Positions 1-64,000 of a stretch of 64,000 nucleotides of DNA are shown piece after piece. The stretch's first letter is position 1. Each line of letters opens with the position of its first letter. The notes under the pieces are model-generated. The model was not told the origin of the DNA, did no database searches, and worked only from the letters and a program-made list of their open reading frames with translations. A program made the translations under genes and the position numbers. Source of the stretch: Candidatus Sungiibacteriota bacterium (GTDB taxonomy: Bacteria; Patescibacteriota; Minisyncoccia; Sungbacterales; HO2-52-23). The stretch spans positions 1,376 to 65,375 of the forward strand of contig JACQRW010000024.1 of assembly GCA_016206285.1 (NCBI GenBank). The letters are read 5' to 3'.

Positions 1-196
1 ATGTGGCATATGCCAAAGAGTTTTTGTCGCCATACAGCACATGGAGACCGTGGAGCGAGCACAGCGGGACTGGCTATCACAAAGACACTCCGCCGTTCCT
101 GTCCGTGTGGCTTATGATTCTTATAGACAACACGATGCACATCATGATCAATGCTGTTGCATTAACCTGCTTCTAGTCTCCCCCATACACAGTAAA

Positions 197-228
197 GCCC
201 CGACCTCATTGCCGGGGCATTCTTTTTT
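197..228 (+). terminator. Rho-independent terminator-like hairpin
   Basis: GCCCCG...CGGGGC stem followed by ATTCTTTTTT. Confidence 0.55.
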
Positions 229-298
229 CCTGTCTCAAAATATCGGCGCCGACTTGGATATCCATGTGATAACTTTTTATTTCTGCTATACTCAACAT

Positions 299-919
299 AT
301 GCGATCATTTCCAAAACATCTCCAAAAACAATTCAAGATTTTCAAAAAACTCAACGCTCCGGCAAAAATCCAAAACTTTCTCGACACATTGCCGATCAAC
401 TTTGAAAAAGACAGTGACACATGCGCGTCTCCCCTTACGGTGCTCCGTACCAATCAGGCGCACTGCATCGAAGGGGCGATGCTTGCCGCCGCAGCTTTGT
501 GGTATCACGGCAAAAAACCGCTTCTGCTTGATCTGAAGACAATCAAAGACGATTCCGACCATGTGGTCACGCTTTTCAAAAAGCATGGTTTCTGGGGCGC
601 TATGAGCAAAACCAACCATGCCGTACTCCGTTACCGCGACCCGGTGTATAAAAGCGTGCGCGAGCTTGCCATGTCATACTTCCACGAATACTTTTTGGAC
701 AACGGCAAAAAAACACTGCGGAGTTTTTCAGCCCCATTCAGCTTGCTCGCCTTTGACGACGAATGGCTCACTTCCCCTGAAAACCTCTGGGGCATTGCCG
801 AAGGACTCGACGACTCGCCCCACGTTCCCATATTTTTCAAAGACACAGCGCCAACGCTCCGCCCCGCCCATCCTCTGGAAATCCAAGCCGGCAAACTCGT
901 AGAGTACGAAGAAAGGTAA
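299..919 (+). CDS. Transglutaminase-like fold hypothetical protein
   Basis: Motifs AHCIEGAMLAAA and DSDHVV; start moved to ATG 299, 6 nt after TGcTATACT. Confidence 0.6.
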   Translation: MRSFPKHLQKQFKIFKKLNAPAKIQNFLDTLPINFEKDSDTCASPLTVLRTNQAHCIEGAMLAAAALWYHGKKPLLLDLKTIKDDSDHVVTLFKKHGFWGAMSKTNHAVLRYRDPVYKSVRELAMSYFHEYFLDNGKKTLRSFSAPFSLLAFDDEWLTSPENLWGIAEGLDDSPHVPIFFKDTAPTLRPAHPLEIQAGKLVEYEER

Positions 920-925
920 TCCTCT

Positions 926-1765
926 TTACGGCTTTTCGGCATAAAAAATGCCGTATGACCAAACGCGATTTCTAAGAAGCGACCACTGGTAGTACGCGGA
1001 AAGAATATTTTTCATCTGAACCTCGGTTCGTATGCCAAGCCATTGCATGAGCTTCCCCGGCAGGTAGACGAAGATAGCCGCAATACGGAGCTTTGCGGAT
1101 GAAGGTAAAACATGCTTTGTCTCGTCGGAAAAAGAGACGTTTTTAAATCCGAGTTGTTCCAAATAGCCGTGAAATTCATTGATGTGAGCGAGATTCGGCA
1201 CCGCCCAACCATCCAGCCATTTTGCAAGATGATTTCTTTCTCGTGCAGAAATTTCGACCCTGTTTAAAAAACCATCGGCGATAATCAGTCTGCCACCCGG
1301 CTTGAGTAACCGCCAAGCTTCGGCCAAAAATTTTCTTTTATCCTCGGCATGACACACGCTCTCAATCGCCCAAATAACAGTAAAGGACTCTCCAGAGAAA
1401 GTCGTCCGATTGTAGTTTTGGAGTTCGAAGTGGGTAAGATCACTGACTCCGCATTTGTCGGCGAGTTCCCGGGCTTTTTGTATGTGTCTTGAAATAACAC
1501 TGACCCCCGTTACCTTGGCACCAAAATCTTGAGCAATCCAGACTGAACTCCCGCCGATACCACATCCGGCGTCCAGCACATGATCGGCGGCATTCACATG
1601 CGCCCTCTGCGCAAGCACACGATTCATGTTGTTCACCGCTTGGACATGAGTGACATGCTCTTTGTCATAATACCCATAATGAAGAGCGTAACATCGGCCA
1701 AGTCCCCAAAGTAATTTATAATCAATCTCGCACTGGTTGTAGTAGTCTATAATTTTCTCGTGCAT
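926..1765 (-). CDS. Class I SAM-dependent methyltransferase (tocopherol/sterol MT-like)
   Basis: LHYGYY, VLDAGCGIGG, WAIESVCHA and LLKPGGRLIIAD motifs. Confidence 0.85.
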   Translation of the reverse strand: MHEKIIDYYNQCEIDYKLLWGLGRCYALHYGYYDKEHVTHVQAVNNMNRVLAQRAHVNAADHVLDAGCGIGGSSVWIAQDFGAKVTGVSVISRHIQKARELADKCGVSDLTHFELQNYNRTTFSGESFTVIWAIESVCHAEDKRKFLAEAWRLLKPGGRLIIADGFLNRVEISARERNHLAKWLDGWAVPNLAHINEFHGYLEQLGFKNVSFSDETKHVLPSSAKLRIAAIFVYLPGKLMQWLGIRTEVQMKNILSAYYQWSLLRNRVWSYGIFYAEKP

Positions 1766-1775
1766 GGTTTTTTGT

Positions 1776-2132
1776 TTATCTCATTATCTCCGTCTCAAAC
1801 CATTGCTCCTGAAAGTGGATTGCCGATATTATTTGTACATCGGTCATCTCCACTCCGCGCGGCACGACGATCAGCTTGTCATCGTCATCATTATTGCGAT
1901 GCGCTATCGCGATGCACATGCCTTTTGCCAGTTGCATCGGTTCGTTTATGCCAAGGTAATACACATCCAAATCCTCGCCATCCGGAGCTTGTACTCCCTC
2001 AATAAAACCATAATTCACTTCATACACAAACCCGTGCTTCGGATGCCTGGATCCAAGCGGCCGGTCAATCACCACCTCGACTTCTTTTCCAAGATACTCC
2101 CTCGCCAGTTGCAATGATTTTGTTTCCTCCAT
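1776..2132 (-). CDS. ppa: Inorganic pyrophosphatase (short family I type)
   Basis: IDRPLGSRHP, YEVNYG, DGEDLDVY and DDDDKL motifs. Confidence 0.8.
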   Translation of the reverse strand: MEETKSLQLAREYLGKEVEVVIDRPLGSRHPKHGFVYEVNYGFIEGVQAPDGEDLDVYYLGINEPMQLAKGMCIAIAHRNNDDDDKLIVVPRGVEMTDVQIISAIHFQEQWFETEIMR

Positions 2133-2136
2133 AATG

Positions 2137-2322
2137 TTAAACACTCGGTGTTGCACAAATAGAATCAAAATTCACCGGAGAAGTATCAGCACGCTTTGGT
2201 CGAAATACTTTTACGACCCCGTCAAAATCATCATGAATAAACGCGCAAGCCGTAATGACTTGCTGCCCCTGCGCCGGTATTTCGCTGTCGTGTGAGATTG
2301 GGGTTAGCATTTGATTTATCAC
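2137..2322 (-). pseudogene. Truncated NUDIX hydrolase N-terminus
   Basis: QQVITACAFIH..KVFRPKRADT resembles a NUDIX N-terminus, but the ORF ends before any Nudix box. Confidence 0.5.
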
Positions 2323-2443
2323 TGTTGCATTTCCGCATCTATTCTCTTGTCAAAATGATGACCTTTTTACTGCAAGGAAAGTCAGATTTTGTATACAGCT
2401 TGATACTTTGATTTTTCTATTTCCCATTGCTATACTGCTCATT

Positions 2444-2923
2444 ATGGAGGATATATCCGATTATCACAAGTTACGGGATGTCACACAAAAGTTTTATAGT
2501 GGGATCGGCATAATACGATCTCCAGCTCTCAATGATTCAGTCCATTTCACCGCCGAGGGTTTCAATCATATCATTTTCAAAGGTTCGCGCTCCGAGCGAG
2601 AGAAACCCTCGCAAATTCTCCGGTTCAAACTCTTACCGCTTGCCGCAAAACTCATCGGTCTCTCAACAACTCATCAAGAATTTGAGGAAACAATCAAAGA
2701 GTTTGAAGTCAAAAGCTACAAGAAGCGTGTCCGGCAATCAAAGCGGGTGCGCTACTGGGGAATTATTGCCATCATTGAAGGCAGGAAGATAAAAGTCATT
2801 GTACGAAGAATAGGCGAAAACGGAGCATTACACTTTTGGAGCATTGTACCGGCATGGACTACAAACAAATACAGAGACATCAGGTTCTTCACAACCATGA
2901 AAGGCAATCCAGACGAAGATTGA
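2444..2923 (+). CDS. Putative BECR/PBECR-fold (Barnase-EndoU-ColE5/D-RelE-like) ribonuclease
   Basis: Basic 159 aa protein; VHFTAEGFNHI...RFKLL...IKVIVRR..G..HFWSIVP pattern; family assignment is inferred. Confidence 0.5.
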   Translation: MEDISDYHKLRDVTQKFYSGIGIIRSPALNDSVHFTAEGFNHIIFKGSRSEREKPSQILRFKLLPLAAKLIGLSTTHQEFEETIKEFEVKSYKKRVRQSKRVRYWGIIAIIEGRKIKVIVRRIGENGALHFWSIVPAWTTNKYRDIRFFTTMKGNPDED

Positions 2924-2925
2924 AA

Positions 2926-3014
2926 TCAAAAATGCCGCCGTCAGGCGGTATCTTTGATGTGCCTGCCGTCGGCTTATGAATTAGCCGAATAGGGCTGACG
3001 CCCCACAAGCACAT
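2926..3014 (-). ncRNA. Candidate structured small RNA convergent on the nuclease gene
   Basis: Minus-strand promoter TTGTAC-17-TGaTATACT; predicted three-way junction plus intrinsic terminator. Confidence 0.55.
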
Positions 3015-3018
3015 TTGT

Positions 3019-3047
3019 AGTATATCACATGCGAGGGAGGAGTACAA
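3019..3047 (-). promoter_or_regulatory. sigma70 promoter with extended -10
   Basis: -35 TTGTAC (3047-3042), 17 nt spacer ending TGa, -10 TATACT (3024-3019). Confidence 0.6.
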
Positions 3048-3205
3048 GAGAGAGTATAAATTCACTACGTTTTCGGCTTCGTACTATAGCGAGAGTATTC
3101 GTAGTCATTTTTCTTTGAATTAAAATGGCCAGTACTAAAGGATGGATAATCATTACCTCTTTCGGAGACTTTTACTCTACCATTTTTGACGCTCCTCGAA
3201 ACGCT

Positions 3206-3772
3206 TTATTTATCGCCAATTACTTTACCTTTTATGGATTTCATTAATGGGAAAATATAAAGCCCTGCGCCAATCAGTAAGGACATCATTAAAATTGAAA
3301 TGGAAACACAGGTCTCAGGAGTTCCGTGAAAGACGAACACATACAGATTGGAAATTACAGAGAAAATATAAGCATATATAAATGACTTTGTAATATTATT
3401 CCAAACCATGACTGAGTCATGATTTGGAACAGTTATACGCCATACTATATCTAAATATTCCGTTCTATTTTTTAGAATTTCAGTTTCCAGCCATGAACCG
3501 GAGGAAGCAAATGGATGGCTCTTAACAATTGAGCTAATCCTGAGCGATGCAGGAAAATATGTAAAAATAGCGATCGCTAATAGCCATAAGGTCCAAGACA
3601 AGAAATGTAGTAAGTATGAAGCGTTAGAGATAAGCTGAGGAAGAAAAGAAAGCAGACCTGCGATTGTCAGCATGACTCCAATCCTGCTCGTTTGATCAGA
3701 TTGAATCGCTCGAATATTTTCGAGTTGCTCATTAAAGAATGCTATTTTTTGTTTGTATATATCATCCTCCAT
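3206..3772 (-). CDS. AT-rich multi-TM hypothetical protein
   Basis: 188 aa ORF with about 4 hydrophobic segments, next to the tRNA-Gln 3' end. Confidence 0.65.
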   Translation of the reverse strand: MEDDIYKQKIAFFNEQLENIRAIQSDQTSRIGVMLTIAGLLSFLPQLISNASYLLHFLSWTLWLLAIAIFTYFPASLRISSIVKSHPFASSGSWLETEILKNRTEYLDIVWRITVPNHDSVMVWNNITKSFIYAYIFSVISNLYVFVFHGTPETCVSISILMMSLLIGAGLYIFPLMKSIKGKVIGDK

Positions 3773-3813
3773 ATTTTTATGGCTCCTCGGAGTTCGAACC
3801 TATATCAAATTTG

Positions 3814-3884
3814 CTGCGGGACTAGGATTCGAACCTAGATTAACGGATTCAGAGTCCGCTGGCCTGCCGTTAGCCGATCCCGCA
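3814..3884 (-). tRNA. tRNA-Gln(CUG)
   Basis: Cloverleaf; anticodon arm CGGA-CT CTG AA-TCCG; GTTCGAATC T-loop. Confidence 0.93.
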
Positions 3885-3948
3885 ATGAAATAAAATTGCC
3901 TTATACAGGCAATTTTATCGTAGCACATTATTTGAAAAAATCCAACAA

Positions 3949-4857
3949 TCACACATGCAAATAACGCCGCACCGCAACAAAGCTGGAGAGGATGCCAAGA
4001 CCGACGCCAAAGGTGAGCATGATGAGAAAAAATTCAACCAGATGCAGAGTGAAATAGCTGAAGAGATTGAACTCCGGGACGAGAAACGCGAGCTTGGGCG
4101 ATGCATACCAGGTAAGCGGGAAGAAAACCACGGTGGTGACCAGCGCTGCGAAAAAGCCGTACAGAGCGCCGGACACGAGAAACGGGCCGCGGATAAACCA
4201 GCTGGTACCGCCGACTAAGCGCATGATGCCGATTTCCTCGCGCATGGTATAGATAACCAGACGGAGCGTGTTAAAAGCCACAAGCATGGAAATAACCGCC
4301 AGCACCAACGCAAGCACCGCGCCCGATGCGCGCACCGTAGCCAGAATAGAGCCAAGACGCTCCACTACGCGCTCATTTTCGGAAAAGTTAATTTTGTCCA
4401 CGATAGGATAATCTTTTTGCTGAAGAAAGCTTGAGATCGCGGCAAATCGCGAAGAGTCTTTTGCTTTTATATTGATGCTCGCCTCAAGCGGATTTTCTCC
4501 AAGTTCAACAAGCGCCCCAGTGATAAGCTGGTTGTCTTTATGCCGCTCTCGAAACGCAGCAAGCGCTGCATCGCGCGAGGTGTAGGATACGTCAGCAACA
4601 TCGGCGTGAGATTCAAGATCACTCTTCACGCTGAAAATATCCTGTTCGGATGCAGTGGGATCAAAATAGATGCTCACATCAATCCGCGATTCGAGCTGCG
4701 CCAAAATGGTATTTGCAAATGCGCCCAAAAACACCAGATTGCCGATCACGAAAAGCGCCAAAACCATAACCATGATGGTGGCAAGAGACAGCCAAGCATT
4801 TCGCCTGAAACTGACATATCCGGCTGAAAAAACTCGTTTTAATGTGGTAATGGCCAT
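3949..4857 (-). CDS. ftsX: Cell division permease FtsX
   Basis: ENPL motif, EIGIMRLVGG...FIRGPF, 4 TM segments, downstream of ftsE. Confidence 0.93.
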   Translation of the reverse strand: MAITTLKRVFSAGYVSFRRNAWLSLATIMVMVLALFVIGNLVFLGAFANTILAQLESRIDVSIYFDPTASEQDIFSVKSDLESHADVADVSYTSRDAALAAFRERHKDNQLITGALVELGENPLEASINIKAKDSSRFAAISSFLQQKDYPIVDKINFSENERVVERLGSILATVRASGAVLALVLAVISMLVAFNTLRLVIYTMREEIGIMRLVGGTSWFIRGPFLVSGALYGFFAALVTTVVFFPLTWYASPKLAFLVPEFNLFSYFTLHLVEFFLIMLTFGVGLGILSSFVAVRRYLHV

Positions 4858-4911
4858 AATGAATAATGAATAGTGAATAGAGATTAGTGGATAGCCAATA
4901 GTGAATGGAAA
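4858..4911. repeat. Short 7-bp tandem repeats (GAATAGT-like)
   Basis: aatgaataatgaatagtgaatag...aatagtgaatgg. Confidence 0.55.
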
Positions 4912-5622
4912 TCAAACGCTTTGTGTTTTTTCTTTTCCAATATCCGGCATATAGGTTCCGTTTTCTTCGTCGCTGGTGATATGGCCCTGCTCAAACGTGA
5001 TCACCCGGCGGCCAAGATTGTTCACCACTTCCCGATCATGCGTGGCCAGGATTACGGTAGTGCCAAGCCCGTTTACTTTAAGCAGCAGCTTCACGATCTC
5101 GGCAGTATTGCCCGGGTCAAGGTTGCCGGACGGTTCGTCCGCAAGCAGCACATCGGGACGGTTGATAAGCGCGCGGGCAATCGCGATGCGCTGTTTTTCC
5201 CCGCCGGAAAGCTGATGCGGAAAATTATTTTCCTTGCCCGTAAGCCCCACGAGTTGGATCGCCTGCGGCACATCTTCTTTAATCTCTTCCGGAGTCCGCC
5301 CAGCCACTTCCATGGCAAATGCCACATTCTCGTATGCCGTTTTCATGGGAAGCAGCTTATAATCCTGAAATACCGTGCCGATTCTCCTTCGGATCCGGTG
5401 CAGATCGCGGCGCGGCACGTCCGTAATGTCAAACCCGTCGAGAAAAATGCGCCCGGATGTCGGCTCCTCCTCGCGCAATAGCAGCCGCAAGAGTGTGGTT
5501 TTGCCCGCTCCGGACGTGCCCACAATAGAAACAAACTCCTTTGGCTCGATCCGCATGGTCACATCCTGCAGCGCCGTCGAATGGCTGTTATAAATTTTTG
5601 ATACGTTATCGAAGAAAATCAA
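4912..5622 (-). CDS. ftsE: Cell division ATP-binding protein FtsE
   Basis: Walker A GTSGAGKTT, VFQDYKLL, LSGGEKQR, LLADEPSGNLD; TTG start. Confidence 0.93.
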   Translation of the reverse strand: MIFFDNVSKIYNSHSTALQDVTMRIEPKEFVSIVGTSGAGKTTLLRLLLREEEPTSGRIFLDGFDITDVPRRDLHRIRRRIGTVFQDYKLLPMKTAYENVAFAMEVAGRTPEEIKEDVPQAIQLVGLTGKENNFPHQLSGGEKQRIAIARALINRPDVLLADEPSGNLDPGNTAEIVKLLLKVNGLGTTVILATHDREVVNNLGRRVITFEQGHITSDEENGTYMPDIGKEKTQSV

Positions 5623-5630
5623 GGAAAATA

Positions 5631-5716
5631 TCTAATTTCTAATTACTCTAATGCCTAATCAAATTCCGTACGTTGGGTTTTGATTAGATCAATTAGGAAT
5701 TAGGAATTAGGAATTA
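5631..5716. repeat. Inverted arrays of 7-bp repeats (CTAATT(T/A)/AATTAGG)
   Basis: tctaatttctaatt...cctaat facing aattaggaattaggaattaggaatta. Confidence 0.6.
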
Positions 5717-6808
5717 AATTTGATCTCGCTTTCTATAAACTCATCCAACGCCCCGTCCAGCACTTTATCTATCTGCGATGTCTCGGTTCCGGTGCGGTGG
5801 TCTTTTACCATCTGGTACGGGTGCATCACATACGAGCGAATTTGGTTGCCCCACTCAATCTTCACTTTTTCGCTTTGCACGCCACGCCGTTCCTGCTCCT
5901 GCTGTTCGAGCTGCAGCTTATACAGCTTTGCGCGCAGCAGACTCATGGCCATTTCCCGGTTCTGGTCCTGAGAGCGCTCGTTTTGGGACGCCACCTGCAA
6001 TCCCGTCGGCACATGCGTGATGCGCACTGCGGTCTCGCGCTTGTTCACGTTCTGCCCGCCCGGACCGGACGACCGGAAAAAATCAATATTCAATTCTTCG
6101 GGTTTCAGCTCTGCCTCTTCCGGGGCAACCATTTCCGGCATTACATCCACCAGCGCAAAAGACGTGTGGCGCAACGATTGCGACGAGAATGGCGAGATGC
6201 GCACCAGCCGATGCACCCCTCCTTCTTTTTTCAGATAGCCATACGCATACGGAGCCTCCACCAGAATAGTCGCATTCTTAATGCCCCACCCGGCGGGTCC
6301 GCTTCCTTCTCCCCAGTGTTCATGGATGATTTTCGTACTCCATCCGCGGTTTTCAAAAAATCTTTGATACATGCGATAGAGAAGCGCTGCCCAGTCTTCG
6401 GCATCGCGCCCGCCCGCACCCGCATAAATCGAGAGTGCCGCATTGCCTTTGTCGTATTTTCCCGAGAAAAAAAGTTGGGTTTCGATCTGCCGCACCTCTT
6501 TTTCCAGGATGCGCCCTCGGGACTCGATCTCCTGCAGCATTTTTTCATCGCTGCCGGCCATGGCCGCAAGCTCCCGCAATGTTTTTACTTCATCCGCAAT
6601 CCGGTCATGCTGTTCGCTATCCCGTTTCAGCTGGCTTAATTCTTTGCTGATTGCCGCCGCGGAGTCATGATTATCCCAAAAGCCAGGCTGCTGCATCTCA
6701 TGTTCAATTTTCAAAACCTCTTGGCGCTTTCCGGCAACGTCAAAGACGGTCCGCGAATCCGCGGATTTTAGCATCTGTTTCGTTCAACCGCTGCAATATA
6801 TCTTCCAT
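5707..6808 (-). CDS. prfB: Peptide chain release factor 2 with programmed +1 frameshift
   Basis: SPF and GGQ motifs; upstream frame MEDILQRLNETDAKIRGFADRL ends in CTT TGA C at 6745-6739. Confidence 0.95.
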
Positions 6809-6851
6809 AGAATATAGTATACCATATTCCGCAAAAAAGAAAAAGGGGTGA

Positions 6852-6924
6852 AGCCACCTCCCGGGATCGAACCGGGGACCTACACGTTACGAGTGTGTCG
6901 CTCTGCCAACTGAGCTAAGGTGGC
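6852..6924 (-). tRNA. tRNA-Thr(CGU)
   Basis: Cloverleaf; anticodon loop CT CGT AA. Confidence 0.93.
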
Positions 6925-6973
6925 ACATATTTCTCAATAGCTTACGTGATATTCCATTATTTTTCAACCGGCG

Positions 6974-7609
6974 TCAGATGACCTGCTTCTCGACCAAAAA
7001 ATCGAGCACGGCATGAAAGAGCTTGTCATGTCCCTGCTTATTGGGATGCAAGCCGTCTTCAAGGTCTTGCGGCTGCAGCATGGCAAGAAGATCCAGGTGC
7101 GGAACATGGTACTCGGCACATATTTCCTTAATGATCGCATCATACGTACCAATGCGTTCGTTGGAAAAATAAGTAGTTTCAAAGGGGGTGGTGCGCGCTT
7201 CATCAACGCCGGTCAGACCAATCCAGACAATCATGTGGGTGCGGTGCTTTGCCTTGTCTATGAGCATCCGGACATTTTCTCGAAAGCGGTCCGGAGATAC
7301 ACGCCCCTCGACTTCGCTCGGGACAAGCGGCATATTTTGCTTTTCGCGGCAGCTGGAGTCATTGGTACCCACCGCAAAGATGATAATATGCGGTTCTCGC
7401 GCTTCAGCCTCAATCTGAAACCGCTTGAGCACATCCTCAGTCGTATTGCCTGGAATGCTCAAGTTGTAGAGAAAGTAGTAGAGGGTAAACTTCGACTCAA
7501 GTGTTTTTTGCTGGAGCGTATTCTGCAGCTGGTCCGCCCACCCCAGATGATGCGTCCACTCCCCGTACGCAATGCTGTCCCCGAATATACAGATGTTTTT
7601 TGTCGGCAT
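6974..7609 (-). CDS. SGNH/GDSL hydrolase
   Basis: FGDSIAYG, GTND and DGLHPN motifs. Confidence 0.9.
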   Translation of the reverse strand: MPTKNICIFGDSIAYGEWTHHLGWADQLQNTLQQKTLESKFTLYYFLYNLSIPGNTTEDVLKRFQIEAEAREPHIIIFAVGTNDSSCREKQNMPLVPSEVEGRVSPDRFRENVRMLIDKAKHRTHMIVWIGLTGVDEARTTPFETTYFSNERIGTYDAIIKEICAEYHVPHLDLLAMLQPQDLEDGLHPNKQGHDKLFHAVLDFLVEKQVI

Positions 7610-7615
7610 GGATGT

Positions 7616-8980
7616 TTAATTTTCTTTTTTCAATGCACCGGCAGTATACACGTTGGAAGCGTTCCAAAGCAACCAGCCGTGCTGCTCGACACGCTCGGCG
7701 GCATCAATCTGCAAACGAACTTTTTCGGCTCCGTACGGACGGCCGGCAAGCCGGTCTTGCTCATGGAAAAAATCTTCAAGCCATGGCCGCAGACGCACTC
7801 CGCCGACCGGCGGACGAGACATGATCTGGTTTATCGAGGTGTTTAAGCTTGTTGAAGCAACAGTGATCGTACTAGTTCCGATCCCATTCAGAAAATCTCT
7901 CGCCGCCCGCAAAGAACGCCCTACGGTTATGTCCGGATGTGTCCGCACCCCTTTTATATCAAGACTGATCGGCGGCAATTTACGCGTAGGATCCGCGGGC
8001 AAATACAACCCGCCATAATAATGCGACGGATAAACCATAAATGAAATATAGTCAAAACTCTCGCCAATATCCTGCAATCGCTGCCCGATCCCCGTATCGC
8101 TCGTAAGGAGCGCTACATATCCGAAAAGGTCCGCAGAAATGATAATGTCCGGTTTGTATGCGCGCATCTGTCGGCCCAGAAACGAGAAAAAGCTTTTCAT
8201 CACATCGTATTTTTGCGTTTTACGGTTCCATGACGGGTAGATCGCAGCCGCCACCTCTCCGTCCGAAGGAAACCGCACATAATCAAATTGCAGCTCATCA
8301 AATCCAAGATCAATCATTTGTTTGGCAAACGAAACAATATATTCGCGCGCGCCCTGCGATGCCGGATCAAGCCAGTACCCGCCCTTGTTGTCCTGCCAAA
8401 ATCCGCCGGCTGGCGGAACATTCGCGCCGGCGTTCCCCGGAGTTCGCAGATACTTTTTATTCGCGCACTGGTCCGATATTTTTTTCGGCGATGCGCGCTT
8501 CAGATACCATTCCGGATGGCTATTGATCTGTGAGGCGTCTTTGAAAACCACAATCCGCGCGATCGCCCAGATATTATTGCGATGCAGTTCGTCGAGTAAT
8601 GTTTTAAGATGTTTCGGATTATAATCCGCACCGCATACCTCTTTCACATCAATCACAATACCGTTCACCTCGGTGGTTTTTGCAAGCCCGATAATCTGAT
8701 TACGCAACCGGGTGGCGCCCGCCCCTTGGTCATTGGCCACGTCTGCAGTCATATAGAGCCCTCTGATGTCGCTTGATCTTTTGAGTGCTTCTTCGCGCAA
8801 CTCTTCCGGAGATTTCTCCGGCGCTTCCGACTGCAATAAGTCACCGGTCTGCAGAAGCGCTCCCATCATTCGCTTCACTCCCGATGGCTTTTCGACAGCA
8901 CGAGAAGTAAAAGTCAACAAACCGGCTACAGCCGCTCCCACAACCGCCACTCCGAAAAATCCTTTGAGAAAAGATTTCAT
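7616..8980 (-). CDS. Putative glycoside hydrolase (DUF4015-like) with N-terminal membrane anchor
   Basis: RGLYMT, IVIDVK, IARIVVFKD, GFDELQFDYVRFP, MVYPSHY, WLLWNASNVY. Confidence 0.8.
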   Translation of the reverse strand: MKSFLKGFFGVAVVGAAVAGLLTFTSRAVEKPSGVKRMMGALLQTGDLLQSEAPEKSPEELREEALKRSSDIRGLYMTADVANDQGAGATRLRNQIIGLAKTTEVNGIVIDVKEVCGADYNPKHLKTLLDELHRNNIWAIARIVVFKDASQINSHPEWYLKRASPKKISDQCANKKYLRTPGNAGANVPPAGGFWQDNKGGYWLDPASQGAREYIVSFAKQMIDLGFDELQFDYVRFPSDGEVAAAIYPSWNRKTQKYDVMKSFFSFLGRQMRAYKPDIIISADLFGYVALLTSDTGIGQRLQDIGESFDYISFMVYPSHYYGGLYLPADPTRKLPPISLDIKGVRTHPDITVGRSLRAARDFLNGIGTSTITVASTSLNTSINQIMSRPPVGGVRLRPWLEDFFHEQDRLAGRPYGAEKVRLQIDAAERVEQHGWLLWNASNVYTAGALKKEN

Positions 8981-8982
8981 AT

Positions 8983-9261
8983 TCAATCAAACACGACTGT
9001 TGAGCCGATATTGTCTCCTTTATCAAAACCATGGATCAGCACGCTCACGTCATCCCCGACCTTGCTGAATTCCTCCGGCACCTCGTCCCGATACTCGATC
9101 AGCCGCACCTCGCCGACCTTGCCATTGGCTATCACTTTCATCTTCAGCTTGATCGCGCCTTCCAGCAGCACCCCCACCACGACCAACCCCTTCCCGATCA
9201 TCGGAAATGAATCCCGCACCTGCAATTTTGCCCCGTGTTTTCGCATAATAAATTTGAACAA
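8983..9261 (-). CDS. Small EF-Tu domain II-like beta-barrel protein
   Basis: DSFPMIGKGLVVVGVLLEG.IK...GDDVSVLIHG resembles EF-Tu domain 2; start uncertain. Confidence 0.55.
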   Translation of the reverse strand: MFKFIMRKHGAKLQVRDSFPMIGKGLVVVGVLLEGAIKLKMKVIANGKVGEVRLIEYRDEVPEEFSKVGDDVSVLIHGFDKGDNIGSTVVFD

Positions 9262-9270
9262 AAAAATGTA

Positions 9271-9341
9271 AGCGGGTGAAGGGAATCGAACCCTCGTTCT
9301 TAGCTTGGGAAGCTAACGTACTGCCACTGTACTACACCCGC
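9271..9341 (-). tRNA. tRNA-Gly(CCC)
   Basis: Cloverleaf; anticodon loop TT CCC AA. Confidence 0.93.
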
Positions 9342-9383
9342 ACTACTATCAATCGTCCTACCACTAAACTATGGCCGCGTGAA

Positions 9384-9647
9384 TCAGGTTATAAGTCTCA
9401 GACGGCGCAGATCATCTTCAGTCCAGCCGATTGCTTCGACAACACTGCGCAATGTTTGACGCGTGAGCGTGTCACTGCTGTGATGATAATGTATAACGGT
9501 AATCCTGCCATCCGGATGGCGATAAATGCGGCCGCCGGAGCGTGTTTCGCGTTCCAACAAAAACCCGTCACGCAACAGGGCATTGACGAGTTCGCGTACT
9601 GACGTATTGCGCAAAAGATGCGAGCACCGCGATACGTTATCATTCAT
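9384..9647 (-). CDS. hicA: HicA-family toxin
   Basis: ELVNALLRDGF..ER...IYRHPDGR.TVIHYH...TLRSV; ATGA overlap with the upstream antitoxin. Confidence 0.75.
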   Translation of the reverse strand: MNDNVSRCSHLLRNTSVRELVNALLRDGFLLERETRSGGRIYRHPDGRITVIHYHHSSDTLTRQTLRSVVEAIGWTEDDLRRLRLIT

Positions 9648-10057
9648 AGCGTAACCGCAATAACCGGCGCGTTAATGGTTTCAACCGTTTTCGCCATCGG
9701 AATGCTCTGCCCATATTTCACCAAAACCTCAAGGTATGCCTGCGCCGCTTCCCGCAATGCCCCCAGTGCCTCTCCTTGGTTGCGACCCAATGTCGCGCAT
9801 CCCGGCAATGTTGAAATCCATGCACTCCAACGCCCATCTTTTTCCTGTTCCAACTGGGCTCGAAAGACGTAGGACTTTACCTTGTGAATACTCATGGAAG
9901 TAGATCTTTTTACCTTTCTGGTCGCAACACTACTTGGCGCATCTCTTAAAATTCCAAAAGCCTCATCAGAAAACTCTTTTTTAGTTTTCTTGCTTCCAAC
10001 TTTTTTTGCTTCTAATAACTTTTGATATTCTTTTTTGCTGATAGTAACGGTTTCCAT
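9644..10057 (-). CDS. hicB: HicB-family antitoxin with N-terminal extension
   Basis: EQEKDGRWSAWISTLPGCATLG..EAL..LREA motif in the C-terminal half. Confidence 0.75.
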   Translation of the reverse strand: METVTISKKEYQKLLEAKKVGSKKTKKEFSDEAFGILRDAPSSVATRKVKRSTSMSIHKVKSYVFRAQLEQEKDGRWSAWISTLPGCATLGRNQGEALGALREAAQAYLEVLVKYGQSIPMAKTVETINAPVIAVTL

Positions 10058-10095
10058 ACATGTACTCTACCCTATATTGTCTTATGAGGCAAGCA

Positions 10096-11604
10096 TCACC
10101 GATACTTTGGCGTTACCCAAAATCCAAGGCGGTGTTTGCCGCCAAGCATGACGCGGGTCTGCGCCTCGAGCGCGGGAAATGCACCGAACACGATCATGGT
10201 GACCGGCATCAGTATCCATTGGAAGAAATATAAAATATAGTGGCGCTTGCGAAACCACTCAGGTTTGGGCGGCAACAGAATAATACCCAACACTGCCGAA
10301 GATACGATACCGACCATGGCAAAACTCATGATAAAGCGCGTAATACGCGGCAAGTTATAGGAAAGCACCGATACGTTGAATTCTGATCCTCCGATCGTTA
10401 CCGGCAACCAGCCAAGCACGAAAATAATGATCGAGTTGGTCGCCCATGAATGGAAACCCTCAATATAATGAAACCCGCGATAGAGCTTTTTTTTGAAAGG
10501 CATCTTTGGATGACGGCGAAATCCCTCAAGCATATAGGGCACGTTTTCACACCCGCCCCATGCCCAGCGGCGCTGCTGCTTGTAGAGATTTTTCATAGTT
10601 TGCCAAAATGTCAGCGCGACATTGGCATCCATGGACACGGGATACAAAATCGGCACTACGCGCCAATCGCCGTCGTAATGAAGAAAGCACTGCCAGAAAA
10701 TTTGTGAATCTTCCGACACAATGCCCGTATTCCAGAACCCGATCTCGACCAGTGCCTTGAAGGGCATCGCGTGCGATGAGAACGTAGCCATGCGCTCCGG
10801 ACGCGACTGCTGGATCATATGCCAAAACGATGAGGAAAACGCGATCACGCGTCCAAGCGCCGGAGCCTGATAGATGTTGTTTGTAAACAGCGGCACCGGC
10901 TGAAAACTCGACCGCTGCGGATACGGACAGGTAAGAAATTCGTAGGTCAGAATGCCAAAATATTCCGGAAATACCTGCGTATCAACATCCAAGACGGACA
11001 CCATGATCTGCTCATACGGAATTCCGAGCGGATCAATAATTTTTTCTTTCACTTGCCTGCCCGCCCATGTTTCGTTGGATCCCTTGCCCGGAATTTCATC
11101 CGGCAACTCTGCAGGATGCACCGTTGTGAGCAATTGGAAAAATTTGCCTTTGAACTCCCGTTCAATGCGCTGCGCTATTTCCTCCCCTTCCGGCGCGCGG
11201 CCTTCAGTGGCAAGCACTACGATCATGCGATCCGCAGGATAGTTGGCAGCAAGCAGCAATTTGAATGTCTCTGCCACCAGTTCATACGGCTCTTTGTACA
11301 TGGGAAATATCACCAGGTGATATATGTCCTGCCATGGTTTATTTTCTTTTTGGAGCCGCTCAAGCCAGTTTACTTTCATATTATGCCGCATCTGCTTGAA
11401 CGACGCACGCAAATGGAGTGAGAAATATAATGTTTTCAAAAACCAATAGGTATCAAAAACAATAATAAAGACGCTCGTCCATACTGGCAGGATATGCGAA
11501 AACACAATCGCCCCAATCAAAGTCCCCCACGCCAGCACCCCGGGCAGAAATTCAAAGAGACGGAATAAGTTTTTCTTTTCTGTATCGTATTGAGCGGTTT
11601 TCAT
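10096..11604 (-). CDS. Membrane glycosyltransferase family 2
   Basis: GKGSN, DVDT, SED and QQRRW motifs; multiple TM segments. Confidence 0.85.
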   Translation of the reverse strand: MKTAQYDTEKKNLFRLFEFLPGVLAWGTLIGAIVFSHILPVWTSVFIIVFDTYWFLKTLYFSLHLRASFKQMRHNMKVNWLERLQKENKPWQDIYHLVIFPMYKEPYELVAETFKLLLAANYPADRMIVVLATEGRAPEGEEIAQRIEREFKGKFFQLLTTVHPAELPDEIPGKGSNETWAGRQVKEKIIDPLGIPYEQIMVSVLDVDTQVFPEYFGILTYEFLTCPYPQRSSFQPVPLFTNNIYQAPALGRVIAFSSSFWHMIQQSRPERMATFSSHAMPFKALVEIGFWNTGIVSEDSQIFWQCFLHYDGDWRVVPILYPVSMDANVALTFWQTMKNLYKQQRRWAWGGCENVPYMLEGFRRHPKMPFKKKLYRGFHYIEGFHSWATNSIIIFVLGWLPVTIGGSEFNVSVLSYNLPRITRFIMSFAMVGIVSSAVLGIILLPPKPEWFRKRHYILYFFQWILMPVTMIVFGAFPALEAQTRVMLGGKHRLGFWVTPKYR

Positions 11605-11659
11605 AAAAGTATTTCACTAAACAAAACAGACTGCCGGCAAATCAGTTTAGGAGCTGCGG

Positions 11660-13384
11660 CTATAGTATCTCCTTTTGATAACACTGTTTGCAATAGACGA
11701 TTGGCGCTTCCGCTTCGGTATAGTTGGTTTCAAAATCAGCGCCGCAGAGTTTGCAGACCCGCGAAATGAGCCGTAAATCCCTCACCCATTGGTTAAATTT
11801 CGCTTCAATCCTGCAAAACGGGCACTGCCGCGGAAGCGGAAAATTTCTCTCGCGCAAAAATTTGAATTCAGCCGGAATAATTTTAAATCCTCTTTCACAT
11901 ATACTGCATTGAAGTACTTCGTTCAAGATTGAATCATCCGCATCTTTAATATGATCGGGGATATCCGCCGTCTTCAGGGTAATATGATGCCGCCCTATTT
12001 TGGCTTCCTTGTATCGGTATCCGTTTTCTTCTATGTCTTCCTGCGCGAGCGGGAAAAAACCGTTTGCAATGGTCTCATTATATGCATAGGGCGACAATGC
12101 GACCGGGAAAAATTCTCCATAGCCGTATAGCCTCCCCCGTGTATCCTGATACGGCATTTCTTTCATATGTGCGATGATTTTTTCGCGCAGAGTAAAATAC
12201 TCTTCCTTTGTATACCGTTTATTCAGAATAACATACTCTCCTTTTCGCGCCGACACGCACCCGAAATAATTCGAGCCGCCTATTGAATCTACCGAGTACT
12301 CGGCGTTTACCGCGTTAATCCCGGTACTCAAACAAAACTTGAGTCCGGAACTATTCTCGCCCACATTGCAGCATTCATACGACAAGGCCAGATTGTTGCC
12401 CCAGCTGAATATATCATAGCAATCTTTTATCGGCGGGTCATACAGCATAAAAAGATACTTTGAATCCTCGGCGCCGTTTACCTCAAAGCACTGGGTACAA
12501 TTTCTGGATCGAAATACATGAGAACCCGTCGAATTGACGGAAAACTCCTCCTGAACCGGTTTTGGAGGAAGCGTCTTCCAGTGATCTTCCGCAAGCCGCT
12601 GTACCTCCTGATAGGTCTGGTACGAGCCAAGGTCCCACCGGGCAATTTCCTTGAAGTAATCATCTTTTGAATACGCTTTATTGAAGACATAATACTGTTT
12701 GTTGCGCAGATTAGCGGATGCAAAGCAATTCTGACAATTAAATGAATCTTTCAAGAATGCGCAATCAACCGAATCAGTCACCTGGCTTCTTAACCCTGCG
12801 CATCGGCTGTTTTTATACGAGTGCATCGAATCATAACATAAATCGGAAGAAACCATTGCAGACGAATCCAAGGTGTCTTTTACATGATTTAAAAAGAACC
12901 CGTATGCTGAATTTTCAACGAAATCCGCCATAAACAGCAGGTATGCATTCTTCAAATGCCCCGCAAGGTTGTTATAGAAGGAATTGACCATCGTAGAAGC
13001 ATCAATCCTCAACGCCGCCAAAGGCACCTCATGCAAAAGGCCGTTGAATTGTTCGAAAAACGGACGCGAGAAATCATAGTCGCGGCCATATGTCATGGGA
13101 TCCCATTGGTCCGACCACCAACATGAAGTGCAATAAACCCGATATCGCGCATCCGGAGGATACGTTGAAATAATATCTTTCTTGCAAAGATCGCAAAGCC
13201 GCTGATACAGATGAAAGATGTTGAAAAATGCCAGCCTCCGCTGCAATCTGCACTTCGGACAAAACGTGGGCGGCGGCACCTGCATCTTTTCATAAAACAC
13301 AAAATCCTCCGGCTCGATGGTGAAGGGATTTTTGCAATTTTGGCAGGGCTTGTCCTGAGCTTGTCGAAGGATTTCGGGGTTCAT
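11660..13384 (-). CDS. Cys-rich Zn-ribbon repeat protein, paralog 1 of 9
   Basis: CQNC..FTIEPEDF..P.TFCPKC N-terminus, FGCVS/NLRNKQY motifs, YCKQCY C-terminus; start 13384 by ATGA overlap. Confidence 0.85.
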   Translation of the reverse strand: MNPEILRQAQDKPCQNCKNPFTIEPEDFVFYEKMQVPPPTFCPKCRLQRRLAFFNIFHLYQRLCDLCKKDIISTYPPDARYRVYCTSCWWSDQWDPMTYGRDYDFSRPFFEQFNGLLHEVPLAALRIDASTMVNSFYNNLAGHLKNAYLLFMADFVENSAYGFFLNHVKDTLDSSAMVSSDLCYDSMHSYKNSRCAGLRSQVTDSVDCAFLKDSFNCQNCFASANLRNKQYYVFNKAYSKDDYFKEIARWDLGSYQTYQEVQRLAEDHWKTLPPKPVQEEFSVNSTGSHVFRSRNCTQCFEVNGAEDSKYLFMLYDPPIKDCYDIFSWGNNLALSYECCNVGENSSGLKFCLSTGINAVNAEYSVDSIGGSNYFGCVSARKGEYVILNKRYTKEEYFTLREKIIAHMKEMPYQDTRGRLYGYGEFFPVALSPYAYNETIANGFFPLAQEDIEENGYRYKEAKIGRHHITLKTADIPDHIKDADDSILNEVLQCSICERGFKIIPAEFKFLRERNFPLPRQCPFCRIEAKFNQWVRDLRLISRVCKLCGADFETNYTEAEAPIVYCKQCYQKEIL

Positions 13385-15138
13385 AAAATTTCCTCCTGAT
13401 AACACTGTTCGCAATAGATAATTTCTTTTCGATCTGGCGCGTAAGAGGTCAGAAAGGCGTTTGCACATGCTGCGGTACCGTGGGGATGCGCGCCTTGATT
13501 TTGGTATGCGGCATTGTACGATTGTTGGCCGGCACATTGGCATGTTCGCTGATAAAATTTCGGCTGGTTGCGATATTTCGTGCGCTCAATAAATCGGCAG
13601 TTGTGGCAGATACGCGGAATCGGAAGCGTCATACGACGGTAAAACTCAAGCTCCATGGGAATCAGGCGAAACGCCTTGTTGCATGATGCACACTTAATAA
13701 CTTCTTTGAGAATATCATCGCCGATGTCGTTGATGTGATCGGGCAGGTTTTGCGCGTCCACCGTGGTTTTGAACTCGCGCGTCTCGGGCTCCCGCCAGAC
13801 GTACTTTTTTCGTATCGCTTCTTCTTTGGTCAGCGGGAAAAAGTCGTTTGCGAGCGTTTCGTTATACGCAAAAGGAGAAAACTCCGGCGGAAAGAACTCG
13901 CCGTAACGATACACCCTTCCCTGCTGGTCGGTAAACGGCATCTCATTCATGTGCCTGATAATTTTGTCGCGCAAAACAAAATACTCCTCTTGCGTATATT
14001 GCTTGTTAAAAATACAGTATGACTTTTTCCGCAACCCCACGCAGCCAAAGAGATTATTGGATGACATGCACTTAAACGAATATTCGATGCCGCGATCCGC
14101 CGGCCAGCAATCCATGGTAAACTTCAAGCTACTGCACCCGCTTCCGGAAACCAGCACCTCATACATAAGTTCGCTGTGCTCGCCCCAGATGGTGAAGTCA
14201 TACGAGTCATAAACCCCAAGTACCACTCCCTGAGAGTATTTTACATTTTCCGCATCAGCTACATTAAAACTCTCATGAACATTTTTACCGGAGGTAATCA
14301 TATCGCCGGATACGTTGACATTGTGCACGCCCGCCATAAATTTGCAGGGTAGAGACAGAGAAAACTGCCGCACCTGTTTTTTGATCTCCTCAAGCGACTG
14401 GTGCGATCCAAGGCCGAATTGATCGAGTTTCGCAAAATAATCCTCGCGGGAATACGGCCGGTTAAAAATATAGTATTGCTTGTTGCGCAGATTCGCGCAT
14501 CCGAAGCAGTTGGAACAGCCCATGCAATCACGTGAAAACCAGACATCATGGCATTTCTCGCAACGGTTGGAAAAACGCGTCTGATATGAATCAACGACAC
14601 TGGTGCACTCATAACAGAATTCATTGCGCGCAAGCGTGGTACAATCGAGAGAGTCTTTCATATTATTCGCATCACTTACGTACGCGCACCGCTCGCAGCT
14701 GCCAAGATTAAAACAGAGGTAACAATCTTTGAGGTTGCTTGCCCCATGCACATAGTCTGAATTGATCAGATTGATCACGCTCCGGCTCACCCATGGCACA
14801 TCGTACATGAGCGTTTTAAACTGTTCGAAAAACGGCCGGGAAAAGTCATACTCGCGGCCATAATCCATCGGATCCCATGCGTCTGACTGCCAATACTCAT
14901 CGTTATAAATTTTTGCCTGCACCTGCGGTGGAAACTCCGAAAAAATATCTTTGCCCGATATCTCGTCTTTATGCCGGAACAGCTGCCGCTCATTTTCAAA
15001 CAGCATTCTCCGAATCATCCGGCACTCCGGACACCACGTCGGCGCAGGCACCTTGATCTTCTCGTAAAATGCAAAATCCTCCGGTTTAATAGTGAACGGC
15101 TGGCTGCAGTTTTGACAGGTGCGGGTTTCTTGATTCAT
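13381..15138 (-). CDS. Cys-rich Zn-ribbon repeat protein, paralog 2 of 9
   Basis: Same architecture; ATGA overlap with hicA upstream and with paralog 1 downstream. Confidence 0.88.
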   Translation of the reverse strand: MNQETRTCQNCSQPFTIKPEDFAFYEKIKVPAPTWCPECRMIRRMLFENERQLFRHKDEISGKDIFSEFPPQVQAKIYNDEYWQSDAWDPMDYGREYDFSRPFFEQFKTLMYDVPWVSRSVINLINSDYVHGASNLKDCYLCFNLGSCERCAYVSDANNMKDSLDCTTLARNEFCYECTSVVDSYQTRFSNRCEKCHDVWFSRDCMGCSNCFGCANLRNKQYYIFNRPYSREDYFAKLDQFGLGSHQSLEEIKKQVRQFSLSLPCKFMAGVHNVNVSGDMITSGKNVHESFNVADAENVKYSQGVVLGVYDSYDFTIWGEHSELMYEVLVSGSGCSSLKFTMDCWPADRGIEYSFKCMSSNNLFGCVGLRKKSYCIFNKQYTQEEYFVLRDKIIRHMNEMPFTDQQGRVYRYGEFFPPEFSPFAYNETLANDFFPLTKEEAIRKKYVWREPETREFKTTVDAQNLPDHINDIGDDILKEVIKCASCNKAFRLIPMELEFYRRMTLPIPRICHNCRFIERTKYRNQPKFYQRTCQCAGQQSYNAAYQNQGAHPHGTAACANAFLTSYAPDRKEIIYCEQCYQEEIL

Positions 15139-15356
15139 ATATTTTCAAAGTCTTCTTCGCGCAAATGCGATTGTCTCACGATTGACCGAAATGTGCCATA
15201 CGGAATTTCCCTTTTGTTCATCGGAACGATAACCGTATGTATCCCAGCCACAACTTTCCGGCGATACTTCGCGTGGCTTCCGCGCTGGGAGACAAAAACA
15301 AAGCCCCTGAATTCAAGGACTTTGACAATATACTGCGAAGAATACAATTTAGGCAT
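15135..15356 (-). CDS. hicA: HicA-family toxin
   Basis: KVLEFRGFVFVSQRGSHAKY...VIVP..EIPYGTFRSI. Confidence 0.88.
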   Translation of the reverse strand: MPKLYSSQYIVKVLEFRGFVFVSQRGSHAKYRRKVVAGIHTVIVPMNKREIPYGTFRSIVRQSHLREEDFENI

Positions 15357-15564
15357 ATTGGAACGCCTTTTTCACGATGGAGGGAGAGCGTATCTCCTGA
15401 ATTTTCCGCGGCACATCTTCGAGATACAGTTCAAATGCTTCCTGAAGATTTTTGATTGCTTCTGATTTGGTCTTGCCGAAACTTGAGACATCGGCGTTCA
15501 GACATTGAGCCACATAATACTTGCCCTCTTTCCATACAATAGAGATAATATTGATCTTTTTCAT
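15349..15564 (-). CDS. hicB: HicB-family antitoxin (short)
   Basis: WKEGKYYVAQC...VSSFGKTKSEAIKNLQEAFELYLE; own promoter TTGAAC-17-TATTAT just upstream. Confidence 0.85.
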   Translation of the reverse strand: MKKINIISIVWKEGKYYVAQCLNADVSSFGKTKSEAIKNLQEAFELYLEDVPRKIQEIRSPSIVKKAFQYA

Positions 15565-15595
15565 ACGCATATAATAGCACGTTACGGAAATTTGT

Positions 15596-17374
15596 TCAAA
15601 CGACCTCGCTTTGATAACATTGCTCGCAATAGACGATTTCGGGTCTGTCGGGAGCATAAGAGGTCTGGAACTCGTTGGAGCAGGGAGCATCACCGTGCGC
15701 GTGTCCGGTCTGATTCTGGTATACTCCGTTTGCAGACGATTTACCAGCGCACTGGCAGAAACGATGCCAGAGTTCAAATGGATTACGGAAAGCCAGACGG
15801 GCGGCATTGCGGCACAGGAAACATCGCCTCGGAATCGGGAGCGACATTTTACGGTAAAACGCAAGTTCCTGCGGGATAATACGGTAATTTCTCGAACATG
15901 CCCCGCAGACCAGAATTTCATTCGTGATCGAATCGGAAATGTTCCGAATACTGTCCGGCAGATCGGATAATGCGATGGTTTCTTTCCCCGTAGTTAGCTG
16001 CAAAGAATCGCGCCATTGAAAATCTTTGGCATGCGCATCTTCCTCCGCAAGGGGATGATACATCTGGGCCACGGTCTCGTTGTATCCGAAACGCGAGAGA
16101 CGGGCCGGAAAAAATTCTCCCCACTCTCCGGTTGTTTTCATGTGCTCGATAATCCTGTTCTTGAGCTTTTCGTACTCTTCTTTTGAATACTGCTTGTTGA
16201 AAATACAGTACTCGCCCTTCTTCAGACCGACGCAGCCAAACAGATATTTGGAAGAATGACAGCTGTCGCAATACGTCACTTCCATGTTCTTCCACGAGTA
16301 GAACGAAAAAAAATTGCGGTACGACTGGTCCGGCGTAAGCGCTTCGTAGCACTGGTTAATCTCTCCGGCAACAAGAATATCATAGCTATCCTTGGAAGCT
16401 TCGCCATTCTCGAAGTACTTGGAGTCCTCCGCATTGAACGCATTAAAAACATAGTGACAATTTTTTGAATTGATAAGATCGTCCCCGATCGAGGCAACGC
16501 AATTTTTTAGGTTTGCATATCGACGAGGATACTTCATAATAAACTCACCGAATTCTTTTTTCGCCCGTTCTCTGCCGTTGTGCGTATCAAGACGATACTC
16601 CGCGATGATCCGTTTATACTCTTCTTCCGAGTATTGCTTATTTTTTACGTAGAAGCGCTTATGACGCAACCCGATAGATAGAAAACAATCCGACGAGTCG
16701 CGGCAGTCATAACAGAAATGCATATCTTTGACGCTGAACGAGTAGTATATATTTGTGGAACGATAACACTGCTGTGTACAGATGCTTTCATAGCTAAGCT
16801 CACAATCACCAAAGCTGCTCATTGCGTCAACAACTTCTTTTGCTTTGATCACTTCATGGCCGTATAAGCTATCTTCGAGTTTCCATGCCAACAAGACCAT
16901 ATAGCAATTTCTGCCAAACGAGAAATCATGCGTATATTGACAATTCACGCTTCCAATGCCGTCATCATTAATAAGCGCGAGCGCCGGCACGCGGTTTTGC
17001 AGTTCAACAAATTGTTCGAAAAACGGACGGGAAAAATTAAAGTCAGCCGCGTAATCTTTCGCATCCCACTGGTCCGACCACCAGCACTTATTACAATAGA
17101 CGGGAAACCTTTTGTCCGGAGCGTACAGCGACACGATCTGCTTTTTGCAAAGATCGCATGTCCGCGAGTAAAAATTAAAATCATTGCGCCACGCCATCCG
17201 CCGTTGTCTGCGGCATTTGGGGCAAAATGTCGGCGCAGGCACCTTGATCTTCTCGTAAAACGCAAAATCCTCCGGCTCAATGGTGAACGGTTTGCTGCAA
17301 TTCTGGCAGGGCTTGTCCTGCCCTCGACTCGAGCTCGGGCCGAGAGTAGCTTGTCGAAGGATTTCGAGGTTCAT
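15596..17374 (-). CDS. Cys-rich Zn-ribbon repeat protein, paralog 3 of 9
   Basis: Same architecture; start 17374 by ATGA overlap with paralog 4. Confidence 0.88.
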   Translation of the reverse strand: MNLEILRQATLGPSSSRGQDKPCQNCSKPFTIEPEDFAFYEKIKVPAPTFCPKCRRQRRMAWRNDFNFYSRTCDLCKKQIVSLYAPDKRFPVYCNKCWWSDQWDAKDYAADFNFSRPFFEQFVELQNRVPALALINDDGIGSVNCQYTHDFSFGRNCYMVLLAWKLEDSLYGHEVIKAKEVVDAMSSFGDCELSYESICTQQCYRSTNIYYSFSVKDMHFCYDCRDSSDCFLSIGLRHKRFYVKNKQYSEEEYKRIIAEYRLDTHNGRERAKKEFGEFIMKYPRRYANLKNCVASIGDDLINSKNCHYVFNAFNAEDSKYFENGEASKDSYDILVAGEINQCYEALTPDQSYRNFFSFYSWKNMEVTYCDSCHSSKYLFGCVGLKKGEYCIFNKQYSKEEYEKLKNRIIEHMKTTGEWGEFFPARLSRFGYNETVAQMYHPLAEEDAHAKDFQWRDSLQLTTGKETIALSDLPDSIRNISDSITNEILVCGACSRNYRIIPQELAFYRKMSLPIPRRCFLCRNAARLAFRNPFELWHRFCQCAGKSSANGVYQNQTGHAHGDAPCSNEFQTSYAPDRPEIVYCEQCYQSEVV

Positions 17375-19164
17375 ACTATTTCTGTTTGATAACACGTCTC
17401 GCAATAGACGATTTCGGGTCTGTCGGGAGCATAGGAGGTCTGGAAGTTGTTTGGGCAGCGCTCTCCCATATGATGCGCATGCTCCGATGAATTCTTATAG
17501 ACTTGATTATCACACGCGCACTGTCGTTGCCATTTTTTCAACACCGGGCTTCTTTGCAGCGTCCGTTCACGATGACGGCAATAAAAACATTTGCGCGGTA
17601 ACGACAATTTCATATTTCGATAAAACTCCAGTTCCGATGCAGTGATGCGAAATGCCTTTGTGCAGTTATGCTGCTGCGCTTCCTTCTGATTATTGTCCCA
17701 ATTCTCGCAAAGAATCGTTTCTTTCAATAGAGAGTCAGGCACATCATTGATATGATCAGGAAGCCCCTGCCAGGACATCGTAGTGAGATAATCTTTCACC
17801 GCAGGATCCCGCCACAAAAATCCTCTTTTCACAGCTTCAACTTGGCTGAGCGGCATATACTCCTGGACCACGGATTCATTGTACGCATAGGGACAAAGCT
17901 CGGCCGGAATGAATTCTCCATATGCATACTCTCGCCCCCTCGCATCGCGATACGGCATGGCATTCATATGCTCTTTTATCTTTATAAGAAGCTTTTCATA
18001 CTCTTCTTTGCTATATTGTTTGTTCAAAATACAATATGATTTGTTTCGCAGACCAACGCATCCAAACAGATTGTTTACCGATGGCGAGCATGAAAACGAA
18101 TATTCGACATCATAACTGTCAATATACACAAGCACTGAAAACTTGATGTTTGAAGCGTTATATCCGACATTATTGCACTCATAGATTTTTTCCGCATTCC
18201 ATCCGAAGAGATCGTAATCATAGCAATTTTTGGGCCCGAAAGGAAGTTTAATAAAGGAGCAAAACCGACTATCCTCTCCGTCCGCCACCATATATGAATC
18301 AAGGACATTCCTGCTATGATACACATAGTCTCCGGAAACATTTTGATTGTGCGACCCGTGCATGAAGCGCACCGGAAACATCTGGAAAGCTTCGCGTGCT
18401 TTCTTTTTAACTTCGAGGAGACTTTGGTGCGATCCAAGATCAAATTCAGCAATTTTCTTGGAATACTCTTCCGGAGAATACTGCATATTGAAGATGCAAT
18501 GCGACTTATTTCGCAACCCGACGCAGCCGAAACAATCGGTACAATTTATGCAATCTTTGCAAAATACGACATTATTGCAGTCCTCGCAGTTGCTCGAATA
18601 CAACACCCCGTAGCATTTTACGCAGTCAAAACATTCGTAACAAAGTTCGCAAAAATCAACGGACAAAATATCGAAACAGTTTCTCGCTTGGTTGAGAGCA
18701 ACGCCGTAAGACGAATTTTCTGTGAAGTCCGCATCGAAAAGCATGTAGCATTCTTTCAAGTTGCTGCAGTTCATGCAGTATTCGCTCCTCACATTATTGA
18801 GAAAAGACCGGCTCGGCCACGGGACGGTTTGTATGAGTTCTTTCAGCTGTTCGAAAAAAGGCCGTGAAAAATCGTACTCGTTGCCGTATTGCATGGGATC
18901 CCATTGATCCGACCACCAGTAATCACGGTCATATACCTTGACCGGGGCGTTGGGAGAAAACATGGAAAAGATATCTTTTCCGGTCGCATCGCATTTCCGC
19001 TTATAAAAAATGTTCTCGTTTCGCCAGATCATCCTGCGCTGAAACCTGCACTCCGGACACCACGTCGGCGGCGGCACTTTGATCTTCTCATAAAACTCAA
19101 AGTCCTCCGGTTTGATGGTGAACGGCTTTTTGCAATTCTGACACTGTTTGATTTCTTGGTTCAT
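17371..19164 (-). CDS. Cys-rich Zn-ribbon repeat protein, paralog 4 of 9
   Basis: MNQEIKQCQNCKKPFTIKPEDF start at 19164. Confidence 0.88.
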   Translation of the reverse strand: MNQEIKQCQNCKKPFTIKPEDFEFYEKIKVPPPTWCPECRFQRRMIWRNENIFYKRKCDATGKDIFSMFSPNAPVKVYDRDYWWSDQWDPMQYGNEYDFSRPFFEQLKELIQTVPWPSRSFLNNVRSEYCMNCSNLKECYMLFDADFTENSSYGVALNQARNCFDILSVDFCELCYECFDCVKCYGVLYSSNCEDCNNVVFCKDCINCTDCFGCVGLRNKSHCIFNMQYSPEEYSKKIAEFDLGSHQSLLEVKKKAREAFQMFPVRFMHGSHNQNVSGDYVYHSRNVLDSYMVADGEDSRFCSFIKLPFGPKNCYDYDLFGWNAEKIYECNNVGYNASNIKFSVLVYIDSYDVEYSFSCSPSVNNLFGCVGLRNKSYCILNKQYSKEEYEKLLIKIKEHMNAMPYRDARGREYAYGEFIPAELCPYAYNESVVQEYMPLSQVEAVKRGFLWRDPAVKDYLTTMSWQGLPDHINDVPDSLLKETILCENWDNNQKEAQQHNCTKAFRITASELEFYRNMKLSLPRKCFYCRHRERTLQRSPVLKKWQRQCACDNQVYKNSSEHAHHMGERCPNNFQTSYAPDRPEIVYCETCYQTEIV

Positions 19165-19172
19165 ACGAAGAT

Positions 19173-20921
19173 TCACGCGACTTTGGCATGATAGCACTGC
19201 TCGCAATAAATGTTTTTCTCTCCCAGTGCCGGATCGTACATGGTAGGCACGATTTTTCCGCATTTCGCGCAGGCAACCTCCCAGAATTGCAGCCGCATAT
19301 CCATGTCTTTGCGCCACTGGGCCATACGGACAAACGGATGCACGCGCGGAAGCGGCAGATTGTATTTTCGATAAAATGCAAGTTCAAAAGGCACGATGCG
19401 AAATTTCCTGTTATGCTCCACGTCAAGAATGACTTTTTGCAAAATGGAGTCATCCACATCTTTAATATCAAGCGAAAGTTCGCTTGAGCGAAGCACTGAC
19501 AAAGAGGTCTCTCCTGACGCATCCTCCGGGATGTTTTCAACCCAATAGCCGTCGCGCTTTGCTTTCTCTAAATCCTCAAATCCGGGATAGGCCGTGATCA
19601 AAGAGGTGTTATACGGAAATGGCGCTAACGCAGGCGGGAAAAACTCTCCATACTCTCCCCTCTCAAGCATGGCTTTCTTGAGCAGATCAACAACCCGCCA
19701 GTATTCCTCCGGCGCATACTGTTTATTGAATATACAAAATGATTTGTTGCGCAAGCCTACGCAGCCAAACAAATCGTGACAATTATAGCACGAATCGCAG
19801 TATTCCAGGTCGCGGGAATTATGGACGTTGTTTGAAAATTTGATGCCATAATTGTTTTCCGCGGATACGGAAATAAATTCATAACATAATTCAAAGTTTG
19901 CCCCGCCAAGGATATCATACGAATCGCGCGCGCCCAGAAATCCCAGAGAGTAGCACACGCGTTCAGACTCGAACGCGAAAAGTACGAAGTAGCAGTCTTT
20001 GACATTGAACATCCATGTCCCGACCGAATTCACCCACTGCTCTCCGTGGATATTTTTTTTGATCGCGTTTTTCTTCAGCTCTTGAAAATCTTTGAGATAC
20101 TTTTGCAGTTCTTCGTAATTTCCCAGATTGACTTCGCGTAATTTCTTTTCATATTCCTCGCGAGAAAGCTGCTGGTTGTAGAAACAATATTTTTTGTTGC
20201 GCAGATTCGAGCACATAAAGCAATGCTCGCAGTTTTTGCAGTCAAAGAGAAAATAACTCTCGATGCTGTTTTCCGTCCAATAACAGAAAAAACATTTGAA
20301 CATCGTGGTCCCATGCGAACCGTAGCATGAATCGGCGGAAATACACGCCCAGCAGTCCATACAGTTTTTATTTTTCATGCAGCATTCGACATAGTAAAGA
20401 TCTTCTCCGTACAGCATGTCAAACGCAACATAGCAATTTTTCAGATGCGTGGAGCTGTTGGTATATTCAGAGTTTACGTTTGAAGAATCATTATTCAGAT
20501 TCGGGCGCGGAACCTCGCGCTGCAGCAGCCGAAACTGGCCAAAAAACGGCTGTCCAGAATCCGGCGCTTTCCCGTATGAGAGCGGATCCCACTGGTCCGA
20601 AAACCATATGCCGTGCTCATAGATTTTAAAAGGGGCAGTACGGGGATAGACCGATATGATTTCTTTGCCCGTATGCGCCGATTTCACTTTGAAAAATTGA
20701 TACCCGGGTGCAAAGGTAAGTTTTTTTCTCCAGCGCTCCAGCGGCGAGAGCGTAGGCAGCGGCACGCGTATTTTCCGGTAGAATTCGACATCTTCGGGCC
20801 GGATGTAAAACTTTTCTCCGGAAACCCGGCATGTCCGCCACTGCCCGCCTTGCTCGTCCAATTCCAAACCGGCAAAGTATCGCTCAATCGCTTGGTCGAA
20901 TTGGGGCGTTTTTGCATTCAT
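19173..20921 (-). CDS. Cys-rich Zn-ribbon repeat protein, paralog 5 of 9 (divergent subtype)
   Basis: Extra N-terminal helix; CRVS..FYIRPED..PLPTLSP replaces the CxxC pairs; core FGCVGLRNK motif retained. Confidence 0.85.
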   Translation of the reverse strand: MNAKTPQFDQAIERYFAGLELDEQGGQWRTCRVSGEKFYIRPEDVEFYRKIRVPLPTLSPLERWRKKLTFAPGYQFFKVKSAHTGKEIISVYPRTAPFKIYEHGIWFSDQWDPLSYGKAPDSGQPFFGQFRLLQREVPRPNLNNDSSNVNSEYTNSSTHLKNCYVAFDMLYGEDLYYVECCMKNKNCMDCWACISADSCYGSHGTTMFKCFFCYWTENSIESYFLFDCKNCEHCFMCSNLRNKKYCFYNQQLSREEYEKKLREVNLGNYEELQKYLKDFQELKKNAIKKNIHGEQWVNSVGTWMFNVKDCYFVLFAFESERVCYSLGFLGARDSYDILGGANFELCYEFISVSAENNYGIKFSNNVHNSRDLEYCDSCYNCHDLFGCVGLRNKSFCIFNKQYAPEEYWRVVDLLKKAMLERGEYGEFFPPALAPFPYNTSLITAYPGFEDLEKAKRDGYWVENIPEDASGETSLSVLRSSELSLDIKDVDDSILQKVILDVEHNRKFRIVPFELAFYRKYNLPLPRVHPFVRMAQWRKDMDMRLQFWEVACAKCGKIVPTMYDPALGEKNIYCEQCYHAKVA

Positions 20922-20930
20922 AGGTTACTT

Positions 20931-22625
20931 TCAATCAAGTTCTTTTTGATAGCATTTCGCACATAAAATCTTCTGGCCCGCAAGCGAGGACGGATACTCG
21001 ACGGAAGCCCCGCATTGTTCACACACCCCATGCACACTCTTCAATTCCGCCATCCAGAGGTTTAATTTTTCCTTGATCCGGCACAGAGGACACCGGCGCG
21101 GCAGCGGCAGCGAGCGCCGTTTCAAAAAATCCAGCTCCCGGGGAATAATCCGAAAGCCGCGTCGGCATTCGGCACAGCGTATAATCTCTTTCAAAATCCG
21201 CTCGCCTGCATCTTTGATATGATCCGGCAACTCGGAGGCGTCGCGATCAATATGGTGTTCGGTTTTTTCTTCTTTTGTCCATACAAAACCTTGCGTACGC
21301 GCCTCATCTTCAGTACGCGGAAACATATTGTGTGCAAGAGATTCATTGTAGCCGTGGGGACTGAATTCCGGGGGAAAAAATTCACCGTAGAAGTATTTTC
21401 GTCCGACACGGTCCTCAAAGGGAACGCGGCGCATCTCGTCCTTGATTTTCCCGACAAGCGAATGATATTCCTCTTTCGAATATTGCTTGTTCAAAATGCA
21501 GTAGTGCTGGCTGCGAAGCGAGACACACCCAAAGGTATTGGAAGATCCCACGCCGCTTAATACCGTGTACTCCATGTCATACGCTCCCTCAAAACAGAGA
21601 TTACCAAAACGGATGTTTGCCGCGTTGCGCCCGACCAATCCCTCGTAGCAAGACTGGGCTTCTCCCCAAGTGGATATATCGTATGAATCTTTCACATCGC
21701 GCACCATGAAAAGATACCGGGAATCTTCTCCCCGCGTCACCTCATAACAATCTTTGCAATTTTTGGATTGGTGAACGTAATTTCCCGTGCAGTTCACCGA
21801 GAATTCGTCAAACCGGACTTTAGGCGGGTACTGCTGCCAATGAGATTCCGCCGCCTTTTTCGCCTCCATGTATATGCGATACGAGCCAAAATCCCATTTT
21901 TTCATCTCCTCAGCATACTTTTCCTTGGAATAAGGCTTATTGAAAATATGATATTGCTTGTTTCGCAAATTTGCAGAAGCAAAACAATCCGTGCAATGAT
22001 GACAATCCCGCAAAAACGAACAATACGCGGACTCATACACCTGATTGCGCAATCCCGTACCGTAACTCACCTTATAGATGTGCGCGGAGTCATAGCAGGT
22101 ATCACACTGCTGTATGAGCGAACAATCATAGGTGCTCTTTGAGCGAAACACATACACGCCATACGCGCAATCTTCCACTTCGTCGGTCTGCGAGAGAAGA
22201 TATGAGTCCTTCACTTTTCCGGCGTAATTATTGTAGGGCGAGTTCTGCGCGGTATCAAGATCAACCGCCAGACCTATGAGCGGAACGCTTTTCCATAACT
22301 CGCGAAACTGCTCGAAAAACGGCTTGGAAAAGTCATAGTCCCGGCCATAATCCCTCGCGTCCCACTTGTCGGACCACCAGCACTGCGGACAATACACCAC
22401 AAACGGAGCATCAGGATGGTAGTTGGTGATAAACGGCTGCTTACAAAGACCGCATATCCGGTGATAGAGGTGGATCAAATTCAAAAACGAAAGCCGCCGC
22501 TGCAGCCGACATTGGGGACACCACGTCGGCGCAGGCACCTGCATCTTCTCGTAAAACGCAAAATCCTCCGGCTCGATGGTAAAGGGATTTTTGCAATTCT
22601 GGCAGGTTTTGGTTTCTTTATTCAT
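20931..22625 (-). CDS. Cys-rich Zn-ribbon repeat protein, paralog 6 of 9
   Basis: MNKETKTCQNC start at 22625, ATGA overlap with paralog 7. Confidence 0.88.
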   Translation of the reverse strand: MNKETKTCQNCKNPFTIEPEDFAFYEKMQVPAPTWCPQCRLQRRLSFLNLIHLYHRICGLCKQPFITNYHPDAPFVVYCPQCWWSDKWDARDYGRDYDFSKPFFEQFRELWKSVPLIGLAVDLDTAQNSPYNNYAGKVKDSYLLSQTDEVEDCAYGVYVFRSKSTYDCSLIQQCDTCYDSAHIYKVSYGTGLRNQVYESAYCSFLRDCHHCTDCFASANLRNKQYHIFNKPYSKEKYAEEMKKWDFGSYRIYMEAKKAAESHWQQYPPKVRFDEFSVNCTGNYVHQSKNCKDCYEVTRGEDSRYLFMVRDVKDSYDISTWGEAQSCYEGLVGRNAANIRFGNLCFEGAYDMEYTVLSGVGSSNTFGCVSLRSQHYCILNKQYSKEEYHSLVGKIKDEMRRVPFEDRVGRKYFYGEFFPPEFSPHGYNESLAHNMFPRTEDEARTQGFVWTKEEKTEHHIDRDASELPDHIKDAGERILKEIIRCAECRRGFRIIPRELDFLKRRSLPLPRRCPLCRIKEKLNLWMAELKSVHGVCEQCGASVEYPSSLAGQKILCAKCYQKELD

Positions 22626-24367
22626 GCCATTTCTGCCTGGTAACACTCCTCGCAATAGATGATTTCTTTTCTTTCAGGAGCGTAACTTGTCTCAAATTCA
22701 TTTGGACATTGATTCAAACCATGAACATGGGAGCTTGCGTTAGCGTATATCCCATTGGCGCTCTTCTGCCCGGAGCAATGGCAATGTACTCGCCAGAGCT
22801 TGCGGGGATTGCGCATTGCCATGCGATCTTGTCTGCGACATGCAGGACACTTTGCAGGTATCGGCATGTTCATTTTCCGATAGAATGCCAGCTCCTCCGG
22901 CAGAATACGAAAAGCAGTAGTACAATGAAGATTTTTTTCTTTCGCGCCAGGGTCATCTTGCGAAACGCACCCGATGACTTTTTCAAGAATGCTTTCATTA
23001 GTATCTCCAATCGTTTCCGGAATGTCTTCCGGACGCAGAGTAATGCCATACCCGCGTTCAGGCCGCTCGTACCACCGCATCCCCTTTGACAGAACATCAG
23101 TTTTTGTAAGCGGAAAATAATCCTGTGCTACTGTTTCGTTGTATGCAAACAACGTACGGGTTGCGGGGAAAAATTCTCCCCACTCTTTGGTCTCTTTCAT
23201 GTGTGCGATGATTTTTTCAAGAAGTGCTGCATATTCCTCTTTGGTATACTGTTTGTTGAAGATACAGTACTCGGCTTTTTTCAGTCCAACACAGCCGAAA
23301 AGATCATGGCTGTTGGTACAGAGTTCGGAATAAAACGAGTTAAGCACCTGAACACTCTTAGTTACTCCGATAGAACTTTGCGCCGTGACGCCTTCATTTT
23401 CATATCCAAGCTCAACCCATGCCTCCGTGCAGTCAATGCTGTCTTTTGAATAATTGGTGTCCTGGCAATAGCGCAGATTCTCCGCCTCACTGGCGTGGAA
23501 AACCGCAAAGGAGTTTTTGATGTCATGGATGTAATCTCCTACGGAATGAAGTGTGTTTCTGCCGTGATAACTTTTATGCGGGTATCTCATCGCAAGCTCC
23601 ACGAGCAATATCTTCTCTTTTTGTATATTCGCGCGGCTGAATACAAATTCAGAAAGCCGCTTCTCGTATTCTTCGCGCGTCAGCTGCTCGTTTTTCCAGC
23701 AATATGATTTGTTCCGTAATCCATAGCATCCGAAACACGATGTGCATCCTCTGCAATCCTTCAAAAAATAACTTGTGGTCGTGTCGGCGCAGTCTTCAAG
23801 ATACGCGGAACGACTGCAATTGATACTATTAAGGGATTCGTACAGTAGTTCGCTTTGGAGGATGTCATAGCAGTCAACGGATTCGCGTGTTTTATCCAAC
23901 CAGTATCCGTAGAGGCAGTTTTCGGAATATGCCGTTGAGACGCACATGTAGCAGTTTTTGTTACTCACCGATTGATTTGTATATTCGGAATTGGTGCTAT
24001 GCCAATTTGCCATTGCAATATGCGGAACTTTCAGGCGAAATGCATGGAATTGTTCAAAGAACGGCTGCGAAAAATCAAAATCGCGGGCGTATGCATACGG
24101 ATCCCACCCATCCCCCCACCAGCACGAGTGGCAATATACCGGTCCCGGATATTCAGAATTATACAGAGAGACGGTATCCTTGGCGCACAGATCGCATTTC
24201 CGGCGGTAAAAATTCCATTCATTCCGGTTCGTAAGCCGCCGCTGATACCGGCACTCCGGACAAAACGTGGGCGGCGGCACTTTGATCTTCTCATAAAACG
24301 CAAAGTCCTCCGGTTCAATAGTAAAGCCAGTTTGGCAGTTTTGGCATTGTTTTTGTTCTGTCGGCAT
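22622..24367 (-). CDS. Cys-rich Zn-ribbon repeat protein, paralog 7 of 9
   Basis: MPTEQKQCQNC start; same motifs. Confidence 0.88.
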   Translation of the reverse strand: MPTEQKQCQNCQTGFTIEPEDFAFYEKIKVPPPTFCPECRYQRRLTNRNEWNFYRRKCDLCAKDTVSLYNSEYPGPVYCHSCWWGDGWDPYAYARDFDFSQPFFEQFHAFRLKVPHIAMANWHSTNSEYTNQSVSNKNCYMCVSTAYSENCLYGYWLDKTRESVDCYDILQSELLYESLNSINCSRSAYLEDCADTTTSYFLKDCRGCTSCFGCYGLRNKSYCWKNEQLTREEYEKRLSEFVFSRANIQKEKILLVELAMRYPHKSYHGRNTLHSVGDYIHDIKNSFAVFHASEAENLRYCQDTNYSKDSIDCTEAWVELGYENEGVTAQSSIGVTKSVQVLNSFYSELCTNSHDLFGCVGLKKAEYCIFNKQYTKEEYAALLEKIIAHMKETKEWGEFFPATRTLFAYNETVAQDYFPLTKTDVLSKGMRWYERPERGYGITLRPEDIPETIGDTNESILEKVIGCVSQDDPGAKEKNLHCTTAFRILPEELAFYRKMNMPIPAKCPACRRQDRMAMRNPRKLWRVHCHCSGQKSANGIYANASSHVHGLNQCPNEFETSYAPERKEIIYCEECYQAEMA

Positions 24368-24535
24368 AGTATAGTATTGCGACCATGACACCCTCTCACC
24401 GCATGATACCTGTTAATTTTCGCAAACTCAAGGATTAAAAATACTTATAAGAGCTGTGGACAATCATGCTTTACATTGCGCAGTACATGGAGTATACTGA
24501 AACTTAGATTATACGAATAACTTAATCATAAGAAT

Positions 24536-25369
24536 ATGAAAAAAACATTATCTTTTATTGCTGGTTTTTCGATCCTTGCACAACTCGCTCCAATTGCAGT
24601 TTTGGCGCAAACTCCGGGCGAAACAAGACCGGAACGGCGGCAGCAAATGCAGGAAAAACGCCGGGAAAATAGGCAAGAAGTGCAGGGGGAAAAAGCGGAG
24701 CTTCGCGAAGAAACCAAGCTAAAGCGCGAAACACTCAAAACCGATATCAGACAGAAAGCGGAAACATTGCGCCAGCAAATCCAGGAAAGAGCAAAAACCT
24801 TCCGGGAAGCAACCACAACCGTGGAGCAAAAAAAGGCATTCCGCGCTGAAATAAAGGAGAAACGGCAAACGTTTAAAACCGAGGTCAAAGAAAAACGCGA
24901 AGAGTTCCGGCAAGAAACAAAAAAACGCAGGGAAGAATTCAAAAAACATGTTGGCGAGAAGCGAGCGGAAAACATAGAACGGTTTTTTGACCAGATGGTC
25001 AAAAAAGTTGAATCGGCCATTGACCGGCTGAATCAGTCCGCCGATAAAATTGAGGCGCGAATCGACCAAGCAGAAGACAATGGGAAAAATGTAAGCGCGA
25101 TTCGTACGGAACTTGAGGCAGCTCGCGTGAAAATCGCCGATGCCGAAACCGCACTTGCCACTGCCAAAGCAAAATATGCCGAAACGGCTTCAAGCCAAGA
25201 CCCCAAAACCGCATTCGCGAATGTGCGTGCGGCAATGAAAATCGTTTCTGACAAAGTGAAGAACGCGCATCAAGCACTGGTAGCAGTTATCAGTTCACTG
25301 AAAGGAGTCGCCGGCAAAACTACTTCTGCTCCTCCGGCGCCAGCGCCTACGTCGACACCAAGCCAATAA
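24536..25369 (+). CDS. Secreted coiled-coil protein
   Basis: Signal peptide ending AVLA-Q, long E/K/R-rich helix, Pro/Thr tail. Confidence 0.8.
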   Translation: MKKTLSFIAGFSILAQLAPIAVLAQTPGETRPERRQQMQEKRRENRQEVQGEKAELREETKLKRETLKTDIRQKAETLRQQIQERAKTFREATTTVEQKKAFRAEIKEKRQTFKTEVKEKREEFRQETKKRREEFKKHVGEKRAENIERFFDQMVKKVESAIDRLNQSADKIEARIDQAEDNGKNVSAIRTELEAARVKIADAETALATAKAKYAETASSQDPKTAFANVRAAMKIVSDKVKNAHQALVAVISSLKGVAGKTTSAPPAPAPTSTPSQ

Positions 25370-25393
25370 AAGTAACTATAATTCAACATATTT

Positions 25394-25672
25394 ATGAATG
25401 AAACCATGCAATCAAATCAATCGCAGTTGCCCCCGGAGAAAAAAACAACATCGCGACTTTTGACTATCGTTGTGCTTGGCGCGGTGATCGTACTTGCCAT
25501 TGTCGTTTATCTCTTTTCTTCGGGCTCTTCGACTCCTTTGCCTTCGGAAGAAACAACGGCAGTCCCGGCCCCGACAGAAGAAGCAGATGCGCTTGCACAA
25601 GAGGTGCAAAGTATGAATCTGGAAGGTCTTGATGCCGAACTTGGTGATATTGAAAAAGAACTCGCACAGTAG
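25394..25672 (+). CDS. Small single-pass membrane protein
   Basis: One TM helix and an acidic C-terminus. Confidence 0.75.
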   Translation: MNETMQSNQSQLPPEKKTTSRLLTIVVLGAVIVLAIVVYLFSSGSSTPLPSEETTAVPAPTEEADALAQEVQSMNLEGLDAELGDIEKELAQ

Positions 25673-25688
25673 CATCTTCCAAAACATC

Positions 25689-25724
25689 AAAATACCGCGC
25701 CCTCTTACGGGGCGCGGTATTTTT
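25689..25724. terminator. Bidirectional terminator
   Basis: AAAATACCGCGCCC...GGGCGCGGTATTTT between convergent genes. Confidence 0.85.
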
Positions 25725-25728
25725 GTCT

Positions 25729-27510
25729 TTACACAACTTCGCTCTGATAACACTGCTCACAGTATATGATCTCCGGACGGTCGGGCGAGTAGGAGGTTTG
25801 AAATTCATTGGTACAAGGCATATCACCATGAAAATGTTCTATATCATTGACATATGCTCCGTTTGTGGATTTTGAACCCCCGCACTGACAGCTCCGCAAC
25901 CAAAGCCGGACCGGATTACGCTGTCGCACCCGGCTATAATGTCGGCAACTGGGACAAAGTTTTGGGACCGGTATCTTCATCTGCCGGTAAAATTGCAGCT
26001 CCGGCGCGATAATGCGAAAAGCTTTGGTGCATTGCTCCTCGCACTGGCCTTTATGCCCGCATTCGATAATTTCTTTCAGAATCGAGTCGTCTATATTAGT
26101 GATATCGTCCGGAATGTCTTCGAATGTAAGCGTGGGGGTATGCGTTTTTTGATCCGGATCGCGCCATGAGAACCCCTGCGCCAATGCTTTTTCTTTGGTA
26201 AGAGGGTACGCCTCCTGGGCCAATGTTTCGTTGTAGGCAAACGGGCTGATTTCAATCGGGAAAAACTCCCCGTAGGCGTAACTACGGCCCTGCGTGCCCG
26301 CGTAGGGCATATCCTGCATATGTTGAATCAATCTGGGAACCAGTTCTTTGTATTCCACTTCAGAATATTGTTTATTCAGGATGCAGTATTGCTTGTTTCT
26401 CATACCAATACAGCCAAACAGATTGCTCACATGGTGGCAATTATATGAATAGTAGATATCATGCGAATTAAAAACGAATCGGGAGAAAAAAACTCTGCTG
26501 CCCGGGTACACGCTCGAACTTTCGTATACCAATTCCGTGTTCAAGCCCGCCCGATCCAGATCAAAACAATCTTTGATACGCGAGTAGGCAAGCACATCGT
26601 ACGCGCAATCTTCTGCGCCGCCAAAAACATCAAAACATTGGCGGCAGTTTTTTGCCTGTTCCAAATTGTCGCCAGTGGAGTTGGCAGTCTGAATCAGGCG
26701 GGCAAAACGGCGCGGAAAATTGACGGAAAAATTTGCAAACTTCTGTTTCAATTCTGTGATTTGCTTCGCATCACCCGAATTTATTTCCTTGAGTCGTTTT
26801 TGATACTCCTCTTTTGTAAGCTGCTCATTCCAAAAGCAGTAGGATTTATTCTTTAAATTCACGCATCCGAAACAATCATGGCAGTTTTTGCAGTTAAACA
26901 AGAAAGCGCTGTCATAACAATCATCGCAGTAACGGCTATACCTCAAACGCATACACGAAATGCAATCCACGGTCTCATAGTTGAACTCGCTCTTGGAAAC
27001 CCAGTAGGCATCCACGCACTCTTTGCAGTTAAAGACATAGGTAGAGTAAAGCGTGTTTTCATTAAAATCGCCCCCGAATACGAGATAGCAGTTTTTATTG
27101 CCCTCGGTTATACTGCAATACTCGCTGTTTATGGGGTTAATGTTCATGACCGCAATATCCGGCACCTCGCGCCATAACTCCTGGAGCTGTGTAAAAAACG
27201 GCTTGCTCCAGTCAATCTCTTTCCCATAATCCAGAGGATTCCAAGCATCTCCCCACCATGCTTGGTGATCATAGGTGCGCTGCGGATTGTCCGGCGAAAA
27301 GACCGAGATGGATTCTTCGGCATGTCCCGGTGCTTCGCATTTTTTCTTATACAAAGTCCGCTCGTTGCGAAACGCCAATCGGCGTTGGAGCCGGCAATTA
27401 AAACAAAACGTAGGCGGCGGCACGTTTATCTTCTCGTAAAACGCAAAGTCCTCCGGCTCGATGGTGAACGAGTTTTTGCAGTTTTGGCAGATTTTGGTTT
27501 CGGAATTCAT
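25729..27510 (-). CDS. Cys-rich Zn-ribbon repeat protein, paralog 8 of 9
   Basis: MNSETKICQNC start at 27510, ATGA overlap with paralog 9. Confidence 0.88.
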   Translation of the reverse strand: MNSETKICQNCKNSFTIEPEDFAFYEKINVPPPTFCFNCRLQRRLAFRNERTLYKKKCEAPGHAEESISVFSPDNPQRTYDHQAWWGDAWNPLDYGKEIDWSKPFFTQLQELWREVPDIAVMNINPINSEYCSITEGNKNCYLVFGGDFNENTLYSTYVFNCKECVDAYWVSKSEFNYETVDCISCMRLRYSRYCDDCYDSAFLFNCKNCHDCFGCVNLKNKSYCFWNEQLTKEEYQKRLKEINSGDAKQITELKQKFANFSVNFPRRFARLIQTANSTGDNLEQAKNCRQCFDVFGGAEDCAYDVLAYSRIKDCFDLDRAGLNTELVYESSSVYPGSRVFFSRFVFNSHDIYYSYNCHHVSNLFGCIGMRNKQYCILNKQYSEVEYKELVPRLIQHMQDMPYAGTQGRSYAYGEFFPIEISPFAYNETLAQEAYPLTKEKALAQGFSWRDPDQKTHTPTLTFEDIPDDITNIDDSILKEIIECGHKGQCEEQCTKAFRIIAPELQFYRQMKIPVPKLCPSCRHYSRVRQRNPVRLWLRSCQCGGSKSTNGAYVNDIEHFHGDMPCTNEFQTSYSPDRPEIIYCEQCYQSEVV

Positions 27511-29273
27511 GAGATTTCTTCCTGATAACACGATTCGCAGTAGACGATTTCAGGACGGTCGGGAGCATAGGACGTTTCAAAATCATTGGAACACGGCTGG
27601 ACTCCATGAAGATGTGCACCCTCATTTTGATATGCTCCATTTTCGCTTTGCGCCCCGGCACACTGGCAGCGACGGAAATAAAACCGAACCGGATTCCGGC
27701 ATTTCATGCGTTCCCGATGACGACACGCGACACAAAGCCGCGGCAAAGGCAGCGACATGTTCTTTAGAAAATCAAATTCCATCTGGATAATCCGATATGC
27801 CCCTCCGCACGAACCGCATCGGATAACCTCCTTTAACAATGAATCTTCGGCATTGCGGATATGATCGGGCAGATCTTTTGCGTCAATAGTAGCTTCATGT
27901 CCCCTTGCTTCGGAATCATGCCAGGAATATCCCCTTTCCAGTGCTTCGTCTTTTTCCCGGGGAAGAAAATCGCCCGCGATCGTCTCGTTGTACGCAAACG
28001 GCGAAAACTCGGATGGGAAAAATTCACCGTAGCGATATATGTTTCCGCGCGCATCGGTATAGGGCATCTCATGCATATGCCGGATGATTTTCTCGCGAAG
28101 CGCGAAGTAATCCTCTTTTGAGTATTGTTTGTTGAAAATACAGTAGGACTTCTTTTTAAGTCCCACGCAGCCAAAAAGATAGCTGGGAGAAGAGTGACAA
28201 TGCACGGAGTATTCCACGTCGTGGGCGGAAGACCAGCAGTTCCAGCTGAATTTTACATTGTGACACGCATTTCCCGTTTGCAACGCCTCGTACATCAACT
28301 CCGATGTCTCGCCCCATAATGTATAGTCGTAGCTGTCCTTTGTCGCACCCAAATATACACCCTGACAATAACGCGAGTCCTCAATTTGCGTCGCATTATA
28401 ACAATACTTGGCATTTTTTCCGTATGAGACAAAATCTCCAGACACGCTGGCATTATGCCAGCCGGACATATATTTATAGGGCAGCGAGCGCCAGTGTTTT
28501 GCGACGCGTTCTTTTACCTCCACGAACGACTGATATGAGCCCTGATCGAAAATTCTTTTCAATTCTTCGCCATATGCTTCCCGGGTATACGGCTTGTTGA
28601 AAATGTGATACTGCTTGTTGCGAAGATTCGCAGATCCGAAACAATCTGAACATCCGACGCAATCCCGCGAGAACCATACGTTATGGCACTGTTCCAGATT
28701 ATGCGAATAAAAAACACGGTTGCAGTCGTATAGAAAAGACCCTTCATAGCACAGTTCATCGCGCATTCCCGTGGTCAGGTCAAAAGTACTTTTTAAATAC
28801 CCGGCATCAATGGCGTATGCCGCGTCTTCGGAGTAGCCGGTACTGAAGCAGAGATAGCAATTTTTAAGATAATAAGCGTTATTTGAATAGTCGGAGTTAA
28901 TGGCATTCGAAATATTTCTGCTTGCCCATGGAACCGCATACATTAACTCTTTGAACTGCTCAAAAAACGGCCGCGAAAAGTCATAATTCCTTCCGTAGTC
29001 CATCGGATCCCATGCATCGGACCACCAGTAATCTTTCTCATAGATTTTTATCGGCACATGCGGCGAAACCCAAGAAAATATCTCTTTTCCGGAAATATCA
29101 TCCCTTTTCCTGTACAAAACGCGCTCATTGCGAAACAAACACCGACGAATAAGTCTGCACTCCGGACAAAACGTAGGCGGCGGCACGTTTATCTTCTCGT
29201 AAAACACAAAGTCCTCCGGTTCGATAGTGAACGGCCTTTTGCAGTTTTGGCAGATGCGGGTTTCGGGGTTCAT
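27507..29273 (-). CDS. Cys-rich Zn-ribbon repeat protein, paralog 9 of 9
   Basis: MNPETRICQNC...YCESCYQEEIS. Confidence 0.88.
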   Translation of the reverse strand: MNPETRICQNCKRPFTIEPEDFVFYEKINVPPPTFCPECRLIRRCLFRNERVLYRKRDDISGKEIFSWVSPHVPIKIYEKDYWWSDAWDPMDYGRNYDFSRPFFEQFKELMYAVPWASRNISNAINSDYSNNAYYLKNCYLCFSTGYSEDAAYAIDAGYLKSTFDLTTGMRDELCYEGSFLYDCNRVFYSHNLEQCHNVWFSRDCVGCSDCFGSANLRNKQYHIFNKPYTREAYGEELKRIFDQGSYQSFVEVKERVAKHWRSLPYKYMSGWHNASVSGDFVSYGKNAKYCYNATQIEDSRYCQGVYLGATKDSYDYTLWGETSELMYEALQTGNACHNVKFSWNCWSSAHDVEYSVHCHSSPSYLFGCVGLKKKSYCIFNKQYSKEDYFALREKIIRHMHEMPYTDARGNIYRYGEFFPSEFSPFAYNETIAGDFLPREKDEALERGYSWHDSEARGHEATIDAKDLPDHIRNAEDSLLKEVIRCGSCGGAYRIIQMEFDFLKNMSLPLPRLCVACRHRERMKCRNPVRFYFRRCQCAGAQSENGAYQNEGAHLHGVQPCSNDFETSYAPDRPEIVYCESCYQEEIS

Positions 29274-29307
29274 ATAAAAATCAGATGGTTATTCACGTTA
29301 TTTACTA

Positions 29308-29336
29308 TTGACATTCTTTACGCTTTTTGCTAACCT
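29308..29336 (+). promoter_or_regulatory. sigma70 promoter antisense to the NYN gene 3' end
   Basis: TTGACA-17 nt-TAACCT with TG extension. Confidence 0.65.
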
Positions 29337-29342
29337 GTAGTT

Positions 29343-29396
29343 ATTACGACGAAAAGGGGCCCGAACGGTTAACTACCTAAGGCCCCCTTTTCTTTT
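29343..29396 (+). ncRNA. Candidate antisense hairpin RNA
   Basis: GAAAAGGGGCC...GGCCCCCTTTTC stem plus T-tract downstream of the promoter, overlapping the NYN stop. Confidence 0.45.
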
Positions 29397-29909
29397 GGCT
29401 ATTTTTTCTTTCACGCCGTTTCTGTCAAGGCCGTCAAAATATTTTCTCGTTATCTTCTTATACAACGAAGACGCTCTCTTAAAATCTGGAAATAAAATTT
29501 TCTCAAATCTTTTCTCTTCAATCAAGAACTCAACGAGCAGTTTATAGTCACCGTCTCCGGACACTAACACAACCTTATCAAAATTCTCTTTTCGATACAG
29601 TATTTTCATCACCGAGAAAACAATATCAGTGTCTACATTTCCCTTCTTGACGCCAAGCATCGCCGGATTATGTTCCCTAAATTTCAAAATGAACCCCGCT
29701 TCCTGTATTTCATCATAGAGGTCTTGATAATCCTCCTGTACGAAACCAAGAAAATAGTACGCTTTTTCTACTCCATACTTCTGCCGCAAATACACCCGAA
29801 ACCTCGTCAAATCAATACGCCACGGTTTGTCAGCCGTTGTGATGCTCATATACAAATTCTGCCCATCAACAAAAGCAATATTGTTTTGTTGTTTATCGCC
29901 CTTTGTCAT
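29373..29909 (-). CDS. NYN domain (PIN-like) ribonuclease
   Basis: FVDGQNL, KKGNVDTDI and LVSGDGDY motifs. Confidence 0.88.
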   Translation of the reverse strand: MTKGDKQQNNIAFVDGQNLYMSITTADKPWRIDLTRFRVYLRQKYGVEKAYYFLGFVQEDYQDLYDEIQEAGFILKFREHNPAMLGVKKGNVDTDIVFSVMKILYRKENFDKVVLVSGDGDYKLLVEFLIEEKRFEKILFPDFKRASSLYKKITRKYFDGLDRNGVKEKIAKRKGGLR

Positions 29910-29919
29910 ATTTTAAAAA

Positions 29920-31407
29920 CTACCCCAACAGTTTCTTCATGATTTCTTGCACCAATGCAGGATTGGCTTTGCCGCGGGTTTCTTTCATGACCTGGCCGAC
30001 GAGGAATTGGAGCACCGTAGTTTTGCCGGAGCGGTAGTCGGCAGCAACTTGAGGGTTTTCGGCAATGATGTGTGCCACAATATTTTCAAGATCGCCGGCA
30101 TCAGACATCTGCCAGAGTCCTTTTTCGTTGATGAATTCGGATGGGTCCGCGCCGGTGCGAAATGATTCTTCGAAGACCTCTTTTGCATTGGTGTTTGAGA
30201 TTTTGTTTTCCGATACCAAAACAACGATCTCGGCAAAATTTTCCGGTGTCAACAGTACTTCACTCACCGGAACCATCGTCTCTTTGAGCAAGCGCATAAA
30301 ATCTCCTACCATGAATGCACCAATGGTTTTGATAAGACTCTTTTTTGGCGCATCAGGAGTTTCTTTATCATGTTGCATTGCCTCGCTTACCACCGCCTCA
30401 AAATAATCACCAATTGCTTTTTCGCGTACGATGATTTGGGCATGATCTCCTTCAATGCCGTACTCTTTCATAAACCGCTCTTGTTTTGCGGCAGGCAACT
30501 CCGGCAAGTGGATGCGAATTTCTTCAACATACGCGGCGGACAAACGCAGCGGCGGCAGATCCGGCTCCGGAAAATACCGGTAGTCGTGCGCTTCTTCCTT
30601 GGAGCGCTGGGAAACGGAAATGCCTTTGTGTTCATTCCACCCGCGGGTTTCCTGTGCGATCTTCTCTCCCCTCTCCAACAGCTCGACTTGCCGCTTCATC
30701 TCGTATGCAGCGGCATCGGCGGCATATTTGAATGAGTTGATGTTTTTCACCTCCACCTTGGTGCCAAATTCTTTCTGCCCCACCGGCCGCATGGAGATAT
30801 TTACCTCCACGCGCATCTGTCCCTTTTCCATATTGGCATCTGATGCGCCCACATAACGTACGATCTGCTGCAATGCCTCGCCAAACTGCCGTACCTCCTC
30901 GCCTGTGCGGAAATCCGGCTCGGTCACCAGCTCCATAAGCGGCACGCCCGCACGATTGAAATCCACCAATGATGTTTTTCCGTCCTTGTCATGGCTAAGC
31001 CGCCCCGTATCTTCTTCCAGATGAATTCTGGTGACTCTGATTTTCTTTTTCTCTTGCTCTTTGTTATGTGTTCCTTGCGTCGTGATCTCCAAATACCCTC
31101 CGCTCACGATCGGATACTTATACTGTGAAATTTGATAGCCTTTCGGCAGATCGGGATAAAAATAATTTTTCCGGTCAAATTGGGAAAACTCCCCGATGGT
31201 TCCGTTGATTGCCAGACCCATGGCAATAACTTTCTTGACTGCATCCTCGTTGATAAACGGCAGCGTACCCGGATGTCCCATGCAGATGGGGCAGATATTG
31301 GTATTGGGGTGCTGCTCGTCCGGGTCATTGAGCGAGTAGCAGAACATTTTGGTCTTGGTATTGAGCTCGGCATGGATCTCCAAGCCGATTACAGCTTCGT
31401 ATTGCAT
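29920..31407 (-). CDS. gatB: Asp-tRNA(Asn)/Glu-tRNA(Gln) amidotransferase subunit B
   Basis: IGLEIHAEL, RKNYFYPDLPKGYQISQ, YRYFPEPDLPP, GKANP. Confidence 0.97.
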   Translation of the reverse strand: MQYEAVIGLEIHAELNTKTKMFCYSLNDPDEQHPNTNICPICMGHPGTLPFINEDAVKKVIAMGLAINGTIGEFSQFDRKNYFYPDLPKGYQISQYKYPIVSGGYLEITTQGTHNKEQEKKKIRVTRIHLEEDTGRLSHDKDGKTSLVDFNRAGVPLMELVTEPDFRTGEEVRQFGEALQQIVRYVGASDANMEKGQMRVEVNISMRPVGQKEFGTKVEVKNINSFKYAADAAAYEMKRQVELLERGEKIAQETRGWNEHKGISVSQRSKEEAHDYRYFPEPDLPPLRLSAAYVEEIRIHLPELPAAKQERFMKEYGIEGDHAQIIVREKAIGDYFEAVVSEAMQHDKETPDAPKKSLIKTIGAFMVGDFMRLLKETMVPVSEVLLTPENFAEIVVLVSENKISNTNAKEVFEESFRTGADPSEFINEKGLWQMSDAGDLENIVAHIIAENPQVAADYRSGKTTVLQFLVGQVMKETRGKANPALVQEIMKKLLG

Positions 31408-31514
31408 ATATCAAAGAATAGCACAAAATCAGGACAAGCAAAAATTGACTGAATCGGCAGGATATGTCATGTATAAAGACAATCTGGCCTTTTAAAAATG
31501 AAAAGGAGCATAAA

Positions 31515-32807
31515 ATGGAACGAATCCGCGTATACGCGATTGGCATGGGAGCAGTAACGCCTGTAGGAAATTCAGTTCCGATTATGTGGAATAATCTTCT
31601 CAATGGAGCCAGTGGAATCGGGTATAACACATTTAGTTCATACCGGCGCGTGACTCAAGATGAATATGACAATCCGACAGAAGACCTCTATTTCCAAAAC
31701 AGCATTGCCGCAGAAGTAAAGGACTTTGATCCGGAACAATGGATAGATAAAAAAGACATACGGCGCTTTGATCCATTTGCTCAATTTGCCATTGCCGCAG
31801 CGGACGAGGCAGTACAACAAGCAGGATTATTGGAAATTACCAATGGAAACAGAAATCGCTGGGGAGTCTTTATCGGAAGCGGCAACGGAGGACAAGCCAC
31901 GAATGAATATTATCACGACCTTATGCGTGCAAAAGGAGCGCGTTCTGTAAGTTCTTTTATGGTGCCGGGTATTATGCTCAACGCCGCAACTGCCGCTGTT
32001 GCACGAATCTACGGTTGCCAAGGAGACAGTGCAACACTGACATCGGCATGCGCAACAGGAGTTGATGTATTGGGACTGGCACTGGAAAGAATACGTCGGG
32101 GAAAAGTGGAGGTTGCCATAGCCGGCGCAAGCGATGCGGTTATCACCCCTCTGACTGTTGCAGGATTTGCCAATATGAAGGCGCTCTTGAAAACATATGA
32201 TGGCAACCCCAAAGAAAGCTCGCGGCCGTTTGACCGCGATCGCAAAGGTTTTGTCATGGGCGAAGGCGCGGGTATTATGGTGCTTGCATCGGAAAAATTT
32301 ATAGAAATACACCACCTCACTCCGTTGGCTGAAATCGCCGGATACGGCTGCGCACAGGACGCATATCATCTTACCGCTCCGGACCCGGACGGAACGTACG
32401 CGGCAAAAGCTATCCGCAATGCCCTTAATGATGCCGGCATCATACCGGACCAAATCGGCTATATCAACGCCCACGGAACCGGAACACCATTGAACGACAA
32501 AATGGAAACTATTGCTCTGAAACTTGCTCTTGGCAGAAGCATTGCAAGAGATATTCCCACCAGCTCGACGAAATCTATGATCGGCCACTTGATCGGCGCA
32601 GCCGGAGCGGTTGAAACAATCATTACCGCACTGACCCTTATATACGGGAAAGCCCATCCTACGCTCAATCTTGATAATGTAGGTCCCGAATGCGCGGGGC
32701 TTGACCATATCATCGATAGACCCCGTATGATACATACGGATTATGCTCTTAAAGACGCTTTTGGATTCGGCGGTACCAACTCCGCATTGATATTAAAACG
32801 AGTATAA
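31515..32807 (+). CDS. fabF: 3-oxoacyl-ACP synthase II
   Basis: TSACATG, SRPFDRDRKGFVMGEG, NAHGTGT, GHLIGAAG, FGFGGTN; AGGAG before ATG 31515. Confidence 0.9.
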   Translation: MERIRVYAIGMGAVTPVGNSVPIMWNNLLNGASGIGYNTFSSYRRVTQDEYDNPTEDLYFQNSIAAEVKDFDPEQWIDKKDIRRFDPFAQFAIAAADEAVQQAGLLEITNGNRNRWGVFIGSGNGGQATNEYYHDLMRAKGARSVSSFMVPGIMLNAATAAVARIYGCQGDSATLTSACATGVDVLGLALERIRRGKVEVAIAGASDAVITPLTVAGFANMKALLKTYDGNPKESSRPFDRDRKGFVMGEGAGIMVLASEKFIEIHHLTPLAEIAGYGCAQDAYHLTAPDPDGTYAAKAIRNALNDAGIIPDQIGYINAHGTGTPLNDKMETIALKLALGRSIARDIPTSSTKSMIGHLIGAAGAVETIITALTLIYGKAHPTLNLDNVGPECAGLDHIIDRPRMIHTDYALKDAFGFGGTNSALILKRV

Positions 32808-32916
32808 AGAATGCGCACGCCGCATTCTTTTTTCATTGCTCTGAAATAAGATTGGGGAATTCGGTTTTTTATAGTATAATTTATCTATTGTACTTTTTAT
32901 AAAAAGGAGGAGCAGC

Positions 32917-33228
32917 ATGAGACAAATTCTTTATTTGATACTTGCTCTTTTGATTATGGCGGCAATTGGTATCTTGATACCATTTCGCGCATATGGCGAG
33001 AATTTCGCCGATCTCAACATAACTGAATTTCAAGGCGGAATAATCAAATTTTCAGATTCCGCCAAACACCAAGGCGCAAAAAGACAGCCCAAGCACGGAA
33101 AAACCCGCAAAGATCAAACAAAGATCAATCCTCCGCAATCTCCACTATTGAGGTTGGAACAAACACCGGCGCCAAAACCAAAATTCTCTCCATTTCTTCG
33201 GCCGCTTCATCCGATCAGGCGCGCATAA
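32917..33228 (+). CDS. Hypothetical exported protein
   Basis: AGGAG RBS and signal-peptide-like N-terminus. Confidence 0.55.
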   Translation: MRQILYLILALLIMAAIGILIPFRAYGENFADLNITEFQGGIIKFSDSAKHQGAKRQPKHGKTRKDQTKINPPQSPLLRLEQTPAPKPKFSPFLRPLHPIRRA

Positions 33229-33317
33229 CTTCTGCAGGCACATAGAGTGCTTGCAATTTTTTTATTCCAAACCGGATTGCATTTTCCGGTATTTTTGGTA
33301 CGATACTCGGAGACATT

Positions 33318-33389
33318 GGTCCCATCGTCTATCGGTTAGGACATCACGCTTTCAATGTGAGAAGCCGGGTTCGACTCCCGGTGGGACCG
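33318..33389 (+). tRNA. tRNA-Glu(UUC)
   Basis: Cloverleaf; anticodon loop CT TTC AA. Confidence 0.93.
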
Positions 33390-33434
33390 TCCTTCGCTCA
33401 AGCTTCGAATGGCGAAGCCGCAAAAATTTCATCC

Positions 33435-33506
33435 GCGCCCGTAGCTCAGTGGTAGAGCGTTCCCTTGACATGGGAAAGGCCCGAAGTCCGATCCTTCGCG
33501 GGCGCA
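33435..33506 (+). tRNA. tRNA-Val(GAC)
   Basis: Cloverleaf; loop TT GAC AT; atypical T-loop GTCCGATC. Confidence 0.88.
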
Positions 33507-33582
33507 CCTCTTGCTTTTTCTACGCCATATATGATACATACAAATAAAGTATGGATTTTTGACATTAAAAAGGAGAAAAAGG

Positions 33583-33876
33583 ATGGCAACTCGCAAAGAT
33601 ATCAATGCCGTCGCACAAAAATTGAATATCATGGTTGACGGCAAGACCGATGCAACAGCCGCACAATTGATTCTTGACTATCAGACCAATGACCGCTCGC
33701 GAGAGATTCAGAAATTATTTTCTCAACATCATCTTACTGTGGCTATACTTCAAGTAATCGCAACTTCGGACAACCACACCACGGTGACTCATAATCCGAT
33801 AGACCGTGGCAACGGCAAAAAGAAAAACGGAAAACATCTGAGCAGAGATCGTGGCTCAAGAATGGCCCGGCGATGA
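33583..33876 (+). CDS. Hypothetical protein
   Basis: ORF with AGGAG upstream; no motif recognised. Confidence 0.45.
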   Translation: MATRKDINAVAQKLNIMVDGKTDATAAQLILDYQTNDRSREIQKLFSQHHLTVAILQVIATSDNHTTVTHNPIDRGNGKKKNGKHLSRDRGSRMARR

Positions 33877-34158
33877 AACATTTTTTTGAAGGCACAAGGG
33901 CATACCAGCTTTCCATCGTCGTTCTCATGCTGTACCAAAATAGGGCGATACTGATCGACAAGCCTTTCCCAGAAACGAAAAAACGGATTGCCTCCAAACC
34001 CCTATCCAGTAGGACATATCGGCATATTGCGCACGGACGCATGAGCTCGTGGAAACGATAGCCATCCTATTTTCTTTCTGTATACGCGGCCAGACGTGAT
34101 CTGGACGCGTTTTCTTTTTGCATCGCGAGTAAAATATGCTATATTTGAAACAATATAT

Positions 34159-34938
34159 ATGCCAACGTACCATACAATTGAGGATGAGTGGCTGGCGTTT
34201 CTTACCGGAGAACATAAAGAACTCAAACGCGGAAGAAAAATATTCCGACTGATCCCCTCCCACCCGCGGTGCAAATGGTGCAGCGCGCCATTTGGCATAC
34301 CCGGGAAATTCATCTCGCAATTACTCGGTAAGCGGCCGGAGCGCAAGAACCCGAATTTTTGCAATGCGTGCTTTTCCACGCTTAAGATTGGCGGCGCGGA
34401 GATTGAGCTGTCGTTTTTGTTCGCAGATGTGCGCGGATCCACCGCCCTTGCCGAGCGCATTGGCCCTGCGGCGTTTCGTAATTTATTGAACAGATTTTAT
34501 GGGATCGCGGTAGATGTCCTGCTTGCGCAGGATGCTTTGGTGGACAAATTTGTGGGAGATGAGGTGATCGGCCTTTTTATACCGGCGCTTTCGGGCAAAG
34601 ACCATGCCAACCGCGCAATCGAGGCAGCGCAAGAGCTGCTCCGCCGCACAGGCCATGGCGCGGGCAAAGAACCATGGCTTCCCATCGGCGCGGGCGTGCA
34701 TACCGGCATTGCTTTTGTCGGAGCAGTGGGCGATGAAAATGGCGTGCGCGATCTAACCGCGCTCGGCGACCCGGTCAACACAGCCGCACGTCTGGCATCA
34801 GTTGCGGCTGCCGGAGAGATTTTGGTAAGCGATACCGCACTGTCACAGGCAGGCATTGACGCGGGTGACAGAGAACAACGCAATCTCGCTCTCAAAGGCA
34901 AGAGTGAGACTGTTGCCGTACATGTATTGACCGTATGA
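34159..34938 (+). CDS. Class III adenylate/guanylate cyclase with N-terminal Zn-finger
   Basis: FLFADVRGST, DKFVGDEV, GDPVNTAARL; CKWC...CNAC. Confidence 0.9.
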   Translation: MPTYHTIEDEWLAFLTGEHKELKRGRKIFRLIPSHPRCKWCSAPFGIPGKFISQLLGKRPERKNPNFCNACFSTLKIGGAEIELSFLFADVRGSTALAERIGPAAFRNLLNRFYGIAVDVLLAQDALVDKFVGDEVIGLFIPALSGKDHANRAIEAAQELLRRTGHGAGKEPWLPIGAGVHTGIAFVGAVGDENGVRDLTALGDPVNTAARLASVAAAGEILVSDTALSQAGIDAGDREQRNLALKGKSETVAVHVLTV

Positions 34939-34969
34939 CCGCAAAAACCTATACTGCATAAGGTTCTGA

Positions 34970-35044
34970 GGGCGCTTAGCTCAGTGGTAGAGCGTCTCGT
35001 TTACACCGAGAAGGCCCAAGGTTCGATCCCTTGAGCGCCCACCA
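34970..35044 (+). tRNA. tRNA-Val(UAC)
   Basis: Cloverleaf; loop TT TAC AC; CCA encoded. Confidence 0.94.
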
Positions 35045-35066
35045 TTCGATTAACTCATGACAGGCC

Positions 35067-36308
35067 ATGGATTCCTATCAGTATCTTATTATCGGTGGAG
35101 GCATTGCCGGGGTGACGGCTGCGGAGACCATCCGCGAGCAAAATCCGGATGCGACTATCGGCATTGTCACGCACGAGCCGTATCCGCTATACTCGCGCGT
35201 GCTGCTGCCGACATACCTGAAACGGAAAATCCCGCGGGAAAAATTGTTTCTGCGCACCATTGACGATTTTATCGAATCACGCATCGAATTGCGCCTGCAG
35301 GAAACCGTAACGTCCGTAGACGAAAAGCGCCGCGAAGTCACCCTGCACAACGGCGCAACCCTCGGGTACCAAAAACTTCTGCTCGCAAGCGGCGGACGCG
35401 CCAGGCCATGGGGCAAGCCAGAAGACGAATCGATAATCTACCGGCTGCAGACTATTGACGACGCAGACCGGCTGTTTAGCGCCCTCGCCGATGTCAGGAA
35501 CCCTCTGGTGATCGGCTCATCATTTATCTCGCTTGAATTTTTGGAGATTTTCCTTATCAATAACATAGCGCCCGCACTGCTCATGCGCGACGAGTACTTT
35601 TTTATGCCGTACCTTGAGGAGACCGGCGGCGAACTGATGCGAGCTCATTTTCAGCGGCACCATATTACCCTCTATGAACACGACGAGATTGCAAAAATAC
35701 AACATAACCAACACGGCCTTACCATTTTGACCAAGAAACAGCAGCTCATACCGTGCGATGCGCTTGCGGTCGGCATCGGCATTGAGCGAAATCTCGAATT
35801 TGCGCGTGCTGCAAATATATTGCGCGGCGATACCGGCATACGCGTCAACGAGTTTTTTGAAACCAATCAGGAAAATATCTATGCAGCCGGAGACATTGCC
35901 GAAATGATGAACCCGGCCACCGGAAACTGGCACGCAACCGGCAACTGGACCAGCGCCTTTTTGCAGGGCAAGCATGCCGGACTGAACATGGCCGGAGCGC
36001 GAAAACCTTTCGCTGACATTCCATCCTACTCTATTACTAATCTTGGCCTTCAGATCACCATGATCGGAGACTGTCTCCCTATGGGCGATCCTCCGACTGC
36101 CGACGCTATCGTCCGCATCAATCCTGATACCAATGAATACGAACGGCTTTTTCTTGCGGACGGAGCACTCAAAGGAGCGGTGCTCATCAACCGATTCAAA
36201 GACCGGGCGCATATCACGCAATTGATCAAATCACAACAAAAACTTGATGCGTACCGGGACAAACTGGCATCGTTTCAGTTTGACATAACGTCAATTCCAA
36301 TGGTATAA
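35067..36308 (+). CDS. NAD(P)/FAD-dependent pyridine nucleotide-disulphide oxidoreductase family protein
   Basis: IIGGGIAG, YSRVLLP, LLLASGG, IYAAGDIA. Confidence 0.88.
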   Translation: MDSYQYLIIGGGIAGVTAAETIREQNPDATIGIVTHEPYPLYSRVLLPTYLKRKIPREKLFLRTIDDFIESRIELRLQETVTSVDEKRREVTLHNGATLGYQKLLLASGGRARPWGKPEDESIIYRLQTIDDADRLFSALADVRNPLVIGSSFISLEFLEIFLINNIAPALLMRDEYFFMPYLEETGGELMRAHFQRHHITLYEHDEIAKIQHNQHGLTILTKKQQLIPCDALAVGIGIERNLEFARAANILRGDTGIRVNEFFETNQENIYAAGDIAEMMNPATGNWHATGNWTSAFLQGKHAGLNMAGARKPFADIPSYSITNLGLQITMIGDCLPMGDPPTADAIVRINPDTNEYERLFLADGALKGAVLINRFKDRAHITQLIKSQQKLDAYRDKLASFQFDITSIPMV

Positions 36309-36338
36309 TTTTCAGTAATAAGGAGATCAATTATTTTT

Positions 36339-36449
36339 TGTCATTCCCGCGAAAGCGGGAATCCAGGAGGTATGGTTCCCCGCTTTCGCCTGCCTGCCGG
36401 TAGGCATGGCGAGGACAAGCCTGGATTCCCGATCAAGTCGGGAATGACA
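36339..36449. repeat. REP-like composite palindrome
   Basis: TGTCATTCCCGCGAAAGCGGGAATCCAGG ... CCTGGATTCCCGATCAAGTCGGGAATGACA with nested CCTGCCTGCCGGTAGGCA. Confidence 0.75.
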
Positions 36450-36460
36450 TAGGCATTACT

Positions 36461-37201
36461 ATGGAAGATCAAAACGCTCAGCAGTATGAAACACCGCAGG
36501 CAACCCCGGAAGTCCGGCCAACGCCAAACCCGTTACTTGTTCCCATCGCAATTATTATTGCCGGAGCGCTGATCGGCGGCTCGGTACTGTATTCAAATTC
36601 GAGCAGGCGGCCGGCACCGCAGCTCGGTGCAGCAAACACCGGAAAAGCAGTGGACAACGCGGAACTCCTGAAGCAGGCGCAAAATGATTCCCGATCGCTC
36701 GGAAACCCGGATGCGCCCGTTACTATTGTCGAGTTCGCGGACTTCCAGTGTCCGTTCTGCGGAAAGTTTTTCCGGGAAAGCGGGACCAAAATCATTGATC
36801 AGTACGTCAAAACCGGCAAAGTGCGTTTCGTGTACCGCGACTTCGCATTCCTCGGACCTGAATCCACTATGACCGCGGAAGCAAGCCGCTGCGCCCAAGA
36901 CCAGCAGGCGTTTTGGCAATACCATGATTATGTTTTCAGCCATCAACAGGGAGAAAACCAGGGAGCGTTTTCCAAAGAAAACCTGAAGGGCTTTGCCGCC
37001 ATACTCAAGCTTGATACGCAAAAATTCAACGCGTGCCTCGACACAGGCACGCACCGTGACGAAGTGCAGAAAGATCTTGAACTCGGGCGTTCGCTGGGTG
37101 TAGACGGCACTCCGTCCACGTTTGTGAATGACAAATTTTTCAACGGTGCACTCCCGTTTGAAGAGTTTAAAAAAGCAATTGAAGCGGAACTTGCCAAATA
37201 G
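36461..37201 (+). CDS. DsbA-family thioredoxin-fold protein
   Basis: EFADFQCPFC and GTP motifs; N-terminal TM. Confidence 0.9.
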   Translation: MEDQNAQQYETPQATPEVRPTPNPLLVPIAIIIAGALIGGSVLYSNSSRRPAPQLGAANTGKAVDNAELLKQAQNDSRSLGNPDAPVTIVEFADFQCPFCGKFFRESGTKIIDQYVKTGKVRFVYRDFAFLGPESTMTAEASRCAQDQQAFWQYHDYVFSHQQGENQGAFSKENLKGFAAILKLDTQKFNACLDTGTHRDEVQKDLELGRSLGVDGTPSTFVNDKFFNGALPFEEFKKAIEAELAK

Positions 37202-37257
37202 GAACAGAATGACAAAACCCGATATGCCCGCGTTCTATCCACAGACGCATATTTTTC

Positions 37258-37848
37258 ATGAAGAAGTCATACCTGGATGAAGCCGATGAATACAAAGATC
37301 CGAGCGATCTGAAAGACGAGGAAATTCTCCGGGCGGCGCAAGACGAGCCCGCACTTTTCGAGGTGCTGGTCGAGCGGTATCGGTCTCCGCTCCTGCGTGC
37401 GGCACTGCGCATAGTCAAAGGCCGGGAAGAGGCTGAGGATATCGTGCAGGAAGCGTTTGTAAAAATCTATAAAAATGCGCACCAGTTCCAAAAACTTGAA
37501 GGCATTGAGTTCAAATCGTGGGCATATAAGGTGGCGATCAATACTGCCATCACCCACTACCGCAAGCTCAAGCGCGGAGAATTTTTAAGCGAAGACCCGA
37601 GTGTGTTCGAGAAGCCCTCTGAAGAACAGTTTGACCGGCATCTGCACGAGCGCGCCGATGCAAAAAGCGCAATCGCCGAAACGCTTGCCAAAGTGCCGGA
37701 ACACTTGCGCAGCGTACTCGAAGCGTACTATTTTGAAGACAAATCGTACCAGACTATCGCCCAAGAACACAATATCTCGATTCCCACATTGAAAATGCGC
37801 CTGTTCCGGGCAAAAAAAGTTTTTAAAAAATTAAGCGACATTGGATAA
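37258..37848 (+). CDS. ECF RNA polymerase sigma factor
   Basis: AEDIVQEAFVKIY, FKSWAY, SYQTIA...TLKMRLFRAK. Confidence 0.9.
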   Translation: MKKSYLDEADEYKDPSDLKDEEILRAAQDEPALFEVLVERYRSPLLRAALRIVKGREEAEDIVQEAFVKIYKNAHQFQKLEGIEFKSWAYKVAINTAITHYRKLKRGEFLSEDPSVFEKPSEEQFDRHLHERADAKSAIAETLAKVPEHLRSVLEAYYFEDKSYQTIAQEHNISIPTLKMRLFRAKKVFKKLSDIG

Positions 37849-38257
37849 CGAAAACAATACTATGAATACCATTCAAACGCCGATTCGCGGCGAACAAGAC
37901 TCGACCGCAACAAAATTCAACGGGCAGATTCTGCAAAGCGTGTACCGGGTATGGCTTTTCCGCAAGCTTCTGCCCGTGCTTATCGGCGAGATTATTTTTC
38001 TCTCCCTGCTGCTCTACGGCATCGGGCGGCTGGTCTTTGTCGAGCGCGTGATCGGCAACGGTTTTAACGTGCTTTTTCTGAACCCGACTGGCATTTTCCT
38101 GTTCGGATTTGACGCATTCAGCCACGCAACCGGAGTAACTAAATTGCTGGCCATCGCCATTGTTATTCTTGCGGCACTCGTGATCCGCCATATCACGCAG
38201 GGCATGCTCCGCCTGATCCTGGTACGCCAGAATTATTTCGGCCAAATCCGGAAATGA
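37841..38257 (+). CDS. Membrane protein coupled to the ECF sigma (anti-sigma candidate)
   Basis: Overlaps the sigma stop; 2-3 TM segments. Confidence 0.6.
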   Translation: MDNENNTMNTIQTPIRGEQDSTATKFNGQILQSVYRVWLFRKLLPVLIGEIIFLSLLLYGIGRLVFVERVIGNGFNVLFLNPTGIFLFGFDAFSHATGVTKLLAIAIVILAALVIRHITQGMLRLILVRQNYFGQIRK

Positions 38258-38988
38258 CTCCTCTTGAAATTATCTACGCCGATCAGCATATGATCGTGAT
38301 TAACAAACCCCCGGGCATTGCCGTGCACGGGGGTGTTTCGGTTTTTGGCGAGACGCTGGTTGATTCCCTGCTTCAACAATTTCCCGAAATCCGCACAGTC
38401 GGAGACGACTCCACAATTCGCCCGGGCATCGTGCACCGGCTCGATAAAGATACGTCCGGCATCATGGTGATAGCACGAACCCAGGAAAGTTTTGAAATCC
38501 TCAAAAATATTTTCAAGACTAGGCAAGTGCAAAAAACATACCTTGCGATTATCTGCGGCAACCCAAAACAAAAAACCGGCATAATCACGTTCCCCATCGG
38601 CCGGCTCATAAAAAACCCATTAAAACGAGGCGCTGATACTCCCGGGCGCCCAACCGTAATCCGGGGAGCGCGTGAAGCTTACACGGAGTACCGGGTGCTC
38701 AAAACCGGACAGACATATTCCCTGATTGAACTTAAGCCCAAAACCGGGCGCATGCACCAGCTGCGCGTGCATCTCAAAGCACTCGGAACTCCCATTGCCT
38801 GCGATCGTATCTACGGCGGCAAGCAGGTGTGCTGCCCAACTCCCAATGGTCGCCAGCTTCTCCACGCCCAGTCCCTTACTTTCAGCTTTCCCGATGCCGG
38901 CAGCCTCTTTTTCGAAGCCGACCCGCCCGAAGATTTCAGACTTGCCCTGAATGCAATTGAAGGGCTTGCACAAGAGCTGATTGCATGA
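38254..38988 (+). CDS. RluA/RluD-family pseudouridine synthase
   Basis: NKPPG, HRLDKDTSG, TGRMHQLRVH. Confidence 0.92.
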   Translation: MTPLEIIYADQHMIVINKPPGIAVHGGVSVFGETLVDSLLQQFPEIRTVGDDSTIRPGIVHRLDKDTSGIMVIARTQESFEILKNIFKTRQVQKTYLAIICGNPKQKTGIITFPIGRLIKNPLKRGADTPGRPTVIRGAREAYTEYRVLKTGQTYSLIELKPKTGRMHQLRVHLKALGTPIACDRIYGGKQVCCPTPNGRQLLHAQSLTFSFPDAGSLFFEADPPEDFRLALNAIEGLAQELIA

Positions 38989-39003
38989 TATATATATCTT
39001 TAT

Positions 39004-39420
39004 ATGACAACAACCATTGAACAAACCAATTTGCGTGCAAATCTGCCAGAACTGCGGCCCGGCGACCTGGTGCGCGTGCATCAAAAAATCAAAGAGGGCG
39101 AAAAGGAGCGGATCAGTATTTTTGAAGGCCTGGTTATCGCGACAAAACACGGAACAGGCGTTTCAGCTACGCTTACCGTACGGAAAGTAGTGGACGGGAT
39201 CGGCGTGGAGCGCGTGTTTCCGATCCACTCCCCCCGCATAGACAAAATCGAGGTTGTGCGCCGATCAAAAGTGGGACGTGCCAAGCTCTATTACATCCGC
39301 GACAAGGCGGCTCGCGAGGTGCGCCGCAAAATGCGCACGCTCCGGCTTGAAACTCCCATAACGCCGGCGGAAGAGTCAATCACAAACGAAGAAGTTGAGG
39401 CAGCAGCGCCGACCGAATAA
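39004..39420 (+). CDS. rplS: 50S ribosomal protein L19
   Basis: [31 protein letters not shown]. Confidence 0.97.
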
Positions 39421-39433
39421 GTCGGTGCCTTGC

Positions 39434-39520
39434 GCGCGGGTGGCGAAATTGGCAGACGCACTACCTTGAGGTGGTAGCGGGGGCAACCCCTTGGAGGTTC
39501 GAGTCCTCTCCCGCGCACCA
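39434..39520 (+). tRNA. tRNA-Leu(GAG)
   Basis: Type II cloverleaf; loop TT GAG GT; CCA encoded. Confidence 0.94.
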
Positions 39521-39581
39521 GTAGTAAATTTTATCAAATAAATAGCCCGCCGCGGAAATACCGGGCGGGTTTTTGTTTTCA

Positions 39582-40754
39582 CTATATTTTGGTATGCGTC
39601 CGCGAAATTCTCTTGACATTTTCTTCGCGGCCGGCATCATAAAGAGTCAAAATCTGATTTTCCATCCGCCAGGTAAAACGAAGTCCTTTGTCGCTAATGC
39701 GGCTCCATCGACAGTCGGCCGGGCTGTTGAAGAGCGGATCGGGCATGACCTCAGTGTTTAGAGAATTATGCCGCGATCCGTATTGGCACAAGAAATTGAT
39801 TTGTTTTACCATTTGCTTTTGGACTTCCGGCGCTGCATTGCGATAGAACTTCAAATAATAATATTCATATTTGACCTCAATGGCGACTTGCTCGTTATGT
39901 TCTTCGGGATTTCCGCACCAGATCGCTTTTTGAGGCAATTCCTCGGGGATGGCATTGCGCTTACTCCCAAAATCGCGAATCTGCTCTGCACACGCAAAAA
40001 GCCGAGTCGACAGTGTAGGATAAGCAAGCCCGATTTTTTCAATCGCTTTAGCGTCAGTATCCTCTTGCGTTGATTCCAATTCATGAATACGGAAATCTTT
40101 TGCTTCGAGTTTCGATTGAAGCCGCTTAAGTTCCTCCATATAATATTCTCCCCGTTCAAGCAACATATCATTCTGTTGTTCCAAATATGTCACTTGATTT
40201 GTCAGACGCACCGTCTCATCCAAAATCGTCTGCACTGCCACGGCGATTGTCTCGCAAGGATGCTGCGGCTCGTCCGCGGACCTGCGCTCTGTCACCAACA
40301 TGATACTCGCCGCCATTTCAGCTGCATGCAATGTTTCCTCGCGCATTTTCCGTTGTTCTTCAAGATCAACAATCTGTTGCCATGTGGTAATGCCGCAATC
40401 AAGCAGTATTTGCAAGGGACGCGTCCTTTTAGAACCCTTTTGCAGCAATCCATTGATTTCTTCTATTCTCTTTTGATCTTCGCCTTTTAAGTACACATAG
40501 ACCATACAGTATTGGCCTACATATCGGTCAACGGACGAATCACTGCTCTCTAAATTTTGCTCTTCCATCTCTTTCAATGCTGCACTTTTTGATCCTGGTA
40601 TTCGAAAGGAATAGTCTCCCGTTACATGTTTCAGCATTATCTTTTGCCGTTTTCTTACTATTGGCGTAAAGAATGCACGTGTCTCATCGAAAAGATCGAA
40701 AATATCAATTGGCGCAATATCAATTGGTGCCGGCATACATATCTCCTTTTCCAT
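39582..40754 (-). CDS. Coiled-coil protein with putative C-terminal RelE/ParE-like domain
   Basis: Central heptad coil; C-terminal QMVKQINFL...RHNSLNTE...WSRISDKGLRFTW...LYDAG. Confidence 0.55.
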   Translation of the reverse strand: MEKEICMPAPIDIAPIDIFDLFDETRAFFTPIVRKRQKIMLKHVTGDYSFRIPGSKSAALKEMEEQNLESSDSSVDRYVGQYCMVYVYLKGEDQKRIEEINGLLQKGSKRTRPLQILLDCGITTWQQIVDLEEQRKMREETLHAAEMAASIMLVTERRSADEPQHPCETIAVAVQTILDETVRLTNQVTYLEQQNDMLLERGEYYMEELKRLQSKLEAKDFRIHELESTQEDTDAKAIEKIGLAYPTLSTRLFACAEQIRDFGSKRNAIPEELPQKAIWCGNPEEHNEQVAIEVKYEYYYLKFYRNAAPEVQKQMVKQINFLCQYGSRHNSLNTEVMPDPLFNSPADCRWSRISDKGLRFTWRMENQILTLYDAGREENVKRISRTHTKI

Positions 40755-40884
40755 TAAAATGCCATGTAAAGAAGCTGCCTTAACTTAAGGTCAAAAGCAG
40801 GATATTGTCAATCTTGGCGCGTACCTGCCGCACAGTTGAAAAAAAATAAGAAACCGTGTAGAATACCGGTAGTTTTGAAAAAAT

Positions 40885-40956
40885 GCCGCGGTAGCTCAGT
40901 GGTAGAGCAGACGCCTGAAGAGCGTCGTGTCGTCAGTTCAATTCTGACCCGCGGCA
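40885..40956 (+). tRNA. tRNA-Phe(GAA)
   Basis: Cloverleaf; loop CT GAA GA. Confidence 0.93.
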
Positions 40957-40971
40957 CAGTGAACAGTTTTT

Positions 40972-41042
40972 GCGGCCATGGTTTAGTGGTAGAACACGAC
41001 CTTGCCAAGGTTGAAACGGGAGTTCGATTCTCCCTGGCCGCA
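40972..41042 (+). tRNA. tRNA-Gly(GCC)
   Basis: Cloverleaf; loop TT GCC AA. Confidence 0.93.
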
Positions 41043-41172
41043 TGGACAGCAATCGAAATCGGGAAAGGGGTAGGGAAAACGGGAGTTTTTCCGTGGTGGA
41101 AGATTTGAAACCGCAAGGTTTCAAGGAGCACTAGCGACGAGTTCTAGCGAAGCGGATTCTCCCTGGCCGCAT
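41026..41172 (+). repeat. 18-bp direct repeat of the tRNA-Gly 3' end flanking a small insert
   Basis: GATTCTCCCTGGCCGCAT at 41026-41043 and 41155-41172. Confidence 0.8.
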
Positions 41173-41280
41173 ACGTTATCCACAGATGATTTTTGACATG
41201 GCATCGGGTATACTGAAAGCACTAGAGAAGTTATGTACTCTGCCAAAGGTCGAAGTATTTTCATGACCAAAAAATATAAA

Positions 41281-41670
41281 ATGAACTCAAAACAATTTTT
41301 GATTCTGGGAGGTCTGGTATTGGTGCTTGTCGCAGTGCTTGGCATGGTCGGCGTGATCGGCCCGACAGCGGAGCAAAGCATTTTCGGACCGAACTGGTGG
41401 TTTGATGCCGGAGAAAACTGGGCGCATCTGGTACTTGGTGTCGTGGCGCTCCTTGCCGCATTCGTGCTTCCGGCAGGCATGCAAAAGCCGCTGGTTATCC
41501 TCGTAGGTCTGCTCGCGCTCGTCGTGGGTGTCTACAGCGCCGCGGTTTCCACTATGCTGCTTGGTGCAAACCTTGAGAACCCGGCAGACACAGTACTCCA
41601 TATTGCCGTCGGCCTGTGGGCGCTTCTTGCAGCAATGATGGGTAAAGAAAGCAGCTCGATGCCCATGTAG
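41281..41670 (+). CDS. 4-TM membrane protein (DUF4383-like)
   Basis: ENWAHLVLG and DTVLHIAVG His-containing repeats. Confidence 0.65.
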   Translation: MNSKQFLILGGLVLVLVAVLGMVGVIGPTAEQSIFGPNWWFDAGENWAHLVLGVVALLAAFVLPAGMQKPLVILVGLLALVVGVYSAAVSTMLLGANLENPADTVLHIAVGLWALLAAMMGKESSSMPM

Positions 41671-41690
41671 TTTTCCGGAAAGGAACCTAC

Positions 41691-41728
41691 AACTAAAATC
41701 ATTCCGACATGTCGGAATGATTTTAGTT
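41691..41728. terminator. Perfect 38-bp palindrome, bidirectional terminator candidate
   Basis: AACTAAAATCATTCCGACATGTCGGAATGATTTTAGTT between convergent genes. Confidence 0.7.
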
Positions 41729-41739
41729 TGGAAAATCGT

Positions 41740-42132
41740 TCATTTCTGGAGTTCTAGAAGGACTATCAGGACGAGGTTCACAATAACAAATTTTTCTACC
41801 AGAAATCTCCTTATAGTTTCAATTCGTTCAAGATCATAGTACATAGGCCTTCTGGCTTCTGCAGTCCTCCCCTCGGAGAACTCTAGTGTGACACCCTCTA
41901 TATTATCATATTGAACATTATAGATATCTCTTTTTTTATAAACTATCATTCGCTCGTAATATCGAATCTTAAACCAGTACCACATCAGAATCAAAATGAC
42001 AAAAATAAACAAAAAAGCGTTGCACAAAAAAAATACAACCAGACCTGTAAAGAAGAGTGCAATTTCGTCAATTTGAACAAGTTGGAAATTGTCTTTTCTT
42101 TTCATTTTATCTACCCAATCCTCAGAAGACAT
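41740..42132 (-). CDS. AT-rich membrane hypothetical protein
   Basis: 130 aa ORF with hydrophobic segments at the tRNA-Leu 3' end. Confidence 0.45.
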   Translation of the reverse strand: MSSEDWVDKMKRKDNFQLVQIDEIALFFTGLVVFFLCNAFLFIFVILILMWYWFKIRYYERMIVYKKRDIYNVQYDNIEGVTLEFSEGRTAEARRPMYYDLERIETIRRFLVEKFVIVNLVLIVLLELQK

Positions 42133-42192
42133 ATTTGCAATTATAATGTTCAGTATTTATTGACATACTGTTTCGTTATAGAAGTCTATTGA

Positions 42193-42276
42193 TGCCCGGG
42201 GTGGGACTCGAACCCACACGAGGTTTCCCTCAGCAGATTTTAAGTCTGCCCTGGCTACCAGTTACAGCACCCGGGC
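42193..42276 (-). tRNA. tRNA-Leu(UAA)
   Basis: Type II cloverleaf; loop CT TAA AA. Confidence 0.92.
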
Positions 42277-42943
42277 TTATCATTGTTTTATATTTTTCCC
42301 ATCCTACTCTGGATTGCAAACATAGCTTTGCACTCTGTAATTTCCTCTCTAAAGCTAAACAGTCTTTATAATAACATTGCCCGAGAATAAGTTTTGCCGC
42401 AATTTTGCCAAACTTTAAGACATATAATTCATTCCGTCTGTTTTTTCTCGGATAGGTATGAATTTTACCGCTAACCCCAAGACACTCCGCACATTTTACC
42501 TGAAGCCACTCTGTAAATCTACTTGAACCGGAAACAACCTTTACTGACCACTGCTCTCCGCCATTTGTAGGATGACGCCAAGTAAGAATCGAGCCGTCAC
42601 CATCAATTACTCCTCGAAAAAAATCCGGAAAATACTCGAGAGGCACCCTAAGTGCTCCAATCGTGAGCGATTTCCTTTCTGTCAGACCAATCTGCAAAAG
42701 GTAATTATAGAATTTAACATCACTAAATTGAAGAAAGGCATAATTTTTTTCTTTTGACCCACCTCGGGTCTTCTTTATGATTTTTACTTTCAGTCCTAAG
42801 GCATCTCTTACAGTAGTAAGATAGTGCTCATCCTTAGCAGTAATATTGATATGCCGTTTATCTTTACTCAAATTACCATCCGTAGCTATCAAGCCAACTA
42901 CATACCACAAATGTCCGGGCTGTATTAGTTTTAAGTCCACCAT
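42230..42943 (-). CDS. Two-motif LAGLIDADG endonuclease-like protein
   Basis: YVVGLIATDG and FFRGVIDGDG motifs; probable start 42943. Confidence 0.85.
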   Translation of the reverse strand: MVDLKLIQPGHLWYVVGLIATDGNLSKDKRHINITAKDEHYLTTVRDALGLKVKIIKKTRGGSKEKNYAFLQFSDVKFYNYLLQIGLTERKSLTIGALRVPLEYFPDFFRGVIDGDGSILTWRHPTNGGEQWSVKVVSGSSRFTEWLQVKCAECLGVSGKIHTYPRKNRRNELYVLKFGKIAAKLILGQCYYKDCLALERKLQSAKLCLQSRVGWEKYKTMISPGAVTGSQGRLKIC

Positions 42944-42977
42944 ACAGTAATGGTACATATAAAGGGGCCTAAGGACA

Positions 42978-43050
42978 AGGTGCAGGAGGGATTCGCACCC
43001 TCGTATAACGGTTTTGCAGACCGTCGCGTTAGCTTCTTCGCCACTGCACC
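42978..43050 (-). tRNA. tRNA-Cys(GCA)
   Basis: Cloverleaf; loop CT GCA AA; T-loop GTGCGAATC. Confidence 0.88.
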
Positions 43051-43051
43051 A

Positions 43052-43402
43052 TTATAACTCGCCTTTTTGTTTTAATTCCGCCAAAGATTTTTCCACCCGC
43101 TCGCGGCGGTCTTCGGCGCTATCCGGCAGAAAACGGATCTGCGGAACCGGACGCATACGGACGGCCCGGTTGAGCATCTGCTGGATCGGATAGATATTTT
43201 TTTCAAACACCGCCAAAACTTCAGCCTCACTGCCGCCCAATACCGAGAAAAATATAGTCGCATACCGGCTGTCTTTTGATACAACCATGCGCGTAAGCGT
43301 AACCAGACACCCTTCGGGAAACTCAAGTTCGCGGTCAATGATCTTACTCACCTCCTCTTTCAAAAATACGCTCAATTGTTCAATGCGGCGCGGGGATGCC
43401 AT
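43052..43402 (-). CDS. rbfA: Ribosome-binding factor A
   Basis: VTLTRMVVSKDSRYA, RMRPVPQIRF; downstream of infB. Confidence 0.9.
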   Translation of the reverse strand: MASPRRIEQLSVFLKEEVSKIIDRELEFPEGCLVTLTRMVVSKDSRYATIFFSVLGGSEAEVLAVFEKNIYPIQQMLNRAVRMRPVPQIRFLPDSAEDRRERVEKSLAELKQKGEL

Positions 43403-43408
43403 AATGGC

Positions 43409-44941
43409 TTAACTTAATTTCTGCCTGGTAATTTCTTCAAGAAACGCTTCGATCATATCACCCTCGATAATGGGCGTTTTAGTTTCGATCAACATGCCAA
43501 ATTCCGACCCTTTTTCAACCGTATCCGCATCAGACTTGTTGCGCTGGAGCTGGACAATGGTGCCGGTTCCGATCACTTCCCGCATGCGCGAAATTTCAAT
43601 CTTGGCGCCTTTTTTAACCACCCCAAGTTCTACGCGCCCGCCAATCACCTGATTATTGCCGTCTTTCTTGAAAATTTTCAGTATTTTTGCCTTGCCAAGC
43701 GACGTGCGCGTAATCTGCGGCGGAATGATTTCTTCCATTTTTTTGCGCGCCTCATCCAGTATCTCGTAAATCACATCGCCCCGGATAATACGCACATGCT
43801 CATGCTCGGCAAGCATGGCTGCGGTCGTATTGATATTCACCTTGAATCCCACGATCGTGACCAATTTGGTCGCAAGCGCCAGCTTTACATCGGACTCATT
43901 GATATCTCCCACTTCGCTCCGCAAAATTTTGACTCCGACAATATCCGAGTCAAGCTTTGCAAGCGATTCTTCAAGAGCTTCTTTGGAGCCGGATACGTCA
44001 GCTTTCACAATAAGATGAAAGACTGGCCTGCCGTGTACAATAGTATTTTCTCCGCCTGTAGATTTTTCAGGACTTGATACTGCATCGGGAAGCGATGAGA
44101 TAAAAAGCTCGGCTTCACCTTTGGTTGCAAATGAATGGAATGAATCGCCTACCGCCGGCGTCTCATGCAAACCTGTGATCCTGACCGGCGACGAAGGGCC
44201 CGCCTCCGTAATCGGCTGCCCAAGAAAATTTTCAAAGATTTTTATGCTCTCCAGCGATCTCCCGATTACGAGACTATGGCCTTTCAGAAGCGTACCGTCG
44301 CGCACCAAAAGAGTCGCGCTGATACCCCGGCGGTTGTCGCGCTCGGTTTCCAGCACTACTCCCTGGCCGGGCTTCTCCGGATGGCTGACAAAATGGTTTA
44401 CATCGGCAAGCAAAAGCAGCAGCGAGAGCAGATCGTCCATATGCGCTCCGGTCTGTCCGCTCACCTCTACAGACGGAATTTTGCCGCCATACGACTCGAC
44501 CAGCACGTTTTCCTTGGCAAGCTCCTGCTTTACGCGCTCCGGATTCGCTTCCGGCTTGTCCATCTTATTGATTGCCACCACATATGGCAGATTGTTTTCT
44601 GCCGCAATAGCCAGCGCCTCGCGCGTCTGCGGCTTCACGCCTTCGTCAGCGGCAACCACAATAACCGCCAGATCAGCGACTTGCGCTCCGCGTGAACGAA
44701 GTTTGGAAAAAAGTTCATGCCCGGGCGTGTCAATAAACGTAATACCGCGGCCATCTTGCGTCACTTCATACGCGCCTATATGCTGCGTAATCCCGCCGGA
44801 TTCCGATGCGACTACTTTTGTCTTGCGATACCAGTCCAGAATCGTGGTCTTCCCATGGTCAACATGCCCCATGACCACTACGATAGGAGGCCTCACGGCT
44901 ACGGTATTTTGTGTTATTGTGCTATCAGCTTTTTCTGTCAT
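43409..44941 (-). CDS. infB: Translation initiation factor IF-2 (short, no N-terminal domain)
   Basis: RPPIVVVMGHVDHGKT, GGITQHIGAY, DTPGHE, NKMD. Confidence 0.96.
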   Translation of the reverse strand: MTEKADSTITQNTVAVRPPIVVVMGHVDHGKTTILDWYRKTKVVASESGGITQHIGAYEVTQDGRGITFIDTPGHELFSKLRSRGAQVADLAVIVVAADEGVKPQTREALAIAAENNLPYVVAINKMDKPEANPERVKQELAKENVLVESYGGKIPSVEVSGQTGAHMDDLLSLLLLLADVNHFVSHPEKPGQGVVLETERDNRRGISATLLVRDGTLLKGHSLVIGRSLESIKIFENFLGQPITEAGPSSPVRITGLHETPAVGDSFHSFATKGEAELFISSLPDAVSSPEKSTGGENTIVHGRPVFHLIVKADVSGSKEALEESLAKLDSDIVGVKILRSEVGDINESDVKLALATKLVTIVGFKVNINTTAAMLAEHEHVRIIRGDVIYEILDEARKKMEEIIPPQITRTSLGKAKILKIFKKDGNNQVIGGRVELGVVKKGAKIEISRMREVIGTGTIVQLQRNKSDADTVEKGSEFGMLIETKTPIIEGDMIEAFLEEITRQKLS

Positions 44942-44943
44942 GA

Positions 44944-45402
44944 TTATTTCTGCATTGTTTCCTCCAACACCTTTTTCTCTTCTTCCGACAATTGATGCCT
45001 TGACCGCCCCCGTTCAATCGCTTTCCCGTAGATTCTCACGCCTTCGCGCGCAAAGAGCGAAGATACCATCACGCCCGTATTCTCGGCATCAAGCAGCGTC
45101 AGAATAAAACTATTGTCTCCGCCCGTATCATGAAACGGGTTAAATCTTACAAAACCTATTTTCTGCACGCTCATATCCGCTATGGCTTCTGTACGCGCGA
45201 GCCGCGGCTCCAATTCTTCAAGCTGCGTCTCAATCCTGCCCAAGCGCCTCACCACTTCGGCATGCATATCGTCCCCGGCGAGCTCCACGCCTCCGTACAG
45301 CTTGGCTATCTTTTTTTGGAGAGCCGCAATATACCATGCGCCAATGCCCCAGCTTACGATCAATAATCCGAATAAAATAAAAAATAGATACGCCATGGAC
45401 AT
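44944..45402 (-). CDS. DUF4446-like membrane-anchored protein
   Basis: QKIGFVRFNPF.DTGGDNSF, LSEEEK. Confidence 0.75.
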   Translation of the reverse strand: MSMAYLFFILFGLLIVSWGIGAWYIAALQKKIAKLYGGVELAGDDMHAEVVRRLGRIETQLEELEPRLARTEAIADMSVQKIGFVRFNPFHDTGGDNSFILTLLDAENTGVMVSSLFAREGVRIYGKAIERGRSRHQLSEEEKKVLEETMQK

Positions 45403-45531
45403 ATCAGCCAGTGTAAACGCTTTTTCGCGATCCGTCCAGCTCTGGCACCCCGCTGAAAAGTACCTTATACTATAGTGGCTATCGCGACATATCCCCTCTT
45501 CCAGGACAGTAGACATCACAAGTCTATAAAA

Positions 45532-47193
45532 ATGATTTCGTTTTTGCACGCATATATCAAAAAGCTGACCGCAAAAAACAAAACCGTTTTTATTTTTCTC
45601 TGCGGCATAACGCTCTTTGCATACGGCACCATCCTGCCCGGAAATTTTGTCTTTGACGACAACATCTTCATACAAAATAACATTCAGATACGCTCGCTTG
45701 GCAATATCGGCGAGATTTATTCAAGCAATACGACTGCAGGATCGGGACTCATCGGAGACAATTTCTACCGCCCCAACCAGCAGCTCATCTACGCCATTTT
45801 ATATTCGCTCTTTGAGCTTACCCCTTTTTTCTTTCATCTGATCTCGCTGGCGTTTCATGCACTGAACGGCTGCCTGGTATTTGTGCTGTTCTCCAAAATC
45901 GGGTTGAAACGGCGCACGGCATTTTTCGGCTCGCTTTTGTTTTTACTCCATCCCATTCTCACCGAAGCCGTCAGTTATATATCCGGGCTTTCAGACCCGC
46001 TGGCCGCCTCCACCATATTGCTGACGCTTTTGATTTTTCTTGAAGCAATCAAAGATATTCCGCCAAAAAAGCATGTGCAGTGGCTCCTGCTCGGCGCAGC
46101 TGTTTTTTCTCTCGGACTGTTTTCAAAGGAAAATCAAATCGTATCGCTCGGCCTGCTTGCCGCACTGGCAATATGTGAATACAAAAGAGGCCGCCTGCCG
46201 CGCATATTTCCGGCAGTCGTATTCATCGGTATCCTCTCAATCATCGCCTCTGTGTATGTCTACGCGCGGCTGACTGTTCTGGACTTTACCGGCGTTGTCG
46301 GGCTCACTCCGGAAATCAACAACTACACGCAGCATATTAACATCCGGCTTGCGACATTCATCCATATTTTGCCGGAGTACTTCAAAATGATGCTGTTTCC
46401 GTGGCACTTAAACTATGAGAAGCCCTACGCCGCCTACGGCTCGCTTGCCGGAATCCAGTCCGGCATCGGCATGCTTATACTGCTCGCCATGGGCATAGTG
46501 GCAGTGGCTGGCATCTTCAAAAAAAATATCGGGGTATTGCACGGCAGTTTTCTTGGGTTGTCGTGGTTCATTATGGCTCTTCTTCCGGTCAGCGGCATCA
46601 TACCGGTCAACGCCATGTATTTGGAGCATTGGCTTTATCTGCCCATTATCGGGATCATTCTTGCGCTGTGTTTTCTCGCCGAGTTTCTCGCCAAAAAATT
46701 GCCGCCAGCCGTAAAAAAAATCGCCCTGTTGGCGTTTCCGGTTATCCTGATACTTTTCATTGCGCGCATCATGATGCGCAATGCCGAGTGGGGCGATCCG
46801 ATACGGTTTTATACCAATGAACTGCGCTATACCCAATCTTCGGCGCGAATCTATACCGACCTTGGCATGGAAGAGGCTGTGCGGGGCCGATGCGATGTTG
46901 CCATCGGGCATTATGAAAAAGCAATTTCACTCAACGACACCTACCCGCAAACGCACCACAACATGGCGCGATGCCTTGAGCATATGGGAAAACCGGAGGC
47001 GGCGGCAAACGAATATCTGAAGGCATTGTTTATCCAGCCAAATTTCATTTATAGTCTTGCAGGGCTTTCCAACCTCCTTTCTTCAGTCGGAGACCGCCGC
47101 GGCGCAAGCTTTTTTGAACTCACTCTCAAAGCGCAAAAAAATGAGCCGGTCACGAGAGCAGATATTATGCAGACGGTGCAGGAACAGCAGTAA
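45532..47193 (+). CDS. GT-C membrane glycosyltransferase with C-terminal TPRs (TMTC/PMT-like)
   Basis: FVFDD, FYRP, LHPILTEAV, SKE, EHWLYLP; TPR-like tail. Confidence 0.8.
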   Translation: MISFLHAYIKKLTAKNKTVFIFLCGITLFAYGTILPGNFVFDDNIFIQNNIQIRSLGNIGEIYSSNTTAGSGLIGDNFYRPNQQLIYAILYSLFELTPFFFHLISLAFHALNGCLVFVLFSKIGLKRRTAFFGSLLFLLHPILTEAVSYISGLSDPLAASTILLTLLIFLEAIKDIPPKKHVQWLLLGAAVFSLGLFSKENQIVSLGLLAALAICEYKRGRLPRIFPAVVFIGILSIIASVYVYARLTVLDFTGVVGLTPEINNYTQHINIRLATFIHILPEYFKMMLFPWHLNYEKPYAAYGSLAGIQSGIGMLILLAMGIVAVAGIFKKNIGVLHGSFLGLSWFIMALLPVSGIIPVNAMYLEHWLYLPIIGIILALCFLAEFLAKKLPPAVKKIALLAFPVILILFIARIMMRNAEWGDPIRFYTNELRYTQSSARIYTDLGMEEAVRGRCDVAIGHYEKAISLNDTYPQTHHNMARCLEHMGKPEAAANEYLKALFIQPNFIYSLAGLSNLLSSVGDRRGASFFELTLKAQKNEPVTRADIMQTVQEQQ

Positions 47194-47223
47194 TGATGAT
47201 TTTATTCAGTTTATAGCTATAAG

Positions 47224-47343
47224 TCAACGGTGATTAATTCTGATTCTAAACTCAATAACTTTTTTGAGCAGCTCTTTTACCACCTCGTCTTTGAAGTAGC
47301 TATTGCCCGGACTCATGCCTATCACTGGATATATTTTGGTCAT
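47224..47343 (-). pseudogene. Truncated cyclodipeptide synthase N-terminus
   Basis: PVIGMSPGNSYFKDEVVKELL matches the CDPS GxSxxNxYF motif; only 39 aa. Confidence 0.6.
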
Positions 47344-47406
47344 ATGCGGTTCGAATATGGAATTTTGCGGACATTGTCCGCCGAAGCCCGCTATAGCGGG
47401 CGAAGA

Positions 47407-47493
47407 CGGAGGCGGGAGGATTCGAACCTCCGAGGGGATTGCTCCCCTACCGGTTTTCGAGACCGGCGATTTCAACCACTCACCCACGCCTCC
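47407..47493 (-). tRNA. tRNA-Ser(CGA)
   Basis: Type II cloverleaf; loop CT CGA AA. Confidence 0.93.
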
Positions 47494-47646
47494 GTGAATG
47501 CATAATAGCGCGTTCAAACTAACACAAAATAATCATAAAATCAACCTAATTTCTGCCATTCACGATGACCAAACAAAAAGAACAACCGCGGACATAAACC
47601 CGCGGCATTTTTATCCAATGTGTCCGAAACGCTGTACCAAAACGCG

Positions 47647-48063
47647 CTAAGACGCGAGGCCCGTCTTATCTTTTACTTTTTGGATCACATCGCTGAGCTG
47701 CCAATGGGACTTGACCAGATATTCATATGCGCCAAGTTCTACGGCATCAGCCAGCACTTTCATATCGCGATCTATATTGGTGAGCAAAATCACTTCCGCG
47801 TGCCTGCCCCATGCGTCGTCGCGAAGCCGCTTGAGCACGTCAATGCCGCCAATGCCGGGAAGCAGCAAATCAAGCAAAATAATGTCCGGGTGCGCCGAAA
47901 GCGCCATCTCCAGGCCAGCTTCGCCGGTTGGCGCTTCAAGCACTTCAAACCCTTCCTCCTGAAAAGTATCTCCCAAAGTGCGCAAAAGCGCCGCCTCGTC
48001 TTCAATAATCAATATCTTCTTGCCATTCCCCGCTTTTTTATTTTCTGTGGTTTTGTTTGTCAT
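47647..48063 (-). CDS. Single-domain response regulator receiver
   Basis: ILIIEDE, PDIILLDLLLPG, ILLTN, YLVK. Confidence 0.88.
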   Translation of the reverse strand: MTNKTTENKKAGNGKKILIIEDEAALLRTLGDTFQEEGFEVLEAPTGEAGLEMALSAHPDIILLDLLLPGIGGIDVLKRLRDDAWGRHAEVILLTNIDRDMKVLADAVELGAYEYLVKSHWQLSDVIQKVKDKTGLAS

Positions 48064-48154
48064 AGCTATAGTATATACAGGAACGGTTTTAAAATGCAAC
48101 AACCCTTCTTTATACAACAGTAAACCTCTCTGAAACGTGTCAGAGAGGCTGCTT

Positions 48155-48736
48155 TTATGGAGATAGGATACGGTACTGAACAACATGCGTTCGGATAACA
48201 AGAACGCATAATGCAGTTGATTGAGTAATAAAAAACGAGACCGGTTGTGCCGCATCTTCCCACGTAACATGAGGAATTGCGGCTATAGCGCATAGACTGC
48301 CGAACCACCCGATCGCCCATGCAAGTTTATCTTCGCGTTCCGGATGCTGCCATGCCGAATCAAACGTCGGCAAACAACCGATACTGTTTGCGATCAGGCT
48401 TGCCCAGATACCATACAGCGAATCATGAGAGATTTTCCATAAAATAACGCCGATAACGGAAACTGCCAGGCAATAGGTATGCAAAGGCTTCCACGCCAGA
48501 GAACCATATCGCAATGCAAGGATCAAAATAATACATGTGCCGACAGCTCCTCCTACGATTTGCCCGTTAACCGCGTGTTTTTCGTACATACTGAAGAAAA
48601 AACCAAGATCAACAATTGTCCAGATAATCCACGATGCCTTGACCGGCTCCTTTCCTTTATACAAAATTGCATACCCGTAAAAAAGCAGCGAAATCAATGC
48701 AAGCAGTCCCGCAAAAATCGTCAGCCCCTTTTGCAC
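48155..48736 (-). CDS. Multi-TM membrane protein
   Basis: About 6-7 TM segments; P..ASW.IW and PT..SAW..PERE motifs. Confidence 0.7.
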   Translation of the reverse strand: MQKGLTIFAGLLALISLLFYGYAILYKGKEPVKASWIIWTIVDLGFFFSMYEKHAVNGQIVGGAVGTCIILILALRYGSLAWKPLHTYCLAVSVIGVILWKISHDSLYGIWASLIANSIGCLPTFDSAWQHPEREDKLAWAIGWFGSLCAIAAIPHVTWEDAAQPVSFFITQSTALCVLVIRTHVVQYRILSP

Positions 48737-48869
48737 CGCATCCCCCCTTTTTTATGTCCGGCATATATTATGAACTGTTACAGTCCTAACATGTCACAAA
48801 TACGCTGGCAAGTTGGCACAAACAAAGAACCATCTTTGAGAGATGGCTTTTTGACGGCAATAAAAAAAT

Positions 48870-48943
48870 TGGTGGACCTACGGGGAGTCGAACCCCGGTA
48901 TCGCGAATGCCATTCGCGCACTCTGCCATTGAGTTATAGGCCC
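48870..48943 (-). tRNA. tRNA-Ala(GGC)
   Basis: G3:U70 pair, anticodon GGC, CCA encoded. Confidence 0.93.
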
Positions 48944-48991
48944 AAATGAAGTCTCTATTTCAAGATAGAGGCCTCATGAGAAAAAGACACT

Positions 48992-49981
48992 CTAACGAAA
49001 CTGGCTTTTCAAAAGCGTACTGCCCATCAGAATTTCGTTTGCCCAGTAGGTACCAGTGGCGCCGGAGGACAGGATGTCGTATGTGTATCCGGCATCATAC
49101 GGCAAGAGTTCGATTTTTACCAGTACTGCGCCGTCAAGCACATCTCCTTGCTTCAAGCTCTTGACGAGCCGTGCATCCGCAGTAGGGTGATCGGGTGAAA
49201 CAAACAGCTCGCGGCCGTCAGCCAAAACCAGATGCGCCACGCGATGCGTTGCGGGTACGGATGTCTTTCCTGCCGCACGTACAACCGCGCGTACACGGTT
49301 TCCCAATGCATCGCTTGTCCATACCGCCATGCCCTCGCGCATGTTTTCCACCGCGATCTTTCCATTTGGCGTATCAATCAGCATGCCTGCAGCCAGACAT
49401 CTCGGGCAGCCGCCCATCGGCGGGTTGCCCGTAGTTTTTTCAAACGTGACCGTCTGGTTTGCAAAATCAATTCGCACCAGTTTTTCCGATACGCCCTCAC
49501 AGGCATACCCGATGTCATCGCCGATACGCAAAGTTTTCGGCACGCCCTCTCCGTACGCAACCGGATATTGCTGATACCACAAACCTTCAACCGTATCGAG
49601 ATTGATTTTTTGAATAAGAAAAGACCCTTCCTGCTCTCCCGCTTTTTTTATAATAATCTGCGAATGCGGAGAGGGTGTCGGCACAGGCACCGGCCGGGGT
49701 GCGGGACACGGCGCAAACTCGCATTTTGGCCCGGTGCGGCTCACATAACTCCCGTCCGGGCATTGTTTTGCATCCTGGGTACAGGCAACAGGCGGCACGG
49801 GAGCGGGATTCGGATTTGGAGCCGGAACCGGAACCGGAACCGGAGATTCAACGCCTCCCGAAGGTTCCAGAACTTCAAAAATATGATTACTTTTGATGAG
49901 AAGATAGGAAGAGATTATTGCCAGCAGGGCAATAATAATGACGAGAATCGGACTGACAAAACCGTTATTTTTTGTACGCAT
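48992..49981 (-). CDS. Membrane-anchored protein with Cys mini-domain and C-terminal Hint domain
   Basis: Pilin-like GF N-terminal TM, CTQDAKQCPDGSYV..CEFAPCP, CLAAGMLIDTPNG...SPDHP...YTYDI...YWANEIL. Confidence 0.8.
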   Translation of the reverse strand: MRTKNNGFVSPILVIIIALLAIISSYLLIKSNHIFEVLEPSGGVESPVPVPVPAPNPNPAPVPPVACTQDAKQCPDGSYVSRTGPKCEFAPCPAPRPVPVPTPSPHSQIIIKKAGEQEGSFLIQKINLDTVEGLWYQQYPVAYGEGVPKTLRIGDDIGYACEGVSEKLVRIDFANQTVTFEKTTGNPPMGGCPRCLAAGMLIDTPNGKIAVENMREGMAVWTSDALGNRVRAVVRAAGKTSVPATHRVAHLVLADGRELFVSPDHPTADARLVKSLKQGDVLDGAVLVKIELLPYDAGYTYDILSSGATGTYWANEILMGSTLLKSQFR

Positions 49982-50013
49982 AACCTTTGATAATTATGTT
50001 TGAAATAATAGTA

Positions 50014-50085
50014 TGCCCTCGGCAGGAATCGGACCCGCATCTTATCCTTAGGACGGATCTGCTCTATCCATTGAGCTACGAGGGC
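50014..50085 (-). tRNA. tRNA-Arg(CCU)
   Basis: Cloverleaf; anticodon CCT; atypical T-loop GTCCGATT. Confidence 0.88.
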
Positions 50086-50152
50086 CATTGCACTAAAGCT
50101 TCGCGGGACAAGCTCTTTCGCATTAATTTCCACATTATGCTATCATATTTTC

Positions 50153-51238
50153 ATGGCTTTCACAAACTACGAAGAACATGTTATCAAGACAATCGAAAAT
50201 GTCATGCCGGGCGTGGTCAGCATCATGGTCGGCAAAGAATACGAGGAGATTTTAGCCGAGCGTCCGCACGAACTCATGGTGCCGCATGGAAGCACGTTTG
50301 ACGCTCCGTCCCCCGCTTCCCCGCCAACCCCTCCCGAAGACGAGCTTCCGCATACGCCAAGCGGCAAAGTGCAGATCGGCGGCGGATCAGGTTTTTTGGT
50401 TGATCCGTCCGGACTGGTGCTTACCAACAAGCACGTCGTGTACGACCATGAAGCAGAATACATCGTTACCACTTCATCCGAAGACACCTACCGCGCCCGC
50501 GTGGTTGCGCGGGATCCGCTCAACGATGTCGCGATCCTGCAGATCGAGGGAGAAGATTTCCCCTATATCCCGCTCGGCAATTCCAACGCGATCAAGCTCG
50601 GCCAGACCGTGCTTGCCGTAGGTACGGCGCTGGGCGAGTTTCAGAATACCGTCTCATCCGGCATCGTATCCGGCCTTTCCCGTTTTATCACGGCAGTTAC
50701 GGATTCAGAGGGCCACTCGGAGCGTTTGCGCGGGCTTATCCAGACCGATGCCGCCATCAACCCGGGCAATTCCGGCGGCCCGCTCGTAAACCTCAAAGGC
50801 GAGGCAATCGGCATCAACGCCGCAGTGGTATTCGGCGCGCAAAATATCGGGTTCGCGATCCCCATCTCAAAAGCAAAACACGATCTGGAAGAATTAAAAA
50901 AATACGGCCGCATCCGGAGGCCGTTTCTCGGCGTACGCTATGTACTGCTTAACCCCATGCTCATGAAAAAGTTCAAACTGTCCGTAGAACACGGCGCATT
51001 TGTGCTTCGCGAAGGCACTCCGGACAGACCGGCCATTGTGGAAAAATCACCCGCTGACCGCGCAGGCATACAGGAAGGCGACATTATTCTCGCGCTCAAC
51101 GACACCCGGATCACGGACAAGACAACTCTCGAGGACGTGCTTGAAAATACGGCGCTTGGTGCCAGCATCTCCGTTACAGTATTGCGCAAAGGAGAAGAAA
51201 AAATGCTCACGCTCATTGCCGAGGAACGAACCGCATAA
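50153..51238 (+). CDS. HtrA/DegP-family serine protease with PDZ domain
   Basis: TNKHVV, IQTDAAINPGNSGGPL, C-terminal PDZ. Confidence 0.93.
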   Translation: MAFTNYEEHVIKTIENVMPGVVSIMVGKEYEEILAERPHELMVPHGSTFDAPSPASPPTPPEDELPHTPSGKVQIGGGSGFLVDPSGLVLTNKHVVYDHEAEYIVTTSSEDTYRARVVARDPLNDVAILQIEGEDFPYIPLGNSNAIKLGQTVLAVGTALGEFQNTVSSGIVSGLSRFITAVTDSEGHSERLRGLIQTDAAINPGNSGGPLVNLKGEAIGINAAVVFGAQNIGFAIPISKAKHDLEELKKYGRIRRPFLGVRYVLLNPMLMKKFKLSVEHGAFVLREGTPDRPAIVEKSPADRAGIQEGDIILALNDTRITDKTTLEDVLENTALGASISVTVLRKGEEKMLTLIAEERTA

Positions 51239-51290
51239 ACCACTGTCAACACTTTTTGAAACGATCGTCTGAAATTTGTTGACACAAATT

Positions 51291-51761
51291 TTATATTCCT
51301 TCCCGCCGGTCAACCAGACCACCGAGATAGTCGGCCTTATAAATCAGTGCTCCTCCCTGCGTGATTTTTTCCTCGCCGGAAAATTGCTCGATATCTCCTT
51401 CCCATGAATTCGTGTAGGCATATTCCCCTTCCTGATATTCTTTTGGCCCCCGAAACGGGTGGTCTTCGGGCATGCGCATGAGCGCGTTTCGCAAGACCTG
51501 ATATACAGGATTTGTCTCGACACCTTTCTCAACCCGGCCGTAATATACCATCATCCATATCGGCCTATCCTGATGAAACACGATTACCCTTCCGCCATAC
51601 GGCTCCCCGCCAAAAAAATTATCGTGCGATCTCCACTCGCCTTTTTGGAAAGGAATCGTGGTTGACCAGTCGGATTCTTTGATCCACTTCTTCTCCTCCC
51701 CGCCAGCGTATCCGGCCTTATTTGAATCAACCAAAAATTGCCGCAGTAATTCTTTGTTCAT
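51291..51761 (-). CDS. DUF5680-like hypothetical protein
   Basis: DNFFGGEPYGG, PFRGP, F.GEE motifs. Confidence 0.65.
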   Translation of the reverse strand: MNKELLRQFLVDSNKAGYAGGEEKKWIKESDWSTTIPFQKGEWRSHDNFFGGEPYGGRVIVFHQDRPIWMMVYYGRVEKGVETNPVYQVLRNALMRMPEDHPFRGPKEYQEGEYAYTNSWEGDIEQFSGEEKITQGGALIYKADYLGGLVDRREGI

Positions 51762-51782
51762 AAAAAGTTGCTTTGAAAAAAA

Positions 51783-52667
51783 TTATTCTGGTGTAATACT
51801 GCCAAGCACTACGATTGAAATGATGACCAATACAAGCCCGAGTATTTGATGATATTTGAGCTTCTCCCTGTTAAAATAGAAGCCCAGAAAACTTGCAAGC
51901 GCAATATAGCCCTCGCTTATACTGGTGGCAACCGCAATCGGAATATACAATGTCGCGTATGAAAACATGATCCATGCCAGATTATCAAAGAAACTCACGT
52001 TGAAAATCAATCTTTTATTTTGTTTGAAGTCGGCAGCGGCTTCCCGCAATCGGGAAGCAGAGATCAAATAAACAAAAGCGACAACCGCAATAAACGCGCT
52101 GGTGAACCAGTTGATCATAAGCGGGCTGATCGCCCGCGCGCCGATGCCAAAAAGAAAGTTCACGGCCCCCATGCACAAAGCCGCGGACAACGCGTACCAT
52201 ATGCCTTTTTCGAGATGGATAGTTTTAACATGATGGAACGACTTCGTGGATACGAGAAAAATCCCGATCATTGATGACCCGATCAGCAGACCCTGAAGCA
52301 AGGTAAGCCTTTCACGGATAATGTAGAGCGATAACACGACGGTAACGATAATCTCAAGCGCATAAATAGGCTCAATCACGGAGATTTTGCCCACTCTTAA
52401 GGCTTCGAAATCAAGCAGCGCCGCAAGCAATATGGCGCAGCTTGCAACAAGAAGCAGGATCGTATGGCTGTTCAAAGCGCTTGCGAGATCGCGATAGACA
52501 AAAGGAAGCAGGATGATCGAACCGAACGCAGTTATATAAAACAGCGCGATCCAGTCGCCGAATTTTCTGGCGCTTCGCTGGATCAGAAAATCGCCAAGAC
52601 CCCATGAAAACAACGCGGCAAGCGCAAAAAGAATTCCCATAAAGACGCGGACAAATTGTTGTCCCAT
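51783..52667 (-). CDS. DMT/EamA-family transporter
   Basis: 10 TM segments in two EamA-like repeats. Confidence 0.85.
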   Translation of the reverse strand: MGQQFVRVFMGILFALAALFSWGLGDFLIQRSARKFGDWIALFYITAFGSIILLPFVYRDLASALNSHTILLLVASCAILLAALLDFEALRVGKISVIEPIYALEIIVTVVLSLYIIRERLTLLQGLLIGSSMIGIFLVSTKSFHHVKTIHLEKGIWYALSAALCMGAVNFLFGIGARAISPLMINWFTSAFIAVVAFVYLISASRLREAAADFKQNKRLIFNVSFFDNLAWIMFSYATLYIPIAVATSISEGYIALASFLGFYFNREKLKYHQILGLVLVIISIVVLGSITPE

Positions 52668-52681
52668 TATTTAGTTTACCG

Positions 52682-52755
52682 TGGGCGGCTAACGGGAATC
52701 GAACCCGTGATAAGAGCTCCACAAGCTCCTGTGTTGCCTCTACACCATAGCCGCC
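52682..52755 (-). tRNA. tRNA-His(GUG)
   Basis: Encoded G-1, loop TT GTG GA, CCA encoded. Confidence 0.93.
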
Positions 52756-52843
52756 ATATATTTAGACAGTATAGCAGAAAAACGGCTCTTGACAAGGAGC
52801 TTCAGGGGGTATATTATGCAGATAGTAAGAAGCGAAACGCGTT

Positions 52844-53032
52844 ATGAGAAAGTTAAATGAAAGACAGCGCGAGGTATTGGCCGAAAAATTCGCGGATTTG
52901 GGAAATATTTCAATAGGATCGCTGGTATTCGGATTTGTTCTCCAGTCCAATGTCTTGAACGGATTGTCGTTGTTTATCGGGTTGGGTATTGCGTTTGCCA
53001 CCTACGGCATATCAATCTCATTACAAAAATAA
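52844..53032 (+). CDS. Small 2-TM protein
   Basis: LAEKFADLGN..GSLVFG; TTGACA promoter upstream. Confidence 0.6.
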   Translation: MRKLNERQREVLAEKFADLGNISIGSLVFGFVLQSNVLNGLSLFIGLGIAFATYGISISLQK

Positions 53033-53042
53033 CTCAAGAAAT

Positions 53043-53147
53043 ATGGTCCAGCAACTTTTCACACCATTGAACCTATTCTTGCTCGGCATACTGGCCATGA
53101 TACTTATTTTTGGCACATGGGGAATCATGTCGCGCCCGCACAGATAA
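53043..53147 (+). CDS. 34-aa hydrophobic peptide
   Basis: MVQQLFTPLNLFLLGILAMILIFGTWGIMSRPHR read directly from the sequence. Confidence 0.45.
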   Translation: MVQQLFTPLNLFLLGILAMILIFGTWGIMSRPHR

Positions 53148-53151
53148 CAAT

Positions 53152-53296
53152 ATGAAATTTATCATCACTCAAAACATCAGACATCATCATGCACGCTTCT
53201 CTTGCGAAAGAGGGTTACATTGATGCGTCCGGTTTCTCTTCTTAGTTTTATTCCGACATCAGCATAACCCCCTCTCGCAACGAGAGGGTTTTATTT
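53152..53296 (+). promoter_or_regulatory. His leader peptide and attenuator-like structure
   Basis: ORF 53152-53223 MKFIITQNIRHHHARFSCERGLH; terminator 53266-53296; alternative pairing with 53204-53217. Confidence 0.6.
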
Positions 53297-53332
53297 ATTG
53301 AATTATCAGCCATAAAATGATACTATTTTCTC

Positions 53333-54655
53333 ATGTCAGATCAAATCAAAAAACCTAACCGCATCAAGCCGGAGCTGCCGAGCGGGTTTCGGGATTACGG
53401 GCCCGCGGATGCGATTGCGAAGCAGGCGATGATTGATACGATTCGAAAGACCTTCGAGCGTTTTGGATTTGATCCGCTGGAGACCTCGTCGGTGCAGCGC
53501 ACCGAAGTGCTGACCGGAGGCGAGGAAGATTCGGGAAAGATCATCTTTAATGTAAAGGGATCACAGGAGGAAACTTCGGACAGTTCGCTTCGTTTCGATC
53601 TGACCGTGCCGCTTGCACGGTTCATGGCGGCCAATCCAGACCTGCCCAAACCCTTTAAGCGCTATCAGATCGGCAATGTCTGGCGCGGCGAGCGGCCCCA
53701 GCAGGGACGGTACCGCGAATTTCTTCAGGCGGATGTGGATATTGTAGGATCATCTTTGATCGATGCAGATGCGGAGATTGCAACCATTATCTATACCGTA
53801 TTCAAAAATCTCGGCATTGAGAATTTTGTCATCAACTACAACAACCGGAAGATGCTGGACATGCTTCCTAAATTTGCTGGATTCCCTGAAGAAAAACTAT
53901 GGGATGCGCTGCGTATTATAGATAAAAAAGACAAGATCGGAGAAGACGGGATTCGCGGCGAACTGGAGAAAAATTTTTCAGGATCGATCGCTGATAAGAT
54001 TTTAGAGTTTCTGACGGAGGATTTCGAACCCACGCTGCAAGGAGAGGGATTTAGTGAATACGGGAAAATTGCAAGTATGATTCTCCAAAGCACGGGGTGT
54101 GATGTCGATATGGTAAATAAATTTTTTAAATTAGAACGGACTCTTGTACGCGGACTCTCCTACTACACCGGATCGGTTTTTGAAGTAACGCTTCCAGATG
54201 CGCCTGAAATAGGCAGCGTGTGCGGCGGCGGAAGATATGATGAACTCGTCTCTCAATTTACCGGGCAGAACATCCCGGCGGTGGGCGTATCGTTTGGTGT
54301 TGACCGTCTGTTTGCCGCAATGGAAAAAATCGGAACGCTCAAGAAAAAACAAACGCTTACCCAAGTGCTCATTCTGCAACTGGATGCCAACCTGAAAGAT
54401 GAGTATCTTTCTATGGCACAAGAATTGCGCAATGCCGGGATCAACACCGCTCTTTACATGGGCGATGACTCGATGCTAAAAGGACAGCTGAATTACGCGC
54501 TTAAGAAAGAAATTCCGTACGTGGTGATCTGTGGCAGCCGTGAGAAAGAAAAAAACGTCGTTACGGTGAAAAATCTGGCAACGCGGGAACAGCAAGAGAT
54601 CACTAGAGAGAAGATAGTTGAATTTTTTGGAAAGCAAGCTGCTCTATGCGTTTGA
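53333..54655 (+). CDS. hisS: Histidine-tRNA ligase
   Basis: LRFDLTVP, GRYREFLQ, RGLSYYTG, GGGRYD. Confidence 0.96.
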   Translation: MSDQIKKPNRIKPELPSGFRDYGPADAIAKQAMIDTIRKTFERFGFDPLETSSVQRTEVLTGGEEDSGKIIFNVKGSQEETSDSSLRFDLTVPLARFMAANPDLPKPFKRYQIGNVWRGERPQQGRYREFLQADVDIVGSSLIDADAEIATIIYTVFKNLGIENFVINYNNRKMLDMLPKFAGFPEEKLWDALRIIDKKDKIGEDGIRGELEKNFSGSIADKILEFLTEDFEPTLQGEGFSEYGKIASMILQSTGCDVDMVNKFFKLERTLVRGLSYYTGSVFEVTLPDAPEIGSVCGGGRYDELVSQFTGQNIPAVGVSFGVDRLFAAMEKIGTLKKKQTLTQVLILQLDANLKDEYLSMAQELRNAGINTALYMGDDSMLKGQLNYALKKEIPYVVICGSREKEKNVVTVKNLATREQQEITREKIVEFFGKQAALCV

Positions 54656-54673
54656 AAATTGAAAATTAACTAA

Positions 54674-54745
54674 GCCCCCGTAGCTCAATGGATAGAGCAG
54701 TGCTCTTCTAAGGCATTGATGAGGGTTCGATTCCTTCCGGGGGCA
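54674..54745 (+). tRNA. tRNA-Arg(UCU)
   Basis: Cloverleaf; loop CT TCT AA. Confidence 0.92.
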
Positions 54746-54751
54746 ATTGCA

Positions 54752-55093
54752 TTATCGGGCTTTGGTTGACGATGCCGCACTCCCCGGCTCTTCATACACG
54801 CTCAAAATATCATCGAATTTTTTTTGGCGGGCATCGAGAAGCCCCAATGTTTCTGTGATTTCTTTTTCGGAAAGATTTATTTTCTTTTCGCTTCCGGCAA
54901 CAGGCTGGCGCACCTTGACTACATCGGTATAGAATACCAGGCCGTCAAAAAGCAGCACGCCCACGGCGAGCATTGCAAGAGCGTATGTGCCAATGACAAC
55001 GCTGCGTCCCCGCAGGATTCGAAAAGCCCGTGCTAAGAGGTTCTGTTTCGCATCCGGAGACGCGCGATGAAAGAATGAGGTGAAAAAAATCAT
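54752..55093 (-). CDS. Single-TM protein at the end of the pil operon
   Basis: Co-oriented after PilO-like gene; one TM. Confidence 0.6.
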   Translation of the reverse strand: MIFFTSFFHRASPDAKQNLLARAFRILRGRSVVIGTYALAMLAVGVLLFDGLVFYTDVVKVRQPVAGSEKKINLSEKEITETLGLLDARQKKFDDILSVYEEPGSAASSTKAR

Positions 55094-55097
55094 ACTA

Positions 55098-55616
55098 TTA
55101 CGGCAATGCCTTCACGCGTATGCCGATGCGCAAGCGGACTTTGGGCGAGTCCTCAATGCGTTGAATCGACAGATCGTCAATTATCAACTGGTATGGGGCT
55201 GACTCCATCAGTTTGAGAACATCTGCGACATTTTCTTCCGCCCCCTCGATGGTAAAACGAAAAGCCATCATGTCGCCGGCAGTTTCTCTATTGTCCAGAT
55301 CAATGGCGATTGCGGTGCGCGTCACAGCTCCAAGCGTCTCAAATTTTTTGAAAAATGCCACCGGATTTGTCCGGCTGATGCCAAGCGCCCGTATCCGGTC
55401 AAAATCGGCGCTATGCTCGCGAAGCAAGGTTTTGAGTGCTCCGGCCTGCTGCTGTTCCTTGCGCCGGGAAGCAATATCCGTATCGGACTGGAGAAGTTCG
55501 AATGCCGAATTCGCGACATATCCGTACATCCATACATACGCGGCAATAAGGGCGACTATGGCGGACATGACGCATATGCCGGTTACGAAAAGTTTTTGTA
55601 TTGGCTTTAATTTCAT
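55098..55616 (-). CDS. PilO-like pilus alignment protein
   Basis: TM plus coil plus ferredoxin-like domain; position after pilMN. Confidence 0.65.
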   Translation of the reverse strand: MKLKPIQKLFVTGICVMSAIVALIAAYVWMYGYVANSAFELLQSDTDIASRRKEQQQAGALKTLLREHSADFDRIRALGISRTNPVAFFKKFETLGAVTRTAIAIDLDNRETAGDMMAFRFTIEGAEENVADVLKLMESAPYQLIIDDLSIQRIEDSPKVRLRIGIRVKALP

Positions 55617-55621
55617 AGATA

Positions 55622-56167
55622 TTACAATTCCTGTCCTGCTTTTAATTTACCCCGCATCGTAAAGTGAATATCGGCGCTGCGGATGATATCGGAAATGGGA
55701 AAGGACACGCTTTCGAGCATCTGCGAATCTTGAAGTTGTTTCTGAAAAAGTAAAAGGTCATCCCGTGTCTGCGCAAATCCGCTTATGGCAACATCTCCGC
55801 CCCTTGCAATCGAGAGTGTTTCAACCCGGACCGATCCGGACCTGACAAAAAATGTTTTGACCGATTGTGATGCATATCCGCGGCGGTCAAGAAACAGGCG
55901 CGCCTCTTTCAACAGAACACCCGTCTGCATGGCATCGGAAAATGCTTCCCGTAAGTTGAGCTTTTCGGCAAGCATGGCTTCCGCGGAGGCCTGTTCCGAT
56001 ACGTTGCTCTGCGCCATGGAGAGAAAGATGTATGAAGGAGTCAGCAAGATCAACCCGATCATAAGAATCCCCGCAGCCCGTGCACCGAAAAAAGAAATAA
56101 GGCGGCGGTATTCTTCAAGCTGAACGGCTTTTTTTTCTTCCGGCGGAAGAAGATTGGCAGTAAGCAT
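55622..56167 (-). CDS. pilN: PilN-like protein
   Basis: NLLP motif, TM, ISGFAQTRDDLLLF. Confidence 0.75.
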   Translation of the reverse strand: MLTANLLPPEEKKAVQLEEYRRLISFFGARAAGILMIGLILLTPSYIFLSMAQSNVSEQASAEAMLAEKLNLREAFSDAMQTGVLLKEARLFLDRRGYASQSVKTFFVRSGSVRVETLSIARGGDVAISGFAQTRDDLLLFQKQLQDSQMLESVSFPISDIIRSADIHFTMRGKLKAGQEL

Positions 56168-56176
56168 AAAAAATTA

Positions 56177-57301
56177 TTATGAAGTACGAAGGCTCCGAAG
56201 CGCCAGACCAATGGTGGTTGCAAACGCCAGGGATTCATTTCTGCGAAGCGGCGGCACCGCAAATAAATGCCGGGGATACGCGGCAACCAACGGATCGGCA
56301 AGGCGCACCGGCAGACGCACCGCCTGGGAAAGATAGGTTTCAAGGCCAAAGAGACTGGCATCGCCCCCGACCAGCATGATGGATTGCACCGCATCAGACG
56401 CGCCATGCATATGTTCGGCATGATGGCTGTAATATGCAACCACCCGTTTTAATTCATCTCCAAGAACCGCCATAATCGGAAGCAGCGCATCAAATACGGC
56501 ACCATTCCGTTCTTTGCGGTTCAACCCGGTCTCGATTTTTATCAGGCGCGCCTCCTGCGGACTTATGTGAAAGGCTTTTGCGAGATGTTCTTCAAAAAGC
56601 TGTCCCCCCAGCTCAATCGTAGTCGTAAAAACGATCGCCCCGCCGACGCATACGATAAAACTGGTCCGGGTGCGCCCGATATCCACAATAATGCGGCTGA
56701 TGTTGTCGGCAAAATCCGGTACAACCGACCGGGTAATTGCCTGAGATTCGAGCTCAAGCGCGGCAAGCGACAGACCGGCGCGATGAAGCACCCGGACATA
56801 CCCCTCAATCAGCGATTTTGGAAAAGCCGTCACCGCCACGTCAAGATGATCCGTCTGTTTTGCGCGATCCGGCGGCACAATAATCTCATAATCATAAATC
56901 AACTCATCAAACGCAAGCGGAATATTCGCCTCTATTTCCCACCGGATCGCGTGTTCCACCTCCTCTTCTTTCATTTGTGGCAGCTGGATCACCCGCAAGA
57001 AACTTTTTTCTTCCGGAAGCGATACGACAAAAAACGACGACCGGGGAATCCGCTTTTCACCGGCCCGCCACTCGGAGAAAATGCGCGAAAGCTCGTCTTC
57101 TTTTTCTTTTTGAATCTCGCCTTTCACGATAATCCCCTCCGGCACGGAAAATTCACCGGAAGCCGCAAGGCCGTGTACGCCTTTTTTTATTTTGGGATCA
57201 AACGCAAGATATTTTACGGAAACATCCGAAATATCAAGCCCCGCGATCGGAAGCCGAACCATTGGACCGACATACTGCTCGATGAACTGTGAGATGCGCA
57301 T
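56177..57301 (-). CDS. pilM: Type IV pilus assembly protein PilM
   Basis: GLDISD, IVDIGRTRT, LVGGDA, TIGLALR. Confidence 0.9.
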   Translation of the reverse strand: MRISQFIEQYVGPMVRLPIAGLDISDVSVKYLAFDPKIKKGVHGLAASGEFSVPEGIIVKGEIQKEKEDELSRIFSEWRAGEKRIPRSSFFVVSLPEEKSFLRVIQLPQMKEEEVEHAIRWEIEANIPLAFDELIYDYEIIVPPDRAKQTDHLDVAVTAFPKSLIEGYVRVLHRAGLSLAALELESQAITRSVVPDFADNISRIIVDIGRTRTSFIVCVGGAIVFTTTIELGGQLFEEHLAKAFHISPQEARLIKIETGLNRKERNGAVFDALLPIMAVLGDELKRVVAYYSHHAEHMHGASDAVQSIMLVGGDASLFGLETYLSQAVRLPVRLADPLVAAYPRHLFAVPPLRRNESLAFATTIGLALRSLRTS

Positions 57302-57318
57302 AGGACTATTGTAGCAAA

Positions 57319-59091
57319 TTATGGCACCTGTTGCCACTCGTCAATCGAGTACCCGCCCGCAGGTCCGGAGGAAAACTGCAGGTTTGCCAGACCTGATTCA
57401 TACGTTACAACCGCTTTGTCCATATCAATGCCATAGGCAGTCACTTCTTTTGCCGTGGCATTGTTGCTCAGGTGGATGCGCCCGTGCGGCGCAAAGTAGA
57501 TGACGCCGGTCGAGTTATTGCTCACATCCATCACCTGGCTGGACGGCGTGTTTTTGGCGCTCACGAGAAGTACATAACTTCCCGAAGTGCCGGACCCGCC
57601 AAACGTACAATTGTTTGCCACGTCAATTTCATCATCGCCGACCACCACGCCGGAAAGCGTACCGTATCCCGAAGCGAGATTAAGGTGGCAATTGTTTGCA
57701 AAATCAATTTCCCCCTGCACCCAAAGCGTTCCCGCAATTGTCAAAGTTGCGCCGTTTTCAAATGTCAGGTCGCCGGTTATTTTTGCCGGACCAATGCTTT
57801 GAGACCCTGAAACAGTATAATTTCCGTTGATCACGGTACAGCCGGAACATGCGGCATCGTTTTTCCAGTCCTGGATCAAACCGTCGGTAATGGCAAATTC
57901 CTGCCGGATGGGATTTTCTATAATGCAATCGGAATTCGGGCATGAAGCACCATTGATAGTCACGTCTTCAAAAACATTTGCGCGGCCTTTGCTGGTCCCG
58001 CCGGATGCACCGATGGAGATGCCCTCTATTTTTGTGCTCACCCCGCCGATCCAGATTTTGAAATCAAGATCAGCATTTGTGTTCTTCCATGCAGCACTGC
58101 CCGAATCCCAGTCGTCCGCGTATTTGCCGGTATTATTACTATACGCATCAGAGGTATCCTTACGCCATATCCAATAGTTGGTGCCGGAATTTGATCCATA
58201 ATCAAGCACAATCCAATAGGTATTCCCGCTCACGACATTTGTCGGCGTTTCAAAAGAAACATTGATCCAAGATTCTGATGCCCCGATGCTGCTTTTGGAG
58301 ATAGTCGCACTGGCAAGACTTGCCGTTGACGGTTTGCCCCCATTATCAGCGGCGATATGTAACGTCAGGTCATTGGCGGGATTGCCGGCTTTCTTGATAT
58401 ACACCGAAACCCGATTAAGCGCGCCGGTCGAGGTGGCAAGAAAAGACTGCGCGATATCGCGGCTGCCCGTAGTTGTTGCAAACGCCTGATCCGCATCGCT
58501 CATCTCCCACGAGTAACTTGATGTCGCGGAAATACCGCCGGCAACAATCACATCTCCGGTCACGCTTCCCGATCCGGTTACGTTGCCGTTTGAATACACA
58601 TTTCCGACAACCTGTCCTTCGTTATGCGCAATATCAAGACCGCCGTCCCCAACCTGAATTCCATAATGAAAACTGATCGAATCAGTTGTAACGGTGATCT
58701 TGGTTTCGAGATTTTGCTGGAAATTATCGCGCTTGCCGGCCGAGCGCACTGTCTTTTGCGTGCCGGCTGTAGAAACGGTAATCGTAGTGGTGCCGTTGCC
58801 CACGTCGAGCGTTTCGCTTGCCGAATACTGTTTTCCCGAAACCACGCGGTAGACCATATCTTCAATGCCGCCTTCCGCAATGTACCGTGATTCGACCGAT
58901 TTGGTGAAAGCGGCATTGGTGCGCACCTCCTGTACGGCAAAAAACGTAAACCCGCCGACAATCGTGAGCGAAATAATCATTACCAGCAGCGTTGCGGTCA
59001 ACGCGACGTAACCGGCCGTTTTCCGGTGAAAACGGAATTTCCAATTTTTAATTTCTAATTTCCAAAGAATTTGGATTTTGGATTTTGACAT
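57319..59091 (-). CDS. PilX-like minor pilin or adhesin with large beta-rich domains
   Basis: G/YVAL N-terminal helix, AEGGIED, AQSF..YWIV beta-sandwich, beta-solenoid-like C-terminus. Confidence 0.75.
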   Translation of the reverse strand: MSKSKIQILWKLEIKNWKFRFHRKTAGYVALTATLLVMIISLTIVGGFTFFAVQEVRTNAAFTKSVESRYIAEGGIEDMVYRVVSGKQYSASETLDVGNGTTTITVSTAGTQKTVRSAGKRDNFQQNLETKITVTTDSISFHYGIQVGDGGLDIAHNEGQVVGNVYSNGNVTGSGSVTGDVIVAGGISATSSYSWEMSDADQAFATTTGSRDIAQSFLATSTGALNRVSVYIKKAGNPANDLTLHIAADNGGKPSTASLASATISKSSIGASESWINVSFETPTNVVSGNTYWIVLDYGSNSGTNYWIWRKDTSDAYSNNTGKYADDWDSGSAAWKNTNADLDFKIWIGGVSTKIEGISIGASGGTSKGRANVFEDVTINGASCPNSDCIIENPIRQEFAITDGLIQDWKNDAACSGCTVINGNYTVSGSQSIGPAKITGDLTFENGATLTIAGTLWVQGEIDFANNCHLNLASGYGTLSGVVVGDDEIDVANNCTFGGSGTSGSYVLLVSAKNTPSSQVMDVSNNSTGVIYFAPHGRIHLSNNATAKEVTAYGIDMDKAVVTYESGLANLQFSSGPAGGYSIDEWQQVP

Positions 59092-59104
59092 TTGAATTTT
59101 ATAG

Positions 59105-59644
59105 TTAATACGTCCCTCGGAGCGCCGCTGCGGCGTGCAGTGTGCTTGAGGCTGTGAACTGCGCATCTGCGAAGCCGGTGATCTGCAGCGTAATTACCAC
59201 CGCTTCGCGCCCAAGCCCCTGGCTGATCTGGTCAAACCGCATCTGGTTGACGCGCACCGACGGCGAAGTTACAGACGTAGTGGCCGCTCCCTCTTTGCGC
59301 ATCCAGACCCTGCCGTTATCGAGCCAGAAATCAATGTGGTTGACTGTCTCTTCGGAAGACGCCCCGACGGGTGTTACAATGCTCAATTGCCCCGCATTGC
59401 TTCCAAACACGCTTGTCGGGCTGTAAATCGCCTGGCTGCCTGAAATCTGCTGCATGAGTTGCTCTATAACCAAGCGCCCGTTTGAAACCACGCTGCGTTG
59501 GGCGCGCACCCGGTCATACGTGCGCACCACCCGCATCAGTGTTGCAATAATGAGCACCATAAACACGCTCAACATGCCCACATAAATGACAAGCTCAAGC
59601 ATGCTGATTCCCGATCTGTATGTGCGACACTCGGTGTTTAACAT
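59105..59644 (-). CDS. Minor pilin (PilW/GspJ-like)
   Basis: G/ISMLELVIY prepilin motif. Confidence 0.8.
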   Translation of the reverse strand: MLNTECRTYRSGISMLELVIYVGMLSVFMVLIIATLMRVVRTYDRVRAQRSVVSNGRLVIEQLMQQISGSQAIYSPTSVFGSNAGQLSIVTPVGASSEETVNHIDFWLDNGRVWMRKEGAATTSVTSPSVRVNQMRFDQISQGLGREAVVITLQITGFADAQFTASSTLHAAAALRGTY

Positions 59645-59647
59645 ATA

Positions 59648-60673
59648 TTATGGCGAGCTATATATTTTAAATCCGAAATCATAGTTGCTCAATAAAGTAC
59701 CGCCGTAGCCCGGATCGGAAAAATGCCCCACCGAACTGCTGGCAACACCGCCCGCATAGGGATTTGAAGAACCGTATGTCCAATACAGTGTGCCGCTGCC
59801 GCCTGATCCTGCATCAGCCGCGCTTGGCCTGGCACGCAAACGAATAGTGTATTTTTTGCCTGCGCCCAAAGAAACAAAATTTTGAAACCGGAATTCAACC
59901 CATGCGCCGGAACTGGTTGAGATCGTGGTACCCGTAATCTGGCTGGAGACGCCAAGCACGTTCCCCAAGGCATTTTCGCGGAGTTCGGCATACACATCCG
60001 ACGGAGCGGCGGCCGCATCGCGCCGGAGCAGCAGATCAATCCGCGAAACTTTTATGGCACTCGCCGGAGCAAGAAAAGACTGTGTCAAATCGCCGCTGCC
60101 GTCTCCGGAAGGAAAACTAAAATTAGATTCGTTCCCCGCATTTTCGTACGAAACCTGTTTGGTTTCTCCGGCGCCGCCCAGCGATGCCTGAAAATTCGTG
60201 ATATATGAAATAACACTGGAACTTTTTCCGCTCCCCCACTCAACACGGCTGGTCACTTTTCTCGTATTGGCATCTGCGGTTCCGGATGCGGCAATTTTGT
60301 CCTGGCTGTCGCGGAATACTTTGGCAAACGTGACAAAGCGCGTATAGGTGCCGTTGATGGCCGGCTGCGCCGCAGCGGTCAACTGCCATTTTCCGTTTTG
60401 CACAACCGGATAATAGCGGGTGGCGCCGGTGTCATCGAGAACGGCAATATTGTTTACCCACGATTCGTCCCGTACGGACCGCACCGCTTCAAGCGCCTCT
60501 CCGGCCAGCAGTGCTGCCTCCATATTTTCCTGACCGGCACGAAACAGCCGCAGCGCCGACACTTCGGCACGCATAAATACGAGAAAGGTCATGACAATGA
60601 TCCCGCATACGATGATCATTTCGATCAAGCCGAACCCGTCTTTGTTTTTCGTTTTATGTTTTATGTTTTTCAT
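59648..60673 (-). CDS. Minor pilin (PilV-like) with C-terminal beta-sandwich
   Basis: G/FGLIEMII motif, EALEAVRSVRD. Confidence 0.8.
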   Translation of the reverse strand: MKNIKHKTKNKDGFGLIEMIIVCGIIVMTFLVFMRAEVSALRLFRAGQENMEAALLAGEALEAVRSVRDESWVNNIAVLDDTGATRYYPVVQNGKWQLTAAAQPAINGTYTRFVTFAKVFRDSQDKIAASGTADANTRKVTSRVEWGSGKSSSVISYITNFQASLGGAGETKQVSYENAGNESNFSFPSGDGSGDLTQSFLAPASAIKVSRIDLLLRRDAAAAPSDVYAELRENALGNVLGVSSQITGTTISTSSGAWVEFRFQNFVSLGAGKKYTIRLRARPSAADAGSGGSGTLYWTYGSSNPYAGGVASSSVGHFSDPGYGGTLLSNYDFGFKIYSSP

Positions 60674-60676
60674 GTA

Positions 60677-61657
60677 CTATGGTTCCGTTATCGTCCCGCC
60701 GGACGAGCCCACGGTAAGCGTACGGCAATCCGCCTCGTAGGTGGCAATCCAGCTCGCGTCAATTTCAATTTTGACTTTTTTGGTATTCAGGCGGCAATCA
60801 CGATCTATGGAAAGCGCAGTATCGGCACCGGAAAGCGCCAGGGTATGTATGCGCAGTACCTGGTCAAATCCGCCGATCGTGTTGGTTCCGGACCAGTCGA
60901 ATTTTGTTTTGCCGCCGTCAAAGTAGCCGGCCATGGGAATGGTCACTACCGTATCTGTGCCGGGCGGATCCGAAAACGTAAGTTTCAGGTTGGCTGAATC
61001 CTGAATGCTCCAGCCCAGTTGATACGAGCGGTGGCGCGTATCAAATACCCTGCTGTTGGACGGCGTTGCTGCGGGCTGCGATTCATACACCTTGCCGGTT
61101 TTTTCTATTACTACGCTGCCGGACAATGCCGCAGATCCTGGAACCTGCATAGTAAAAGAGCCGTCCTGATCGGTCTCGCCGCTCAATTGTTTAAATACCA
61201 CATCAGCACCGCCGCCGGTGAGTGAAATCGCCGCAATCTGAACAGTCTGTGGAAGCAAGAACGCCTGCGTGTAGGTGGCCGACGCATACGAGCTTCCCCG
61301 AAAAAGAATTGCCTGCGTCTGTTCCAGATGAACGCCCCAGACAGACCCGTCCTCTCCGGCAAGGGTACGCGCCTGCGCCGTGCGCAAGAAAGAGATCACG
61401 CTCTCCCGCGATGTCGTCAGATCGTGGGTATTGCGCGAATTGATAAAAGATGCGAGCACCATGCCAGCCAGCAAAGTCGCGATCCCGGCAACAATTATGA
61501 TTTCAATAAAAGTAAACCCTGTGTTTCCCGAAGAATTTTCAGATTTGAGCGCAGTTCGAGGCGCGGGTGAGCACCGAAGTAAGGCGTAGGATTCCCTACG
61601 CCGTCGAGGAGCGGAACCCGCAACAAAGAAATGTGCCAAAAATGAAAATTCTTTCAT
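60677..61657 (-). CDS. Minor pilin (FimT/GspH-like)
   Basis: G/FTFIEIII motif after an unusually long leader. Confidence 0.8.
   Translation of the reverse strand: MKEFSFLAHFFVAGSAPRRRRESYALLRCSPAPRTALKSENSSGNTGFTFIEIIIVAGIATLLAGMVLASFINSRNTHDLTTSRESVISFLRTAQARTLAGEDGSVWGVHLEQTQAILFRGSSYASATYTQAFLLPQTVQIAAISLTGGGADVVFKQLSGETDQDGSFTMQVPGSAALSGSVVIEKTGKVYESQPAATPSNSRVFDTRHRSYQLGWSIQDSANLKLTFSDPPGTDTVVTIPMAGYFDGGKTKFDWSGTNTIGGFDQVLRIHTLALSGADTALSIDRDCRLNTKKVKIEIDASWIATYEADCRTLTVGSSGGTITEP
61531..61653. mobile_element. 123-bp MITE-like element in frame in a prepilin leader
   Basis: 11-bp terminal inverted repeats AAGAATTTTCA/TGAAAATTCTT; internal hairpin GGCGTAGG-ATTC-CCTACGCC. Confidence 0.65.
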
Positions 61658-62883
61658 ATGTTGTTTAGGCTGCCATAAATCGGCTGCAGCATCGCAACCG
61701 CAAAAAACCCAACGGCAATGCCGATCACGACCATAAGCAGCGGCTCGATGATCGTGGAAAGGTTTTTGGTGGTGGCGGTCACATCTTCTTCAAAAAACAG
61801 TGCAAGCCGCAGCATCATTTCCGATATTTTGCCGGTCTGCTCGCCGACACTGATCATCTGAATCACCATGGGCTGAAAAAGCTGCGGGTATTTTACCAAA
61901 ATCGTATGCAATTCGGTTCCTTTTTGTATTTCCGCGGATGCTTCATGCACCGCAGTCCGAAAGAGCGAATTTCCCAGTACCGACGAGGTAATCTCAAGAG
62001 ACTTTACGATCGGCACTCCGGAGGTAATCAAGTACGAGAGCGTCCGGCAAAACCGGGCAATATTGTATTTTTGGACAAGCGCCCCGAATATCGGCAGCTT
62101 CAAAACCACGCGGTCAAAAACTTCATGCCCGGCAGTACTCTTGAGCATCCGCCAAAATAAAACCCCGATTATCGCAATTCCCCCAAGCAGCCATATCCAG
62201 CGATACACTACAAAATCGCTGATAAAAATAATGATCCGCGTGCTCAAGGGCAGCTCCACGTTCAGTTCCTTGATCGTTTGCGCGAGCGACGGCACCACAT
62301 AGAGCATCATGAGCGTGCCGATCAGACAAAGCACCGTTAAAATAATAATCGGATAGGTCATGGCTCCGCGCACCCGCTTTCGCAGGTCATAATCTTTCTT
62401 CATCTGGTTGGCAAGCAGTTTGAGCACGAGTGCCAGCTTGCCCGTAGCCTCCCCCACCTCGATCATATTGATATACAGCTCGCCAAAAACATCCTGATGC
62501 GGGCGCAGGGCTTCGCCAAAAGGCTTTCCCTGCACCACCGAGCTTTTTATATCAGCCAGAATGCGCTGGAACTTTTTATTGCTCGACTGGTCTCCGGACA
62601 CTTCAAGCGCCTTGGTGAGCGGCAAGCCTGCCGACACCATGATCGCAAGATTGCGCGAAAAAAACATCTTATCCAAAATCGAAATCCCTTTCAAAGCCAC
62701 AATGAGCGCGCCAATATCCACATTAAAACGCCGTCCGGAAACAGCAGCTTTGTCTTTTGCCTCCAATAAAAATAACTCCTCAGCCTTGAGCGCCGCGGCA
62801 AGAGCTTTTTCACTTTCCGCCTCCCGCTCCCCATGCGTTGTTTTTCCCTTCTGATCCGCAGCCGTGTAAATATACATTGGCAT
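61654..62883 (-). CDS. pilC: Type IV pilus platform protein PilC (GspF family)
   Basis: FSRNLAIMVSAGLP, VGEATGKL, AMTYP, IIEP. Confidence 0.93.
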   Translation of the reverse strand: MPMYIYTAADQKGKTTHGEREAESEKALAAALKAEELFLLEAKDKAAVSGRRFNVDIGALIVALKGISILDKMFFSRNLAIMVSAGLPLTKALEVSGDQSSNKKFQRILADIKSSVVQGKPFGEALRPHQDVFGELYINMIEVGEATGKLALVLKLLANQMKKDYDLRKRVRGAMTYPIIILTVLCLIGTLMMLYVVPSLAQTIKELNVELPLSTRIIIFISDFVVYRWIWLLGGIAIIGVLFWRMLKSTAGHEVFDRVVLKLPIFGALVQKYNIARFCRTLSYLITSGVPIVKSLEITSSVLGNSLFRTAVHEASAEIQKGTELHTILVKYPQLFQPMVIQMISVGEQTGKISEMMLRLALFFEEDVTATTKNLSTIIEPLLMVVIGIAVGFFAVAMLQPIYGSLNNI

Positions 62884-63000
62884 ATGGGATTATTATACCA
62901 CTTGACGACCACGCAAACAATTGTGGATAGAAAAAAGTCAAGAAATATGCTATTGTTTCAGGTAGATATTTTACAGCTTTTCATCGAGAGGGAGAAAAGT

Positions 63001-63525
63001 ATGAAGGACGGCACACCTATTATACTGAGATTCGGGTCATGCAGTTGTCTGCCGAAAAAAATACTGTTACCACAGCACTTTACGACCAACTTCATGCATC
63101 AGGGGCGAAAAGTTACGTTGCCATTTGAAATCCAGCATGTCATTATTTCACAAGAAGAAAAGACTATGGCGCGGTTCGAGTCGCGTGTCCACCTTTTTCT
63201 CGATGCACATTATCGCGGATCTTACTGGGAGACATTTCTTGACCTCTGCGATATACACCAATGGAGCAGCAAATGTTATACTCCATATCCTTTTCGGCGT
63301 CGGGTGCGTATCGGCACGCAAGATCTCGTACTATGTGCGGAACGGTGGAAGATTTGGCAACAACCGACCCTTCCTTCTTCAGACGATATTCTCTCCGGCC
63401 TGAAAATCCTTCTCCAACGCCATAAGAGGAAACTTGGTTGGGACGCATTGCCTGCATGGTTTGCCAATATGACCCCGACAGGCTGGACGCTTCCTGAAAG
63501 TTTTTCTCTCATAGAATCATCATAG
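63001..63525 (+). CDS. Hypothetical protein
   Basis: ORF with GGAG upstream of ATG 63001; start uncertain. Confidence 0.45.
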   Translation: MKDGTPIILRFGSCSCLPKKILLPQHFTTNFMHQGRKVTLPFEIQHVIISQEEKTMARFESRVHLFLDAHYRGSYWETFLDLCDIHQWSSKCYTPYPFRRRVRIGTQDLVLCAERWKIWQQPTLPSSDDILSGLKILLQRHKRKLGWDALPAWFANMTPTGWTLPESFSLIESS

Positions 63526-63660
63526 CACGATCTTTCACCCAACCGCGGCCCTGTACTCCATGCAGAGCCGCTTTTTTATTGCTCACTGAGTAAATAAAAA
63601 GCCGCGCAATGGTGTATCGCACAGCTCAACTAATAAAAAAACTAAAAAGAGAAGGACAAT

Positions 63661-63981
63661 TTACTGGGGATTATCAAAAAGAGTCCATTTTGAAACCCGA
63701 CAGACATCTACATCATACCGTACGATTTCTTGGCCATTGTTAAATACGGCTCGAAAGTCATAACGGCAATATCCGGAACCATCGTCAATATTCACTCGCA
63801 CCTGATAGCCAGGCCTCAAAACATCGTTGCCAAGAATATCTTCTTCCCAGCCACCCCTACTGCGATTTGACGCATGAAAACGTACCATCGTATACGATGT
63901 CCGGTTGATAACTAAAACATGCCGGTCGTGGGAATCGCCCGCAAATGCCGCTATAGGAAACCATGAAAGCGCCATTACCAA
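63661..63981 (-). CDS. Small secreted protein (probably 5'-partial)
   Basis: INRTSYT...WEEDILG..VL.PG...IDDGSGYCRYDFRAVF...DVC pattern; signal-like start near the window edge. Confidence 0.7.
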   Translation of the reverse strand: MVMALSWFPIAAFAGDSHDRHVLVINRTSYTMVRFHASNRSRGGWEEDILGNDVLRPGYQVRVNIDDGSGYCRYDFRAVFNNGQEIVRYDVDVCRVSKWTLFDNPQ

Positions 63982-64000
63982 TAACGCACCGATGAAACGC

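Follow-up and report, generated by a model that had tools for sequence, protein, structure and literature searches.

The locus analyzed here raises the question of what a gene for a small, structured RNA does when it converges on the gene for a basic protein, and whether the one product acts on the other. It lies in a stretch of 64,000 nucleotides (hereafter the window) on contig JACQRW010000024.1 of a Candidatus Sungiibacteriota bacterium. This stretch, whole or in part, is present in six groundwater DNA runs. An earlier note, drawn from the DNA letters, had described a BECR-like nuclease gene facing a promoter-driven small RNA (sRNA) without ORF that folds as a three-way junction followed by a terminator, and had proposed that the RNA may be a decoy or an inhibitor of the nuclease. 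We asked how well the parts of this picture hold in relatives of the locus, and which role of the RNA they favor.

Layout of the locus and transcription signals

The features of the locus are collected in Table 1. The gene was confirmed as an open reading frame starting with ATG, and the opposite-strand promoter announced by the earlier note is present, with TTGTAC at 3047-3042, TG at 3027-3026, and TATACT at 3024-3019 of the minus strand. The consensus scan missed this promoter because its −35 element fits TTGACA at only three of six positions. Related loci nevertheless have a comparable arrangement, TTGNNN and TANNNT separated by 16 to 18 nt, at a fixed place in 51 of 59 distinct cases, with the −10 element ending 4 nt before the RNA alignment. 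At the other end of the sRNA, a hairpin (dG <= −8) and a U4 run are found 3′ of the junction in 59/60 related RNAs. In the window, the consensus scan calls a terminator-like hairpin on either strand (2932-2951 and 2948-2935), and the long terminator hairpin with its U run stops 2 nt short of the stop codon of the protein gene. The predicted mRNA and sRNA overlap there in the terminator only, over about 33 nt that are fully complementary.

Table 1. Predicted parts of the locus, in window coordinates.
Feature	Position	Strand	Basis
Promoter-like site of the protein gene, TTGATT-17-TATACT with TG	2408..2436	+	Consensus promoter scan
Gene for the 159-aa basic protein	2444..2923	+	ORF list; start and length common to homologues
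Bidirectional intrinsic terminator, common to both genes	2925..2957	.	Scan and fold
sRNA three-way-junction core	2959..3012	-	Fold and covariance model R1
P1 helix, GUGCUUGU / GCAGGCAC	3012-3005 with 2966-2959	-	Fold
P2 helix GGGGC-GUCA-GCCCU, GUCA loop	3004-2991	-	Fold
P3 helix UCGGCU-8 nt-AGCCGA, 8-nt loop	2988-2969	-	Fold
Whole sRNA, predicted, about 87 nt	2927..3013	-	Ends inferred from −10 position and terminator U run
sRNA promoter TTGTAC-17-(TG)TATACT	3019..3047	-	Read from sequence; position kept in relatives

The mRNA of the protein gene is predicted to be leaderless, since its −10 element lies so close to the start codon and Shine-Dalgarno (SD) signals are almost absent. In the window, the last base of the −10 element is 7 nt upstream of the ATG. 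A TANNNT motif ends 5 to 9 nt upstream of the start codon in 45/58 related loci, against a background of 9.6%, and an SD-like 4-mer precedes the gene in a single one of the 58.

Just 5′ of the −35 element of the sRNA, many loci carry the box TTATCCACA, with at most one mismatch in 17 of 60 (background, 0.9%) and at most two in 28 of 60 (background, 9.4%). The copy in the window matches it poorly. In the source genome, the box together with a −35 element occurs at 8 promoter-like sites, compared with 0 for the reversed control, and at 6 of these 8 sites, a short RNA with a terminator at its end follows. Because so many promoter-like sites carry it, the box looks like a general promoter element, and the idea that it ties the module specifically to DnaA was weakened accordingly.

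A peptide encoded by the sRNA was ruled out, in agreement with the absence of an ORF noted earlier: relatives do not keep the 5′ AUG, and indels of 1 nt occur in the loops.

The junction RNA and its pairing with the gene family

Folding of positions 3016-2920 of the minus strand reproduced exactly the predicted order of a three-way junction and then a terminator, at −45.6 kcal/mol and with a z score of −6.55; none of 200 shuffled sequences folded equally well. The plus strand of the same segment folds less well (z, −5.30). Searches with Rfam returned only tRNAs at gathering score over the whole window, and two chance-level rows (E values of 4 to 9) over positions 2300-3300 at E <= 10.

For comparison, a close set of 60 species-representative loci (L002 to L061) was assembled, in which the RNA of L020 duplicates that of L019; two loci with fragmentary protein matches, L062 and L063, were left out of the counts. 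The covariance model R1 was built from the RNAs of this close set only, and the copy in the window scores 84 bits against it. In the close set, 99.2% of 1,121 helix cells are paired, compared with 32 to 47% when the partners are slid. Two-sided changes are found in only 7 cells, because the sequence is so conserved. Read as minus strand, the alignment has 213 G-U cells versus 9 nonstandard cells, whereas the plus strand would turn those 213 into A-C mismatches; this settles the strand of the RNA as minus.

Stronger variation is available in a diverse set of 27 sequences. Here, 96.7% of 508 cells pair, against 29 to 50% in slid controls, and two-sided changes occur at 16 of the 19 base pairs (61 cells); none of 500 shuffles reaches any of these measures. 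The diverse alignment was fitted to the model and thus leans toward the structure, and the slid controls agree with it, as do the compensatory changes that were read by hand in the RNA of L056. Judged by this pairing and covariation, the RNA is a genuine, strand-specific structured RNA, and the fold predicted from the window recurs 3′ of homologous genes. The loops are much freer: the P2 tetraloop is GUCA, GCAA, GGUA, UUCG, or UUUG, and the P3 loop ranges from 4 to 18 nt. By the same comparisons, it is the shape of the junction, and not the sequence of its loops, that selection keeps. The terminator, where the RNA overlaps the mRNA, drifts freely, whereas the junction outside the overlap is the conserved part.

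The RNA follows the gene closely. It is found directly 3′ of the stop codon, on the opposite strand, in 59 of the 60 close loci, and in the sole exception, L030, residues 1 to 154 of the protein are fused to an integrase tail and the RNA is missing. Of 401 Patescibacteria genomes searched, 29 contain the protein family. Two copies in this search, G000 and G130, are more than 70% identical to the window protein, and the others are 27 to 45% identical. When 28 of the distant paralog loci (27 to 45% protein identity) were searched with R1, 22 were positive at E < 0.01, and every match is convergent with the gene and downstream of it, 3 to 41 nt after the stop codon. As for the six R1-negative loci, five fold as a three-way junction near a promoter on the opposite strand, by our reading of the folds, and L080 is ambiguous. 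The converse search, started from the RNA alone in 151 genomes, gave 12 matches, of which 10 adjoin a gene of the family, one is an orphan in the source genome, and one, inside a pilus-operon coding region, is probably false. The source genome thus holds two gene-RNA pairs and one orphan RNA. Where the protein gene is broken by internal stops, the RNA is retained in 4/4 cases.

Convergent genes often share bidirectional terminators, and the arrangement might therefore reflect an independent sRNA gene that merely uses the same terminator as its neighbor. We regard this as the least probable of all the explanations considered, given that adjacency and orientation persist from 88% down to 27% protein identity in differing genomic contexts, and that a search started from the RNA retrieves the gene family. 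On the evidence of these searches, the RNA is tied to the gene family across deep divergence in a near-obligate pairing.

The spacing between gene and RNA varies among the distant loci. In six of them, only 3 to 13 nt separate the stop codon from the junction; in several, the junction directly adjoins the stop codon and a separate terminator is missing, and the mRNA probably reads antisense through the sRNA gene in these cases.

The protein family, its predicted fold, and its genomic surroundings

The protein has a pI of 9.9 and is modeled as a soluble, mixed alpha/beta protein. At E <= 0.001, 640 relatives were found, the best 120 of which are 158 to 176 amino acids long, 70 to 100% identical, and spread over many candidate phyla of Patescibacteria. 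Residues H42, R52, and Q78 are invariant among 81 diverse members. One locus, L046, carries an in-frame TGA where all the others have an invariant Gly, which fits a host that reads TGA as glycine.

Compared with Pfam, the window protein matched no family at E <= 1, PBECR1 to PBECR5 and LPD3 included. The 81 members matched four families at E <= 0.01, with no PBECR among them; LPD3 (PF18798) was matched by 20 of the 81. The best relatives fall below the LPD3 gathering cutoff of 27 bits: P0059 has 26.9 bits, and the second copy in the source genome has 25.6 bits. As these scores fall just under the cutoff, we treat the family as a neighboring branch rather than a scored member of LPD3. A profile search of 1.84 billion representatives gave 1,090 clusters (50% identity) at E <= 0.001, the best 150 of which are all at most 220 amino acids long. 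By sequence comparison, the family is thus large, stand-alone, and at the edge of LPD3.

Other searches gave little. The profile of the 81 members had 0 matches to PDB sequences at E <= 10, and PHROGs and NCBIfam returned noise only (E > 0.01). PADLOC gave faint PDC-M04B matches (E values of 0.004 to 0.02) for three of five proteins. A tblastn search with the protein found no match among cultured phages or PLSDB plasmids, and a scan of IMG/VR with alignment A2 yielded 12 pattern matches, 0 of which were confirmed.

The fold was predicted with two AlphaFold models (pLDDT, 84.8 and 90.7), both showing N-terminal helices and then a long antiparallel sheet. Foldseek found no solved match in the PDB at E <= 0.001. 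In BFVD, phage domains named LPD3 match the model with a probability of 0.97 to 1.00 and a TM score of 0.41 to 0.45. The automatic name of the Atlas cluster is PBECR2-like. A fold search independent of Foldseek ranked BECR RNase toxins first for both models, with Z scores of 3.5 to 5.6, under the caution line of 8; the top matches include RelE/ParE, CdiA-CT, RegB, BrnT, MqsR, and colicin D/E5. For the better model, the top nine rows are all BECR toxins (Z, 4.0 to 5.6): CdiA-CT 6cp9_A comes first (Z, 5.6; rmsd, 4.0; 97 residues aligned), before 7vd7_A (5.0), 7m5f_C (4.8), RegB (4.5), RelE1 (4.4), BrnT (4.3), RelE (4.3), MqsR (4.2), and ParE (4.0). The matches cover the helices-then-sheet core, at about residues 30 to 140. 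Since the Z scores stay below the caution line, we call the fold BECR-like and do not consider it proven. The BECR-like nuclease of the earlier note hence stands insofar as BECR toxins lead the structural matches of both models, while the low Z scores and the empty Foldseek search at E <= 0.001 speak against a firmer assignment.

We then considered the surroundings of the gene-RNA pairs. The nearest ORFs on either side of 60 loci (114 proteins) contain no recurrent family, in keeping with the earlier note, which had seen no adjacent protein antitoxin; on this survey, the family has no conserved protein partner. Among the neighbors are EF-G, LysRS, enolase, and MreB, and also serine or tyrosine integrases, HepT, NERD, and a type I restriction enzyme. 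In about 10 of 61 loci, a tRNA gene is located on the far side of the RNA promoter, no more than 1 kb away. The window is itself such a context: its GC content is 0.37 to 0.44 across positions 2100-3900, compared with about 0.47 to 0.55 outside, which delimits a low-GC islet, and a tRNA-Gln gene is located at 3813-3884. A direct repeat of the tRNA-Gln gene bounding the far end of an island was not found; there is only a 16-nt partial copy, 35 nt from its counterpart in the tRNA (start to start). Altogether, the module is patchy, multi-copy, and found in variable, often island-like contexts.

These surroundings could mean that the pair travels as cargo of, or serves as a control unit for, serine-integrase islands at tRNA genes, with the RNA regulating integration or excision. 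A full serine integrase ends 13 nt upstream of the gene in L016; integrase-tail remnants or fusions are present in L022, L045, and L030; an integrase is nearby in L048; and the tRNA genes mentioned above would suit such a role. However, serine-integrase similarity adjoining or near the gene is limited to these 5 of 61 searched sequences, most neighbors are unrelated housekeeping genes, and the distant paralogs retain the RNA in quite different contexts. Maintenance or regulation of an integrative element is therefore very improbable as the function of the pair.

Proposed action of the RNA and relation to known systems

The reading that we prefer, with a probability of roughly 0.4, is a toxin-antitoxin (TA)-like module in which the three-way-junction sRNA would bind and neutralize the BECR-like, probably RNA-cutting protein; it draws on the sequence comparisons, the fold models, and the analogy with known toxins. 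The protein would act as an RNase and, when free, harm the cell. The sRNA, which would be made from a strong promoter of its own, would keep the protein inactive by means of the junction core rather than by pairing with the mRNA, and the protein would be set free if the module were lost or if transcription were shut off, for example by a phage. Direct neutralization by the folded RNA is favored because the nonoverlapping junction is conserved, the terminator drifts, and there is no cognate complementarity: cognate sRNA-mRNA duplexes were no better than noncognate ones, either in the 5′ region (p = 0.63) or in the CDS (p = 0.21). The patchy distribution (29/401 genomes), the multiple copies, the islands, and the broken protein genes that keep their RNA also make up a TA-like population biology.

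Some findings count against an antidote role. L030 keeps most of the protein without the RNA, the junction abutting the stop codon in several distant loci fits an antisense mechanism, the fold matches are weak (Z <= 5.6), with no solved relative found by profile, and the PADLOC matches are faint. The length of the basic hairpin of the protein did not convincingly track that of the P3 loop (rho = −0.33, p = 0.10, 26 nonindependent loci). As for the decoy form of the earlier proposal, it found no sequence support, as the RNA has only chance matches of 10 to 11 nt to the rRNA and tRNA of the genome. A blastn-short search of the 56-nt junction against the whole genome likewise gave only chance matches, of 10 to 14 nt.

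A second toxin family offers a point of comparison. One of the TTATCCACA-box RNAs of the source genome is convergent with a gene for a Pfam PemK/MazF-like toxin (E = 4.6e-11) and overlaps the listed ORF; as listed, this ORF runs antisense through its sRNA. The PemK/MazF-like family of the same phylum is multi-copy in 31 of 301 genomes. Of 20 loci of this family, 17 have a promoter on the opposite strand and, behind it, a conserved RNA of two hairpins, compared with 1/20 on the control strand, and these 20 loci have no consistent upstream antitoxin ORF. Because a recognized toxin family shares this layout, an antidote role of the junction RNA gains credibility, and the analogy suggests that a toxin with a convergent sRNA is a wider habit of CPR genomes. 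A bolder generalization would be a TA class of CPR bacteria in which unrelated RNase toxins (LPD3/BECR-like, MazF/PemK-like, and perhaps NYN) are each neutralized by a dedicated, convergent, structured sRNA with a strong promoter of its own, with no protein and no repeat array involved. We put it forward tentatively, as it is somewhat doubtful in that full form.

Alternatively, the sRNA may act on the mRNA in a type I-like manner, a duplex at the 3′ ends triggering decay or blocking expression. Control by 3′-end duplexes is known from RNA I/RNA II of the par locus of pAD1 and from txpA/RatA and bsrG/SR4 of Bacillus subtilis, convergent type I loci with a common bidirectional terminator or a 3′ overlap. 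These loci encode small hydrophobic peptides as toxins, with RNAs that act through base pairing. Our locus resembles them in its convergent transcripts with a fully complementary common terminator, and the six distant loci with a short stop-to-junction distance, in which the mRNA probably enters the sRNA gene, go in the same direction, as does the listed PemK-like ORF. It departs from them in its protein, which is soluble, 159 amino acids long, basic, and nuclease-like, unlike typical type I peptides. Moreover, the overlap is the least conserved part of the RNA and the nonoverlapping, covarying junction the most conserved; no cognate-specific complementarity exists outside the overlap; many P2 caps are stable UUCG- or GNRA-type tetraloops, which suit scaffolds better than kissing loops; and a predicted leaderless mRNA offers no 5′ untranslated region as a target. 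Taking both sides together, we consider an antisense mechanism unlikely, though less so where the junction abuts the stop codon.

The likeliest of the alternatives, albeit an unlikely one, is a ribonucleoprotein with another job, in which a nontoxin protein binds or processes the RNA, or employs it as substrate, cofactor, or scaffold; such a complex might, for instance, serve in RNA processing or repair, or in defense as a sensor or effector. The pairing and covariation are expected under this reading as much as under the antidote reading, the protein is basic, the sRNA promoter belongs to the TTATCCACA-box class found before other short terminated RNAs, and LPD3 has no known function according to the passages that describe it (PMC5512222). 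Nevertheless, a patchy, multi-copy, and island-linked spread, broken genes, and an orphan RNA are typical of selfish or defense modules and not of housekeeping ribonucleoproteins. The top fold matches are toxins, and the PemK/MazF-like family, a recognized toxin family, has the same design. We thus retain neutralization of a BECR-like toxin by the junction RNA as our preferred reading.

Among described systems, the module would work most like type III, in which an RNase-type toxin is inhibited through binding by a structured noncoding RNA, as outlined for ToxIN, CptIN, and TenpIN in the abstracts of three papers (PMC8860590, PMC5086642, PMC13682666). Both comprise an RNase-type protein, here a predicted one, and a structured RNA, lack a protein antitoxin, and form mobile or patchy modules. 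However, the type III antitoxin consists of tandem repeats, located upstream on the same strand and processed by the toxin, while here a single-copy junction lies downstream on the opposite strand behind its own promoter. The type III toxins belong to the ToxN, CptN, and TenpN families, in contrast to our LPD3/BECR-like protein. The module thus lacks the repeat array, the upstream same-strand position, and the ToxN-type toxin.

With regard to the protein, its best structural matches are the BECR RNase toxins, namely, RelE/ParE, BrnT, MqsR, the CdiA-CT tRNases, colicins D and E5, and T4 RegB, together with the PBECR domains of polyvalent proteins. Those toxins are neutralized by antitoxin or immunity proteins and not by RNA, and our family matches neither a PBECR Pfam family nor a solved chain by sequence. 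LPD3 occurs in polyvalent proteins of phages and conjugative elements and has been reported together with PBECR nuclease domains; the passages on it in that report assign it no function and mention no RNA (Iyer et al. 2017, PMC5512222). The family is linked to LPD3 by the members that match it at E <= 0.01 and by the LPD3 domains of BFVD that match the model, but its domain stands alone with an RNA partner, and the window protein itself gave no LPD3 match at E <= 1. In our literature search, supplements aside, we encountered no account of this RNA, of any RNA that partners LPD3 or PBECR proteins, or of convergent sRNA-toxin pairs in CPR bacteria. There is a real chance that the module represents a new class of toxin-antitoxin system.

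With its strong covariation, the RNA defines a new structured family, and the protein family to which it is tied comprises about 1,090 clusters at 50% identity. If the RNA is the antidote, the pair would constitute a new TA architecture, in which a BECR-like toxin is opposed by a convergent junction RNA, present as a single copy and served by its own promoter, and BECR-fold nucleases would have their first RNA inhibitor in this junction RNA. Phages and conjugative elements inject LPD3 as part of polyvalent proteins; the domain would gain an RNA-binding or RNA-cutting function and thereby a first functional handle, and the compact pair of RNase and RNA inhibitor could serve for tool-building. 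Taken with the PemK-like case, this would point to a frequent replacement of protein antitoxins by small RNAs in genome-reduced CPR bacteria.

Surroundings of the module

The module lies in a low-GC islet (0.37-0.44; window 2100-3900) that extends from an inorganic-pyrophosphatase-like ORF to the gene for tRNA-Gln. Besides its Pfam match in the table, that ORF has a faint match to InPase (PF18823, 0.029), another domain described from phage polyvalent proteins. Just beyond the 3' end of tRNA-Gln, part of its T-arm region is repeated, 35 nt from the counterpart within the tRNA gene (start to start).

Coordinates of features in the window, in other contigs (C) of the same genome (G000) and in fetched loci (L)
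Feature	Location	Strand	Details
Short inorganic-pyrophosphatase-like ORF, upstream of module	window 1776-2168	-	PF00719, 2.5e-6
Membrane-like ORF, 188 aa, without annotation	window 3206-3772	-	inside low-GC islet
Partial copy of tRNA-Gln T-arm region, 16 nt	window 3793-3808		counterpart in tRNA gene, 3828-3843
Orphan third copy of junction RNA	G000:C15:31298-31349 = L094:1501-1552	+	42.7 bits; fold z -4.79
Second RNA, hairpin plus terminator	L094:1564-1690		TTATCCACA-TTGACT-17-TATACT promoter; fold z -4.72
NYN-domain (PIN-like RNase) gene	L094:1797-2252	-	Pfam, 5.7e-19
PemK/MazF-like toxin gene	G000:C10:21457-21945 = L099:1501-1989		relatives, L113-L132
RNAs with complementary, possibly tRNA-like stretches (three sites)	L096/L097 (G000:C6); L100 (C14); L103 (C23)
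Integrase-related stretches	L016:1312-2988; L022:2580-2687; L030:3001-4314; L045:2590-2700; L048:1272-2765
TTATCCACA-TTGA sites	window 41176-41196; G000 C6 (two sites), C7, C10, C14, C15, C23	+ (window site)

Variants among relatives of the protein

In a minority of loci, the protein gene is located directly 3' of a large serine integrase gene or of its tail remnant. At one of the loci, L030, an in-frame fusion joins the gene to such an integrase tail, and the junction RNA is lost. Another relative (L046:3001-3480) has an in-frame TGA at codon 106, where the other family members have an invariant glycine. The position of this codon suggests that the host reads TGA as Gly (code 25), yet the record title names a gammaproteobacterium.

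RNAs downstream of TTATCCACA-box promoters

We found TTATCCACA followed by TTGA after 4-9 nt at eight sites in the 754-kb genome, compared with none for the reversed control. Most have a -10 box downstream, and short non-coding transcripts are predicted at six of the eight.

One such promoter directly follows the orphan junction RNA, beside which no LPD3-like gene is present. It would drive the second RNA of that locus, which is convergent with the NYN-domain gene. The PemK/MazF-like toxin gene is convergent with a small RNA whose promoter carries a TTATCCACA box. No consistent antitoxin ORF was found upstream of this toxin gene, and 17 of 20 loci of its multi-copy family have a conserved two-hairpin RNA behind an opposite-strand promoter.

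At three sites, the box-promoter small RNA, which ends in a terminator, is mostly complementary to a same-strand stretch just downstream. By eye, a T-arm-like hairpin and ...GCCA can be read at the end of this stretch. Each pair could represent a split or inverted-repeat tRNA-like RNA. The TTATCCACA box may be the mark of a promoter class in CPR bacteria.
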